Shown: one piece after another, positions 1-64,000 of the stretch | Numbering within the stretch: the first letter of the stretch is position 1 | Layout: the number at the start of each line of letters is the position of its first letter | Program-made: the position numbers and the translations under genes | The notes under the pieces: model-generated | Database searches by the model: none | The model's input: only the letters and a program-made list of their open reading frames with translations | What the model was told of the DNA's origin: nothing | Sequence record: OL960581 | DNA from: Escherichia phage vB_EcoM_SA20RB | Direction: 5' to 3' (one strand) | DNA length: 64,000 bases

Positions 1-167
1 TTGCCAAAAAGCCCAAATGTGATGGCTTCTAACATAGTAGACTTACCACCGCCATTTCGTCCAGTAATAAGAGTTTTTTGAACCTTATCTAGTTGAATGT
101 CAATAGGATTTCCACCTACTGACATTATATTTTGATACCTAACTCGGTTTAGTTTAAAATTCTTCAC
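1..167 (-). CDS. 46: Recombination endonuclease subunit gp46 (Rad50/SbcC-like ATPase), N-terminal fragment running off the window
   Basis: Minus-strand translation from GTG at 167 gives VKNFKLNRVRYQNIMSVGGNPIDIQLDKVQKTLITGRNGGGKSTMLEAITFGLFG with a Walker A motif; matches the gp46 N-terminus from memory; SD-like AAGGA upstream; not in the ORF track because it is truncated. Confidence 0.8.
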   Translation of the reverse strand, partial: MKNFKLNRVRYQNIMSVGGNPIDIQLDKVQKTLITGRNGGGKSTMLEAITFGLFG

Positions 168-427
168 AAAAGATTCCTTTTAATGTATCTTTTAGACCAT
201 TCTATCATATCATCATAATCTAAAAAGTATTCATCAAATTCAGCCATGCAAACAACACCTTGTGCTGCTTTTGATGTGATATAAATTATTCCAACATATC
301 TAGAATCTTCTTCGGTGTAATCAATATTTGCTATGAATTCATCATTAATGTCAAATGTCGAAAACTTCACAGTATGCATCCTTAATACAAGATACAGCCA
401 TATCTTGTAATGATTTAGGTGTATCAT
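164..427 (-). CDS. Hypothetical small protein between 47 and 46 (46.1-like); true start may be the internal Met near 379
   Basis: ORF-track 87 aa; its TGA stop overlaps the GTG start of 46 (GTGA coupling). Confidence 0.45.
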   Translation of the reverse strand: MIHLNHYKIWLYLVLRMHTVKFSTFDINDEFIANIDYTEEDSRYVGIIYITSKAAQGVVCMAEFDEYFLDYDDMIEWSKRYIKRNLL

Positions 428-614
428 TATCTAAAATGTTGAAGTTAAAAGATACAGCCCAGTCAGTGCAGACCGTAACCTTTTTAATACAATTATCTTC
501 AACCTCTAGCGGTTCAAACCAATATTCAATAATTTCTTTATGCCCAATATCATCTTTTACTTCGCATTCAAAATGCTGACTCATCATAACATTTTTAAAT
601 TCATCAAAAGTCAT
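351..614 (-). CDS. Hypothetical small protein (46.2-like)
   Basis: ORF-track 87 aa; its ATG overlaps the gp47 stop (ATGA coupling). Confidence 0.5.
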   Translation of the reverse strand: MTFDEFKNVMMSQHFECEVKDDIGHKEIIEYWFEPLEVEDNCIKKVTVCTDWAVSFNFNILDNDTPKSLQDMAVSCIKDAYCEVFDI

Positions 615-1630
615 TGTGTTGCCTCTACATATAACTGATTTGCATATTGAATAAGTGCTTCGCGATCAGAATCAGTGATGTCTGGAATTGCATTAATGTA
701 TTCTTCCATCAACGTCTGAAGAGATTGAACTTCAACTTCTTCACTATCATCTGACTCGACAGAGTTATCAATCTTTGACACAACTCGTAATGAATGCACA
801 ACTTTTTCTAGTTCAGATTCGAACTTCGTCAGATTTTTGTCTACTTCAGTTACTATAACACGCACTGACAGATTTGTAAAATCTTTATAGTCAATTTTTC
901 CCTTAAATGGATATTGAATTCGACGATGCCAAGTAGTGTTGTTTGGAATAAATTCCATTCGTTCTGTTTCTGTATCAAACATCCAGAACCCACGAGGGTC
1001 ATTCTCGTCACCCGCAGTTAGTGTCCATGGTGTCCCAATATATCTGACGTTAGCAGCCTCAGAGATAGTATGGAAGTGACCAGACCACACTTCTTTGTAA
1101 GTCTTAAGGAAATCAGGTTCAAGACCGTGAGATTTCATTCCTTTATAAAAATAAAATCCATTCAGTTCCCAGTGACCAACACAAAAAGAAGCAGATGAAG
1201 TTTTGATGTGTTCAAGAATTTCACCAGTGTTTTCTTCACACATCCAAGGAATTAAATCAATCAAACATCCGTCAAAATCTACTGTAGTAGGCTTATCATA
1301 TACTTTAACATTAGGATATTTAGCCAAAAGCTCAGTAGAAGCATTTGGATGCATTACATTTTTATAGTGGAGATCGTGATTTCCTACAATAGTATGTAAT
1401 GTGATTCCAGCGGCATCAAGCATTTGAACTATTTCACGGGCAAACTCCATAGTTTTATGCGTGATCGCTTTTCGTACATCAAAAATATCACCGTATTGAA
1501 TCCATACAGTAATTCCATTTTTCTTAGAATATTCTATCGCTTGCTTAATTCCATCAATTTGAATACCGCGAATCCATTCATCATCAGCTTTAACGCCTAA
1601 ATGCCAATCACCCAAGTTTAGTATTTTCAT
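611..1630 (-). CDS. 47: Recombination endonuclease subunit gp47 (Mre11/SbcD-like phosphoesterase)
   Basis: 339 aa; N-terminus MKILNLGDWHLG and GNHD metallophosphatase motifs; length matches T4 gp47; adjacent to 46. Confidence 0.93.
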   Translation of the reverse strand: MKILNLGDWHLGVKADDEWIRGIQIDGIKQAIEYSKKNGITVWIQYGDIFDVRKAITHKTMEFAREIVQMLDAAGITLHTIVGNHDLHYKNVMHPNASTELLAKYPNVKVYDKPTTVDFDGCLIDLIPWMCEENTGEILEHIKTSSASFCVGHWELNGFYFYKGMKSHGLEPDFLKTYKEVWSGHFHTISEAANVRYIGTPWTLTAGDENDPRGFWMFDTETERMEFIPNNTTWHRRIQYPFKGKIDYKDFTNLSVRVIVTEVDKNLTKFESELEKVVHSLRVVSKIDNSVESDDSEEVEVQSLQTLMEEYINAIPDITDSDREALIQYANQLYVEATQ

Positions 1631-2231
1631 GGTGTCTTTTCCATCCTAATTTAGCTGCTTTTGAAACTAGTTCTTTAATTTTTCCTTTTGTCCATTCAGG
1701 ACCAGGAGGTTCATGACATAACATTTGCTTAACTCCGTTATTATACCATTTTTTACCTTTATTATGTGATGAAGCTTTAAATTTATTTGACCTTCCTTTT
1801 ACATAACCTTCTGGAATATACGGTAAAAAGGCAGATTTTCCTGTTAATGGGTCATGTGAATGTATGTTTCCTTTACAATTATGAGAACCATATAATGGAT
1901 GATTTTGTCCTTTAATATCTCTTCCAAATGAACCTTTTGGAGCAGCATATGACATATTAAAGAATAATGGATTTTTAACCGCATCATGCAAACGTTGATA
2001 ATATAGCTCGCATTTAATAGCTTCTTCGCGTGTATCAAATTCATCTAAAATGCATGAATCAAATAAATGTGGGTTATTTGAAAGTTCTTCATTATAAATT
2101 TTCTTATACTTTTTAGATAAAACTGATCCATGATATCCGGCTAAATGCCTGTCTAAAGATGTAGATCCAATATAAAAAGGAGGAAGTTTATCTCCACTAT
2201 ATATTGTTAAATAAGTTATATATTTTTTCAT
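1608..2231 (-). CDS. GIY-YIG-like endonuclease-like protein (Seg-like), putative
   Basis: 207 aa; N-terminal YLTIYSG...FYIGSTS resembles a GIY-(X8)-YIG module; basic Gly/Lys-rich C-terminal half; overlaps the gp47 start by 23 nt. Confidence 0.5.
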   Translation of the reverse strand: MKKYITYLTIYSGDKLPPFYIGSTSLDRHLAGYHGSVLSKKYKKIYNEELSNNPHLFDSCILDEFDTREEAIKCELYYQRLHDAVKNPLFFNMSYAAPKGSFGRDIKGQNHPLYGSHNCKGNIHSHDPLTGKSAFLPYIPEGYVKGRSNKFKASSHNKGKKWYNNGVKQMLCHEPPGPEWTKGKIKELVSKAAKLGWKRHHENTKLG

Positions 2232-2391
2232 ATATCAAGAACCGTCATTGAAATGCAAAATAAAATTATTGAAATAAATCCATCTGGAGTGCTAAAGAAC
2301 CCAATCCAACACGCTCTAGTGAATAGATAAAATGCGAGAAAAAGTATCACATATCCAAGAAATATCATTATATCAAACTCCGTATAAAGCT

Positions 2392-2409
2392 AAAGGGCCG
2401 AAGCCCTTT
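2392..2409 (-). terminator. GC-rich tetraloop hairpin AAAGGGC-CGAA-GCCCTTT just 3' of agt
   Basis: Perfect palindrome; T-rich flank on both strands. Confidence 0.5.
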
Positions 2410-3610
2410 ATTTTGTAATAATGTCAAACTGTTCTTTAAAGCAGAAGCTTGAATCTTGATGCTGATACAAAAATTCATAAGCTTTTTCGCGTTCACGGTC
2501 ATAAAGAGCTCGGTCAGATGACAGTTCTTTAATACGTTCAAATGTTGATTCCATGTCATTTTCATCAAACCAAACGATACCGCTATCATGAGAAATTAAC
2601 GGAGTATTATCAACACGGAATTTTAAATTTTCGCCAGTAGATTTCCAAAATACTGGAATTGTTCCACATGCACCAAGCTCGAGATGAGTATATTCTAAAG
2701 AACGTTGTAGATATTTTTTGTCCAACTTACTCAGCTGATAACCAAATCCGGATTTACTCATGCGCTCAAGCATTTCGCTATTTACATAACGGTCAAGAAT
2801 TTGCGTTGGCAAATTAGGAGCAATTTTAATTTGGTCTACTTGATGAAGACGATAATACTCGTATGGAATTCCTTTTTCTTTAATAGGAATGAACGCAGGA
2901 GAACGTTCCAGACCTTCCATAATAGTACTTAGCCCAGCAGGTTTAAGATGTTTTTCGTGAAAATCAAACATCTGATAAAAACCTTTCCATGTAGTCGTAC
3001 GACCAATCCAACGGTTGACATTCATGTTAATTTCAGAAACATCTTTCCAGTAGGTTGATCGAACCTTCGCAATATCCATAGGAGGCTGAAAGTTGTATAC
3101 AGTCGGTGCTTCTTCAATATCATCAAACAGAGAAACTGTTTCTGGATACCATTCTTTCATCAAAACTTTATTAAAATCACCATTATCAGAATGACTAAAA
3201 ATAACATCAGCTCGACGAACAGTTTCTTCTAATCCCAAATTTCGGCGCAAAGAAAGAGAAGAATGGTCATGTTGATAAACTACAACACGAACTGAAGGTT
3301 TAATGTTATCAATAATTTTTTTATAGTTATTAATAGTGTCTTCTTCGACTGAAGTAGCAGGAACTGAATTGATAATTAGAATATCACAATCATTTACCAG
3401 CTTAAGTGTTTTATCGTATTCTTTTGCCAATAAAACCGGAATTGAAAATGATTTATAATCATGCGCGCAATTACGAGTAAATGATTTATCTTTAGCATAA
3501 ACCAAAGTTACTTCATGACCATTTTTAATAAACCAATCACGCTGCTCGAGAGAAAATTTAGTTACGCCGCAACCTTCAAGACCTCGAGCCATAAAAATAC
3601 ATACTTTCAT
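2408..3610 (-). CDS. agt: DNA alpha-glucosyltransferase
   Basis: 400 aa, matches T4 alpha-gt length and N-terminus MKVCIFMARGLEGCGVTKF. Confidence 0.9.
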   Translation of the reverse strand: MKVCIFMARGLEGCGVTKFSLEQRDWFIKNGHEVTLVYAKDKSFTRNCAHDYKSFSIPVLLAKEYDKTLKLVNDCDILIINSVPATSVEEDTINNYKKIIDNIKPSVRVVVYQHDHSSLSLRRNLGLEETVRRADVIFSHSDNGDFNKVLMKEWYPETVSLFDDIEEAPTVYNFQPPMDIAKVRSTYWKDVSEINMNVNRWIGRTTTWKGFYQMFDFHEKHLKPAGLSTIMEGLERSPAFIPIKEKGIPYEYYRLHQVDQIKIAPNLPTQILDRYVNSEMLERMSKSGFGYQLSKLDKKYLQRSLEYTHLELGACGTIPVFWKSTGENLKFRVDNTPLISHDSGIVWFDENDMESTFERIKELSSDRALYDREREKAYEFLYQHQDSSFCFKEQFDIITK

Positions 3611-3660
3611 TTAATATCCTCATTGTTTTGGTTTATTTTACCAAAAATTTATAAAGCAAT

Positions 3661-3680
3661 ATAGGAGCCGAAGCTCCTAT
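3661..3680 (-). other. Hairpin ATAGGAGC-CGAA-GCTCCTAT in the agt leader region
   Basis: Perfect inverted repeat around a CGAA tetraloop. Confidence 0.4.
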
Positions 3681-3853
3681 CCGCATAATACACCATACAG
3701 AGGCTCATTAGAGCTTCTAAATTTTATACGTTTATGTGTTATAGTTCCTTCTGCTTTAGCTTTATCATGAGACTCTTTAAAGCGCCTCATCATTTCTACT
3801 TTAGAGGAACGAATTTTATTATAATCTATTTCACAAGTCTGGGCGTTCATCTT

Positions 3854-4060
3854 TCACAGTTGCCACCATTTTTTGACTTGATAGGAATCAACCCACACTT
3901 TCATATTAGGGTCTGCTCTTACAATAGGAGGATTAACTTCTTTAATTGAACTATCATGGTATTCTTTTTCAGAAATTTTCACGCAAAGATGACCATTCAA
4001 AGATTCAGTAAATCCTGCATTAATTTTAAGACGCTTGAATTTTACGCGTGTAAGCATCAA
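3854..4060 (-). CDS. Hypothetical protein
   Basis: ORF-track 68 aa, in the minus-strand early gene series. Confidence 0.4.
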   Translation of the reverse strand: MMLTRVKFKRLKINAGFTESLNGHLCVKISEKEYHDSSIKEVNPPIVRADPNMKVWVDSYQVKKWWQL

Positions 4061-4343
4061 TCATATCCTCAATCTGCGATCTAGTAGTCTTCCAAAGAAT
4101 ACTAATGAGTTCATCGTTATATGGCTGTTTTAGAATATCCCGACTTTTCTTGATAGCATATTCGTATTGAGCAAAATTATTGTTTTCAGCTGCAATCTGA
4201 GCGTGTTTATAAAGACGGTTCAGTTCGCGTTTGTTTTTAGACAATAACTTATTTGCTTTTCTTTCTGCTTCAAGACGGTTCTTTTCTTCAATAGAAGAAA
4301 TAAGCTTTTCCACTTCATCATTAATTTCGGGTTTATCAGTCAT
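4026..4343 (-). CDS. Hypothetical protein (charged, helical)
   Basis: ORF-track 105 aa. Confidence 0.5.
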   Translation of the reverse strand: MTDKPEINDEVEKLISSIEEKNRLEAERKANKLLSKNKRELNRLYKHAQIAAENNNFAQYEYAIKKSRDILKQPYNDELISILWKTTRSQIEDMIDAYTRKIQAS

Positions 4344-4344
4344 A

Positions 4345-4563
4345 TTATTTCTCTAATATAAAATAAAAATCATCATCTGTTAAATGATACCGATAGTTTA
4401 ATTCTACACCATTAGATTTAAAAGCGGTATCATACGGATTTTCTGGATCAATATCAATGTCAAGAGCTAAAACTTCCCTGAGATACATTTTAAGTAAATA
4501 GGGAATAGCTTCAACTTCAGGTATTTCTTCCAAGAATCCGGAGAGGTTAATCGTTAGCCTCAT
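4345..4563 (-). CDS. Hypothetical protein
   Basis: ORF-track 72 aa; overlaps the gene 55 stop. Confidence 0.5.
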
Positions 4564-5104
4564 ATAAAAAATCCAAACTAGGAGAATCGTCTACAACACT
4601 TTTCTTTTCAGCCCCCGGTGTTCTATAGGTTGATTCTTCGTAATGCGTCATTTTATCGTAGATGTCTTGAATAAAAGTTTCATCTACTAACGCAACCATA
4701 TCGTCGTCACGACTGTCATAGACATTGTGAACGAAGTAACTATATTTCTTTGCAACTTCCTTACGTTCTTTTTTAATACGTTGGACGAATGCATTAAAAC
4801 AAGCTTGAGTTATATATGCATGTGGGTTTTTATATTTCGTTTCATCAAAATTATGAAGCCCCTTAATAGAAGCTTCTATACCATCTGCAATCATTTCTTG
4901 TTTCCAAGATTGGGTGTATCCTGAAAAGTTGAAACGTTTAGATAAGCCTTCTGCAATAAGCATAATGGCTAATCCGATAGTATCATTCTGACGAACTACT
5001 TTATTTGGGTCTTTATTATTTGCTAATTCTGTTTTCCAATCAATAATAGCTTGTAAAAGCTCTTTATTGTTTACGTAATTATATTTAGGCTTAGTTTCTG
5101 ACAT
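4547..5104 (-). CDS. 55: Late-promoter sigma factor gp55
   Basis: ORF 4547..5110; second Met gives [23 protein letters not shown], 185 aa as in T4 gp55. Confidence 0.92.
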
Positions 5105-5182
5105 TTTCACCTCTTAGCTCAATTCATAGATCTATTATATCATAATATTTGAAGATCTATCTTAAAGCATAGAGGATATCAG

Positions 5183-5452
5183 TTATCTAAGTAAACAGTA
5201 TGCTTGGAACACTTTCTCCATCATCTTTTTAAATTCATGAATATCTATGTAATGACTAGTTAAATCAGCATGATATAAAAAGTCTAAAAACTTTTCATGT
5301 GTGCTAGCATATTCACTTTCATTTAATTCAGAAACATGGCTTTCCCAATATCCAACACCAGTCTTATTTGGGAAAAATGAAATTTTCATGTATTGGTCAA
5401 CATAGAAAATGCCATAATTTTCAATAGTAATAGAAATATTAATAAATTTCAT
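5183..5452 (-). CDS. Hypothetical protein
   Basis: ORF-track 89 aa. Confidence 0.5.
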   Translation of the reverse strand: MKFINISITIENYGIFYVDQYMKISFFPNKTGVGYWESHVSELNESEYASTHEKFLDFLYHADLTSHYIDIHEFKKMMEKVFQAYCLLR

Positions 5453-5670
5453 ACATTCATCAACTTAGCCGCTTCGAGAGCTGCATCTAGTGAATCAAAT
5501 TGGTCAACGTATTCAATCAATTCGCCATAATTAGCGTATAACCACCATTGGCTAAATTCATACTCAAGGATGAATCCATTTCCTTCAATTTGAGTTAAAC
5601 CAATGCCATTTGTATTTACTTCATATCCGGCAAGACGTAAATCGTTAATAAGAGCTTCGTTCATATTCAT
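5449..5670 (-). CDS. Hypothetical protein
   Basis: ORF-track 73 aa; 4-nt overlap with neighbours. Confidence 0.5.
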   Translation of the reverse strand: MNMNEALINDLRLAGYEVNTNGIGLTQIEGNGFILEYEFSQWWLYANYGELIEYVDQFDSLDAALEAAKLMNV

Positions 5671-5993
5671 ACCTTAGCAATTTTCAGGTCAGCAAATTTT
5701 TTCTTGCGTTGATTTTTCATACGACGAATAGTTTTATCGGAAATTTCATGCTTTTGATAAGCTTTAGATTCTACACCAAAAGCTTTAACATCAAATTCTG
5801 ACAAGATATATTGAACCAACAATTCACGGACAGTATTGCGTCCAATTTTCTGATCATTCTGTTTCATCGTCTGATGAAGTTCTTTTTCCCATTTATCCAA
5901 AATTTGAGGAGTTACAATATCGCCTTTTTCTAGCAGAGAAACTACTTTATCATATGCATAAGAATTGATGGCGTTTTTAATTTGAATAGTCAT
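5667..5993 (-). CDS. Hypothetical protein
   Basis: ORF-track 108 aa. Confidence 0.5.
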   Translation of the reverse strand: MTIQIKNAINSYAYDKVVSLLEKGDIVTPQILDKWEKELHQTMKQNDQKIGRNTVRELLVQYILSEFDVKAFGVESKAYQKHEISDKTIRRMKNQRKKKFADLKIAKV

Positions 5994-6025
5994 ACATTAT
6001 CCTCAATTGCGTTAAAATTTTATTA

Positions 6026-6048
6026 TCCAAAAAGGGCCGAAGCCCTTA
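6026..6048 (-). terminator. Rho-independent terminator-like hairpin AAGGGC-TTCG-GCCCTT followed by a U-run on the minus transcript
   Basis: Stem-loop followed by TTTTTGG on the minus strand. Confidence 0.5.
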
Positions 6049-6246
6049 GCTAAACTGTTTGGCACCCTTCCAGCCTTCGTACATCATTGCAGCTGATATT
6101 AATATTGCTCCTGCGCATTTTGAATATTTGTGATTCCAAAACCAGTTCAGAAAAACTTCGTCATCAATACCTTGGGCTATCATATTTTCAAAGAACTGAC
6201 GACGAGCTTCGGCAATTCGTTGTGATAATTTAGATTCAGGATTCAT
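6046..6246 (-). CDS. Hypothetical protein
   Basis: ORF-track 66 aa. Confidence 0.45.
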   Translation of the reverse strand: MNPESKLSQRIAEARRQFFENMIAQGIDDEVFLNWFWNHKYSKCAGAILISAAMMYEGWKGAKQFS

Positions 6247-6462
6247 TTAAATTTTCCAGTTACCGTTTTCATCAATGAATTTAATCCAGTCATTTACTGA
6301 CCACTTAGTCGTATCGCCTTTTGGAGCGACATTTAAAGTGTATAATCCTTGTTTAAAAAGCATGCGTTTGATATTCATATTTTCCTCAGCTGTAACGATA
6401 GCACTCGTTTGATTTACGCTTAGCAACTCGTTGAGAAGTATTGTAATCAAAATCATCGTCAA
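6247..6462 (-). CDS. Hypothetical protein (start may be the internal Met near 6381)
   Basis: ORF-track 71 aa; overlaps the next ORF. Confidence 0.4.
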   Translation of the reverse strand: MTMILITILLNELLSVNQTSAIVTAEENMNIKRMLFKQGLYTLNVAPKGDTTKWSVNDWIKFIDENGNWKI

Positions 6463-6724
6463 TGTAAACTGATTTTTTCAACTTTCTTACTTCACCACGC
6501 AATTGACGATTTAACTCATCTTTAACTTCTGAATCAATGCCTTTCATTCTACGCCATTTATCTGAGCGAAAAATGTTTTCAACCATATCTTTATGACTTA
6601 CACCATCAGGAGCTTTACGCTTTCCGAAATAGTCATAATCACGAACTTTCAAGTCTTTACGACGATACGTTTTACCCATGGAGTTTAATTTCCTTAGCAA
6701 CTGAACTAAATACAGCACGATCAC
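6386..6724 (-). CDS. Hypothetical basic protein (start may be the internal Met near 6679)
   Basis: ORF-track 112 aa, Arg/Lys-rich. Confidence 0.45.
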   Translation of the reverse strand: MIVLYLVQLLRKLNSMGKTYRRKDLKVRDYDYFGKRKAPDGVSHKDMVENIFRSDKWRRMKGIDSEVKDELNRQLRGEVRKLKKSVYIDDDFDYNTSQRVAKRKSNECYRYS

Positions 6725-6854
6725 AAATCATCTGTTTATGTAACTTGAGTATAAGATAATAAACTTCAAAACCGTTTACATAAGTAACACGAACAACATT
6801 ACCATTAATAAAATAATATTGTCCCTTTTTAATTTCTTTATCAACCACAACCAT
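6672..6854 (-). CDS. Hypothetical protein
   Basis: ORF-track 60 aa, immediately downstream of the early promoter at 6885-6914. Confidence 0.45.
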   Translation of the reverse strand: MVVVDKEIKKGQYYFINGNVVRVTYVNGFEVYYLILKLHKQMICDRAVFSSVAKEIKLHG

Positions 6855-6884
6855 ATCAAATCCTCAAAGGCAATTCATATGTTA

Positions 6885-6914
6885 ATAATACCATAGTTTG
6901 AACTTCTTGTAAAC
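6885..6914 (-). promoter_or_regulatory. T4-type early promoter (-35 GTTTAC, -10 TATTAT, AT-rich UP element)
   Basis: Minus strand reads aaaataatttcacaaagttGTTTACaagaagttcaaactatggTATTAT. Confidence 0.55.
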
Positions 6915-6983
6915 AACTTTGTGAAATTATTTTAGGGAACGATAAGAAGGGAACGATAGCTTAGAATGGTAATATACAGAATG

Positions 6984-7009
6984 CGAGAAAGAAAGGCCCA
7001 GAGGGCCCG
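6984..7009 (-). terminator. Terminator-like hairpin GGGCC-CUCU-GGGCC plus U-rich tail, 3' of nrdH
   Basis: Stem-loop followed by TTTCTTTCT on the minus strand. Confidence 0.5.
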
Positions 7010-7011
7010 TC

Positions 7012-7320
7012 TTAGTCTTCTATGATATCTCTATCATATCCAAGTGAAATGAGAGTTTCTTTGAAGTGTTTAATGTTCTTTTGTCTAGAATCATTGATGA
7101 AAATGACTGGATAACGAATGTTAAGAGATGTGAATCCAGCGCGTTTAGCAAGAGATACAATCAGTGGACGATCATACTCAATCTTACCATTATTTGTAAG
7201 AACTTTATAGAAAGTAAAAGGAGCATTGAGCTCCTTTAGAAGTTTTGTAACTGATTGACATCCAGGACAACGACCTACTTCATCTGGAATTCCATAGACT
7301 TCAATCTTATTTTGTTTCAC
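7012..7320 (-). CDS. nrdH: NrdH-like glutaredoxin
   Basis: 102 aa with CPGC redox motif (GRCPGCQSV); sits beside nrdG/nrdD. Confidence 0.85.
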   Translation of the reverse strand: MKQNKIEVYGIPDEVGRCPGCQSVTKLLKELNAPFTFYKVLTNNGKIEYDRPLIVSLAKRAGFTSLNIRYPVIFINDSRQKNIKHFKETLISLGYDRDIIED

Positions 7321-7322
7321 AA

Positions 7323-7535
7323 CTATTCCTTACTAAGAGCAGCATTCAGCTTATTAGTAATTTTATCCAGACGCTCATTGAACTCGCTAGAAGACAGTCC
7401 TTTTTCTGGAGAAATCAAACTAATCACGAAAAATATAACAATAAAAGGAATAAGGAAAATAGCTCCAACTGCCATAAACAAAAAGAATGTTACGGTTGTA
7501 AGAAAATCAGCTAAACCTTTACGAAATTTATACAT
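7323..7535 (-). CDS. Small hydrophobic (membrane) protein
   Basis: 70 aa; long hydrophobic stretch FLTTVTFFLFMAVGAIFLIPFIVIFFVISLI. Confidence 0.5.
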   Translation of the reverse strand: MYKFRKGLADFLTTVTFFLFMAVGAIFLIPFIVIFFVISLISPEKGLSSSEFNERLDKITNKLNAALSKE

Positions 7536-7650
7536 ATTTTACCCTTAATTGATTAACCAAGCATTGATAAGCACTAAACTATATTGCGAATAAAATTCTG
7601 GACCAAAATGAAAAATCATATCATTTATAGTGTCCATAATATAATTCAAT

Positions 7651-8121
7651 TTAATCATGTTTCCACACCCCATCGGTATTTGACCAAAGTCGCTGATTAT
7701 CTGATCCTCGCCACAGCTTTTTGGTAGGAAGATTTTTCTCATACTTCCCATCAATAATAACATCAACATATTTAAGCATTTCTAGTTGTTTAATATCTTC
7801 AAATTTATATCCTGTCCACAACCAAATGCTTTTATTGGAATAAAGATTTTTTACTGTTTGAACCACAGAGTGAATAACATCTCGGTTATCAGGATAGAGA
7901 GGGTCTCCTCCAGTTATAGTTAATCCTTCTATATAATCATTATTCAAACATTCAATTAATTGTTCTAGTGTTTCACCAGTGAATGGAACACCATTTCTAG
8001 CATTCCATGTTGATTTATTATAACACCCTTCGCATTTATGCAAACAACCTGTAACGAAAAGAACTGTCCTGCATCCAGGACCATTAACAAAGCAGCATGG
8101 GTATATTCTGTCATAATTCAT
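7651..8121 (-). CDS. nrdG: Anaerobic ribonucleotide reductase activating protein (radical SAM)
   Basis: 156 aa; CxxxCxxC cluster in GCLHKCEGCYN; length matches T4 NrdG. Confidence 0.92.
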   Translation of the reverse strand: MNYDRIYPCCFVNGPGCRTVLFVTGCLHKCEGCYNKSTWNARNGVPFTGETLEQLIECLNNDYIEGLTITGGDPLYPDNRDVIHSVVQTVKNLYSNKSIWLWTGYKFEDIKQLEMLKYVDVIIDGKYEKNLPTKKLWRGSDNQRLWSNTDGVWKHD

Positions 8122-8950
8122 TTATATATTTCCAATTATAGCCTTCAACACTTTTACGTTCGCCATTTAAACATTTTAAAATATTTCCTTTGCTAGAAAT
8201 ATTAAAATATTTTGCTGCGTCTGGTATATAATTAAATGTTTTTAAAAGAACACCATCTTTATATGCGCCAAATAAATTAAGAGTATATTTTTCTCGAAGA
8301 CGCTGATGTTTCCTTTTCATAACCTCAGGATTTGCATACGCCAACCTCAATGAATTTCTATGTTTTTCTTTTACTTCAGGTTTTTGCATTGCTAACTTAG
8401 TTAGCCTGGAAATTTTATTTCTAACTTCGTCAGTTTTCATTGCATTTGACAAATTTAATAAAGTTTTATTTCTAACTTCAGGTTTTTGCATTGCTAACTT
8501 AGTTAGTTCTCTATGTCTTTTTCTAAAATCGTCATCCTTCCATATATTTTTCGATAATTTTGACATAGAGCGGTGAAATAATTCCTTTTCACTGGAATAC
8601 AATTTAAAAATTTCATCCAATTCATCCGCATTAAATCTATCGGTATTCGAGTTTATCATTCTATGAAAGGCATAACACATTTTACTATTGCTTGTTTTAG
8701 CTAAATAGTAATGAGCTAACGCATGGTCATAATATGACAAATTAACAATATTCCATTTATCTGTTTTATATTCAGGAAATATAGATTTGGGAAGCACGTG
8801 ATGTGCTTCCGTTTTTCCTTTTATTTTAGGATTATTATAATTTTTTGTTATCAAATCAACATATGACAATAGTAAATCATTATTTTCTTCAAATATTAAA
8901 GCTAATTTATCATTCACAAAATCGCAAGGATAAAATCTATCGTAATTCAT
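8111..8950 (-). CDS. mobC: HNH-family homing endonuclease-like protein (MobC-like) between nrdD and nrdG
   Basis: 279 aa; HNH-like EAHHVLPKS...NIVNLSYYDHALAH; repeated TKLAMQKPEV module; same position as T4 mobC. Confidence 0.75.
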   Translation of the reverse strand: MNYDRFYPCDFVNDKLALIFEENNDLLLSYVDLITKNYNNPKIKGKTEAHHVLPKSIFPEYKTDKWNIVNLSYYDHALAHYYLAKTSNSKMCYAFHRMINSNTDRFNADELDEIFKLYSSEKELFHRSMSKLSKNIWKDDDFRKRHRELTKLAMQKPEVRNKTLLNLSNAMKTDEVRNKISRLTKLAMQKPEVKEKHRNSLRLAYANPEVMKRKHQRLREKYTLNLFGAYKDGVLLKTFNYIPDAAKYFNISSKGNILKCLNGERKSVEGYNWKYINEL

Positions 8951-10230
8951 TGGTGTTTAACCCTATGCATGATTTCTTTATTTTTTCCGAGATTAAATCC
9001 GCGTTCATTCGGATTTCCCAAATAACCACAAGTTCTTCTTATTGTGTTCATCTTTTTAGGATCAGTTTCTCCACAAATAGAACAAACAAATCCGTTTTCA
9101 GTAGGAGTCATTTCATGTGTACTTCCACATGTAAAACATTTATCTACTGGCATGTTAACACCAAAATAATCTAAATGTTGTGCAGCATAATCCCATACAG
9201 CCTCAAGACCTTTTAAGTTATTTTTCATATCAGGAAGTTCAACATAAGAAATGTGACCACCTGTCGCAATGAAATGATATGGGGCTTCGCGAGAAATCTT
9301 TTCAAATGGAGTGATATTTTCTTCTACTGAAACATGGAAACTATTAGTGTACCAGCCTTTATCAGTAACATCTTTTACACTTCCATATTTTTCAGTATCA
9401 AGTTTACAGAAGCGATAACAAAGGTTTTCAGCAGGTGTAGAATACAAGCTAAAAGCAAAACCAGTTCTTTCAGTCCACTGCTTAAGACGAGCATTCATTT
9501 TAGTTAAAATTTCCTGTCCAATATCACGACCGACAAGAATATTCAATTCGTGAATACCAATGTATCCTAGGGACACTGAACTTCTACCGTTTTTAAATAA
9601 CTCAATTATGTCGTCATCAGGTTTAAGACGAACCCCGAATGCACCTTCTTGGTAAAGAATAGGAGCAACAGTAGCTTTAACTCCTTTTAAGGAACTAATT
9701 CTACACATCAATGCTTCAAAACATAAATCCATTCTCTCATTGAACAATTCGGCAAATTTCTGTTCATTGAACTGTGTTCCAATATAAGAATCTAATGCGA
9801 TACGAGGAAGATTCAGTGTTACAACACCAAGATTATTACGTCCATCAAGAATTTCATTACCAGTCGAATCTTTCCATACGCTCAAGAAACTACGGCAACC
9901 CATTGGAGAAACAGGAACAGATGAACCAGTGATAGCTCTATTGTTCTTAGCTGAAATAATATCAGGATACATCCTTTTGCTTGCACACTCTAGAGCAAGC
10001 TGCTTAATATCATAGTTCGGATCGTCTTTGTAAAGATTAACACCTTCTTCAACGAACATGACAAGTTTAGGGAAAATAGGAGTTATCCCATCACGACCAA
10101 GACCTTTGATACGATTTTTCAGAATTGCTTTCTGAATCATTCGTTCAGTCCAGTCAGTTCCCGTACCAAATGTAATTGTTACAAAAGGCGTTTGACCATT
10201 AGAGCTGAAAAGTGTATTTACTTCATCATT
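8947..10230 (-). CDS. nrdD: Anaerobic ribonucleotide reductase NrdD, exon 2 (5' boundary approximate)
   Basis: C-terminal RRTCGYLG glycyl-radical motif and CxxC...CxxC zinc site; the ORF's first ~16 codons (TTG start) are intron read-through. Confidence 0.88.
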   Translation of the reverse strand, partial: NDEVNTLFSSNGQTPFVTITFGTGTDWTERMIQKAILKNRIKGLGRDGITPIFPKLVMFVEEGVNLYKDDPNYDIKQLALECASKRMYPDIISAKNNRAITGSSVPVSPMGCRSFLSVWKDSTGNEILDGRNNLGVVTLNLPRIALDSYIGTQFNEQKFAELFNERMDLCFEALMCRISSLKGVKATVAPILYQEGAFGVRLKPDDDIIELFKNGRSSVSLGYIGIHELNILVGRDIGQEILTKMNARLKQWTERTGFAFSLYSTPAENLCYRFCKLDTEKYGSVKDVTDKGWYTNSFHVSVEENITPFEKISREAPYHFIATGGHISYVELPDMKNNLKGLEAVWDYAAQHLDYFGVNMPVDKCFTCGSTHEMTPTENGFVCSICGETDPKKMNTIRRTCGYLGNPNERGFNLGKNKEIMHRVKHQ

Positions 10231-11273
10231 ATATTCAGCATGAGTCGCAAATTCATGCCCGTTTATATGAAACAACAAAATTTGGATAGTCCATAGATAT
10301 GCAACGTTCTTTTATAGTGCTAGGATGAAAATTTAGCGCTTTAGCTGCTTCTATATAAGACGTATACTTAATACCGTCAACAACCACATATTCAGGAACT
10401 TTATGAATAGTAGTCTTAATACTCAAAACAAGAGGATGAGTTTCGACTTCACTTTCAGTGCAATTTAAATATTCCGCTGCTTTTTTAAAACTTCTAAAAG
10501 TTTTATTTTTAAGCTTTATCGATACTTGTTTTTTACTTTTTCGACTATTGATATTATTTTGCACATGTTCCTTAGATCTTCCGTTTTTAGCATAATATTC
10601 AGCTACAGAAGATTTTATATTGTTTTTATGAGATTCGGATAACACTTTACCCTTATGAGCATCTCTTAATTTTTGAATATGTTCTTCAGTATCCGGATGC
10701 TTATAAAACTTTTTACCGCCTATGGATTTATTTAAACATTTTTTGCTATAAAAATATTTACGTATGACCTCTTCTTCATGTTTTAATGCATCTTTATAAC
10801 TATCAAATGTTTTTAAAATTATCCATTTAGTAGGTGTATCAGTTTTTAAGCGTTCATTTATATACTTAGATGACGTTGTGTAAGTTTTCCAGTTTGTGGG
10901 CTTGTTTTTAATTGTTCTAAATTTTTTATAACCGATATAAATGTCGCCATTAGAAAACTTAACTAAGTATGTAAATGCGTCTTTATCTTTTATTTTAGTA
11001 CAACGTCTTTTTATCCATTTCATTGTTTCACCTCGTATTCATAAGATAATCTTATTTATACAAGATGACTGCTGCATGTCGCCATGCAGATTAGACTATA
11101 TCTTCATCTTTCGATGCCGGCCGTTTCGAATAGCATTAGCTTCTATTCTACACCGTTACATTCATCACGGTTAGTCGTTAGGCATTTAGTTCAAAAGAAC
11201 ATTTAGCACGGGATTGTCTACTAGAGAGGTTCCCCGTTTAGACCGGTTTTACATGAGCCTGAATTAAATTAAC
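10231..11273 (-). mobile_element. Group I self-splicing intron in nrdD (sunY-type), boundaries approximate
   Basis: nrdD frame broken by a stop at 11264; about 1 kb insert carrying an endonuclease ORF; ribozyme-core-like sequence CUAAACGGGGAACCUCUCUAGUAGACAAUCCCGUGCUAAAUG on the minus strand near 11150-11250. Confidence 0.8.
10253..11023 (-). CDS. Intron-encoded GIY-YIG homing endonuclease (I-TevII-like)
   Basis: 256 aa inside the nrdD intron; N-terminal FTYLVKFSNGDIYIGYKK GIY-YIG module; T4 I-TevII is 258 aa. Confidence 0.8.
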   Translation of the reverse strand: MKWIKRRCTKIKDKDAFTYLVKFSNGDIYIGYKKFRTIKNKPTNWKTYTTSSKYINERLKTDTPTKWIILKTFDSYKDALKHEEEVIRKYFYSKKCLNKSIGGKKFYKHPDTEEHIQKLRDAHKGKVLSESHKNNIKSSVAEYYAKNGRSKEHVQNNINSRKSKKQVSIKLKNKTFRSFKKAAEYLNCTESEVETHPLVLSIKTTIHKVPEYVVVDGIKYTSYIEAAKALNFHPSTIKERCISMDYPNFVVSYKRA

Positions 11274-11809
11274 TCATACGCCTGGAATGCATCGTATACG
11301 TCTTTTTCTGTTTTAGACTGGGCATAATTCAACGCATCAGCGATTTGCCATTTTTCTGCATCCTCAATATGTTTTGCATAGGTGCGTTTAACATAAGGAG
11401 AAAGTACTTTATCTACATTAGCAAAAGTCGTTCCGCCGTACTGATGTGAAGCAACCTGTGCAGTAATTTGTGCCATAATTGCAGTAGCAACGCCAATTGA
11501 TTTAGGAGTTTCAATCTGTGCATTGCCGAGCTTAAATCCGTTCTCAAGCATTCCTTTTAAATCTACTAAACAGCAATTAGTAAATGGAAGAGCAGGGGAA
11601 TAATCAATATCGTGGAAATGGATAATTCCGCTTTCATGCGCTTTCATAATAAAAGACGGGACCATATTTTTGGCAATGTGTTTAGACACAATACCAGCCA
11701 TAAGGTCCCGTTGAGTTGGAAAAACACGAGAATCTTTATTAGCATTCTCGTTCAAAAGGTCTTTATTAGTTTTATGAATCAATCCTTCAATTTCTTTTTC
11801 AATTGTCAT
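11274..11809 (-). CDS. nrdD: Anaerobic ribonucleotide reductase NrdD, exon 1 (3' boundary approximate)
   Basis: N-terminus MTIEKEIEGLIHKTNKDLLNE; ORF runs into the intron until the stop at 11264. Confidence 0.85.
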
Positions 11810-12279
11810 TTTAAACTCTTTCTAAGCTGCTTCTTAAATGAAGCTATTAATTGTGTTTTAGTGTCAGATTCATTATATTCAAATCCTCTTTGAAGCATCT
11901 CAGCCATCATTTCCTCTTTTCCTAAACGAGAAAATTCCTTTGATTTATCTCCAACGAAGTTAGGGTGAATATTATTTTGGGTGTAATCGGATTTTAAATA
12001 AGTAAGTAAATTTTCTAACCATTCAAGATAATCAACGCCTTGTCCCTTTAAGCCAGAACGATTAAATTTGTGCTTCATTTGACCTTCCGCTGCATTGCAA
12101 AGATTACAGAGCAATCCACGTACCTTTCCTGCTTTTGGTCCATTTAATTCATGGTCATGGTCAAGGTGATTAGCTTGAACATCAGGATTTAGTTCTCGTT
12201 GGCAAATTAAGCATTTACCGTTTTGTGCATTATAAAATTTCTGTTTTTCTTCTTTATATAATTTGCCAGTCAATAACAT
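11806..12279 (-). CDS. 49: Endonuclease VII (Holliday junction resolvase) gp49
   Basis: 157 aa; Cys/His-rich CLICQ...HLDHDHE...CNLCN motif; length matches T4 gp49. Confidence 0.9.
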   Translation of the reverse strand: MLLTGKLYKEEKQKFYNAQNGKCLICQRELNPDVQANHLDHDHELNGPKAGKVRGLLCNLCNAAEGQMKHKFNRSGLKGQGVDYLEWLENLLTYLKSDYTQNNIHPNFVGDKSKEFSRLGKEEMMAEMLQRGFEYNESDTKTQLIASFKKQLRKSLK

Positions 12280-12320
12280 AATAAAACCCTTACCTTAAAT
12301 AGATAAGGGTATTTATTATT

Positions 12321-12497
12321 TCAAGTATTGTAAAACATTCGATGCAATCGTTTATATTGCCGAATCATCTTTTTAGTAGGACGAGAATAAGTTCCTACAC
12401 AAGTGGTCATATTAGGGTCTGTAGAATTTCCTTTAATAAAAAGTTTCCAAACCTTACCACCATTTAACTTTTCAGTATAAATCAATTCAGTTTTCAT
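12321..12497 (-). CDS. Small hypothetical protein (about 58 aa, below the ORF-track cut-off)
   Basis: Hand translation MKTELIYTEKLNGGKVWKLF...; its ATG overlaps the upstream stop by 1 nt. Confidence 0.35.
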   Translation of the reverse strand: MKTELIYTEKLNGGKVWKLFIKGNSTDPNMTTCVGTYSRPTKKMIRQYKRLHRMFYNT

Positions 12498-12961
12498 TAA
12501 AACGCTCGGTCAGAAAAAGAAATTTGAGTTTCAAGCCATTCAATATATTCTGCTGCAGCTTGCATCAAATTTCCTTCATAACCATCATTATTTTCTTGTG
12601 CAGCTAATTTAGCTAATGCATATGAAATACGTTCACCTTGAAAAGCGGCTTTAGGTTTATGAATAGCTTGATCAACTCGTTCTACAACTTCTTCAATTTC
12701 GCCATTTTCCGCTGATTCAGTATTCCACAAGCACCAATACGTAATTGGCTTATCGTAAATGTTAATAATCTTTCCATCAGAAAGTTCAATTTCAATAATT
12801 CCAGTATCAGGTTCTATGTCGTCTTCGCATTCTTTTGCAAGTTCACGAACTTTAAAGACAGTACCTGCACTAAGTTCTGGCCAGTAATTACACAGCCCTT
12901 TATCAGCACGATTAATTCTAAACCACTTATCTACTATAATCATGTCCCATCTCCATATCAA
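12497..12961 (-). CDS. pin: Pin-like protein (putative inhibitor of host Lon protease), by synteny
   Basis: 154 aa acidic protein in the T4 pin position between 49 and nrdC. Confidence 0.55.
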   Translation of the reverse strand: MIWRWDMIIVDKWFRINRADKGLCNYWPELSAGTVFKVRELAKECEDDIEPDTGIIEIELSDGKIINIYDKPITYWCLWNTESAENGEIEEVVERVDQAIHKPKAAFQGERISYALAKLAAQENNDGYEGNLMQAAAEYIEWLETQISFSDRAF

Positions 12962-13065
12962 TTAAGTCATTTATCGTAGGTTCATTATATACTGTTTCTT
13001 CATCAGTGTAAACCGGTTCTTCCGGCTCTGGCTCTACAGTTTCCCATCTAGCCGCCCACCAAGGT

Positions 13066-13275
13066 TTAACCCCGAAGCTTATTAAGTTCTTCATAATCAA
13101 TCCAGGATTCTAATCCTGATGGCAAATCAGATTCAATTTCCCAAAGAAGTTCTTCAATTTTATGAAGACGATCTAGTTCTTCAGCAGGAATAGTAACCAT
13201 TGACGGAGCTCTTGCTACACTAATATCGTAAATCATATTTACCCCAGTTTGACCATGCAATCGCCGTATTTCCAT
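13066..13275 (-). CDS. Hypothetical protein
   Basis: ORF-track 69 aa. Confidence 0.45.
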   Translation of the reverse strand: MEIRRLHGQTGVNMIYDISVARAPSMVTIPAEELDRLHKIEELLWEIESDLPSGLESWIDYEELNKLRG

Positions 13276-13454
13276 TTAGAAATAGACTTTTCACCGTTAG
13301 AATAATAAACTTCGAGTTTAGCACGATTATTTTTAATTTGAATAACCTTTGCTGTCATCAAAGTTCCATACCCGTAATAAACTGCAACCTCATCACCTAC
13401 ATATACCGCGCTTCCGCGGTAGTCATGGATATAATCAGTTCCTTCGAGCATCAT
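13239..13454 (-). CDS. Hypothetical protein
   Basis: ORF-track 71 aa. Confidence 0.45.
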   Translation of the reverse strand: MMLEGTDYIHDYRGSAVYVGDEVAVYYGYGTLMTAKVIQIKNNRAKLEVYYSNGEKSISKWKYGDCMVKLG

Positions 13455-13714
13455 TTAAAGTATTCCCGCAATTGGTCAAATCCACCAATATGACTTCCAT
13501 CAGGAGCAAATACTTGCGGCATTGTCAAACCAATTTGAGTATCACGACCTAGTTTCGTCAGAAGCTCAGCGATTTTCTCATCATCAAAAACACCTTTTTC
13601 CGGCATAATGTTGATAAATTCAAACGGCTGTTTCTTCACAGTCAAAAGACGTTTTGCATTATCGCAATACACACATTTGTGGATGTTGCTATCATAACCA
13701 TATACTTTAAACAT
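13451..13714 (-). CDS. nrdC: Thioredoxin/glutaredoxin NrdC
   Basis: 87 aa; CVYC active site; length matches T4 NrdC. Confidence 0.85.
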   Translation of the reverse strand: MFKVYGYDSNIHKCVYCDNAKRLLTVKKQPFEFINIMPEKGVFDDEKIAELLTKLGRDTQIGLTMPQVFAPDGSHIGGFDQLREYFK

Positions 13715-13715
13715 A

Positions 13716-13958
13716 TTATTCCTTAATTCCTAGTACTTGTTTAAAAGTCTCGTCGTAATCAAGACTTTGACCCGTTTGTTCTTTATGTTTGTATATAATA
13801 TCACTTACTTCTGATAGCATATTTTTATATGAACGAGTTAAAGCAGATTTAAGCACGCTGTATCTATCAGGAAATTTACCGTGTTCATTATAATACGCTA
13901 TTGCTAATTCACGGACTGCCTTTTCAGCAATCTCCATATATTCTTTACGCTTGGTCAT
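13716..13958 (-). CDS. Hypothetical protein (nrdC.1 position)
   Basis: ORF-track 80 aa. Confidence 0.5.
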
Positions 13959-14262
13959 TTTCTTCTCGGTTAAATCGGTGTTTACAATGACGACATTTAT
14001 AACGAAGATTACTAGTCTGCCAATGAATTAATTGAACCTGTTCAGTACCACATTTTGGACAGTTCGGAACATTCTTAGAAACCCTTTCGCGGCGTTCAAC
14101 CATAACCATAATGGCATCCCAGGCTGGAGGTTTAAAATCTAAATCATCACAACCATGAATCTTTCCACGCATTTCCAGATCGTCTTCTTCACCAGCCATA
14201 ATAATTTTAATTAGACTGGAATTACTTGAAGCTGCAATATCTTCTAATAGACGCTTTTTCAT
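13945..14262 (-). CDS. Zinc-ribbon-like hypothetical protein (nrdC.2 position)
   Basis: 105 aa; CPKC...CRHC four-Cys arrangement. Confidence 0.5.
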
Positions 14263-15188
14263 TTCAATACCTCAATAGCATTACGTAAACCATTTGCTTT
14301 TGCATTAAGAGCTTTTAACAATTTAGTGTGTTCGGCAATTTGGGCTTCAACTTCAATCAAACGAGCATTGAGATATTCGCGTTCTTCGCTCAAGCTATCA
14401 ACCTTTTCTACTTTAGGTTCTTTTACAACTGGCTTATATGTATTAGGGTTCTTCAGTTTAATTAGAATACGTGAACTGTATAACATTGAACCATTATTTT
14501 CGATTTCGTCATACATTTCTACTACGTCCATGATTTTTAACATCATGCGGAGTTTATAAGATAACGAACGAATAGTTTTGTTGTGCTTATTAATTTCTCT
14601 AGCTGTCATGGTGCCGAGATTACGTGAGTAATAATAAGGAACCTGGATATTAATTAACACTGATGAACCACCTGGCTTGTGTGTTACTTCATCAGCAATA
14701 ACCCAGTCCTTAACATGAACTGTATTTGTACGGTCATCACCAGCGGTAAATAGTTTGCGAGCATGCTTAAAAAGCATATTCACTTGGTCATTGAACTGAC
14801 AAGCAAATTTATCAGCAAATTTAGTTTCAGGAATGGTAGATAACCAATCAGCCAAATGAGTCTTTTTAACATCGTTAACAATAGTAAATTCAACCAAATC
14901 GGTTATAGATGTCGCAGATTTAATGAAGCTTGGCTTCATAAAGTTTTTAATGTTATCGCGAGCTACAGTAGAAGATAACATACGAGAACGTTTAAACCAT
15001 TCAAGCAAATTGCCTAACGAATGAGAATAAGCGTTTTGAGTATCTTTACAGATATGATTTTCCTGACCAACATATTGAAGGAAATCACGAAGAATATTAT
15101 TGATTACTGCTCTGTGTCCAATCTGATAACTACGGTGTTTAGTAATAAGACTGTCAAAATAATCAATATAATGTTTACGAGTTTTCAT
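14259..15188 (-). CDS. Paralog family member A with C-terminal coiled coil (nrdC.3 position)
   Basis: 309 aa; heptad-like C-terminus; shares the F..(A/S)(R/K)(K/L)L..G(D/S)D block with the next three ORFs. Confidence 0.6.
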   Translation of the reverse strand: MKTRKHYIDYFDSLITKHRSYQIGHRAVINNILRDFLQYVGQENHICKDTQNAYSHSLGNLLEWFKRSRMLSSTVARDNIKNFMKPSFIKSATSITDLVEFTIVNDVKKTHLADWLSTIPETKFADKFACQFNDQVNMLFKHARKLFTAGDDRTNTVHVKDWVIADEVTHKPGGSSVLINIQVPYYYSRNLGTMTAREINKHNKTIRSLSYKLRMMLKIMDVVEMYDEIENNGSMLYSSRILIKLKNPNTYKPVVKEPKVEKVDSLSEEREYLNARLIEVEAQIAEHTKLLKALNAKANGLRNAIEVLK

Positions 15189-15240
15189 GTTCTTCTCACT
15201 TGGTTAATGATTTATACTCCGAGCCATCCTTGGCTTTAAA

Positions 15241-16242
15241 TTACTTAATTAACTGTAAAGCTTGTTCAAGACGATCCAGGCGATTAACAGATTCTTCCCA
15301 AATCCTTTTAGCCTGCTCATATTCTTTCTGCGCTTTATTAGAAATTTCTAGAGCTTCTTTATAAGCTTTTTCTAGTGCAATAACTTCTGGACGAATTTCT
15401 ACAGGTTCAGGCGAATCATCAAGATTATCCATTAGTTCCTCAAGTGTAATTTCTTCTTTAGGAGTATTCACAATTTCATCACATTTTTGTTGGTAAATTT
15501 CTTTATCAGTCGGTGAGTACGCACATTTCACTTCACGAAGACTAACTACAATTTTATATCCTTCCCAACCACACATATTTTTGAAAGGATATGTATGAAT
15601 ATTTTCTACTGTTTCCATACAAAGTAATGCGGTTTCTAATTGACGAGTTATAGTGCTAGCAATTGAGAAAAATTTATTAATGTTCTTTTGGTTAGTTTCT
15701 GGTGTAAAAAATCCATAATTCACAAAAATAGATACTTTATTTTTATCAAGTTCATATTCTTTTATGATAATCATATCAGAAGCCAAAGGATGAATTTGAC
15801 GATAATCGCCATAACATAATTTAGAAGCTGATTTTAGAAGTTGCTTCTTGAAAAGTCTGAAATTACTAATCCAACGACGAGTAAAAATATTCTCAGGGTC
15901 TTCTTTATTATTAAGATGATAAGAATTAACATCACCGAACCAATTATATCCTACTACATCTTTGGTTCGTTTAATTTCTTTCCCAAAATTACCAAGAATA
16001 TCCCGATTAACCAAATATGAAAGAAGACGAGACTCTTTAAAGGTTTTCTTGATAACATCTTTATCTACACGGCTAGAAATTTTACGAATTTCATGAATAA
16101 ATTTAACAGAAGAAACAATACTTGCGTCAACACTATTGAGCCATTGATTGATAATAGAAATAACGCTATTTTGACCAAACATCGGTATAGCTTTATCATC
16201 AATAACACTATTGAATGATTTGATATATTCGTTACGAGTCAT
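15241..16242 (-). CDS. Paralog family member B with C-terminal coiled coil (nrdC.4 position)
   Basis: ORF 15241..16293; start moved to ATG 16242 (MTRNEYIK) because the early promoter at 16271-16300 lies inside the longer ORF and GAGGAG precedes this ATG. Confidence 0.6.
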   Translation of the reverse strand: MTRNEYIKSFNSVIDDKAIPMFGQNSVISIINQWLNSVDASIVSSVKFIHEIRKISSRVDKDVIKKTFKESRLLSYLVNRDILGNFGKEIKRTKDVVGYNWFGDVNSYHLNNKEDPENIFTRRWISNFRLFKKQLLKSASKLCYGDYRQIHPLASDMIIIKEYELDKNKVSIFVNYGFFTPETNQKNINKFFSIASTITRQLETALLCMETVENIHTYPFKNMCGWEGYKIVVSLREVKCAYSPTDKEIYQQKCDEIVNTPKEEITLEELMDNLDDSPEPVEIRPEVIALEKAYKEALEISNKAQKEYEQAKRIWEESVNRLDRLEQALQLIK

Positions 16243-16270
16243 ATTAATCTCCTCAGTAGAAAGTAAGAAC

Positions 16271-16300
16271 ATTATACCACATCCTTGTGGCAAAGTAAAC
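16271..16300 (-). promoter_or_regulatory. T4-type early promoter (-35 GTTTAC, -10 TATAAT)
   Basis: Minus strand reads GTTTACtttgccacaaggatgtggTATAAT. Confidence 0.6.
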
Positions 16301-17328
16301 TAGTTCAGTGCATTTAGTGCATTGTTCAGTTTAGAACGTTGCTTCGTGAGATTTTTGACTTTTTCTTGAGCTTTTTCTAGCATCTTTTCAGCTTCTAACA
16401 CTTCATTAGTTGCTTTAACGAGTTCATCATCTACTGCCTTGATAGACTTCTCAATCGCATCCGCGTGCCATTTTTCAACAGGTTTAAGACTCGGATTTTC
16501 AACAGGAAGAAAATTCGCTTTATTGAATTTCCATGCATCCTTATTACCTGAACTATACATCCAAAATTTAGGATCGTTTGATGAGTAATTGGATAAATTT
16601 AAATTTAAGTTATCTTGCACTTCTTGCTTTTTCTCTTGCGTGACTTCGTCCTTTCTCAAAAAATCGTATTTAAATGAAATGATCATATCAAGTTCATATG
16701 TTGTTGTGTCTAATTTAAATCGTTCGAAATGCTGTGAAATCTTAGACTGAACAGCAGCAACAACGTCCATATACTTAAATGCTTCTGTCAACTGTGATTT
16801 AAGGCATTCGCAAATTGAAAGAGAATTTTTTGTATTAGGTTTAAAGCTAATTCGTGCAGTTCTGTTATTTTCTTTTAATGGTCTTACTTCCATCTGAAGA
16901 GTATAACCATCAAATTTCAGATTCTTTAAGTTAATATCAGAACCTTTTAATCGACTCGCAGTTGATAAAATTTGCTTTAATTGTCTACGGAACAGAGCAA
17001 TAAATCTCCATTCAATACGATAATGATTTGGATTGAAAAATCCAGATGATAAATCGACCTTACTTTGACCAACGCCTTGAACAAATAGAGGATTTTTATA
17101 ATCGATAGTTTTACAGAAATCGGTGAGCTGCTCACGAGCCGTCATTTGTGTAATATAACCCGCTTTACTAAAATTACGCACCCATTCACTGCTATTCGTA
17201 TACTTAAAGTGATGAATAACACGATTAACTTTATCAGGGTCTAAATTATTTTCACACAAAAATGTCATAACATCACGAGTATAACTGGCATTACGAACCA
17301 TATCTTCAATTTGAGAACGAGTTTTCAT
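16300..17328 (-). CDS. Paralog family member C with C-terminal coiled coil (nrdC.5 position)
   Basis: 342 aa; EWRFIALFRRQLKQILSTASRLKGSD parallels RRWISNFRLFKKQLLKSASKLCYGD in member B. Confidence 0.6.
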   Translation of the reverse strand: MKTRSQIEDMVRNASYTRDVMTFLCENNLDPDKVNRVIHHFKYTNSSEWVRNFSKAGYITQMTAREQLTDFCKTIDYKNPLFVQGVGQSKVDLSSGFFNPNHYRIEWRFIALFRRQLKQILSTASRLKGSDINLKNLKFDGYTLQMEVRPLKENNRTARISFKPNTKNSLSICECLKSQLTEAFKYMDVVAAVQSKISQHFERFKLDTTTYELDMIISFKYDFLRKDEVTQEKKQEVQDNLNLNLSNYSSNDPKFWMYSSGNKDAWKFNKANFLPVENPSLKPVEKWHADAIEKSIKAVDDELVKATNEVLEAEKMLEKAQEKVKNLTKQRSKLNNALNALN

Positions 17329-17336
17329 GGTATTCC

Positions 17337-18263
17337 TTAAGATTTAAGTAAATCAACAATTTTAATTAACTTTTCACGCTCAGATTTAGCTTTACTACTC
17401 AATCCAGATAGTCTGAAAATTTCATCGTCATATTGTTGAATAGAAATATTCAGCTCTTCAATCTGCTTATTAAAATAATCAATTTGTTCAGAATGTTTTT
17501 CGTTACTACGAACTGGTACAGGTTTTGTAGGCAATTTAGTTGAACTGGATTCATCCGGACGATAAATTAAAATACAACTTGAACCAATAGGGCATTTTGC
17601 ACCAGATGAATATTCTAATGTTCCAGCTTCTTTTAAAACTTCAAAAGCTAAACAGAGATGATGCCCCATATTAACATAATCTGTAGAGTGAGCTCTGATA
17701 TAATAATCATCTCCACGAATACTAAATTTAAAGCATTTAAGGTCTTCTGTATTATTGGTCTTAAAAATCATTTGTTTATCTAGACCTTTAGCTAATCGAG
17801 CGCCTAATGCTAATAATCGTCGTTGATTTTCCCACAAATCTGCAATCATTTGGTCAAATGATAACTTCGGCATTAGTCGACCATAAAGGTCATATCCTTT
17901 ATTGTAATTACGAAGGATTTCACTCGCATTAATACGAGACAACGCTCCAATTTTATTAAGGGCTTTCATAATGCGATTAGATAAACTCATTCCAGACCCG
18001 TTTGTTCGCTGTAAATGTTTTTCTAATCCAAATCCAATATCAACTTTAAACTTATCTAAAATTTCAGCATGAACATCTCTGTCGATAACATTCAAATCCA
18101 AAGTTGGGTTAAATCTATGAAAAAATTTATCTGGCTCTCCACGGCGAAGTACAGTCCATTCATTCATCATTTTTTTATTAACTAAAGATTTAATTACTGC
18201 ATTGACATTATTAATTACTACTGACATATTTTCCTCACTCAATTTCAATTTTACTAAATACAC
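17337..18263 (-). CDS. Paralog family member D with C-terminal coiled coil (nrdC.6 position)
   Basis: 308 aa; ADLWENQRRLLALGARLAKGLD block and coiled-coil tail. Confidence 0.6.
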   Translation of the reverse strand: MYLVKLKLSEENMSVVINNVNAVIKSLVNKKMMNEWTVLRRGEPDKFFHRFNPTLDLNVIDRDVHAEILDKFKVDIGFGLEKHLQRTNGSGMSLSNRIMKALNKIGALSRINASEILRNYNKGYDLYGRLMPKLSFDQMIADLWENQRRLLALGARLAKGLDKQMIFKTNNTEDLKCFKFSIRGDDYYIRAHSTDYVNMGHHLCLAFEVLKEAGTLEYSSGAKCPIGSSCILIYRPDESSSTKLPTKPVPVRSNEKHSEQIDYFNKQIEELNISIQQYDDEIFRLSGLSSKAKSEREKLIKIVDLLKS

Positions 18264-18642
18264 AGAATATGATTGAACAGACTACATAAGCACCACACAC
18301 AGATTGAACTAATACCATCCCAAAGAACCAAACAATATTATCAAACAGTGTCTGTTTTACGTCGAAAGGACGTAAACTTACAGTAATATTATCACCTTTT
18401 TCTATTGAAGAATACATCTCTGGGGAAATATATTCACTAAATCTATAACCGTCTTTGAGTTCATATACGGCAATAAACGATAAACTAGACCCTTTTCCTT
18501 GTGTTCCTGTAATGGTATTAACTACAGTAACATCATAATCTTTATAATGCATATAATCATTAATTGCGTAATAACCATATGCAACTACTACACATAAACA
18601 ACATATCAATAAATTCAATCTTTTAATTATCAACTGTTTCAT
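18235..18642 (-). CDS. Membrane protein with two predicted transmembrane segments
   Basis: 135 aa; hydrophobic N- and C-terminal segments. Confidence 0.55.
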   Translation of the reverse strand: MKQLIIKRLNLLICCLCVVVAYGYYAINDYMHYKDYDVTVVNTITGTQGKGSSLSFIAVYELKDGYRFSEYISPEMYSSIEKGDNITVSLRPFDVKQTLFDNIVWFFGMVLVQSVCGAYVVCSIIFCVFSKIEIE

Positions 18643-18672
18643 AATAATCTCAATTAAAAGGGCTTAGAACCA

Positions 18673-18700
18673 TTATACCATCCTTGGTATAAAGCGGTTA
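18673..18700 (-). promoter_or_regulatory. Possible early promoter with extended -10 (TGgTATAAT), weak -35
   Basis: Minus strand reads ...ggatggTATAATgg upstream of the ORF starting at 18642. Confidence 0.35.
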
Positions 18701-19225
18701 TGCGAGTACCGTCTTTAACCGTTCTTCAAACTTCCGAAGAGTATTTTGGCGTTCAGCTCTTTGCTTTTTGTAAGTTTCAATACGCTCTGAAATGAGAGTG
18801 TATCGTTCATTTACTGATTCTTTCATAAAATCAGGAATTTCACGAGAAGCTTTAATCTCGTCAAATTTATCAATAACAGCTTGCTCTTCAGCAATTAAGT
18901 TATCATACATTAAAATATCTTTCTTGATGAACTCAATATCTTCTTGAGTTACACGAGATAATTTAGATGCTTTATCCTTTTTGTACTGTTCGTTAGTATC
19001 ACGAGACCAGTGCAATGTACGATTTTTATTCGTATTTTTGTAAATTTCTACAATACCGATCTCATCAATAATAACGATCCAATTCCAACGGGATTTGTAA
19101 ATTTGTCCTCCATCAACAGTGATTTCACCTCCGATTGAGATGTCGTTAAAGAACTTGCTTTGTGCTTCAGATTTAAATTTACCATCGTTGTAATTTACCA
19201 AGTTGAAAATATCTTTAGCGTTCAT
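18698..19225 (-). CDS. Hypothetical protein
   Basis: ORF-track 175 aa; preceded by an early promoter and GGAGGA SD. Confidence 0.6.
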   Translation of the reverse strand: MNAKDIFNLVNYNDGKFKSEAQSKFFNDISIGGEITVDGGQIYKSRWNWIVIIDEIGIVEIYKNTNKNRTLHWSRDTNEQYKKDKASKLSRVTQEDIEFIKKDILMYDNLIAEEQAVIDKFDEIKASREIPDFMKESVNERYTLISERIETYKKQRAERQNTLRKFEERLKTVLA

Positions 19226-19253
19226 TTTGTGTTCCTCCGTAGTTGATAGTTGT

Positions 19254-19283
19254 ATAGTACCACAGAGGAACAGTCTTGTAAAC
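19254..19283 (-). promoter_or_regulatory. T4-type early promoter (-35 GTTTAC, -10 TACTAT) with conserved leader ACAACTATCAACTACGGAGGA
   Basis: Minus strand reads GTTTACaagactgttcctctgtggTACTATacaactatcaactacggaggaacacaaaATG. Confidence 0.6.
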
Positions 19284-19285
19284 CA

Positions 19286-19600
19286 CTAAAAGAAACTTCT
19301 TTCACAATTTTTTCCACTGAACCAGGCGCTCACTGCTTTCTTAGTCTCAGGAGCAGTGTTATCCATAAACCATTCAAAGGCAGCCTTTTTATGATTCTGG
19401 AGGGCTTCTCGGGCTTTAATCTGCTCACGGTCTATTAACACTAACATATGAGCCTTTCTTGTCACCATGGGCTTCTTATGATTTTTTGAATACTCCCAGT
19501 CATTTGTCCATCGCATTGTCGTTGCGAACTGAAATACTGCTTCTTTAATTTTAGTTTCGTAAATTTCACGAGCCTTTGAGTATAACATCATTACCTCCAT
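19286..19600 (-). CDS. Hypothetical protein
   Basis: ORF-track 104 aa. Confidence 0.5.
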   Translation of the reverse strand: MEVMMLYSKAREIYETKIKEAVFQFATTMRWTNDWEYSKNHKKPMVTRKAHMLVLIDREQIKAREALQNHKKAAFEWFMDNTAPETKKAVSAWFSGKNCERSFF

Positions 19601-19689
19601 TCACCAGTTTAATTCTAGTCATCTTTTTAATGGCAGTCCATATAATCTATTTCTGAACTGCCTTTTTGTCATAGAAGTCCTCTTATGAA

Positions 19690-20658
19690 TTATTTCAGAA
19701 GAGTAACCTCAGCAATTTCTTCCCAACCGTTTTTGTCGGTCATAATAAAGTCAGCAAGATAAAGAGCAGTACGCAGTGAAACATTGCGTAAACGGTTAAC
19801 ATTAACTTTCATCCATGATAATGCTTTATAAGTTTCTTCATCAGAAAGACCGCGCTTTTGCATCATGTCAGTTGAAAGAATAACATCTTCAACCCTGACC
19901 ATAATTTCTTCATTAGTATGAACACCCAAATCCAAATAAACCGAGCGGGACACTAATGCTTGTAAATGTGGAGCAAGTTTAGTACCACGGTCTAATTCGC
20001 GGTCAATGTCAACGTTTGTGATAAAAACAATCGTTCCTTTAAATTCAAACTCACGCTCAATGCCTTTTTCTTCTAAGTAAGAAGACGCAGTGCTCCAGCA
20101 GACTTTACGGGTCTCTCCGGTGTCCAGAGCGGCTTTTAGAAGATTAAGAATGTCCATATCAGAGAAAACATCCACATCATCAATCAAAAGGACAGAATTC
20201 TCTTCACGATTATTCCAAAGCTGCTCATAAAGACCAATACCAGAGATTTTACCATTAATGCTTTTATATTCAATGTATCCAATATCATTTGCTTTATTTA
20301 AAGCTTTATCTAAAGAATACGTTTTACCAATACCTGCTGCACCAGAGATAATCAATGAACGAATATTTCCATTAATAATACCATTCGTCATCATTCCCAT
20401 AACATTAAATCTTTTATTAATGCGGGTTTTCATATCTTCATACGATTCTTTAACTTCTTCAACCTTTACACCATCATATGAAATATCTGATTTGTAAACC
20501 CAAACACCGCGACGTTTACCGTCAATTTCAACAAAAACTTTACCATCTCCTTGTGCATCTACCGGAGCATTATCTGGGAACCATTCGCCTAAGAGCTCAA
20601 AAGTTCCAGAGATTTCTTTACCGAAGTAGATACCCTTATTGATAGTTACAGTTTTCAT
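19690..20658 (-). CDS. P-loop NTPase (Walker A GAAGIGKT, Walker B VLLIDDVD), nrdC.10 position
   Basis: ORF 19690..20670 begins at TTG; the first ATG at 20658 (MKTVTINKG) follows a GGAG SD; Walker motifs read directly from the translation. Confidence 0.65.
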   Translation of the reverse strand: MKTVTINKGIYFGKEISGTFELLGEWFPDNAPVDAQGDGKVFVEIDGKRRGVWVYKSDISYDGVKVEEVKESYEDMKTRINKRFNVMGMMTNGIINGNIRSLIISGAAGIGKTYSLDKALNKANDIGYIEYKSINGKISGIGLYEQLWNNREENSVLLIDDVDVFSDMDILNLLKAALDTGETRKVCWSTASSYLEEKGIEREFEFKGTIVFITNVDIDRELDRGTKLAPHLQALVSRSVYLDLGVHTNEEIMVRVEDVILSTDMMQKRGLSDEETYKALSWMKVNVNRLRNVSLRTALYLADFIMTDKNGWEEIAEVTLLK

Positions 20659-20692
20659 TTTATTCTCCAAATCCGTATCAGTTGATAGTTGT

Positions 20693-20722
20693 ATAGTACC
20701 ATAAAGCTTTATGCTTGTAAAC
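20693..20722 (-). promoter_or_regulatory. T4-type early promoter (-35 GTTTAC, -10 TACTAT) with conserved leader
   Basis: Minus strand reads aaaattttttcacaaaacgGTTTACaagcataaagctttatggTACTATacaactatcaac. Confidence 0.6.
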
Positions 20723-20742
20723 CGTTTTGTGAAAAAATTTTG

Positions 20743-20771
20743 AAATAAAAAAGGGAGCCCGAAGGCTCCCT
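20743..20771 (-). terminator. Rho-independent terminator (GGGAGCC-UUCG-GGCUCCC plus U6)
   Basis: Perfect stem, tetraloop, then TTTTTTATTT on the minus strand immediately 3' of the ORF ending at 20773. Confidence 0.7.
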
Positions 20772-20772
20772 A

Positions 20773-21783
20773 TCATTTATAATAACTTCGGTGGTTTTCA
20801 AGATAAACCCTCTCAAGGAAGTCATCCCAGAAACCCATGTCTACTTTTTGTTGCATACCGTTCTTAGAAGCTTCAATAGATGCTGCTTCTACTTGATCGA
20901 CCACATCTTCCAAAAACTCTTGAACAGTTTTAAATGGATGTTTACCAAGCTTCACGTCGAGAATAAATGGAGCGTCTTGGAGTGGATAGACTAAGTCACC
21001 AGTTTTGTAAATTTCCAATAGTTGGAGTCCACCACGACAAGCATGACTCAGAGCTTTCCAGTCAATACCCTCATTCGCTTCAGCCTTACGAGCACGTTCA
21101 CCATATTCAGCATCAAGTTTATTCAAAGACTGCTTAAGCTCAATAAGAGAAAGAGTTGTCTGATATTTACGACCCAACACAGTGTAGAACGTTTGTGGGC
21201 CTGTTTTCTCATGATTATGGAATACCCATTCACAGAATTCGTTCTCTGGAAGACGATGCTTAATATCTTCAACTTTAGTTCGACGCTGCTTAATGGAACC
21301 GTCTTCTTGGTAATCAACCCATTGCTCAGGGATTTGATTAACTACTTTCAATACATCACGCAATGCGGCCAAACGAGAACCCTTGACACCATATTTAGAA
21401 GCTTGCTTGCGGACATATCCTAAATAAGATTTCATGTTAGTTGTATAAAAACGAGAACGATTGTCTTGAATAAACTTCCACACATCAGGTAAATCAGATT
21501 TAACCACTAGTTCAGGTGGAGTGTGAAGCATATCTAATGCTACGGTTTCACCATCTGCTGCTAATTTAAAGAAATATTTAAGACTGTATAGTTCATGGTC
21601 AATATCATCTTTAGTGTTTTTAGATGATGTGTTGTTGGTATTTTTACTCATATGCTCTTTAACATTTCCGATAAGAATATCACGAGCAGGAGGAACAAAG
21701 ATTTCTTTAAAATCTACATCAGATTCTGGGGTAGAAGTTCCATAAAGATGACTACCAAAATAACTTTTCATTACTGTTTTCAT
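20773..21783 (-). CDS. Nucleotidyltransferase-fold protein (GS-X10-DVD signature), nrdC.11 position
   Basis: 336 aa; N-terminal FGSHLYGTSTPESDVDF matches the minimal nucleotidyltransferase pattern hG[GS]-x(9-13)-Dh[DE]h. Confidence 0.6.
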   Translation of the reverse strand: MKTVMKSYFGSHLYGTSTPESDVDFKEIFVPPARDILIGNVKEHMSKNTNNTSSKNTKDDIDHELYSLKYFFKLAADGETVALDMLHTPPELVVKSDLPDVWKFIQDNRSRFYTTNMKSYLGYVRKQASKYGVKGSRLAALRDVLKVVNQIPEQWVDYQEDGSIKQRRTKVEDIKHRLPENEFCEWVFHNHEKTGPQTFYTVLGRKYQTTLSLIELKQSLNKLDAEYGERARKAEANEGIDWKALSHACRGGLQLLEIYKTGDLVYPLQDAPFILDVKLGKHPFKTVQEFLEDVVDQVEAASIEASKNGMQQKVDMGFWDDFLERVYLENHRSYYK

Positions 21784-22226
21784 TTAACATCCTTAAATTC
21801 TATCATAGGGCAGATTTTAGATTTACTAGCTTTAAGGTATTCAACGATTACACTATTAGGATGTTCAATACCGTTTTCTTCGTCTTGTTGACGCTTCCAC
21901 GCTCTATCATACCTGACTCCTTCCCATAAACCTGAAATCTTAGCTACAATATATGCTATACCTACTGCAATAACGACAATCGTAGCAAATATCAGTACAC
22001 CAAATACGGTTCCGCCTGCGTGTAGAAGCCAGAATCCTGTAACACCAAATTGACTTAAAATAGCTTGTCCTACCACCCAACTACCTAATAGCCCCGATGT
22101 GCAAATAACACCGATAACTAAGAACGTCCACGCCATTTTCCAGAAATATTTACACAAAGAATTCGGACGCTGCCAGTAAAAGAAATCATGCATACGAACG
22201 TGCCAAGAGTTTTCATTAATAATCAT
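21780..22226 (-). CDS. Integral membrane protein
   Basis: 148 aa; long hydrophobic core; 4-nt overlap with the upstream gene. Confidence 0.55.
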   Translation of the reverse strand: MIINENSWHVRMHDFFYWQRPNSLCKYFWKMAWTFLVIGVICTSGLLGSWVVGQAILSQFGVTGFWLLHAGGTVFGVLIFATIVVIAVGIAYIVAKISGLWEGVRYDRAWKRQQDEENGIEHPNSVIVEYLKASKSKICPMIEFKDVK

Positions 22227-22228
22227 AA

Positions 22229-22750
22229 TTATCCTTTCATTGAAGGTGTAACAGTTGTTAAATACTTAATCATAGCTTCAGCTTCTGATTTTGATAATGA
22301 AATTTCTCCATTGTTTTGACGAATAGAAATAAAATCCGGATGACGGTCACCACCAGCTTTTAAAATACACATATAAGTATCAGTTTCATCTTCAATATCT
22401 GAAATGATTGAAGCAGTTCCGCATGAATGCGGTTTTTGATAAATCAATGCAGCTTTTCTTCCACCGTTTGACTGTTCATAAACTTTTAACACATCAAACA
22501 AATCACTTCTTTTATCAATAGCTAAGATGTTGTTTTCATCTTCAATGTTAAATCCTTCGGATACTTCATAAAGTGTCACCCATAAATCACCTATATCGAT
22601 AGTAGCATTTCCTTTTCCACGACTTTCAAGAGTATGACAAATTTTCTTGATTTCGTCATAACTCATTTTAATAATATCATCTCCTTGAATAAGGAAGATG
22701 TCATTTTTAAATTCAACACGAATTAAACCGCTTTCACTTGAAATAAACAT
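22229..22750 (-). CDS. Hypothetical protein, paralog pair member 1
   Basis: 173 aa; C-terminus SKSEAEAMIKYLTTVTPSM parallels TKDEAIALKTYLDSVIPTM of the next ORF. Confidence 0.55.
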   Translation of the reverse strand: MFISSESGLIRVEFKNDIFLIQGDDIIKMSYDEIKKICHTLESRGKGNATIDIGDLWVTLYEVSEGFNIEDENNILAIDKRSDLFDVLKVYEQSNGGRKAALIYQKPHSCGTASIISDIEDETDTYMCILKAGGDRHPDFISIRQNNGEISLSKSEAEAMIKYLTTVTPSMKG

Positions 22751-22756
22751 ATTTCC

Positions 22757-23314
22757 TCACTTTGAAATCATAGTTGGAATGACAGAATCAAGATAAGTCT
22801 TTAGCGCAATGGCTTCGTCTTTGGTAAATGTGACAATATGTGATCGAAAATCATCAATTTGACGAATAGTTAAGACATCTCCCTCTTCATAACATTTTGA
22901 TACATTTAAAAGAGTTTCATCATTCTGATTGCAATCGTTAGTAATAATAGCATTGCAATTTTTGAGCCATTTTAAACTATGTTTTCTTTCATTAGAATAA
23001 TAAAAATATTTAATCTTAGCTATAAAACTATCCCAATGAATAACTGATAAACACATTGACTCACTTTTAATATTAAATCCTGGGCATGAAGAATAAAAAT
23101 GAATTTTGTGCTCATCATTGATGCTTACTATTTTATCAGTATAAGGATATTCAATTTGGGTTAAATGAATGATTTCACTAGGCGTAAAATACAGCATATC
23201 GTCTTCTTGCGTCAAACGATACATGTTATTTACTTTTTCTATAGCCAATTCACCAAAAAGCGGACTAACTTCTAATACTAATCGTTTCATATTGATTCTC
23301 TTCGACTCATTCAC
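22757..23314 (-). CDS. Hypothetical protein, paralog pair member 2
   Basis: 185 aa; shared C-terminal motif with 22229..22750. Confidence 0.55.
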   Translation of the reverse strand: MNESKRINMKRLVLEVSPLFGELAIEKVNNMYRLTQEDDMLYFTPSEIIHLTQIEYPYTDKIVSINDEHKIHFYSSCPGFNIKSESMCLSVIHWDSFIAKIKYFYYSNERKHSLKWLKNCNAIITNDCNQNDETLLNVSKCYEEGDVLTIRQIDDFRSHIVTFTKDEAIALKTYLDSVIPTMISK

Positions 23315-23449
23315 AATTACATACTCCTTTGAATAATATCAATAATGTTGTTCACCAGATTATAAGTAAACATCGGGTGATAATATTGAATCATCACATA
23401 CACAACAAACAAAACTTTCATTCTCTTCTCCTTGGCAGTTGACAAGATT

Positions 23450-23479
23450 ACTATACCATAACCTTGCCAACTTGTAAAC
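23450..23479 (-). promoter_or_regulatory. T4-type early promoter (-35 GTTTAC, -10 TATAGT)
   Basis: Minus strand reads GTTTACaagttggcaaggttatggTATAGT. Confidence 0.5.
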
Positions 23480-23481
23480 CA

Positions 23482-23655
23482 TTAAATGACGTTTTCAATA
23501 AAATTCTGAAGCTTTGTGTGAGCATCAACCATGATTTTCATTTCTTCCTTTGCGAAAGCTGTACCTCTTTCACGAGAAGAATACTCATAGTCAGAAACTG
23601 CATTAGCATATTCTTCAATTAGCTTCATTAAAAACATCTGCTTTTCAGTTTTCAT
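23482..23655 (-). CDS. Small hypothetical protein (about 57 aa, below the ORF-track cut-off)
   Basis: Hand translation MKTEKQMFLMKLIEEYANAVSDYEY... Confidence 0.3.
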   Translation of the reverse strand: MKTEKQMFLMKLIEEYANAVSDYEYSSRERGTAFAKEEMKIMVDAHTKLQNFIENVI

Positions 23656-23839
23656 TATTCCACCTAATCATTTCAAGATATTGAACTAACTTAGCTTTAG
23701 ATTTATCCAAATCCTTTTTAGCTGCTTCTATACCATCGTATGAATATCCTTCACAATGCTCAACTGCCAATTGGTATGAATCTATTTCAATATCACGTGC
23801 TAATTTAATGATTTTTTCAAACTGTTCACGTGTTAGCAT
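23645..23839 (-). CDS. Hypothetical protein
   Basis: ORF-track 64 aa. Confidence 0.45.
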   Translation of the reverse strand: MLTREQFEKIIKLARDIEIDSYQLAVEHCEGYSYDGIEAAKKDLDKSKAKLVQYLEMIRWNNEN

Positions 23840-23841
23840 AC

Positions 23842-24045
23842 TTAAACTCTCGTATTATGATCGATAATTTCATCAAGAAACATATCTAAAGCTTCTACAG
23901 CATTATCAACTTTAGCTTCAAGTTCTTCAGCGCCTTTATTTGCAATGCCTGACGAAAACCAAGCAAAGTCACTAAGTTCCTCATCTGCTTTGCGAATTAA
24001 AGCTACCAATTCTTTAATTTTATCTGCTTGTTCGATACTAATCAT
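23842..24045 (-). CDS. Hypothetical protein (trimmed to the internal Met)
   Basis: ORF 23842..24081; start at 24045 removes the overlap with the upstream gene (TAATG junction). Confidence 0.4.
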   Translation of the reverse strand: MISIEQADKIKELVALIRKADEELSDFAWFSSGIANKGAEELEAKVDNAVEALDMFLDEIIDHNTRV

Positions 24046-24233
24046 TATTCCACCACATATGAAAGAGAGAATATTGCACACGCCATATGAGTTGCAGCTT
24101 CATCACACATATCATAACGTTTCTTAAGAAGTTTTTCAAGTTCTTCACTGGTAACTTCATCCATGTTGACGAAAAAATCACCATTAATGATGACGTAGAT
24201 ATTTCCTTCTTGATTAAGTGCTTCAATTTTCAT
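24045..24233 (-). CDS. Hypothetical protein (trimmed to the first ATG downstream of the promoter)
   Basis: ORF 24045..24278; the promoter at 24262-24291 lies inside the long ORF; ATG 24233 follows AAGAGGAGAA. Confidence 0.45.
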
Positions 24234-24261
24234 GATGTTCTCCTCTTTATCTGATGGTTGT

Positions 24262-24291
24262 ATAGTATCACAGCTCAAATGGAAAGTAAAC
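24262..24291 (-). promoter_or_regulatory. T4-type early promoter (-35 GTTTAC, -10 TACTAT)
   Basis: Minus strand reads GTTTACtttccatttgagctgtgaTACTATacaaccatcagataaagaggagaac. Confidence 0.6.
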
Positions 24292-24297
24292 CGGTAA

Positions 24298-24325
24298 AAT
24301 GAAAAAAGTCTCCCGAAGGAGACTA
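24298..24325 (-). terminator. Rho-independent terminator (AGUCUCC-UUCG-GGAGACU plus U-run)
   Basis: Hairpin followed by TTTTTTCATTTT on the minus strand, 3' of the ORF ending at 24329. Confidence 0.65.
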
Positions 24326-24328
24326 ATG

Positions 24329-24715
24329 TTATTCGAGGGAAAGAAGATATTTACTTTGATAAAACATTCCAGTAATATCATCTATCGTGCTTTGAATGGC
24401 TGGAGGCATTTCTTTATAAATGCTGTTAGATTGGTCTAGTATGCGATCAATCATTTTAATTGTGTCGGTAGGAAGTTTACTAGCATCTGGAATTGAAGGT
24501 GTGTATTTTCTACCAGAATACCCCAAATATTGCTCACCAAATTTATCAATCAAATCTGGTAACTCAGAGAAAATAAAATCGTATGCTTTATGTCTAGCAT
24601 AACTTTTAGTTTCAAAATGCGCAGAATGAAAATAAGCTTGTGCAGCCATTAATAAACCTAAGTATTCATCTGCCTTTGAAGGTTTTCCACTTTGTGAAAA
24701 GTCGCTGAATTTCAT
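24329..24715 (-). CDS. Hypothetical protein (rI.-1 position)
   Basis: ORF-track 128 aa; 4-nt overlap with the rI stop. Confidence 0.55.
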
Positions 24716-25005
24716 TCAGTCTCCAATTTAATGTTCATAATTCTAGCGTATGATTGTGCCATCTCCGCGCCTCGCTCTATACATTCAAAATCGGAAGAGC
24801 ACGGGTCATTTTTATAGGTCGTTCGCATAAAACTATAGAACTGTTCAGATGATTCTACGCTTTTATTTTCAAAAAGCATATAAACATGTCTAATGCCAGA
24901 TTCCATAAATTTATCAAAATGAGGATCGACATTTGCTTCAATCGGTGGAGATAAAGCAAACGCTAATCCTAGCATGGCAAATAGTGCCGTTGCTTTTAAG
25001 GCCAT
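24712..25005 (-). CDS. rI: Lysis inhibition regulator rI (membrane-anchored periplasmic protein)
   Basis: 97 aa; N-terminal signal-anchor MALKATALFAMLGLAFALS; length and position match T4 rI. Confidence 0.8.
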   Translation of the reverse strand: MALKATALFAMLGLAFALSPPIEANVDPHFDKFMESGIRHVYMLFENKSVESSEQFYSFMRTTYKNDPCSSDFECIERGAEMAQSYARIMNIKLETE

Positions 25006-25017
25006 AAAGGCCTCCTA

Positions 25018-25230
25018 TCATTTTTGTCCTGTATTTACTTTATGCCGATGCACGGCCTTAACTTTATCAAGGTATTTTTCAAAATTTCGCAATCTAGTAT
25101 AGTCTGCCGGAGATTGGTTGAGTGATACTTCTCGACGCAAAGCTGAAATGATATTTCCAACTTCCCTACGAATTTCATCTAATTGAAGAACAGTAAGATT
25201 GCGAAGTTGCTTTTCAGTTAATTGTAGCAT
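25018..25230 (-). CDS. Hypothetical protein (rI.1 position)
   Basis: ORF-track 70 aa. Confidence 0.5.
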
Positions 25231-25272
25231 ATATACCCCTTTAGTTAGATAAACCTATTTATAACTTTTGCA

Positions 25273-25854
25273 CTAACCGAGCTTTTTAGTTAATTCATTC
25301 CAATGTTTTCTGCACAAAGAAACATAAATTTCATCACCAATACAGATTTGATTACCTTCTTTAACTGGTGTTCCATCTTCCATTAATCGAGCTGTCATAA
25401 TAGCTTTTTTACCACAATGACAAACTGCTTTTAGTTCAATAAGTTTATCTGCAATCGCCAAAAGTTCTTTAGAACCTTCAAATAATTTTCCAGCGAAATC
25501 AGTCCTTAGTCCATAAGCCATAACAGGAACATTATATGTATCAACAATTCGGCTTAATTGATGCACCTGTTCAGTTTTTAAAAACTGAGCTTCATCTACA
25601 AATACGCAATGAATATCTTTTTGTGCTTCAGCCCATTTATAGAACTCAAAAATATCCATATCATCCGTAATAATATTCGCTTCCTGTTTAATTCCAATGC
25701 GAGAAACGACTTCACAAACAGAATCGCGAGTATCAATAGCAGGTTTAAGAACTAATACACCCATTCCGCGTTCTTTATAATTATGCGCAGCAGTTAAAAG
25801 AGAAGCAGATTTTCCAGCATTCATTGCTGCATAAGTAAAAATTAAACTCGCCAT
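25273..25854 (-). CDS. tk: Thymidine kinase
   Basis: 193 aa; P-loop MNAGKSASLL and C-terminal zinc-ribbon CxxC; length matches T4 Tk. Confidence 0.92.
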   Translation of the reverse strand: MASLIFTYAAMNAGKSASLLTAAHNYKERGMGVLVLKPAIDTRDSVCEVVSRIGIKQEANIITDDMDIFEFYKWAEAQKDIHCVFVDEAQFLKTEQVHQLSRIVDTYNVPVMAYGLRTDFAGKLFEGSKELLAIADKLIELKAVCHCGKKAIMTARLMEDGTPVKEGNQICIGDEIYVSLCRKHWNELTKKLG

Positions 25855-25863
25855 ATCACCTTC

Positions 25864-26049
25864 TTAAAGCGTATTCACATAAGCTATTAATTCGTTTTCT
25901 TTCTTATCAAACCGGTCAGCAAATTCTTCTTGCTGTTCGGGAGATAGCGGGCCGTATTCATCATAAAAGGTGTTTGCTTCTGTATGCTCATCTAGAAGTT
26001 CATGGATAAGCTCAAACAATTTATCTTTTTGTTCTTTACTCAGACTCAT
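25864..26049 (-). CDS. Hypothetical acidic protein (tk.1 position)
   Basis: ORF-track 61 aa. Confidence 0.5.
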   Translation of the reverse strand: MSLSKEQKDKLFELIHELLDEHTEANTFYDEYGPLSPEQQEEFADRFDKKENELIAYVNTL

Positions 26050-26215
26050 ATATTAATTTCCAGGAGTTTTAAAATAATTCGCTTTTGCTTAAATATTTCC
26101 ATAGTTAAATGGTCAGTATCTTTTTGACCGATTCCAATAGCAAAACCTTTATTAACAGCGAGTTCAATTAAATTATCAAGCTCACGTAACACTTCATATT
26201 GTAACTCAAAACTAT

Positions 26216-26443
26216 TCATTTTGGTTTACCTTCTTTAACGAAATCGGGATAAGGATAAAATCCTGAATAAAATCCTTCACCTTTATGATTGATGCATCCT
26301 TTATTAGAACAATAGCACCAATAGTCGAAATCACAAGCCATTTCATCATTACATAAAGCAAAAACAACCGGCCATTTACACTTTTCACAATGGGCATTTT
26401 TAAGAATACTAGTTTGGCTCATAACCATGTAACCTTTAAGCAA
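26216..26443 (-). CDS. Cys-rich small protein (putative zinc-binding), tk.2 position
   Basis: 75 aa with 9 Cys (CEKCKW...CNDEMACDFDYWCYCSNKGC). Confidence 0.5.
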   Translation of the reverse strand: MLKGYMVMSQTSILKNAHCEKCKWPVVFALCNDEMACDFDYWCYCSNKGCINHKGEGFYSGFYPYPDFVKEGKPK

Positions 26444-26631
26444 TATTCTTCTACATGTTGTTTACGACCTTTCCTATCAATAAAGGTATATTCAACAAAT
26501 GTTCCAATATAGTCTTTATCTACATCATGAGGACTATTAATTGGGCATTTAGTACGGCAAATGCGTTCCCATTGACGAATAATTTCTGCTTTGTTTTTAG
26601 GATCAAACGGATGCGGGTAATGTACTTTCAT
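26419..26631 (-). CDS. Hypothetical protein (tk.3 position)
   Basis: ORF-track 70 aa. Confidence 0.5.
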   Translation of the reverse strand: MKVHYPHPFDPKNKAEIIRQWERICRTKCPINSPHDVDKDYIGTFVEYTFIDRKGRKQHVEEYCLKVTWL

Positions 26632-27082
26632 AATCCACCACTATTAAATCAATATCAGGAGTAAACATGTCGATTAATTTAGAAACCTTATCCCAATCAC
26701 CGCCAGCAATACCACAACCTATGCGTGGAATGTAAATTACTGGTTTAAACAAAAGGGTCTCTGCCTGTAGATTTAATTCTATCATGCAGTTTACTAAAGC
26801 ACCATAATCAAGATTAGGACCCGGTTCGTATTGCGTATACAGGTTATAGCATATACCAAATCCCGTAGGACTATGTTTAAAAACAATAGACATATCGCCT
26901 AATTTATCGCGAGAACCGTACTCGGTAGTAGTTTTATCTATTTCTAAAATTTTAGGATAGGCCCTCGCTAATTGACCCGCTACACCTGAACCCATAGTAT
27001 GAAAGCAGTTGCACCCGTGCGCAATAATATTACCTTGAAGAAATAGGGCGACAATATCGCCCTTGATATATTTTACAATCAT
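26603..27082 (-). CDS. Macro-domain-like protein (putative ADP-ribose binding/hydrolase), tk.4 position
   Basis: 159 aa; HGCNCFHTMGSGVAGQL and IPRIGCGIAGGDWDKV resemble macro-domain glycine-rich loops. Confidence 0.55.
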   Translation of the reverse strand: MIVKYIKGDIVALFLQGNIIAHGCNCFHTMGSGVAGQLARAYPKILEIDKTTTEYGSRDKLGDMSIVFKHSPTGFGICYNLYTQYEPGPNLDYGALVNCMIELNLQAETLLFKPVIYIPRIGCGIAGGDWDKVSKLIDMFTPDIDLIVVDYESTLPASV

Positions 27083-27426
27083 CTAGTACTCAATCCTCGA
27101 TTATAAGAATCTACCAAACGGTCAACCATTGAATGACAAGCGGCTTTATCTTTCTCCTCCGCAACTGAACATTCTAAGGTATTCCACTTTTTAGCATATC
27201 GTTTTAACAATGTATCATTTTTATATCTACTTGATTTATCTCTTTCTCCGTCTTTATATGCATATATTAATTTCTGCGCAAATTCAGCTTGGCATGCTTT
27301 ATTTTTCCCACAATAATCTGCCGCAGTGCGATTTACATATTCTCTAATTTCAGTATATGATGTATCTGCTGACGCAGAAGCAGAAAATGAAATTAATCCT
27401 ATACATAAAACCAAAATTTTAGTCAT
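27079..27426 (-). CDS. Secreted small protein in the T4 vs position (115 aa as T4 Vs); function uncertain
   Basis: N-terminal signal peptide MTKILVLCIGLISFSASASA; synteny only. Confidence 0.45.
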   Translation of the reverse strand: MTKILVLCIGLISFSASASADTSYTEIREYVNRTAADYCGKNKACQAEFAQKLIYAYKDGERDKSSRYKNDTLLKRYAKKWNTLECSVAEEKDKAACHSMVDRLVDSYNRGLSTR

Positions 27427-27964
27427 TTACTATTTCCAAAAGTTTATTATTTTTAAGGTAATTAGCCTTTTCTAGGACTTCAGAAGCATATTTAGAACCT
27501 GCTTTAACATTCCATCCCGAATTATAAGAGGATATTGCTTTTCTTATATCACCCTTATGTATATTTAACCAATAAGAAAGTTCAATGTACGCCCAGGAAG
27601 CTGAATTGGATCGTTTATTCAACATTCTTTTTATTTCGGCATCGGTCATATTATAACCAAGTTCCTTAACTCTTGCTCGCATAGTAGGCAAATAATTTTG
27701 GAACATTCCGTAGGCGTGATGCTTTGGTTTAGATTTTAAATTAACTCCGGCAGAGCTTTCTTGCCATAAAATAGCAGCCATTATATGACCCAATCCGCTC
27801 TTGTGGATGTTTTTGTGTGTTTTATATTTTCCATCCTTAGAAAATTGTTCCCCGAATTGATATGCGTAGCGCATGTTATCGAGTTGGACATTACTGAAAG
27901 TATGCTCGGAGCTATGTGCCATCATTGAAATGGCCAATAGACCAGCGAGTAGTGCTTTTCTCAT
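27419..27964 (-). CDS. Secreted lytic transglycosylase-like protein (vs.1 position)
   Basis: 181 aa; signal peptide; SLT-like WQESS...AYGMFQ motif. Confidence 0.55.
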   Translation of the reverse strand: MRKALLAGLLAISMMAHSSEHTFSNVQLDNMRYAYQFGEQFSKDGKYKTHKNIHKSGLGHIMAAILWQESSAGVNLKSKPKHHAYGMFQNYLPTMRARVKELGYNMTDAEIKRMLNKRSNSASWAYIELSYWLNIHKGDIRKAISSYNSGWNVKAGSKYASEVLEKANYLKNNKLLEIVND

Positions 27965-27971
27965 GCTTACC

Positions 27972-28433
27972 TCATTGAGTTTTAATTACGGCTTTAGAAG
28001 CCTTTCCTGGTAAACGACGACTGTTGATAATTGCCATCCTACATTGAAGTGACGGGTCTTTGAACTTCGCGTTAGGTTTACAAACTGTAAATCCAAGCCA
28101 AAGATTTCCATCTGTGATTTCTAAACGTCCAGGACGATATTCAACCCCATCAATAAAATCCTCGTCAATGTCAGGACGCGGAGGCATACTCAGGAATTCA
28201 TTAACTTCTAAAACATGGTCTTTTATTTTGTGGAATAATTCAAAAACATATGTCTCATCAATCTCCCGTTGAATTGCACGATCAAGAAGATGTTGAGAAT
28301 ATTTTAGATGAAACGATGAGACCCCTGCTGCTTTTGATGCCTCACGAATCTCATTGTTAATTTGACGAAACTCCGACTCAAAGTGACGACGAAGTTTATT
28401 TCGACGGATAAAAACTTCTGTATTGATAGTCAT
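27972..28433 (-). CDS. regB: Site-specific endoribonuclease RegB
   Basis: 153 aa; N-terminus MTINTEVFIRRNKLRRHFESEF; length and position match T4 RegB; early promoter directly upstream. Confidence 0.85.
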   Translation of the reverse strand: MTINTEVFIRRNKLRRHFESEFRQINNEIREASKAAGVSSFHLKYSQHLLDRAIQREIDETYVFELFHKIKDHVLEVNEFLSMPPRPDIDEDFIDGVEYRPGRLEITDGNLWLGFTVCKPNAKFKDPSLQCRMAIINSRRLPGKASKAVIKTQ

Positions 28434-28460
28434 GTTATTCTCCTCTTAACTGATAGAAAA

Positions 28461-28490
28461 ATTATACCACAGTCAAGAGGAAAAGTAAAC
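28461..28490 (-). promoter_or_regulatory. T4-type early promoter (-35 GTTTAC, -10 TATAAT) for regB
   Basis: Minus strand reads GTTTACttttcctcttgactgtggTATAATttttctatcagttaagaggagaataacATG. Confidence 0.65.
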
Positions 28491-28492
28491 AA

Positions 28493-28813
28493 TTATTCTT
28501 TAAATCTAATCAATTTATTCATAGACTTTGTAACTTCTGCACGAACCTCATGTAGGTTTTTAAGCTGTTCAAGACGCTGCTCATAGTAAGCAATTTCATC
28601 TTCTTCGAGACAGTCCTGTGAATCTTCTTTAAGATAACGTGCATAGTCCTGGAAAGCTTTACGGACTACTTCCTGGAAGTCATCAAGACTTTGAATTTTC
28701 TTAGGAGCAACAGATACACGACGAGGGGCAGTATAATACTCATAACCAAACCCTGCGCTTAATTGGGCCATTAATATTTTTCCTCTGGTTGGAACACAGC
28801 ACGACAAGCCCAC
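28493..28813 (-). CDS. Hypothetical protein (vs.3 position)
   Basis: ORF-track 106 aa. Confidence 0.5.
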
Positions 28814-29037
28814 ATACTGGCTTCTTTGAGTTTCGTTTTAGCAATAGTTAACTGATCGAGACTTTCAGCATAATTCTTCGCGAATTCACAGTCTTCACAA
28901 TTATTTAGTGCTTCCCAGAATTCATCATACAAAGCATCAAAGATAAGTCCTAAACGAACTTCAGCGTCTTTGATAGCATTCACTTTACCGATTTTCTCTT
29001 CAGTATGTGGTTTATAACCTTTAATGTCTTCAATCAT
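28771..29037 (-). CDS. Vs.4-position protein, possible Acb2-like cyclic-oligonucleotide sponge (by synteny)
   Basis: 88 aa helical acidic protein, second ORF after regB; assignment from memory that T4 Vs.4 is Acb2. Confidence 0.45.
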
Positions 29038-29251
29038 ATTTTACTTCCTCACCAGTACCTAAATCATATTCAACTAAACGAATAGGCTCATGAATGCCAT
29101 AACCCTGAACAGAAATTTCTGTCGTAGGATAAATTCCATCAATATCACCCATATTCCATGCTTCATTAAATTGCTGTTCGCCTGAATTACTAAACCACTC
29201 GGCGAAAGCATTTAGCACATCTTTAGAACCTTCAATAATTATCTTTGCCAT
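29030..29251 (-). CDS. Hypothetical protein (vs.5 position)
   Basis: ORF-track 73 aa. Confidence 0.5.
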   Translation of the reverse strand: MAKIIIEGSKDVLNAFAEWFSNSGEQQFNEAWNMGDIDGIYPTTEISVQGYGIHEPIRLVEYDLGTGEEVKYD

Positions 29252-29613
29252 TACAAACTCTCAGTAAAGGTACGAGCGATAACGTCGCGCTGCTGTTCCG
29301 GAGTTAGAGAGTTAAAGCGAACTGCATAACCGGATACACGGATGGTCAGCTGCGGATATTTTTCCGGATGCTTAACTGCATCTTCCAGAGTTTCACGACG
29401 CAGAACGTTAACGTTCAGGTGTTGACCACCTTCAATTTTAACTGTAGGCTGTTGCTCAATTTCAATTTCACGGGCATGCAAACCATAGAAAATTTCTGGG
29501 TCTACAAAAGAGTCCTCTTTAAAGGTTTTAGAGACAATAATTCGTGCTTGAATACCATCTTCAAAATAAATAGTACCTTTATGTGTGCCTTCAAGAATTT
29601 GATATGCTTTCAT
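29251..29613 (-). CDS. GrcA/YfiD-like autonomous glycyl-radical cofactor (vs.6 position)
   Basis: 120 aa; C-terminal [56 protein letters not shown] is a glycyl-radical domain signature. Confidence 0.8.
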
Positions 29614-29620
29614 ATAAACC

Positions 29621-29848
29621 TCAATTAGAAAATAAATTTATCCAAGATTGTTCTTTAATTAAAAATGGCTCAGAATCATATGCCATTAAACTCTGTGTGA
29701 TTAGTCCTTTAAAAGGCCCATCAATAAATTCCATGGTAAAATATGGAATTTTATTCATTAGCCGTGCATTAGGAGCCGTGCACAAAACTCTGCATCCTTT
29801 GAATACGCCTTTTTGTAATTTGTATTGCTTAGGATAAAATTCGCTCAA
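29621..29848 (-). CDS. Hypothetical protein (vs.7 position)
   Basis: ORF-track 75 aa. Confidence 0.5.
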
Positions 29849-29948
29849 AATGTTATTTTTTTTGCCAAAATTTCAAAATGATTCACCAATTTATTTTTAA
29901 TAGTTTTTGGTGAAAAATAAAGATATTCGAAAAGCTGAGTGTCTGTCA

Positions 29949-30491
29949 TCATTGCATTCCGATTACGAAAAACTGCGGACGAGTAATACCACCAATGCAG
30001 CATTTACTATTGCAGCAGTGTTGCACAGTTTCAATATGAATATCGTAAATTTTATCCATATCAGGAGATTTAACAGGCTCATCGATTATATACAAAATTC
30101 GAGAAAGCGATAAACCTCTGAACTTGCTACCTCTATTACCAACAAAACTACGGACAGAATCAGTAAATAAACGGAATCGAATATCATCGCTAGAATAACG
30201 AGAAAATTCTTTTTTAATGCGGCCCGCAGAAATTTTAGCGTAAGCTGAAGTATTAGAAAGAACAATAACTGTTCCACCATCATACAACCAATTAGCGGCA
30301 AAATTAGTTACTGCAGTTGATTTACCAGATTGTCTGCCACCATCTAAACGAAGTGTACAATATTCTTTAAATAAATGCGACGAATCAGGTACATAAAATC
30401 CACTATTACAAATTTCTTCTACTCTAGCATCAGAATGGTGTGTAAAAGCATTCATCAGGGATAGATAAGGACCAGTTAAAAATGTTCTCAT
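29949..30491 (-). CDS. Small P-loop NTPase-like protein (Walker A GGRQSGKST, Walker B-like ILYIIDEP)
   Basis: 180 aa; motifs read from the translation; sits where T4 has vs.8/denV. Confidence 0.5.
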   Translation of the reverse strand: MRTFLTGPYLSLMNAFTHHSDARVEEICNSGFYVPDSSHLFKEYCTLRLDGGRQSGKSTAVTNFAANWLYDGGTVIVLSNTSAYAKISAGRIKKEFSRYSSDDIRFRLFTDSVRSFVGNRGSKFRGLSLSRILYIIDEPVKSPDMDKIYDIHIETVQHCCNSKCCIGGITRPQFFVIGMQ

Positions 30492-30631
30492 TTCTTCTCT
30501 CTAAGTTTGGGCCATTCCATGGCGCATGAATTGTCCATTTCTGTATTTACCCATTACCGCACTTGGGCTCGACCTTATTACAGGTTGGCGGGAATCCCTC
30601 ACAGAATCATGAGGTCCAGGTTGTTCCCATA

Positions 30632-31105
30632 TTATTTGAACGATTTAACGTACTGAATAGAACCTTTACTATTCACGAAAGCGATTTTACCATTTTTATT
30701 ATACATGGTAGCAGTACGCTGATAGCCATAAGTTTGCTTACCAGATTGATAACCAACTAATGCAAAATTATCTTCACCCATTTTATTCTGTTTAGCACGA
30801 ATGCGTTCATGACCATGTGCCATAAGAACCTTAGCATCACCAGTTGCAATGGATCTACGAGTTTTTTCATCTTCAACTGTATTAACAAAGTCGTCAAATG
30901 AATCAAATTTAGCATGAGATTTATTATACAGTTTTCCATCTACTGCATAATTATATCCCTGTACATCCATCTCAACTTCTGTACCATCATCCAATACAGC
31001 AGTGATTTTCTGTCCTTTTTTAAATTTCAAAAGATCAGTAAAAGATTCAGCAATAATTTGAGAATTAATAGCTGCTTCAGTAATAAATTCTTGATATGTT
31101 TTCAT
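30632..31105 (-). CDS. Internal-protein-like protein with capsid-targeting-sequence-like N-terminus
   Basis: 157 aa; N-terminus MKTYQEFITEAAINS resembles the ipI leader MKTFKEFTST; occupies the T4 ipII/ipIII locus next to e; early promoter upstream. Confidence 0.55.
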   Translation of the reverse strand: MKTYQEFITEAAINSQIIAESFTDLLKFKKGQKITAVLDDGTEVEMDVQGYNYAVDGKLYNKSHAKFDSFDDFVNTVEDEKTRRSIATGDAKVLMAHGHERIRAKQNKMGEDNFALVGYQSGKQTYGYQRTATMYNKNGKIAFVNSKGSIQYVKSFK

Positions 31106-31159
31106 GTGTTTCCTTTAAATATTTTAATTAGTAATCTATTTATTTAAGTAACTGTGAAT

Positions 31160-31189
31160 ATACTATCACAGTTTTAGGAGAAAGTAAAC
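31160..31189 (-). promoter_or_regulatory. T4-type early promoter (-35 GTTTAC, -10 TAGTAT)
   Basis: Minus strand reads GTTTACtttctcctaaaactgtgaTAGTAT. Confidence 0.5.
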
Positions 31190-31193
31190 AACT

Positions 31194-32162
<969 letters not shown>

Positions 32163-32181
<19 letters not shown>

Positions 32182-32525
32182 TCAATCACAAACTCTTTCA
32201 TTGATTCATTTTCAATATAAGACATGTAGCTATTATATTCTTTTAATTGTATTTTGTAATCCTTTTTTCTTTGCCAATTTATTTTAAAATTATCATAATG
32301 AAAATATAACATGGTACCAAAGAATGAAAATGATGAAATCGCTATAGTATAGTGAAGTTCACTCCAAACTTCTGTTATATTTACTGTGCCGTCGATGTTT
32401 AAAATAAGACAGTCAATTAACAATCCAAAAAGACTACCCGCAAGAGCTGCAGCCAACGCCACAGCAAAAATTAAAAATGACTCAGGAAGAGAATATTTGG
32501 CTTTATTTAGTTTTGGCTTTTGCAT
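32163..32525 (-). CDS. Membrane protein (e.2 position)
   Basis: 120 aa; hydrophobic segment FLIFAVALAAALAGSLFGLLIDCLIL. Confidence 0.5.
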
Positions 32526-32920
32526 CGTGATTCCTTAACAAATTTCATAATTTCATTAAATTCATACATATCAAGTTTAAGCTGATGTTCCTTTTTAATC
32601 TTTTTACACTGAGCTTTCCATTCACGTACACGTTTACGATAATGTCTTCCTTGATACCAGTATCCTACCCAATTTACGGGTACTAATAAAAGTGGAACTA
32701 TTAATGGAAGAATTAGCATTAACACAAGTATTTCGCCAGAATCAATATCAGTCATAACATCTAAAACACCTCCAATAATCAGTAGAATTACAAATGATAT
32801 GAGTATAACAGGACCTATTAATACATCAGTAGAAATTATCTGGCGCTTTAATTCATACTTTAAGGGTTTACTTGGAAGATACATTGATGGCTTTGACATA
32901 TTCTCTACATTCCTTAACAA
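32507..32920 (-). CDS. Membrane protein (e.3 position)
   Basis: 137 aa; two hydrophobic segments. Confidence 0.5.
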   Translation of the reverse strand: MLRNVENMSKPSMYLPSKPLKYELKRQIISTDVLIGPVILISFVILLIIGGVLDVMTDIDSGEILVLMLILPLIVPLLLVPVNWVGYWYQGRHYRKRVREWKAQCKKIKKEHQLKLDMYEFNEIMKFVKESRCKSQN

Positions 32921-33479
32921 ATTTTTCTAGTAATAAATCGCTTTCAAAATTAGGATTTTCCACGAATTTATCAAAAAGATCATCAACAATGGTTAAAATA
33001 TTCTTTTTGCTAAGAATACGTTTATTTTCATGCTTCGTTTCAGAATCAACTATAAGAGTAAAGAAATATTTCTTTCCCTGAAATTTTACCGTAGTATCAA
33101 TATAAAATAAATTTGACTTTTGTAAATTACGTTTAAACCATGCGTCACTTAAACTATAAACGCCAAGATAATCATAATCGTCGTTTAAATAACAAACTGT
33201 CCATTCAGGAGAAATGAAATCAGTAAATTCAACATCAAAATCACACGTCAATGAATGAATTGATTCAATACTTTTAATGAGTATTCCAGGACGTATTAAA
33301 GACTTTTTACCTCTGGAAAATCTTCCAGAAAGACTTTCATTAGTTTCATATGAAGAACCCCAATAATAATTACGTCCTTCTGCCATACGTTTAAGAGCAT
33401 TTAATAATTGGTCTGGAACATCAACCTGTCTTTGGAACTCTTCAAACATTGAATTGAAATCAATTTGCATTCTTCTCAT
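32868..33479 (-). CDS. Hypothetical protein (e.4 position)
   Basis: ORF-track 203 aa. Confidence 0.55.
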   Translation of the reverse strand: MRRMQIDFNSMFEEFQRQVDVPDQLLNALKRMAEGRNYYWGSSYETNESLSGRFSRGKKSLIRPGILIKSIESIHSLTCDFDVEFTDFISPEWTVCYLNDDYDYLGVYSLSDAWFKRNLQKSNLFYIDTTVKFQGKKYFFTLIVDSETKHENKRILSKKNILTIVDDLFDKFVENPNFESDLLLEKFVKECREYVKAINVSSK

Positions 33480-33499
33480 TCCTATTTACTCCAAGTAAT

Positions 33500-33515
33500 A
33501 GGGGCCGAAGCCCCT
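33500..33515 (-). other. Hairpin AGGGGC-CGAA-GCCCCT (stability element or weak terminator)
   Basis: Perfect GC stem with tetraloop; few following U residues. Confidence 0.4.
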
Positions 33516-33520
33516 TATCA

Positions 33521-34114
33521 TTATTTCAGAGAATTAATGTATTCCTGAACATCGGCAGAGGTAGTTTCAACCCCAGAAATATTACCATTAAAGGTTTCAA
33601 CTCGAGCAAGAGTATCTTCAATATCAACTTTAGTCAGTGCTGCAATTTCAACTACATCATCAGCAGTACTAATTCCGAGGGCATTTGCGGCGCGAGTTTC
33701 ACGGATATATTCCAATTTAACTGCAAGTTCTTGGCGAGCATCATCCAATTCAACTACTTTCTTGGCGATTTCAATTCGCATTTCAGCATAACCATCAGCT
33801 TTAGTAGTCAACTGCTCAGCTGTTCGACGATATAGTAAACCAAGTTTAGCATGCATTGTTACATCTTGACCTTCGGAAAGGAGCTTGCGAATTTCACGCT
33901 CTTTTGATTCGGCCTGTTTATTCTTTTCAATAACAAGTTCACGAATACGTTTTTCTTCATTAATAGATTTAATAGAAGCAGTTTTTAGATCTTTAATTTT
34001 ATCAAGCAATTTTGCTGCTGCGGCAGTATACTGCTCTTCAACAGATAGATTTTTAGCCATAGCAGAACCAAGTTTAGTGCGAATAAAATCAACAATTTTC
34101 TTCAGTGTGTTCAT
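33521..34114 (-). CDS. Long alpha-helical coiled-coil protein (e.5 position), weakly PspA/IM30-like
   Basis: 197 aa; charged heptad-rich composition. Confidence 0.5.
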
Positions 34115-34160
34115 AGTATTTCCTTAGGTTGATTAAGATTTAAAATCCATGAGAGTATTA

Positions 34161-34334
34161 TACTCCGGATAGTTTGTAAACTATTTTAACATCGCCTTTT
34201 GCTGCTTTATAACCTTCAGCCCAAGATACAACCGAGTTTTTATCCGAAGATTCAAATTCTGGCATTGGGCTTTCGCCAATGTTCACGCAGTATGTTTCTT
34301 CATTTTCGTCAAACCAAATAATTAAAGTAGTCAT
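34161..34334 (-). CDS. Small hypothetical protein (about 57 aa; e.6 position)
   Basis: Hand translation MTTLIIWFDENEETYCVNIGESPMPEFESSDKNSVVSWAEGYKAAKGDVKIVYKLSGV. Confidence 0.35.
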
Positions 34335-34403
34335 TTATTTCTCCGTTTCTGTATTTGTTTTTGATAAGTCTATAATAACACCGTCCTTGGTGTTTGTACA
34401 CAA

Positions 34404-34679
34404 TTATTTCATATTATTGAAATATTCTTCTGCGATTTCGTCGTTATCATGGTAAACTTTAGAAGACAGTTTAACATAACTTTCAGCAGTGAACATGTTA
34501 ATCACAACCTTTACAGTATACCACTGACCATCTTCATTACCCATTACTGCGTAAGTTTCAAACATCGGATGGTCAGGACCGATAACTTTAATATCATTCA
34601 CTGTACGACCGAAATCTTCTGAAACGCATTTCATAAAGAAGTTGAACAGTTCGCCGTAATTATCCATTTCATTCTCCAA
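34404..34679 (-). CDS. Hypothetical protein (e.7 position)
   Basis: ORF-track 91 aa; early promoter and conserved leader upstream. Confidence 0.55.
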   Translation of the reverse strand: MENEMDNYGELFNFFMKCVSEDFGRTVNDIKVIGPDHPMFETYAVMGNEDGQWYTVKVVINMFTAESYVKLSSKVYHDNDEIAEEYFNNMK

Positions 34680-34710
34680 GTTATTTTCTGTATCAGTAGT
34701 TGATAGTTGT

Positions 34711-34740
34711 ATAGTACCATGGAAGAACGGGGATGTAAAC
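34711..34740 (-). promoter_or_regulatory. T4-type early promoter (-35 GTTTAC, -10 TACTAT) with conserved leader
   Basis: Minus strand reads aaaaaattttttcacaaaactGTTTACatccccgttcttccatggTACTATacaactatcaactac. Confidence 0.6.
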
Positions 34741-34872
34741 AGTTTTGTGAAAAAATTTTTTAAAAAGTTTTAGGGAATTCTAGGACAGGGAGGGGAAATC
34801 AAAGGATAGGATAATATATTATAAAGGGTATAAACTAAATGATGCCTAGAGAGGCCCGGAAAGGCCTAGATA

Positions 34873-34903
34873 CCAAAAAGCCCCAACCTTTTGGTCGGGG
34901 CTA
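34873..34903 (-). terminator. Rho-independent terminator (AGCCCCGACC-AAAA-GGUUGGGGCU plus U-run)
   Basis: Stem-loop followed by TTTTTGG on the minus strand, directly 3' of the ORF ending at 34910. Confidence 0.7.
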
Positions 34904-34909
34904 AGAATG

Positions 34910-35383
34910 TTATTTGATTTGTTTAGCAGACCAAATGCGATCTTTAATAATTTTTTGGATGTCTTCAACATACTCTAGGTCATGAGCATGTGGATTATCT
35001 TTGAAACTATGAGCTCGCGCAAGTTTCTGGCCTTCGGTCTTAATTATCAAAAGTTCTTTAAGAATTGCTTCATACCTAGAGATAATTCCTTTAGCAATAT
35101 TTTTTTCTTGTGCTGCTTTAGGGTCAGCCTTAGGAGCAGGTTTACCTGAAGCCTTTGCAAAAGCAGCTCCAGTAGCAACTAAACTTTTCCAGGCCATACT
35201 AACTGCATTCCCTGTAAATCCTTCGGCTTTCATATCACGAGCAAATTGGAATCGTGATTCATCGGAAGCATCTTTATAGGAATATTTACCCGCGGCAATG
35301 GCTGCTTTTGCGACAGCTTGAATTTCGGTGCTAGATGCTTCATTTAACGCCGCTTCATTTAAAAATTGAGCATATGATTTCAT
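34910..35383 (-). CDS. Late-expressed protein with capsid-targeting-sequence-like N-terminus (e.8 position)
   Basis: 157 aa; N-terminus MKSYAQFLNEAALNEAS parallels MKTYQEFITEAAINS of 30632..31105; exact late promoter TATAAATA upstream; flanked by terminators. Confidence 0.6.
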   Translation of the reverse strand: MKSYAQFLNEAALNEASSTEIQAVAKAAIAAGKYSYKDASDESRFQFARDMKAEGFTGNAVSMAWKSLVATGAAFAKASGKPAPKADPKAAQEKNIAKGIISRYEAILKELLIIKTEGQKLARAHSFKDNPHAHDLEYVEDIQKIIKDRIWSAKQIK

Positions 35384-35419
35384 CTTATTTCCTGTTTTAA
35401 TTCGTGGTTTTAATATACT

Positions 35420-35427
35420 TATTTATA
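35420..35427 (-). promoter_or_regulatory. Late promoter TATAAATA
   Basis: Exact TATAAATA on the minus strand about 37 nt upstream of the ATG at 35383. Confidence 0.6.
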
Positions 35428-35458
35428 CTAAAAAGCCCCAACCTTTCGGTCGGGGCTA
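35426..35458 (-). terminator. Rho-independent terminator (AGCCCCGACC-GAAA-GGUUGGGGCU plus U5) ending the stable-RNA/tRNA transcript
   Basis: Stem-loop followed by TTTTT on the minus strand. Confidence 0.7.
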
Positions 35459-35461
35459 AGC

Positions 35462-35770
35462 CTTGCGGCAACCTTGTCGGGGTTCCACCTGCTAAGGCAA
35501 GTGTTTGTACGAAACGCCGGGATTCGAACCCGGTTATTAAGCAGTTGACGCTACTCAATATTTTTAAAAGGCCATATCTCGACCATATCCGAACGTTCCG
35601 TCAAAAACGCTACTCGGCTTACGGCAAAGATATTTCCTCGAATCGATAATTCGGTGCGCCGTTTCTGCTGTGATGTAAGAGGGCATCAATAAACGCAAAG
35701 ATTATTAACGCAATTCCTTACTCAGGGAACATCAGTCCGACGACTTACCGGTAGCGACCCGGTTTCTCAT
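35462..35770 (-). ncRNA. Small stable RNA region (T4 rnaC/rnaD-like), boundaries not resolved
   Basis: Non-coding stretch between tRNA-Arg and the terminator; contains a tRNA-like T-arm CCGGGTTCGAATCCCGG (minus strand, near 35517-35533). Confidence 0.4.
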
Positions 35771-35771
35771 T

Positions 35772-35848
35772 TGGTCGAGGCAGAAGGATTCTAACCTTCA
35801 ACCAACGGATTAGAAATCCGTTGCTCTATACAATTGAGCTATGCCCCG
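35772..35848 (-). tRNA. tRNA-Arg (anticodon UCU), CCA encoded
   Basis: Hand fold: acceptor CGGGGCA/UGCCUCG, D stem GCUC/GAGC, anticodon stem ACGGA/UCCGU with loop UUUCUAA, T stem GAAGG/CCUUC. Confidence 0.8.
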
Positions 35849-35851
35849 TAA

Positions 35852-36517
35852 TTAAAATTTCATTTTTCGACCTTTAAACCATCCTTCTGGAATTGGGTCA
35901 GTTTTCTTAATACGTTTAGAAACTTTTTCATCTAATGAATGAATCCACATCATACCAAATTGGGAATTCTTTTCACCCTGTTGATGTTTATTTCTGGCGT
36001 GAGATTCTTTCATTTTATTAATAGTTTCAGGAGTATGGGTCTTACCCAAGAAAGATTTAGTATTTAAAAATTTCTCTCTATACTTAGGATTATCCCAAAG
36101 CTGTTTAAACCTTTCTGAACCCATTTTACGATATTTTTCTTTAAGGTCTGGGTCGTTCTCAAATCTGGTTTTAAAAGCAGCAGCCCCTTTTAAGGAAGCT
36201 TCTTTCTTTTTATCCAAATATTCTTTAGTGTTTAAATGGTCCCAACCACCTTCACCACCTAATTTCAAATTATAAACATCAAGGCGCTTTAAAAACTCTT
36301 CAGTCACAATATTCTTTTCTGACTCAAACATAGAGGTTTTATCGTCAAAGAACTCTAATATTTCTTTAGAGAAATTTTCTATACCATACTTGTCTTGGGC
36401 TCTTTTTAATAATTTACCAGAACCCATATATCCATCATCTAAATTTTCGGTAGAATGAGCGCCTATATAGATTTTATTATTAATTTTATTTGTTATTTTA
36501 TAAGTGTAATGGAACAT
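35852..36517 (-). CDS. segB: GIY-YIG homing endonuclease SegB
   Basis: 221 aa; N-terminal YTYKITNKINNKIYIGAHST GIY-YIG motif; lies inside the tRNA cluster as T4 segB does. Confidence 0.85.
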   Translation of the reverse strand: MFHYTYKITNKINNKIYIGAHSTENLDDGYMGSGKLLKRAQDKYGIENFSKEILEFFDDKTSMFESEKNIVTEEFLKRLDVYNLKLGGEGGWDHLNTKEYLDKKKEASLKGAAAFKTRFENDPDLKEKYRKMGSERFKQLWDNPKYREKFLNTKSFLGKTHTPETINKMKESHARNKHQQGEKNSQFGMMWIHSLDEKVSKRIKKTDPIPEGWFKGRKMKF

Positions 36518-36558
36518 AAATATCTCCTATTTCTAAGAGTATTTATGTTCCCAAAATA

Positions 36559-36630
36559 TGGCCCTGGGTGGAATTGAACCACCATCTGGCGATTATGAGT
36601 CGCTTGCTTGAACCTTCCAGCTACAGGGCC
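36559..36630 (-). tRNA. tRNA with CAU anticodon (Ile by T4 synteny; Met-like anticodon)
   Basis: Hand fold: acceptor GGCCCUG/CAGGGCC, anticodon loop CUCAUAA, T arm GGUGG-UUCAAUU-CCACC. Confidence 0.75.
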
Positions 36631-36636
36631 TTGATA

Positions 36637-36709
36637 TGCTGATTGACGGAATCGAACCGCCGACCTTCTCATTACAAGTGAGTTGCTCTACCTACTGAGC
36701 TAAATCAGC
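36637..36709 (-). tRNA. tRNA-Thr (UGU)
   Basis: Hand fold: acceptor GCUGAUU/AAUCAGC, anticodon stem ACUCA/UGAGA with loop CUUGUAA, T arm GGCGG-UUCGAUU-CCGUC. Confidence 0.8.
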
Positions 36710-36716
36710 GAAATTA

Positions 36717-36803
36717 CGGAGGCGATAGGATTTGAACCTATGAGTCGCCGGAGCGACTGCCGGTTTTCAAGACCGGTGCATTAAACCACTCTGCCACGCC
36801 TCC
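36717..36803 (-). tRNA. tRNA-Ser (UGA), long variable arm
   Basis: Hand fold: acceptor GGAGGCG/CGCCUCC, anticodon loop CUUGAAA, variable arm, T arm UUCAAAU. Confidence 0.8.
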
Positions 36804-36805
36804 AG

Positions 36806-36879
36806 TCTCCGCGGCAGGATTTGAACCTGCGACATTCTGCTCCCAAAGCAGACGCTCTACCAAACTGAGCTACACGGAG
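36806..36879 (-). tRNA. tRNA-Pro (UGG)
   Basis: Hand fold: anticodon stem UCUGC/GCAGA with loop UUUGGGA; T arm GCAGG-UUCAAAU-CCUGC. Confidence 0.8.
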
Positions 36880-36891
36880 TAAATTAAATTT

Positions 36892-36963
<72 letters not shown>

Positions 36964-36969
36964 AAACTT

Positions 36970-37056
36970 TGGTACGAGAAGTGGGACTCGAACCCACAAG
37001 GAAATCATTCCGCAGCATTTTAAGTGCTGTGCCTTTACCAATTTGGCCATTCTCGC
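36970..37056 (-). tRNA. tRNA-Leu (UAA), long variable arm, CCA encoded
   Basis: Hand fold: anticodon stem CAGCA/UGCUG with loop CUUAAAA; T arm GUGGG-UUCGAGU-CCCAC. Confidence 0.8.
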
Positions 37057-37057
37057 G

Positions 37058-37130
37058 CTGGGAATAAAGGACTCGAACCTTTGCATCTAGCAGTCAAAGT
37101 GCTGTGCCTTACCAACTTGGCTAATTCCCA
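37058..37130 (-). tRNA. tRNA-Gln (UUG)
   Basis: Hand fold: acceptor UGGGAAU/AUUCCCA, anticodon loop CUUUGAC, T arm AAAGG-UUCGAGU-CCUUU. Confidence 0.8.
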
Positions 37131-37227
37131 ATTATTAACAAAGGCTCTCAAACAAGAACCCTTGATGATAGATGGTATTAATCAGTGCGGTATGAGTTAA
37201 TAATAACAAATAATTCTTAAAGCATAT

Positions 37228-37521
37228 TTACCATTTATGATAATACATATTTACGATGCATTCAAGACCCAAAGGATTCTTGAAAATATCATATTCAAGA
37301 GGACCTTTTTCTGTTTCAATAAAGAAATCAAAATTTACTGTATTAAATGTACGGTCTTCCTTTACTAATTTAACTTGAGAAGATGAACGGTCAATGTAAA
37401 CCTTTTCAACTTCAAAATATGTTAAAATGCCATAATCATCAATCAAGGCTTTAGCTGCTTCTTGATCATATTTATATCCATTTTCAATGGATGATACTTT
37501 CGCATAAAGAATCATTATCAA
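37228..37521 (-). CDS. Hypothetical protein
   Basis: ORF-track 97 aa; 4-nt overlap with the upstream gene. Confidence 0.5.
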   Translation of the reverse strand: MIMILYAKVSSIENGYKYDQEAAKALIDDYGILTYFEVEKVYIDRSSSQVKLVKEDRTFNTVNFDFFIETEKGPLEYDIFKNPLGLECIVNMYYHKW

Positions 37522-37898
37522 CCTTCATCAACAATAGTGTGCGTATTGGCATTTACAATTTGCCACCAATCAAAGCGATTGGAACCATAATCTGGTTTGT
37601 TTTCATTTTCTTTGATAATGTCACGGAGTTCATCTTCGGTAGCGGCTTTCGCTATTAAATCAGCATATCCACCACGAGGATAATAATTATCACCTGCAAA
37701 AAGTAAAAAGTTTGGTTTAATGTTATTGAACTCTTCAAGAGTAATAACTTTTCCTGACGGTTGAACAATCTCTACATATTTATATCCCAATTTTTGAGCA
37801 GCATCTACTGCTTCAAGCAAAGTATCATGAGCCCATCCAATTTGACAACCTGGCTTTTCAGATGGATTAGCCTGATAATCCGCATACACTTTGTACAT
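37518..37898 (-). CDS. Hypothetical protein (start trimmed to the Met at 37898 to avoid overlap)
   Basis: ORF 37518..37937 (139 aa); internal start MYKVYADYQ. Confidence 0.5.
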   Translation of the reverse strand: MYKVYADYQANPSEKPGCQIGWAHDTLLEAVDAAQKLGYKYVEIVQPSGKVITLEEFNNIKPNFLLFAGDNYYPRGGYADLIAKAATEDELRDIIKENENKPDYGSNRFDWWQIVNANTHTIVDEG

Positions 37899-37899
37899 T

Positions 37900-38085
37900 C
37901 TATTCACCTTTAGAAATTTTATCCATAACGATAGCAATTAAACCAATTAAAAATGCTACTACAAGTGAAAAAACATTTTCTGCTGTAGTCAATAATCCGC
38001 ATATAAATCCAACAAACATTGAAAAACTAAAAGCAGAAGCAGAAATTGCAATAGCAACATTTCGAATTAATTCACAACGTTTCAT
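37900..38085 (-). CDS. Small membrane protein
   Basis: 61 aa, mostly hydrophobic; early promoter upstream. Confidence 0.5.
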   Translation of the reverse strand: MKRCELIRNVAIAISASAFSFSMFVGFICGLLTTAENVFSLVVAFLIGLIAIVMDKISKGE

Positions 38086-38113
38086 TTTATTCTCCTCGGT
38101 AGTTGATAGGGTA

Positions 38114-38143
38114 ATAGTATCACAACTAAAACCCTATGTAAAC
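38114..38143 (-). promoter_or_regulatory. T4-type early promoter (-35 GTTTAC, -10 TACTAT)
   Basis: Minus strand reads aatatttcacaaagttGTTTACatagggttttagttgtgaTACTATtaccctatcaactaccgaggag. Confidence 0.6.
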
Positions 38144-38161
38144 AACTTTGTGAAATATTTA

Positions 38162-38449
38162 TTACAAAAGATTTTTAGCAATAATCTTGAGATGTGCTGC
38201 AGAAATGTGTTTAGCTTTAAACAACGCAGTTTCTTCGGCAGGAGAGATAACGATTGTAGCACCATCCTTTTTAGCAGACCACCCATCACCTAGGTAAACA
38301 GTACCTTTGATTTCTTCGCCATCAACCAAGCTAATCATTGGTTTACCTTCTCGTCCTTTATTTGCTTTAATAACTTCAGAAGTAAGAGTAGCTTCAGTAA
38401 TAGTAGAAACCGGGGTAGTTGTAGAAGTAAATTCTTTGAAAGTTTTCAT
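38162..38449 (-). CDS. ipI: Internal protein I precursor (packaged head protein with capsid-targeting leader)
   Basis: 95 aa as T4 IPI precursor; N-terminus MKTFKEFTSTTTP; adjacent to 57B. Confidence 0.75.
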   Translation of the reverse strand: MKTFKEFTSTTTPVSTITEATLTSEVIKANKGREGKPMISLVDGEEIKGTVYLGDGWSAKKDGATIVISPAEETALFKAKHISAAHLKIIAKNLL

Positions 38450-38479
38450 TTTATTTTCCTAATTAATTTTGATGAGATA

Positions 38480-38509
38480 ATAGTATCACTACCTCATCAA
38501 CGTGTAAAC
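38480..38509 (-). promoter_or_regulatory. T4-type early promoter (-35 GTTTAC, -10 TACTAT) upstream of ipI
   Basis: Minus strand reads taatttcacaaagttGTTTACacgttgatgaggtagtgaTACTAT. Confidence 0.6.
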
Positions 38510-38521
38510 AACTTTGTGAAA

Positions 38522-39218
<697 letters not shown>

Positions 39219-39219
<1 letters not shown>

Positions 39220-39932
39220 TATAGTACCTTTAGTGTATTTTTAATTTTAGAAAAAAGTTCTTCAAGAGAACCATCGTTTGTAATTACTAAATCGCCATCA
39301 CGAATTGGCAATCCAGCTTCTGTAATATGTGTATCATTGGATTTTTGACCAGGACGAACTACATGAATTACTGTAGCACCCATCGCCCTAGCCGCATCCA
39401 TTTCATGATCTTGACGAGTATCAGGAACAATATAGTAATCATAACCTGAGTTAAATTTATCAAGATAATCTAAAGCAAATAATTTTACCCAATACATGCG
39501 GTCGAAGTTATTAACAATCAAATCCGTACCTAGGGCTTGCATCAGACGACGGACTGACCATTGATCTTCAATATTATTTATAACGTCAGCAATCTTGTTA
39601 AATGCTACGAAATTAACTGCGTCATCAAAAACAAACACACCTTTAATTGGACTTTTACTATTAAGATAGCAAAATGCTTGTCCCATAATCGTAATTACTT
39701 CTAATTTAGTCAGATTTAAATTAGTCTCACGATCATAGTCAATTCCTTCAAACTCTTTACGAGTTAAGCAAGGATAGTCAGTGTTTGCTGCAAATACGCC
39801 CCATGCATAAGCCAATGCATCCTTAATAGGACCAGCAAGTTGATATTTAACTGCAGAATAATTATTCATAATAAAATCTGCAGTAGTATCTTTTCCACTA
39901 CGCTTTACACCACTTAAAAAGATTAGTTTCAT
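39219..39932 (-). CDS. 1: Deoxynucleoside monophosphate kinase gp1
   Basis: 237 aa; P-loop GVKRSGKDT; position matches T4 gene 1. Confidence 0.88.
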
Positions 39933-39981
39933 ATGTTTCTCCTCAAATTTAGTTAAGATTATAACACATGAAACTGAAGCA

Positions 39982-40512
39982 TTAAACTTCTGCTATAATT
40001 TTTCCATCTTTTTCTACTTGAAAATACGTATAAGGAATCGTTGCTGTGCATACTAAGGCTGGGTCTGAATCTTCTGTGTAGCTAAATTCTACTTCAGACA
40101 GGTCAGAAACCCAAGGCTTATAAAAATTTATTGACATCACGATTTCAGTTTTACTATTATCTAAAATGTAAAGCGTAATGTATTCAGGACCTGTTTTTTG
40201 GGCAGTATTTTCGCCTGTAAGATAGTTGCTAGTTCCTAGCATCCATTCATACATTCCTATCCACGACTTAAGTTCTTCATCAACTATAAATCTCACAATG
40301 AGTGGGTCGTACTCAAATGTAACACCTGGACGTTGTGCTCGGCCTAGTCCAAACGGCCCAGTCACGGTATCAGTAACAGGTATCCTAATTCCCGGAATAG
40401 GAACTGACTGAGCATTTAAAGTAAAAGCAGATGTAGTATTACTATGCGGTATTGATACTACAAAGTTAGTTGTATTTGCTTGGTTAAAAATTTGTTGTAG
40501 TGCTTGCGACAT
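39982..40512 (-). CDS. 3: Tail completion / tube terminator protein gp3
   Basis: ORF 39982..40593 trimmed to MSQALQQIF... (176 aa, matching T4 gp3). Confidence 0.8.
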   Translation of the reverse strand: MSQALQQIFNQANTTNFVVSIPHSNTTSAFTLNAQSVPIPGIRIPVTDTVTGPFGLGRAQRPGVTFEYDPLIVRFIVDEELKSWIGMYEWMLGTSNYLTGENTAQKTGPEYITLYILDNSKTEIVMSINFYKPWVSDLSEVEFSYTEDSDPALVCTATIPYTYFQVEKDGKIIAEV

Positions 40513-40618
40513 ATATTCCTCATAATGCTTCATAAATGTTAGTGGTATAATGGGTCTAAGTCCCTTCCATTCAATTCCAATTAGAACAAACAATAGAAAA
40601 GAATGGAAGATAATAGAA

Positions 40619-41443
40619 TTAGATATTTGACCAGACTTTGTTTGCAGAGAAACGTTTTCCTTTTGAAACGAACTGCTGAAGTGGCATTAACACAACGTTC
40701 GCCCAGTCTTTCGGGGCGATTTCAACAAGGCTACCCATAATATTACCAGGTATATATGCCTTAATCATTTGGTCTGCACCCCTAAATCCTTTCACTTGAC
40801 TCCAATCAATTTTTAATTTCGTTTTATTAGTAATAGTAGGTGTATTCGAATATTGCTTTAAAAGCTCTTCTAGAAATTGCTGACGAGCTTTAGGTGGAAT
40901 ATAGTGCAAGTTCAATCCGTACATTAAATTATGTTTACCTAAACCAAGGTAAATTATCAAAGGAAATTTATCCCAGTAAGGAAGAGTTTCCTTGTGTTTA
41001 GCATCATAAGCAAAAGCATATATTCGCCCCGGCTGCGGGCGAACAACTTTATGTCCTTTTACTTGCTTAATAGTTTCAGCAAACCACTTTCTGGTTTTAT
41101 TATTAATTGCTGCACCTTCATTACGAATTTTATCACGCAATGTTTGCCTGAATGAATTTATCATAAGCAGTTGTCTTTCTTGCTTATTGAGCTTATTCAT
41201 TGGTTTTGATTCAAGATTTTGAATCTTTTCGGCAGTTTTAATTCCTGAAGCATATTTTGACATTGCCGAAGTAAACGTAGAGTATTTGATTCCTCTTTCT
41301 TCAGCAAATTGCTTTCCTGTCATTCCTTTTGCTTTGGCCTTTTTGTATTCAAGACCTATCTGAATCCATTTCTTTTCGTTTAATGATTGCTTAACCTTTG
41401 GAACTTGGGGATTGCTTTCATTAATTATTTGAAAAATAGCCAT
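40619..41443 (-). CDS. 2: DNA end-protector protein gp2
   Basis: 274 aa; length and position match T4 gp2. Confidence 0.88.
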
Positions 41444-41895
41444 TATGCCCCCTTAAAGCCAAGAGCTCGTAATCCATCTTCTGTTAGAATTCTAAATTTT
41501 ATTCCACGTTTTTCAGCTAAAGCTTGCGCTGCTTTCCATTTATCAGTATTAACGGAATATGTATAAATTTCATTCATAAATCTTTTCTTCGCTGCGGTTG
41601 TTAGATGTGCCGGTTTAACTGGTGGTTGTGTTTCTTTTTTAGGCTTTATTTCAATAAAAAATTCTTGTCCAGAAGAATCTTTCATCCAAATATCCATGAA
41701 GTATCTACGTTTTTTCCCTTCTGCATTACAAAAATAAGGAATTACTGCTGTTTCACTACCCCATGCAATAATTTCTGGATTTTTATCTAACCATTCAAAA
41801 AAGAATTTTTCCCAATTTGATCTATACGTAATTTTTTTAGGGTCACCTCTATATTTTGATATATTTTTAGGAACCCATTTTCCAGAATATGCCAT
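41443..41895 (-). CDS. 4: Head completion protein gp4
   Basis: 150 aa; length and position match T4 gp4. Confidence 0.88.
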
Positions 41896-41906
41896 TGGAT
41901 TCTCCT

Positions 41907-41914
41907 TATAAATA
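41907..41914 (+). promoter_or_regulatory. Late promoter TATAAATA for gene 53
   Basis: Exact TATAAATA on the plus strand 29 nt upstream of the gene 53 ATG. Confidence 0.6.
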
Positions 41915-41921
41915 GATAATA

Positions 41922-41929
41922 TATTTATA
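41922..41929 (-). promoter_or_regulatory. Late promoter TATAAATA for gene 4 (divergent from the gene 53 promoter)
   Basis: Exact TATAAATA on the minus strand about 27 nt upstream of the gene 4 ATG. Confidence 0.6.
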
Positions 41930-41942
41930 AACAGGAGGGCCC

Positions 41943-42533
41943 ATGCTCTTTACATTTTTTGATCCGATTGAATATGCGGCCAAAACGGTGAATAAAAACG
42001 CGCCGACTATTCCTATGACAGATATTTTTAGAAACTATAAAGACTATTTCAAACGTGCTCTTGCAGGATACCGCTTACGTACTTATTATATTAAAGGTTC
42101 ACCACGCCCGGAAGAATTAGCAAATGCTATATATGGAAATCCGCAGTTGTATTGGGTTTTATTGATGTGTAATGATAATTATGATCCGTATTATGGATGG
42201 ATTACTTCGCAAGAAGCTGCTTATCAAGCATCTATACAAAAATACAAAAACGTAGGTGGAGACCAAATAGTATATCATGTGAATGAGAACGGTGAAAAAT
42301 TTTATAATTTAATATCATACGATGATAATCCATATGTTTGGTATGACAAAGGCGATAAAGCTAGAAAATATCCTCAATATGAAGGAGCACTTGCTGCGGT
42401 CGATACGTATGAAGCTGCTGTTCTTGAAAATGAAAAACTTCGTCAAATAAAAATAATAGCAAAATCAGACATCAATTCATTTATGAACGACCTTATACGT
42501 ATAATGGAGAAATCTTATGGAAATGATAAGTAA
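41943..42533 (+). CDS. 53: Baseplate wedge protein gp53
   Basis: 196 aa; length and position match T4 gp53. Confidence 0.9.
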   Translation: MLFTFFDPIEYAAKTVNKNAPTIPMTDIFRNYKDYFKRALAGYRLRTYYIKGSPRPEELANAIYGNPQLYWVLLMCNDNYDPYYGWITSQEAAYQASIQKYKNVGGDQIVYHVNENGEKFYNLISYDDNPYVWYDKGDKARKYPQYEGALAAVDTYEAAVLENEKLRQIKIIAKSDINSFMNDLIRIMEKSYGNDK

Positions 42534-44244
42534 TAACCTTAATTGGTTTGTTGGTGTTGTTGAAGATAGAATGGACCCATTAAAATTAGGTCGTGTTCGT
42601 GTTCGTGTAGTTGGTCTGCATCCACCTCAAAGAGCCCAAGGCGATGTAATGGGTATTCCAACTGATAAATTACCATGGATGTCAGTTATTCAACCTATAA
42701 CTTCTGCAGCAATGTCTGGAATTGGAGGCTCCGTTACTGGTCCAGTAGAAGGAACTAGAGTTTATGGTCATTTTTTAGACAAATGGAAAACTAACGGAAT
42801 TGTCCTTGGCACGTATGGTGGAATAGTTCGCGAAAAGCCTAATAGACTTGAAGGATTTTCTGACCCGACTGGACAGTATCCTAGACGTCTAGGAAATGAT
42901 ACTAACGTATTAAACCAAGGCGGAGAAGTAGGATATGATTCGTCTTCTAATATTATCCAAGATAGCAATCTAGACACTGCGATAAATCCTGATGATAGAC
43001 CGCTATCAGAAATTCCAACTGATGATAATCCAAATATGTCAATGGCTGAAATGCTTCGCCGTGATGAAGGATTAAGACTAAAAGTTTATTGGGATACTGA
43101 AGGATATCCGACAATTGGCATTGGTCATCTTATCATGAAGCAGCCAGTTCGTGATATGACTCAAATTAATAAAGTTTTATCAAAACAAGTTGGTCGTGAA
43201 ATTACTGGAAATCCAGGTTCTATTACAATGGAAGAAGCGGTAACTTTATTTGAACGTGATTTAGCTGATATGCAACGTGACATTAAATCGCATTCTAAAG
43301 TTGGCCCAGTTTGGCAGGCAGTTAATCGTTCTCGTCAAATGGCATTAGAAAATATGGCATTTCAGATGGGTGTTGGCGGTGTAGCTAAATTTAACACAAT
43401 GTTAACTGCTATGTTAGCCGGAGATTGGGAAAAAGCATATAAAGCTGGTCGTGATTCATTGTGGTATCAACAAACAAAAGGCCGTGCATCCCGTGTTACC
43501 ATGATTATTCTTACGGGAAATTTGGAATCATACGGTATTGAAGTGAAAACACCGGCTAGGTCTTTGTCAGCAATGGCTGCTACTGTAGCAAAGTCTTCTG
43601 ACCCGGCTGACCCTCCTATTCCGAATGATTCAAGAATTTTATTCAAAGAACCTGTTTCTTCATATAAAGGTGAATATCCGTATGTTCACACAATGGAAAC
43701 TGAAAGCGGTCATATTCAGGAATTTGATGATACCCCGGGACAAGAACGATACAGATTAGTTCATCCGACTGGAACATATGAGGAAGTATCACCGTCAGGA
43801 AGAAGAACAAGAAAAACTGTTGATAATTTGTATGATATAACAAATGCTGATGGTAATTTTTTGGTAGCTGGCGATAAAAAGACTAACGTCGGTGGATCAG
43901 AAATTTATTACAACATGGATAATCGTCTTCACCAAATAGATGGAAGCAATACAATATTTGTACGTGGCGATGAAACTAAGACGGTTGAAGGTAATGGAAC
44001 TATCCTAGTAAAAGGTAATGTTACTATTGTAGTTGAAGGTAATGCTGACATTACAGTTAAAGGAGATGCTACCACTTTAGTTGAAGGAAATCAGACTAAT
44101 ACAGTAAATGGAAATCTTTCTTGGAAAGTTGCTGGGACAGTTGATTGGGACGTTGGCGGTGATTGGACAGAAAAAATGGCATCTATGAGTTCTATTTCAT
44201 CTGGTCAATACACAATTGATGGATCGAGGATTGACATTGGCTAA
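42517..44244 (+). CDS. 5: Baseplate hub / cell-puncturing protein gp5 with lysozyme domain
   Basis: 575 aa; internal lysozyme domain (MAEMLRRDEGLRLKVYWDTEGYPTIGIGHL) paralogous to e; C-terminal VEGN beta-helix repeats. Confidence 0.95.
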   Translation: MEMISNNLNWFVGVVEDRMDPLKLGRVRVRVVGLHPPQRAQGDVMGIPTDKLPWMSVIQPITSAAMSGIGGSVTGPVEGTRVYGHFLDKWKTNGIVLGTYGGIVREKPNRLEGFSDPTGQYPRRLGNDTNVLNQGGEVGYDSSSNIIQDSNLDTAINPDDRPLSEIPTDDNPNMSMAEMLRRDEGLRLKVYWDTEGYPTIGIGHLIMKQPVRDMTQINKVLSKQVGREITGNPGSITMEEAVTLFERDLADMQRDIKSHSKVGPVWQAVNRSRQMALENMAFQMGVGGVAKFNTMLTAMLAGDWEKAYKAGRDSLWYQQTKGRASRVTMIILTGNLESYGIEVKTPARSLSAMAATVAKSSDPADPPIPNDSRILFKEPVSSYKGEYPYVHTMETESGHIQEFDDTPGQERYRLVHPTGTYEEVSPSGRRTRKTVDNLYDITNADGNFLVAGDKKTNVGGSEIYYNMDNRLHQIDGSNTIFVRGDETKTVEGNGTILVKGNVTIVVEGNADITVKGDATTLVEGNQTNTVNGNLSWKVAGTVDWDVGGDWTEKMASMSSISSGQYTIDGSRIDIG

Positions 44245-44773
44245 TATACTTCCAATGAGCGCTGATTTAGGAGAATCCATGGAAGGTTCTTCTATCGACG
44301 TCACCTTTACCGCTCAATTAGAAACAGGTGAAACGTTAGTATCTATAAATATAACTAGTTACGAAGAAACTTCTGGGGTTTTAGTAGAAGAAAATCGTTT
44401 ATATGGAACGTATGAATCTGTATTTGGATTTGGAAATGACGCATTGAAATATCGTTTAGATAATGAATTTAAAACTGCTGCTTCATGGGAAGACCTTCCA
44501 ACTGATTCTAATACTCAGTTATATTTATGGAAAGCTCCTCAAAACCTCCAGAAGACATTCACTTACGAAGTAACATTAATATATGACTACCAAGAACAAG
44601 GTGAATCTGGAGGTTCTGGCAGTAATTCTAGGTCATCTTCTGATACTACTGAACCGACGAATCCTCCAGCTCCAATAAGAAAAACTCTTGTTAAAAATTA
44701 CACAAAAACTATAGTTGGAAATTGGAGTCGTTGGGCTAATAAATTGAGAAGCTACGTGTATGAGAGGCCATAA
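44216..44773 (+). CDS. 5.1: Gene 5.1-like hypothetical protein
   Basis: 185 aa ORF between 5 and 5.4. Confidence 0.6.
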
Positions 44774-45067
44774 ATGTCAGGATTGAGTTATGATAAGTGT
44801 GTTACTGCCGGCCATGAAGCATGGCCTCCAACAGTTGTGAATGCTACACAAAGTAAAGTATTCACTGGAGGAATTGCTGTTCTCGTAGCAGGCGATCCAA
44901 TTACAGAACATACAGAAATTAAAAAGCCATATGAAACACATGGCGGAGTGACACAACCTAGAACTTCTAAGGTATATGTCACTGGAAAGAAAGCTGTTCA
45001 AATGGCTGATCCAATATCATGCGGTGATACTGTGGCTCAGGCATCATCTAAAGTATTCATTAAATAG
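44774..45067 (+). CDS. 5.4: PAAR-repeat spike-tip protein gp5.4
   Basis: 97 aa; length and position match T4 gp5.4. Confidence 0.8.
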
Positions 45068-45075
45068 GATTTAAA

Positions 45076-47058
45076 ATGGCAAATACCCCTGTAAATTATC
45101 AATTAACAAGAACAGCAAATGCTATTCCCGAGATATTCGTCGGGGGTACATTTGCTGAAATAAAACAAAACCTCATTGAATGGCTTAATGGCCAAAATGA
45201 ATTTTTGGATTATGATTTTGAAGGCTCAAGATTAAACGTTCTGTGCGACCTTTTGGCTTATAATACATTATACATTCAGCAGTTTGGTAATGCTGCCTTG
45301 TATGAAAGCTTTATGCGTACTGCTAATTTGCGTAGTTCAGTAGTTCAAGCTGCACAAGATAATGGATATTTACCTACTTCAAAATCAGCTGCTCAAACTG
45401 AAATTATGCTAACTTGTACAGATGCATTGAATAGAAATTACATTACTATTCCTCGTGGTACTCGCTTTTTAGCATATGCAAAAGATACTTCCGTTAATCC
45501 TTACAACTTTGTATCTACTGAAGATGTTATTGCTATTCGTGATAAAAATAACCAATATTTTCCACGTTTAAAATTGGCCCAGGGACGTATAGTAAGAACT
45601 GAAATCATTTATGATAAATTAACACCTATTATCATTTATGACAAAAATATAGATAGAAACCAAGTTAAATTATACGTTGATGGAGCAGAATGGATTAACT
45701 GGACAAGAAAGTCAATGGTTCATGCTGGTTCTACATCAACAATTTACTACATGCGTGAAACTATTGATGGAAATACCGAGTTTTATTTTGGTGAAGGCGA
45801 GATTTCTGTTAATGCGGCAGAAGGAGCATTGACTGCTAATTATATTGGAGGTCTTAAACCTACCCAGAACTCTACGATTGTTATTGAGTACATCAGTACT
45901 AACGGTGCAGATGCGAATGGCGCAGTCGGATTTTCATATGCAGATACATTAACAAATATAACTGTCATCAATATTAATGAAAATCCAAACGATGACCCAG
46001 ATTTTGTTGGGGCAGATGGCGGCGGTGATCCAGAAGATATTGAGCGTATTCGCGAATTGGGTACTATTAAACGCGAAACCCAGCAACGCTGCGTAACTGC
46101 GACTGACTATGATACATTCGTTTCAGAGAGATTTGGTTCTATTATTCAAGCAGTTCAGACGTTCACTGATTCTACTAAACCTGGTTATGCATTTATTGCT
46201 GCTAAACCTAAATCAGGTCTGTATTTAACTACCGTACAGCGCGAAGATATTAAAAATTATCTCAAAGACTATAATTTAGCTCCTATTACACCATCAATTA
46301 TTTCTCCTAATTATCTTTTTATTAAGACTAATTTAAAAGTCACATATGCTTTAAATAAGCTGCAAGAATCCGAACAGTGGCTCGAAGGTCAAATAATTGA
46401 TAAAATTGATCGTTATTATACAGAAGATGTAGAAATTTTTAACTCATCTTTCGCTAAATCTAAGATGTTGACATATGTAGATGATGCAGATCATTCTATC
46501 ATTGGTTCATCAGCGACAATTCAAATTGTTCGTGAAGTACAAAACTTCTATAAAACGCCTGAAGCGGGTATTAAATACAATAATCAAATAAAAGATCGTT
46601 CTATGGAATCTAATACGTTTTCATTTAATTCTGGACGAAAGGTTGTAAATCCTGATACTGGTTTAGAAGAAGATGTATTATATGACGTCCGCATAGTATC
46701 AACAGACCGAGATTCTAAAGGAATTGGTAAAGTTATTATTGGTCCATTTGCTTCTGGCGATGTTACAGAAAATGAAAACATTCAGCCGTATACAGGCAAC
46801 GATTTTAACAAATTAGCAAATTCTGATGGACGCGACAAATACTATGTTATCGGTGAAATAAATTATCCAGCTGACATGATTTATTGGAATATCGCTAAAA
46901 TTAATTTAACATCTGAAAAATTTGAAGTTCAGACTATTGAATTATATTCTGACCCAACCGATGATGTTATCTTTACTCGTGATGGTTCACTGATTGTATT
47001 TGAAAATGACTTACGTCCACAATACTTAACTATCGATTTGGAGCCTATATCACAATGA
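45076..47058 (+). CDS. 6: Baseplate wedge protein gp6
   Basis: 660 aa; length and position match T4 gp6. Confidence 0.93.
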   Translation: MANTPVNYQLTRTANAIPEIFVGGTFAEIKQNLIEWLNGQNEFLDYDFEGSRLNVLCDLLAYNTLYIQQFGNAALYESFMRTANLRSSVVQAAQDNGYLPTSKSAAQTEIMLTCTDALNRNYITIPRGTRFLAYAKDTSVNPYNFVSTEDVIAIRDKNNQYFPRLKLAQGRIVRTEIIYDKLTPIIIYDKNIDRNQVKLYVDGAEWINWTRKSMVHAGSTSTIYYMRETIDGNTEFYFGEGEISVNAAEGALTANYIGGLKPTQNSTIVIEYISTNGADANGAVGFSYADTLTNITVININENPNDDPDFVGADGGGDPEDIERIRELGTIKRETQQRCVTATDYDTFVSERFGSIIQAVQTFTDSTKPGYAFIAAKPKSGLYLTTVQREDIKNYLKDYNLAPITPSIISPNYLFIKTNLKVTYALNKLQESEQWLEGQIIDKIDRYYTEDVEIFNSSFAKSKMLTYVDDADHSIIGSSATIQIVREVQNFYKTPEAGIKYNNQIKDRSMESNTFSFNSGRKVVNPDTGLEEDVLYDVRIVSTDRDSKGIGKVIIGPFASGDVTENENIQPYTGNDFNKLANSDGRDKYYVIGEINYPADMIYWNIAKINLTSEKFEVQTIELYSDPTDDVIFTRDGSLIVFENDLRPQYLTIDLEPISQ

Positions 47059-50000
47059 CAGTAAAAGCACCTTCAGTCACTAGTCTCAGAATTTCCAAGT
47101 TATCCGCAAATCAGGTGCAAGTACGCTGGGATGACGTTGGTGCTAATTTCTACTATTTTGTAGAAATCGCTGAGACAAAAACAAACTCGGGGGAAAATCT
47201 CCCGAGTAATCAATACAGATGGATTAACTTAGGATATACTGCAAATAACAGCTTCTTTTTTGATGATGCTGATCCATTGACATCATACATTATCAGAGTA
47301 GCTACAGCTGCGCAAGATTTTGAGCAGTCTGATTGGATTTATACCGAAGAGTTTGAAACTTTTGCTACAAATGCTTATACATTTCAAAACATGATTGAAA
47401 TGCAATTAGCCAATAAATTCATTCAGGAAAAATTTACTCTTAATAATTCTGATTATGTCAATTTTAATAATGACACTATAATGGCTGCATTGATGAATGA
47501 ATCATTTCAATTCAGCCCATCATATGTTGATGTTTCATCAATAAGTAATTTTATTATTGGTGAAAATGAGTATCATGAAATACAAGGTTCTATTCAGCAA
47601 GTATGTAAGGATATTAACCGAGTTTATTTGATGGAATCAGAAGGGATTTTATACCTTTTTGAGCGCTATCAGCCTGTAGTTAAAGTATCCAATGATAAAG
47701 GACAAACTTGGAAAGCTGTAAAGCTCTTCAATGACCGTGTAGGATATCCTTTATCTAAGACAGTATATTACCAATCTGCGAACACAACATACGTTCTAGG
47801 ATACGATAAGATTTTCTATGGCCGCAAATCGACTGATGTTAGATGGTCAGCTGATGATGTCAGATTTAGTTCTCAGGATATAACATTTGCTAAACTTGGC
47901 GACCAATTACATTTAGGATTTGATGTAGAAATTTTTGCCACCTACGCAACTTTGCCAGCGAATGTATATCGCATTGCAGAAGCTATTACTTGCACCGATG
48001 ATTACATTTACGTTGTCGCCAGAGACAAAGTTAGATACATAAAAACTAGTAATGCACCTATAGATTCTGATCCATTATCTCCAACATATTCGGAAAGGCT
48101 TTTTGAACCTGATACAATGACTATAACCGGAAATCCTAAAGCAGTATGCTATAAAATGGATTCTATTGGTGATAAAGTTTTTGCTCTTATTATTGGTGAA
48201 GTTGAAACATTAAATGCTAATCCTAGAACATCAAAAATAATTGATTCTGCTGATAAAGGAATATATGTTTTAAATCACGACACAAAAACATGGAAAAGAG
48301 TTTTTGGCAACACTGAAGAAGAAAGAAGACGTATTCAACCAGGATATGCGAATATGTCAACTGACGGTAAATTAGTTTCTCTATCATCGAGTAATTTTAA
48401 ATTTTTAAGTGATAATGTTGTTAATGACCCTGAAACTGCAGCAAAATATCAGTTAATCGGTGCTGTTAAATATGAATTTCCTCGTGAATGGTTAGCTGAT
48501 AAGCATTATCATATGATGGCATTTATAGCAGATGAAAAGTCTGATTGGGAAACTTTTACTCCTCAGCCGATGAAATACTATGCAGAACCATTCTTTAACT
48601 GGTCTAAAAAATCTAACACACGTTGTTGGATAAACAACTCAGATAGGGTTGTAGTAGTTTATGCTGATTTAAAATACACTAAAGTTATAGAAAATATTCC
48701 GGAAACATCACCAGATAGATTAGTTCATGAATACTGGGATGATGGCGATTGTACTATAGTAATGCCAAATGTTAAATTCACTGGATTTAAAAAATATGCA
48801 TCTGGGATGCTTTTCTATAAAGCCTCTGGTGAAATAATTTCTTACTATGATTTTAACTATCGTGTTAGAGACACTGTCGAAATTATTTGGAAGCCAACTG
48901 GAGTATTTTTAAAAGCATTTTTACAAAACCAAGAGCACGAAACCCCTTGGTCGCCTGAAGAAGAGCGTGGATTAGCTGACCCTGATTTAAGACCATTGAT
49001 TGGCACAATGATGCCTGATTCTTATTTGTTGCAGGATTCGAATTTTGAGGCATTTTGCGAAGCATATATTCAGTATCTTTCTGATGGATATGGAACCCAG
49101 TATAACAATTTACGAAATTTAATTCGTAACAAATATCCACGAGAAGAGCATGCATGGGAATATTTGTGGTCAGAGATATATAAAAGAAACATTTATTTAA
49201 ATGCTGACAAACGTGATGCTGTTGCAAGATTTTTCGAATCACGTAGCTATGATTTTTATTCTACTAAAGGAATTGAAGCATCATACAAATTTCTTTTTAA
49301 AGTTCTTTATAATGAAGAGGTTGAAATTGAAATTGAATCTGGGGCTGGTACTGAATATGATATAATCGTTCAATCTGATTCTTTGACTGAAGACTTAGTA
49401 GGACAAACGATTTATACAGCTACAGGAAGATGTAATGTTACTTATATAGAAAGAAGCTATTCTAATGGTAAATTGCAATGGACCGTAACTATTCATAATC
49501 TTTTGGGAAGATTGATTGCCGGTCAAGAAGTTAAAGCAGAAAGACTTCCTAGTTTTGAAGGCGAAATTATTCGTGGAGTTAAAGGGAAGGATTTGCTTCA
49601 AAATAATATAGACTATATTAATAGAAGTCGATCATATTATGTAATGAAAATTAAATCCAATTTACCTTCTTCCCGCTGGAAATCTGACGTTATTCGTTTT
49701 GTTCATCCAGTAGGATTTGGATTTATAGCAATTACCCTTTTAACGATGTTTATTAATGTTGGTTTAACTCTTAAACATACAGAGACCATAATTAATAAAT
49801 ACAAAAACTATAAATGGGATTCTGGATTGCCTACTGAATATGCTGATAGAGTAGCTAAATTGACTCCGACTGGTGAAATTGAGCATGATTCGGTAACAGG
49901 CGAAGCAATTTATGAGCCTGGCCCAATGGCTGGTGTAGAATATCCTCTTCCTGATGACTATAATGCTGAAAATAACAATTCAATATTTCAAGGTCAATTG

Positions 50001-50153
50001 CCGTCTGAACGACGTAAATTAATGAGTCCTCTATTTGACGCATCTGGAACAACATTTGCACAATTTAGGGATTTAGTTAATAAACGTCTAAAAGATAATA
50101 TAGGAAATCCAAGAGACCCTGAAAATCCAACACAGGTTAAAATAGATGAATGA
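47055..50153 (+). CDS. 7: Baseplate wedge protein gp7
   Basis: 1032 aa; length and position match T4 gp7. Confidence 0.93.
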   Translation: MTVKAPSVTSLRISKLSANQVQVRWDDVGANFYYFVEIAETKTNSGENLPSNQYRWINLGYTANNSFFFDDADPLTSYIIRVATAAQDFEQSDWIYTEEFETFATNAYTFQNMIEMQLANKFIQEKFTLNNSDYVNFNNDTIMAALMNESFQFSPSYVDVSSISNFIIGENEYHEIQGSIQQVCKDINRVYLMESEGILYLFERYQPVVKVSNDKGQTWKAVKLFNDRVGYPLSKTVYYQSANTTYVLGYDKIFYGRKSTDVRWSADDVRFSSQDITFAKLGDQLHLGFDVEIFATYATLPANVYRIAEAITCTDDYIYVVARDKVRYIKTSNAPIDSDPLSPTYSERLFEPDTMTITGNPKAVCYKMDSIGDKVFALIIGEVETLNANPRTSKIIDSADKGIYVLNHDTKTWKRVFGNTEEERRRIQPGYANMSTDGKLVSLSSSNFKFLSDNVVNDPETAAKYQLIGAVKYEFPREWLADKHYHMMAFIADEKSDWETFTPQPMKYYAEPFFNWSKKSNTRCWINNSDRVVVVYADLKYTKVIENIPETSPDRLVHEYWDDGDCTIVMPNVKFTGFKKYASGMLFYKASGEIISYYDFNYRVRDTVEIIWKPTGVFLKAFLQNQEHETPWSPEEERGLADPDLRPLIGTMMPDSYLLQDSNFEAFCEAYIQYLSDGYGTQYNNLRNLIRNKYPREEHAWEYLWSEIYKRNIYLNADKRDAVARFFESRSYDFYSTKGIEASYKFLFKVLYNEEVEIEIESGAGTEYDIIVQSDSLTEDLVGQTIYTATGRCNVTYIERSYSNGKLQWTVTIHNLLGRLIAGQEVKAERLPSFEGEIIRGVKGKDLLQNNIDYINRSRSYYVMKIKSNLPSSRWKSDVIRFVHPVGFGFIAITLLTMFINVGLTLKHTETIINKYKNYKWDSGLPTEYADRVAKLTPTGEIEHDSVTGEAIYEPGPMAGVEYPLPDDYNAENNNSIFQGQLPSERRKLMSPLFDASGTTFAQFRDLVNKRLKDNIGNPRDPENPTQVKIDE

Positions 50154-51150
50154 TTCAAGTGTTATCTATCGTGCGATAGTTACTTCAAAATTTAGAACAG
50201 AAAAAATGTTGAATTTTTATAATTCAATTGGAAGTGGTCCGGATAAAAACACTATCTTTATCACATTTGGAAGATCAGAACCATGGTCATCAAATGAAAA
50301 TGAGGTGGGCTTTGCTCCACCTTATCCTACCGATTCCGTATTAGGTGTAACTGACATGTGGACTCATATGATGGGAACCGTAAAGGTTCTTCCATCTATG
50401 CTTGATGCAGTTATTCCTCGTCGAGATTGGGGAGATACTAGATATCCGGATCCATACACATTTAGAATTAACGATATTGTAGTGTGTAACTCAGCTCCTT
50501 ACAATGCTACTGAATCAGGCGCAGGCTGGTTAGTATATCGCTGTTTAGATGTTCCTGATACCGGAATGTGTTCAATAGCATCTTTAACTGATAAAGATGA
50601 ATGCCTTAAGTTAGGTGGAAAATGGACTCCTTCTGTTAGGTCAATGACTCCTCCTGAAGGTCGAGGAGACGCGGAAGGAACAATCGAACCCGGCGACGGA
50701 TATGTTTGGGAATATCTTTTTGAGATTCCGCCTGATGTATCTATAAATAGATGCACGAATGAATATATCGTGGTTCCTTGGCCTGAGGAATTAAAAGAAG
50801 ACCCGGCTAGATGGGGATATGAAGATAATCTCACTTGGCAACAAGATGATTTTGGATTAATTTACCGTGTTAAGGCAAATACTATTCGTTTTAAAGCATA
50901 TTTAGATTCAGTTTATTTTCCTGAGGCTGCATTGCCGGGAAATAAAGGATTTAGACAAATATCAATAATCACGAATCCTCTTGAAGCTAAAGCTCATCCA
51001 AATGACCCAAACGTTAAAGCTGAAAAGGATTATTATGATCCGGAAGATTTAATGAGGCATTCGGGCGAAATGATTTATATGGAAAATAGGCCACCTATTA
51101 TCATGGCAATGGATCAAACAGAAGAAATCAATATTCTGTTTACATTTTAA
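50146..51150 (+). CDS. 8: Baseplate wedge protein gp8
   Basis: 334 aa; length and position match T4 gp8. Confidence 0.93.
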   Translation: MNDSSVIYRAIVTSKFRTEKMLNFYNSIGSGPDKNTIFITFGRSEPWSSNENEVGFAPPYPTDSVLGVTDMWTHMMGTVKVLPSMLDAVIPRRDWGDTRYPDPYTFRINDIVVCNSAPYNATESGAGWLVYRCLDVPDTGMCSIASLTDKDECLKLGGKWTPSVRSMTPPEGRGDAEGTIEPGDGYVWEYLFEIPPDVSINRCTNEYIVVPWPEELKEDPARWGYEDNLTWQQDDFGLIYRVKANTIRFKAYLDSVYFPEAALPGNKGFRQISIITNPLEAKAHPNDPNVKAEKDYYDPEDLMRHSGEMIYMENRPPIIMAMDQTEEINILFTF

Positions 51151-51155
51151 CTTAA

Positions 51156-51182
51156 GGGAGCCCATGGGCTCCCTTTTTCTTT
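51156..51182 (+). terminator. Rho-independent terminator (GGGAGCCC-AUGGGCUCCC plus U-run) after gene 8
   Basis: GC-rich palindrome followed by TTTTTCTTT on the plus strand. Confidence 0.7.
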
Positions 51183-51189
51183 ATAAATA
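51182..51189 (+). promoter_or_regulatory. Late promoter TATAAATA for gene 9
   Basis: Exact TATAAATA about 25 nt upstream of the gene 9 ATG. Confidence 0.6.
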
Positions 51190-51213
51190 CTATAAACTCA
51201 TAAGGAAACCGCT

Positions 51214-52080
51214 ATGTTCATTCAAGAACCAAAGAAATTGATTGATACCGGCGAAATTGGTAACGCTTCTACTGGTGATATCTTATTCGACGGTGGTAAT
51301 AAAATTAATAGTGATTTTAACGCAATTTATAATGCGTTTGGCGATCAACGTAAAATGGCAGTAGCAAATGGAACTGGAGCAGATGGCCAAATTATCCATG
51401 CTACTGGATATTATCAAAAACACTCTATTGCAGAGTACGCAACTCCGGTAAAAGTTGGCACTAGGCATGATATTGATACCTCTACTGTAGGTGTTAAAGT
51501 TATCATTGAAAGAGGCGAACTTGGCGATTGCGTTGAATTTATTAACTCAAATGGATCTATATCAGTTACTAATCCTTTAACGATTCAAGCGATTGATTCA
51601 ATTAAAGGTGTTTCGGGTAATTTAGTAGTAACTAGCCCATATAGTAAAGTAACTTTACGCTGTATTTCATCTGATAATTCTACATCGGTTTGGAATTATT
51701 CTATTGAAAGCATGTTTGGACAAAAGGAATCACCAGCTGAAGGTACATGGAATATTTCTACATCCGGATCAGTTGATATTCCATTATTTCATCGCACTGA
51801 ATACAATATGGCTAAATTGCTAGTTACATGCCAATCAGTAGATGGAAGAAAAATTAAAACAGCAGAAATAAATATTCTTGTGGATACTGTTAATTCAGAG
51901 GTCATTTCTTCTGAATATGCTGTCATGCGGGTTGGGAATGAAACCGAAGAAGACGAAATCGCTAATATTGCATTTAGTATTAAAGAAAATTATGTAACGG
52001 CGACTATAAGTTCTCCAACTGTCGGTATGAGAGCAGCAGTTAAAGTTATCGCTACGCAGAAAATCGGGGTGGCTCAATAA
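51214..52080 (+). CDS. 9: Baseplate wedge / long-tail-fibre socket protein gp9
   Basis: 288 aa; length and position match T4 gp9. Confidence 0.93.
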   Translation: MFIQEPKKLIDTGEIGNASTGDILFDGGNKINSDFNAIYNAFGDQRKMAVANGTGADGQIIHATGYYQKHSIAEYATPVKVGTRHDIDTSTVGVKVIIERGELGDCVEFINSNGSISVTNPLTIQAIDSIKGVSGNLVVTSPYSKVTLRCISSDNSTSVWNYSIESMFGQKESPAEGTWNISTSGSVDIPLFHRTEYNMAKLLVTCQSVDGRKIKTAEINILVDTVNSEVISSEYAVMRVGNETEEDEIANIAFSIKENYVTATISSPTVGMRAAVKVIATQKIGVAQ

Positions 52081-53888
52081 TGAAACAAAATATTAATATC
52101 GGTAATGTTGTTGATGATGGTACCGGTGACTACCTGCGTAAAGGTGGTATAAAAATAAATGAAAACTTTGATGAGCTTTATTATGAGCTTGGTGATGGAG
52201 ATGTTCCATATTCAGCCGGTGCCTGGAAAACTTATGATGCTTCATCTGGTCAAACATTAAAAGCTGAATGGGGAAAATCATACGCTATTAATACCTCTTC
52301 TGGAAGAGTAACTATAAATCTTCCAAAAGGAACTGTCAATGATTACAACAAGGTAATTAGAGCTAGAGACGTATTTGCTACATGGAACGTCAATCCAGTT
52401 ACACTAGTAGCTGCTTCCGGCGATACGATTAAAGGGTCTGCAGTACCAGTTGAAATTAATGTTCAATTCAGCGATTTGGAATTAGTGTATTGTGCCCCAG
52501 GACGTTGGGAATATGTCAAAAATAAGCAAATTGACAAAATTACCAGTTCAGACATTAGTAATGTAGCTCGTAAAGAATTTTTAGTCGAAGTCCAAGGACA
52601 AACTGACTTTTTAGATGTTTTCCGTGGAACTAGTTATAATGTAAATAACATCAGAGTAAAACATCGCGGTAACGAATTGTATTACGGCGATGTATTTAGT
52701 GAAAACAGCGATTTTGGCTCTCCGGGCGAAAACGAAGGTGAATTAGTTCCTCTTGATGGATTTAATATTCGATTAAGACAGCCTTGTAATATTGGTGATA
52801 CTGTTCAAATTGAAACATTTATGGATGGCGTATCACAGTGGAGAAGTTCATATACAAGACGTCAAATTAGAGTGTTAGATTCAAAATTAACGTCAAAAAC
52901 TTCTTTAGAAGGAAGCATTTACGTTACTGATTTATCAACAATGAAATCAATTCCGTTTTCAGCTTTTGGATTAATTCCAGGTGAACCTATTAATCCTAAT
53001 TCTCTTGAGGTCCGTTTTAATGGAATTTTACAAGAATTGGCTGGAACAGTTGGAATGCCATTATTTCATTGCGTTGGTGCCGATTCAGACGATGAAGTAG
53101 AATGCTCTGTTTTAGGTGGAACTTGGGAACAGTCTCATACAGACTATTCAGTTGAAACTGATGAAAACGGCATACCGGAAATTTTACATTTCGATAGAGT
53201 ATTTGAGCATGGCGATATTATCAATATCACCTGGTTTAATAATGATTTAGGTACATTATTAACAAAAGATGAGATTATTGATGAAACTGATAATCTCTAT
53301 GTATCGCAAGGACCAGGAGTAGATATTTCCGGTGATGTAAATTTAACAGACTTCGATAAAATTGGTTGGCCAAATGTAGAAGCAGTTCAATCTTATCAAC
53401 GTGAATTTAATGCTGTTTCAAATATCTTTGATACGATTTATCCTATTGGAACTATATATGAAAACGCTGTTAATCCAAATAACCCTGTTACATATATGGG
53501 ATTCGGCTCATGGAAATTATTTGGGCAAGGAAAAGTTTTAGTTGGATGGAATGAAGATATTTCGGACCCTAACTTTGCTCTAAATAACAACGATTTAGAT
53601 TCGGGCGGAAATCCTTCACATACTGCAGGCGGAACAGGTGGTTCTACTTCTGTTACATTGGAAAATGCTAATCTTCCTGCAACTGAGACAGATGAAGAAG
53701 TTCTAATAGTTGATGAAAATGGATCAGTCATTGTTGGTGGATGTCAATACGATCCAGATGAATCCGGTCCAGTTTACACGAAATACCGTGAAGCTAAAGC
53801 ATCTACTAACTCTACTCACACTCCGCCAACATCAATAACTAACATTCAACCATATATTACAGTTTATCGTTGGATAAGGATTGCATAA
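52080..53888 (+). CDS. 10: Baseplate wedge protein gp10
   Basis: 602 aa; length and position match T4 gp10. Confidence 0.93.
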
Positions 53889-54547
53889 TGAGTTTACTTA
53901 ATAATAAAGCGGGAGTTATTTCCCGCTTAGCCGATTTTCTTGGTTTTAGACCTAAAACTGGTGACATCGATGTAATGAATCGTCAATCGGTTGGGTCAGT
54001 GACAATTTCTCAATTAGCGAAAGGATTTTATGAACCAAACGTAGAATCAGCTATTAATGATGTTCATAATTTTTCTATAAAAGACGTTGGTACAATTATT
54101 ACTAATAAAACTGGCGTTTCTCCTGAGGGTGTTTCTCAAACTGATTATTGGGCATTTTCAGGAACTGTGACAGATGATTCGCTTCCTCCTGGTTCTCCTG
54201 TTACTGTATTAGTATTTGGTCTTCCAGTTTCAGCAACAACCGGAATGACAGCTATCGAGTTTGTTGCCAAAGTTCGTGTTGCGCTACAAGAAGCTATTGC
54301 GTCATTTACTGCTATTAATTCATATAAAGACCATCCAACTGACGGTAGTAAATTAGAAGTTACTTATTTAGATAATCAGAAACATGTATTAAGCACATAT
54401 TCTACATATGGAATAACTATTTCCCAAGAAATTATTTCAGAATCTAAGCCTGGATATGGCACATGGAATTTGCTTGGTGCACAAACTGTAACTTTAGATA
54501 ATCAGCAAACTCCAATAGTACTTTATCATTTTGAGAGAACAGCATGA
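53888..54547 (+). CDS. 11: Baseplate wedge protein gp11
   Basis: ORF 53870..54547 trimmed to the ATG at 53888 (MSLLNNK, 219 aa as T4 gp11); TAATG overlap with the gene 10 stop. Confidence 0.9.
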
Positions 54548-56127
54548 GTAATAATACATATCAACACGTTTCTAATGAATCTCGCTATGTAAAATTTGAT
54601 CCAACTGGTACAAATTTTCCAGCAGAGATTACTGATGTTCAGGCTGCTATAGCAGCCATTTCTCCTGCTGGTGTAAATGGAGTTCCTGACGCATCATCAA
54701 CAACAAAGGGAATTTTATTTCTTGCCACTGAACAGGAAGTTATCGACGGAACTGATAATACCAAAGCAGTTACACCAGCAACGTTGGCAACAAGATTATC
54801 TTATCCAAACGCAACTGAAACTGTTTACGGATTAACAAGATATTCAACCAATGATGAAGCAATTGCCGGAGTTAATAATGAATCTTCTATAACTCCTGCT
54901 AAATTTACTGTTGCCCTTAATAATGTCTTTGAAACACGAGTTTCAACTGAATCATCAAATGGAGTTATTAAAATTTCATCTCTACCACAAGCATTAGCTG
55001 GCGCAGATGATACTACTGCGATGACTCCATTAAAAACACAGCAGTTAGCTATTAAATTAATTGCGCAAATCGCTCCTTCTGAAACCACAGCTACCGAATC
55101 GGACCAAGGTGTTGTTCAATTAGCGACAGTAGCTCAAGTTCGTCAAGGAACCTTAAGAGAAGGCTATGCAATTTCTCCTTATACGCTAATGAATTCTACT
55201 GCTACTGAAGAATATAAAGGCGTAATTAAATTAGGAACACAATCAGAAGTTAACTCGAATAATGCTTCTGTTGCGGTTACTGGCGCAACTCTTAATGGTC
55301 GTGGTTCTACAACGTCAATGAGAGGCGTAGTTAAATTAACTACAACCGCCGGCTCACAGAGTGGAGGTGATGCTTCATCAGCACTAGCTTGGAATGCTGA
55401 CGTTATCCACCAAAGAGGTGGTCAAACGATTAATGGAACACTTCGCATTAATAATACGCTCACAATAGCTTCAGGCGGAGCAAATATTACCGGAACAGTT
55501 AACATGACTGGTGGTTATATTCAAGGTAAGCGTGTTGTAACGCAGAATGAAATAGATAGAACTATTCCTGTCGGAGCTATTATGATGTGGGCGGCTGATA
55601 GCCTTCCTAGTGATGCTTGGCGCTTCTGTCATGGCGGAACTGTTTCAGCATCAGATTGTCCATTATATGCTTCTAGAATTGGAACAAGATACGGCGGAAG
55701 TTCATCAAATCCTGGATTACCTGATATGCGTGGCCTTTTTGTTCGCGGCTCTGGTCGTGGCTCTCACTTAACAAATCCAAACGTTAATGGTAATGACCAA
55801 TTTGGCAAGCCTAGATTAGGCGTAGGTTGTACCGGTGGATATGTTGGCGAAGTACAAAAACAGCAGATGTCTTATCATAAACACGCTGGCGGATTTGGTG
55901 AGCATGATGATTCTGGAGCATTCGGTAATACCCGTAGATCAAATTTTGTTGGTACACGTAAAGGACTTGACTGGGATAACCGTTCATACTTCACCAATGA
56001 CGGTTATGAAATTGACCCAGCATCACAACGAAATTCCAAATATACACTAAATCGTCCTGAATTAATTGGAAATGAAACACGTCCATGGAACATTTCTTTA
56101 AACTACATAATTAAGGTAAAAGAATGA
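54544..56127 (+). CDS. 12: Short tail fibre protein gp12
   Basis: 527 aa; length and position match T4 gp12. Confidence 0.93.
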
Positions 56128-57587
56128 CAGATATTGTACTGAATGACTTACCATTCGTTGACGGCCCTCCTGCAGAGGGCCAGAGCCGCATTTCCTGGAT
56201 TAAAAACGGCGAAGAAATATTAGGAGCTGACACACAGTATGGAAGTGAAGGTTCAATGAATAGACCTACAGTTTCTGTACTAAGAAATGTTGAAGTTCTT
56301 GATAAAAACATTGGAATACTTAAAACATCTTTAGAATCCGCGAATAGTGATATTAAAACAATTCAGGGCATCTTAGATGTATCTGGTGATATTGAAGCTT
56401 TGGCCCAAATAAGTATCAATAAAAAGGATATTTCTGACCTTAAAACGCTAACCAGTGAACATACAGAAATATTAAATGGGACTAATAGTACGGTTGACAG
56501 CATTCTTGCTGATATTGGTCCATTTAACTCCGAGGCCAACTCTGTATACAGAACGATCAGAAATGATTTACTATGGATAAAGCGTGAACTTGGACAATAC
56601 ACAGGTCAAGATATTAATGGTCTTCCTGTTGTAGGAAATCCTAGCACAGGAATGAAGCATCGCATTATTAATAATACTGATGTCATCACTTCACAGGGAA
56701 TACGTTTAAGCGAATTAGAAGCAAAATTCATTGAATCTGATGTAGGTTCTTTGACTATTGAAGTTGGTAATCTTCGCGAAGAGCTTGGACCGAAACCACC
56801 TTCATTTTCACAAAACATCTACAGTCGTTTAAATGAAATTGACACTAAACAGACAACAGTTGAGTCTGACATTAGTGCTATTAAGACCTCAATAGGATAT
56901 CCAGGAAATAATTCGATTATTACGAGTGTTAATACAAACACTGATAATATTGCATCTATTAATTTAGAGCTAAATCAAAGTGGAGGTATTAAACAGCGTT
57001 TAACCGTTATTGAAACTTCTATTGGTTCAGATGATATTCCTTCGAGTATTAAAGGCCAAATCAAAGATAATACAACTTCAATCGAAGCTCTAAATGGAAT
57101 CGTCGGTGAAAACACTTCATCTGGTTTAAGAGCGAATGTTTCGTGGTTAAACCAAATTGTTGGAACTGATTCTAGCGGTGGACAACCTTCTCCTCCTGGG
57201 TCTCTTTTAAACCGAGTTTCTACAATTGAAACTTCTGTTTCAGGCTTGAATAACGATGTTCAAAACCTACAAGTAGAGATTGGTAATAACAGCACAGGAA
57301 TTAAAGGGCAAGTTGTAGCGTTAAATACTTTAGTAAATGGAACTAATCCAAACGGTTCAACTGTTGAAGAACGCGGATTAACCAATTCAATAAAAGCTAA
57401 CGAAACCAACATTGCGTCAGTTACACAAGAAGTGAATACAGCCAAAGGTAGTATATCTTCTCTGCAAGGCGATGTTCAAGCTCTACAAGAAGCAGGTTAT
57501 ATTCCTGAAGCTCCAAAAGATGGTCAAGCTTACGTTCGTAAAGACGGCGAGTGGGTATTACTTTCTACCTTTTTATCACCAGCATAA
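56124..57587 (+). CDS. wac: Fibritin (whisker antigen control protein)
   Basis: 487 aa; extended coiled-coil; C-terminal foldon-like [27 protein letters not shown]. Confidence 0.95.
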
Positions 57588-57590
57588 CAT

Positions 57591-59321
<1,731 letters not shown>

Positions 59322-59362
59322 TAAATATTATAAACTAATTAAAGCCCAGATTAGGAGAAATC

Positions 59363-62503
<3,141 letters not shown>

Positions 62504-62531
62504 TATTAAAGCATATTAAAGAGGATTAAAA

Positions 62532-64000
62532 ATGACTTTATTATCTCCGGGCATTGAGCTCAAAGAAACTACGGTTCAAAGCACCGTGGTTAATAACTCT
62601 ACTGGTACAGCAGCTTTGGCCGGTAAATTCCAGTGGGGTCCTGCTTTTCAGATCAAACAGGTTACAAATGAAGTAGATTTAGTTAATACTTTTGGTCAAC
62701 CTACAGCTGAAACTGCTGACTATTTTATGTCTGCAATGAATTTCTTACAATACGGAAATGATTTGCGAGTTGTGCGTGCTGTCGATAGAGATACCGCTAA
62801 AAACTCATCTCCGATTGCTGGTAATATTGAATACACTATTTCTACCCCAGGTAGTAACTACGCGGTTGGAGATAAAATCACAGTTAAGTATGTTTCAGAA
62901 GACATTGAAACGGAAGGTAAAATTACCGAAGTAGATGCTGATGGAAAAATTAAGAAAATTAATATTCCTACCGCAAAAATTATCGCTAAAGCGAAAGAAG
63001 TTGGTGAATATCCAGCATTAGGTTCTAACTGGACCGCGGAAATTTCTTCGTCTTCCTCTGGTTTAGCTGCAGTAATAACCCTTGGAAAAATTATTACTGA
63101 TTCTGGTATTTTATTAGCTGAAATTGAAAATGCTGAAGCTGCCATGACAGCGGTTGAATTTCAAACAAATCTTGAAAAATATGGAATTCCAGGAGTAGTA
63201 GCTCTTTATCCAGGTGAGTTGGGCGATAAAATCGAAATTGAAATCGTATCTAAAGCTGACTACGCAAAAGGTGCTTCTGCATTACTCCCAATTTATCCAG
63301 GTGGCGGAACACGCGCATCTACTGCCAAAGCAGTGTTTGGATATGGACCACAAACTGATTCACAATACGCTATTATAGTTCGTCGCAATGATGCTATTGT
63401 TCAAAGCGTTGTTCTTTCAACAAAGCGCGGTGAAAAAGATATTTACGATAGTAACATCTATATTGATGACTTTTTCGCAAAAGGTGGTTCAGAATATATT
63501 TTCGCAACTGCACAAAACTGGCCAGAAGGCTTCTCTGGAATTTTAACTCTGTCTGGCGGATTATCATCAAATGCTGAAGTAACAGCAGGAGATTTGATGG
63601 AAGCTTGGGACTTTTTTGCTGACCGTGAATCCGTTGATGTTCAGTTGTTTATTGCTGGCTCTTGTGCCGGTGAATCTTTAGAAACAGCATCTACTGTCCA
63701 AAAACATGTTGTTTCAATCGGGGATGCTCGCCAAGATTGCTTGGTATTGTGCTCACCACCGCGTGAAACTGTAGTTGGAATTCCTGTAACTCGTGCTGTT
63801 GATAACTTAGTCAATTGGAGAACTGCAACTGGTTCATACACTGATAATAACTTTAATATCAGTTCAACCTATGCAGCAATTGATGGTAACTACAAGTATC
63901 AGTATGACAAATATAATGATGTAAATCGTTGGGTTCCATTAGCAGCTGATATTGCTGGTTTATGCGCAAGAACTGATAACGTTTCTCAGACTTGGATGTC
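62532..64000 (+). CDS. 18: Tail sheath protein gp18, N-terminal part (runs off the window)
   Basis: Translation from ATG 62532 gives MTLLSPGIELKETTVQSTVVNNSTGTAALAGKFQWGPAFQIKQV, read as the gp18 N-terminus from memory; open to the window end. Confidence 0.9.
   Translation, partial: MTLLSPGIELKETTVQSTVVNNSTGTAALAGKFQWGPAFQIKQVTNEVDLVNTFGQPTAETADYFMSAMNFLQYGNDLRVVRAVDRDTAKNSSPIAGNIEYTISTPGSNYAVGDKITVKYVSEDIETEGKITEVDADGKIKKINIPTAKIIAKAKEVGEYPALGSNWTAEISSSSSGLAAVITLGKIITDSGILLAEIENAEAAMTAVEFQTNLEKYGIPGVVALYPGELGDKIEIEIVSKADYAKGASALLPIYPGGGTRASTAKAVFGYGPQTDSQYAIIVRRNDAIVQSVVLSTKRGEKDIYDSNIYIDDFFAKGGSEYIFATAQNWPEGFSGILTLSGGLSSNAEVTAGDLMEAWDFFADRESVDVQLFIAGSCAGESLETASTVQKHVVSIGDARQDCLVLCSPPRETVVGIPVTRAVDNLVNWRTATGSYTDNNFNISSTYAAIDGNYKYQYDKYNDVNRWVPLAADIAGLCARTDNVSQTWM

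Follow-up and report, generated by a model that had tools for sequence, protein, structure and literature searches.

A terminator-bounded late cassette in Escherichia phage vB_EcoM_SA20RB encodes a putative internal head protein

Introduction

Between the stable RNA genes and gene e.8 of Escherichia phage vB_EcoM_SA20RB lies a single ORF of 157 codons enclosed by two intrinsic terminators, and the question raised by this locus is what so isolated a gene encodes, when it is expressed and whether its product leaves the cell inside the phage head. The ORF was studied within a stretch of 64,000 nt from sequence record OL960581, referred to below as the window. By exact sequence match its product is SA20RB_133 of that phage, with RB32ORF132c and RB33_134 as synonyms. 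An initial annotation had described a self-contained late transcription unit encoding a second leader-bearing protein, packaged into the head and injected with the DNA.

A capsid-targeting sequence (CTS) directs encapsidation of the T4 internal proteins (Ips), which are otherwise unrelated to each other (PMC3012670); the CTS has also been described elsewhere (PMC9391042, PMC12373910). Until 2022–2025 a target was known for only one T-even internal protein; those of Ip2 and Ip3 then followed, and the remaining Ips are now viewed as a reservoir of anti-defence proteins (PMC12373910, PMC9391042). Ip1, Ip2 and Ip3 are injected inhibitors, each of a distinct GmrSD type IV restriction enzyme, and two Ip loci are named in the literature (PMC12373910). 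IPIII, a protein acting in the cytoplasm, is required on ECOR17 (PMC9391042). What is new here is a probable new internal protein family at a third, cassette-type Ip locus.

Results and discussion

Genomic context and layout of the unit

The window is of the Tequatrovirus RB32/RB33 type. According to the RB33 and T4 annotation, the minus-strand order is tRNA.4, tRNA.3 and tRNA.2, eight tRNAs interrupted by segB, rnaD, rnaC and the ORF, followed on its 3' side by e.8, e.6, further genes, nudE, e and an Ip gene at the ipIII position. The site of the ORF is the interval between the rnaC terminator, which closes the tRNA operon, and the early promoter of e.8 (Table 1).

The ORF had been placed between two strong terminators and behind an exact late promoter. 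Its coordinates were correct and both hairpins are present, the downstream one starting 7 nt past the stop codon and the upstream one lying directly 5' of an exact TATAAATA on the minus strand, as claimed. The description of the surroundings as an otherwise early region did not hold, late promoters being found also 5' of gene e, at 31702–31722.

Table 1. Coordinates of the cassette and of related features in the 64,000-nt window
Feature	Coordinates	Strand	Remarks
ORF, 157 aa, ATG start	34910–35383	minus	putative internal head protein precursor
Late promoter, T4 type, exact TATAAATA	35420–35427	minus	36 nt 5' of the ATG
Shine–Dalgarno sequence (SD) AGGAAA	35388–35393	minus	4 nt 5' of the ATG, sequence reading
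Upstream intrinsic terminator	35429–35459	minus	ends the tRNA/rnaD/rnaC unit; left copy of a 28–30 nt direct repeat
Downstream intrinsic terminator	34873–34904	minus	right copy of the direct repeat; GGTATCTAGGCC next, as after the lone T4 copy
Leader (propeptide), residues 1–15, MKSYAQFLNE/AALNE/	35339–35383	minus	CTS-like; two L-N-E / A protease motifs
Early-type promoter of e.8, TTTACA-17-TACTAT	34711–34739	minus	predicted early promoter in the fPS-90 annotation
e.8, next gene	34404–34679	minus	context
Leader-bearing gene, ipIII-position locus next to e	30632–31105	minus	DUF7412 / phrog_3155, internal virion protein
T4 IPI, classical ipI locus	38162–38449	minus	PF11634, GmrSD inhibitor

The stable RNA species 1 and 2, the tRNA-like rnaC and rnaD, occupy 35460–35770 on the minus strand according to the RB33 and T4 annotation. 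A cmscan search of the window against Rfam returned the eight tRNAs and no rnaC or rnaD family, and the two were therefore identified through that annotation.

Terminators and late promoter

The two hairpins (35457–35434 and 34902–34879) each comprise 10 pairs, 7 of them G-C, a loop of 4 nt and a T5 run. The upstream hairpin folds at -20.3 kcal/mol and the downstream one at -19.5 kcal/mol (z-scores -5.2 and -4.1), a stability reached by none of 200 shuffles, as is expected of intrinsic terminators. One 28-nt sequence is present in both, with 1 mismatch, against a chance expectation of 0 such pairs, and no third similar copy was found elsewhere in the window.

In so AT-rich a window the octamer TATAAATA is no statistical rarity (14 occurrences vs 10.9 expected), and its frequency was rejected as promoter evidence. 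What gives it weight is where it lies and that it is conserved at diverged loci. It is exact at six of seven loci from four genera, the seventh, that of PhAPEC2, having AATAAATA. The exact form is kept in RB33, G2540, fD1, KP1 and fHe-Yen9-01, and a late promoter is predicted at this position in the fPS-90 annotation. A copy 20–60 nt 5' of the start codon, kept in orthologous loci, is what a late unit would be expected to show.

The surroundings of the element vary between genera. Upstream, RB33, G2540 and fD1 (Tequatrovirus) are arranged as the window is. In KP1 (Jiaodavirus) a different terminator is followed directly by AGTATAAATA and a leader ORF, adjoining tRNAs and an e.8-type early promoter, and in fHe-Yen9-01 (Tegunavirus) a terminator and TATAAATA precede the tandem leader-bearing ORFs gp154 and gp153 and a further terminator. 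PhAPEC2 (Mosigvirus) combines AATAAATA with two copies of a lineage-specific terminator variant, after which comes a second leader-bearing ORF of the RB69ORF149c type. The order terminator, TATAAATA, SD, ORF, terminator is kept in Tequatrovirus, Jiaodavirus and Tegunavirus, and with AATAAATA in Mosigvirus, despite diverged flanks, which bears out the description of a self-contained late unit. That a late-promoter element has stayed 3' of a terminator in four genera, although the flanks have diverged, gives good support to an autonomous late unit.

This late-only promoter between terminators sets the ORF apart from the two other leader-bearing genes of the window, whose promoters are early-type. 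The window ipI (38162–38449) has an early-type promoter only (GTTTAC...TACTAT) and no TATAAATA, and the ipIII-position gene has an early-type GTTTACTTT...TAGTAT plus AATAAATA (31105–31200, minus). The sequence AATAAATA is a one-mismatch variant of the late promoter and stands also 5' of the PhAPEC2 cassette and of cassette A, described below.

The leader

The N-terminus of the ORF had been said to parallel that of the protein encoded at 30632–31105, and the alignment agrees, with 8 of 15 positions identical and 4 conservative. That the ORF encodes a second such protein was an undercount. The ORF at 38162–38449 has the length and the first 45 residues of T4 IPI and matches PF11634; there are therefore three leader-bearing genes at three loci in the window.

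The leader, MKSYAQFLNE/AALNE/A (a slash marking the putative cut), resembles the CTS of the T4 internal proteins and holds two L-x-E prohead-protease motifs. The corresponding leaders are MKTYQEFIAE/A in T4 IPII and IPIII, MKTFKEFINE/A in RB33 Ip7 and MKTYQEFITE/A in the DUF7412 Ip of the window, and relative to these the ORF keeps M1, K2, S/T3, Y4, F7, I/L8, E10 and A11. Against MKTYQEFIAE, 5–6 of 10 residues are identical, with T3S and I8L conservative and Q5A and A9N non-conservative, a degree of likeness consistent with a CTS; the differences from the assayed T4 CTS fall at positions 3, 5, 6, 8 and 9. The pattern ^MK[ST][YF]..F[LIVM].E occurs in 2 of the 609 ATG-started frames in the window, against 0.0004 expected.

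During T4 head maturation the prohead protease, gp21, cleaves at [L/I]-x-E followed by a small residue. This motif is consistent with the cut of IPI after ITE19, which gives IPI* with 76 of the 95 residues (PMC3012670). In the ORF it is matched by two candidate sites, L8-N9-E10/A11 and L13-N14-E15/A16. The second L-N-E/A motif comes from a 15-nt tandem duplication, TTAAATGAAGCGGCG / TTAAATGAAGCATCT, at 35333–35362 on the minus strand. The Mosigvirus orthologue is without the duplicated site and has a single one; the DUF7412 Ip and fHe-Yen9-01 gp154 have two.

Leaders of this kind recur among distant homologues. Searched exhaustively with a profile, 1.84 billion representatives yielded 13 clusters only, and those bearing the family N-terminus all keep an M..[FY].[ED]F[LV].E leader (for example MLKFNEFLAE, MINFSDFLNE, MKSFSSFLNE and MKFKEFLAE), even where the body is about 40% identical or the C-terminal half differs. 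Scanning for leaders beyond the known loci uncovers more candidate Ip-type genes, as this ORF shows.

Homologues, constraint and protein body

A tblastn search retrieved 511 phage records, from phages of Escherichia, Shigella, Yersinia, Salmonella, Citrobacter and in part Klebsiella. Comparison with orthologues gave dN/dS of 0.05–0.10 at dS of up to 1.3, indicating purifying selection. Cluster members mostly have 157–182 aa, the rest being truncated or chimeric (57–108 aa). The Klebsiella (Jiaodavirus) and Yersinia (Tegunavirus) versions have a common N-domain, GKYSYKD..SRFQFARDMK..GF....V..AWKS, and a different C-terminal half.

The sole PHROG match of the ORF is phrog_2280 (full length, E = 2e-59), to which no function is assigned. 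The same family matches at full length the cassette-A protein, KP1_122 and fHe-Yen9-01 gp154, and its members differ in the N-domain (A vs B type) or in the C-terminal half (Klebsiella/Yersinia type). Comparison of A-type with B-type cassette proteins by hhalign was weak (35%), and BLASTP of the window ORF (B type) against fHe-Yen9-01 gp154, an A-type relative, gave no match; the relationship therefore rests on joint membership of phrog_2280 and on shared architecture.

The initial annotation had called the body Ala/Lys-rich and helical, in agreement with the 30 Ala and 20 Lys among the 157 residues and with six predicted helices. In the AF2 model (mean pLDDT 76.6) a disordered, low-pLDDT leader is followed by a small helical N-domain at residues 18–71 (pLDDT 85–91), a disordered Ala/Pro/Lys linker at residues 76–87 and a long helical hairpin at residues 88–154. 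The pI of 9.4–9.6 is basic and comparable to those of T4 IPII and IPIII. Searches of Pfam, NCBIfam and PDB sequences with the protein or its profile gave no match, no homology of the body to IPI_T4 (PF11634), DUF7412 (PF24183), IPII or IPIII was found, and none of the internal-virion-protein PHROGs matches the ORF. Likewise, a fold search with the predicted model returned generic helical hairpins only and nothing specific. Because the body is without similarity to IPI, IPII and IPIII or to a specific fold, its sequence is uninformative on function.

The family is annotated as hypothetical nearly everywhere; among the members of three clusters the one exception is the Klebsiella phage KPKp entry, named 'Internal head protein'. 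This annotation and the lack of a Pfam or NCBIfam family are what one would also see if the ORF were non-functional, a chance frame or a decaying remnant between two terminators. Such a reading is refuted by the 511 phage records, by the strength of purifying selection and by the detection of orthologue peptides by MS (see below); the conserved promoter and SD and the confident AF2 model, with domain pLDDT of 80–91, also stand against it, and we assign it a negligible probability.

In its sequence-level features the ORF is of the CTS-bearing Ip class, without being homologous to IPI, IPII, IPIII or the DUF7412 Ip.

Virion association of an orthologue

The orthologue in phage fD1 (Tequatrovirus) is g140, with 149 of 157 residues identical (95%). 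It was scored PPAP at the strict threshold in LC-MS/MS of ultracentrifuge-purified fD1 virions, as particle-associated as two other Ip genes of that phage, g129 and g146; the adjacent g138 and g139 (e.8) were not so scored (PMC8309999 Table S3). The dataset is permissive, with 113 of 277 phage proteins scored, among them DenV, lysozyme e and NudE, together with 672 host proteins (PMC8309999). A late, abundant, basic protein such as g140 could merely co-purify with virions. These data therefore prove expression of g140 and weakly support its packaging. Elsewhere, the fPS-2 paper contains no proteome, phiR1-RT is not among the 30 matches listed of the 50 records matching the homologue, and the ORF protein was not found in the Silas 2025 supplements.

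The inclusion of clearly cytoplasmic enzymes in the fD1 dataset would also suit a late cytoplasmic protein that is never packaged, its leader-like N-terminus being a recombination relic of ip genes, a shared 5' module without targeting. T-even genomes do shuffle modules at short homologies, and the duplicated terminator shows that recombination has occurred here. A relic would not, however, be expected to stay intact at the protein level in four genera and in homologues of about 40% identity while the nucleotides diverged, nor to keep its L-x-E motifs followed by A or S, duplicated in the lineage of the window. The overall dN/dS of about 0.05–0.1 and a late-only expression that matches the time of prohead assembly also count against it, and we consider this explanation very unlikely. 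The earlier reading of a packaged head protein gains support from the CTS-type leader with its L-x-E motifs and from the particle association of the 95%-identical orthologue, albeit in a permissive dataset.

A polymorphic site

In T4 the ORF is absent: one identical terminator follows rnaC, with GGTATCTAAGCC and the early promoter of e.8 directly beyond it. The window has an insertion of 555 bp immediately behind the T-run, a block comprising TATAAATA, the SD, the ORF and a second copy of the terminator. Since the block brings this second copy, directly repeated terminators enclose the unit. Beyond its earlier description, the late unit is a cassette: the terminator is duplicated around it, and its site, unoccupied in T4, is polymorphic.

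The arrangement of the window is present in about 385 of the 684 matching records of the phage collection; T4-like records have the empty site. Among Tequatroviruses the site is found empty, with cassette A, with cassette B (that of the window) or with B plus A, so that the ORF, being polymorphic among close relatives and absent in T4, behaves as an accessory gene. Cassette A encodes a protein of 187–188 aa of the RB69ORF149c type with the leader MKTYAEFLTE/AAKLPSE, and has AATAAATA upstream and its own terminator. FL12 carries cassette A alone, with an ORF of 188 aa (locus extract L009, 480–1260), and fPS-90 carries it in tandem with the cassette of the window, each followed by its own terminator (locus extract L008, 507–1796). 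A terminator-bounded cassette of this kind illustrates gene movement between T4-like genomes.

Proposed mechanism and function

We propose that the ORF probably encodes a previously unrecognised T-even internal protein that is made late and directed to the prohead core by a CTS, is trimmed by gp21 and, after staying with the DNA, is injected along with it. Its packaging by way of the leader, its cleavage and its injection are what we infer. Transcription would occur only late, from the ORF's own gp55-type TATAAATA promoter, the copies of the rnaC terminator insulating both sides; late-only expression fits the timing of prohead assembly. The leader of about 10 residues, MKSYAQFLNE, would act as the CTS and bring the precursor into the prohead scaffolding core, and gp21 would cut it off after Glu10 and/or Glu15 (L-N-E/A). 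The predicted new N-terminal peptides are AVLNEASSTEIQAVAK from A11 and ASSTEIQAVAK from A16. The mature protein would then have 142–147 aa and a pI of about 9.5 and be all-helical, with the N-domain, the Ala/Pro/Lys linker and a C-terminal helical hairpin. It would remain in the head with the DNA, enter the next host with it and there may neutralise a first-response defence, for example a type IV (GmrSD-like) restriction variant, by analogy with Ip1, Ip2 and Ip3. Its gene would be an accessory cassette at a third Ip locus, reaching from the rnaC terminator to the e.8 promoter, and open to gain, loss and swapping by recombination.

From the biology of the Ip class, namely CTS encapsidation and GmrSD inhibition, an anti-defence role is by analogy the most likely function, one to which we give somewhat less than an even chance. 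A protein packaged through its leader might instead be a structural or DNA-condensing head protein with no specific anti-defence target, neutralising the charge of the DNA or aiding packaging and ejection. Its pI of about 9.5, its 20 Lys and 30 Ala, its Ala/Pro/Lys linker and its generic helical-hairpin fold would suit such a role, as would the contacts of T4 internal-protein lysines with DNA phosphates (PMC3012670). However, T4 and many other Tequatroviruses do without the gene, which marks it as dispensable, the alternative cassettes at the site form the pattern of host-range accessory genes, and the T4 Ips tested so far have all proved to be specific inhibitors (3 of 3; PMC12373910). A purely structural role is accordingly judged unlikely.

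The anti-defence reading can be extended, more tentatively, to the locus as a whole. The stretch from the rnaC terminator to the e.8 promoter may be a third, hitherto undescribed internal-protein locus with interchangeable, terminator-bounded late cassettes, and phrog_2280 a modular superfamily built of a leader, a variable N-domain, an Ala/Pro/Lys linker and a variable helical C-domain, with a defence target other than those of Ip1–3. We regard this composite reading, the modular design included, as plausible but rather more likely to fail than to hold. The target in such a case might be a GmrSD enzyme of a new subtype or a first-response system of an unrelated kind.

The mechanism as such will not surprise a specialist. 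The gain is a cheaply testable candidate for a counter-defence factor and host-range determinant, if the protein is injected as is probable. More than 500 sequenced phages carry a member of its family, among them many T4-like candidates for phage therapy, and the family lies outside the two cited Ip loci.

Comparison with known internal proteins

The ORF product is closest in kind to T4 IPII and IPIII (Ip2 and Ip3), with which it has in common a near-identical 10-residue leader ending in [IL]-x-E/A; all are small, basic and non-essential, and are encoded on the minus strand in the e / tRNA / ipI region. It differs from them in its mature body, which has no detectable sequence or fold similarity to theirs, and in its locus, between e.8 and rnaC.

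T4 IPI and its processed form IPI* (PF11634) are likewise comparable, IPI being leader-bearing and itself processed by gp21 and injected with the DNA. The IPI leader, however, has 19 residues (cut after ITE19) and diverges after position 7, and IPI* has a 76-aa alpha/beta fold, whereas the ORF protein is predicted to be all-helical with two domains.

The ipI locus of T-even phages is reportedly polymorphic, with Ip5–Ip10 and others described by Repoila et al. in 1994, RB33 Ip7 being one example. The present site resembles it in that one site holds unrelated ORFs in different phages, with the leader alone in common, and differs in lying about 3 kb away, beyond the tRNA cluster and segB. In the Ip literature, as distinct from Repoila 1994 and the T4-like comparative genomics of 2006–2010, the ORF family is not mentioned, and literature searches for RB32ORF132c, the leader strings and Ip7–Ip10 found nothing useful.

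Traces of recombination at the site

The flanking terminator copies are more alike within one genome than between genomes. Both copies of the window read ...CCCCGACC[G/A]AAAGG..., and both PhAPEC2 copies (1420–1450 and 1972–2003 of locus extract L006) read ...CCCCTTCCGAAAGG..., with an imperfect stem. This within-genome likeness points to gene conversion or to duplications that arose independently. Were the two copies to recombine, the empty arrangement of T4 would be restored.

The GIY-YIG homing endonuclease gene segB (35852–36517, minus) is found some 470 bp upstream of the cassette. In mixed infections, the cassette could spread more readily if SegB drives the co-conversion of markers on its flanks.

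A 2898-bp contig of a Logan assembly (P0014) encodes a 94-aa chimera, in which the N-terminal part of the tRNA.3-like protein (window 37518–37937) is joined to the last 32 residues of the ORF. On its sequence, the chimera implies a natural deletion of about 2.6 kb that removed the entire tRNA cluster, segB, rnaC/rnaD and most of the cassette.
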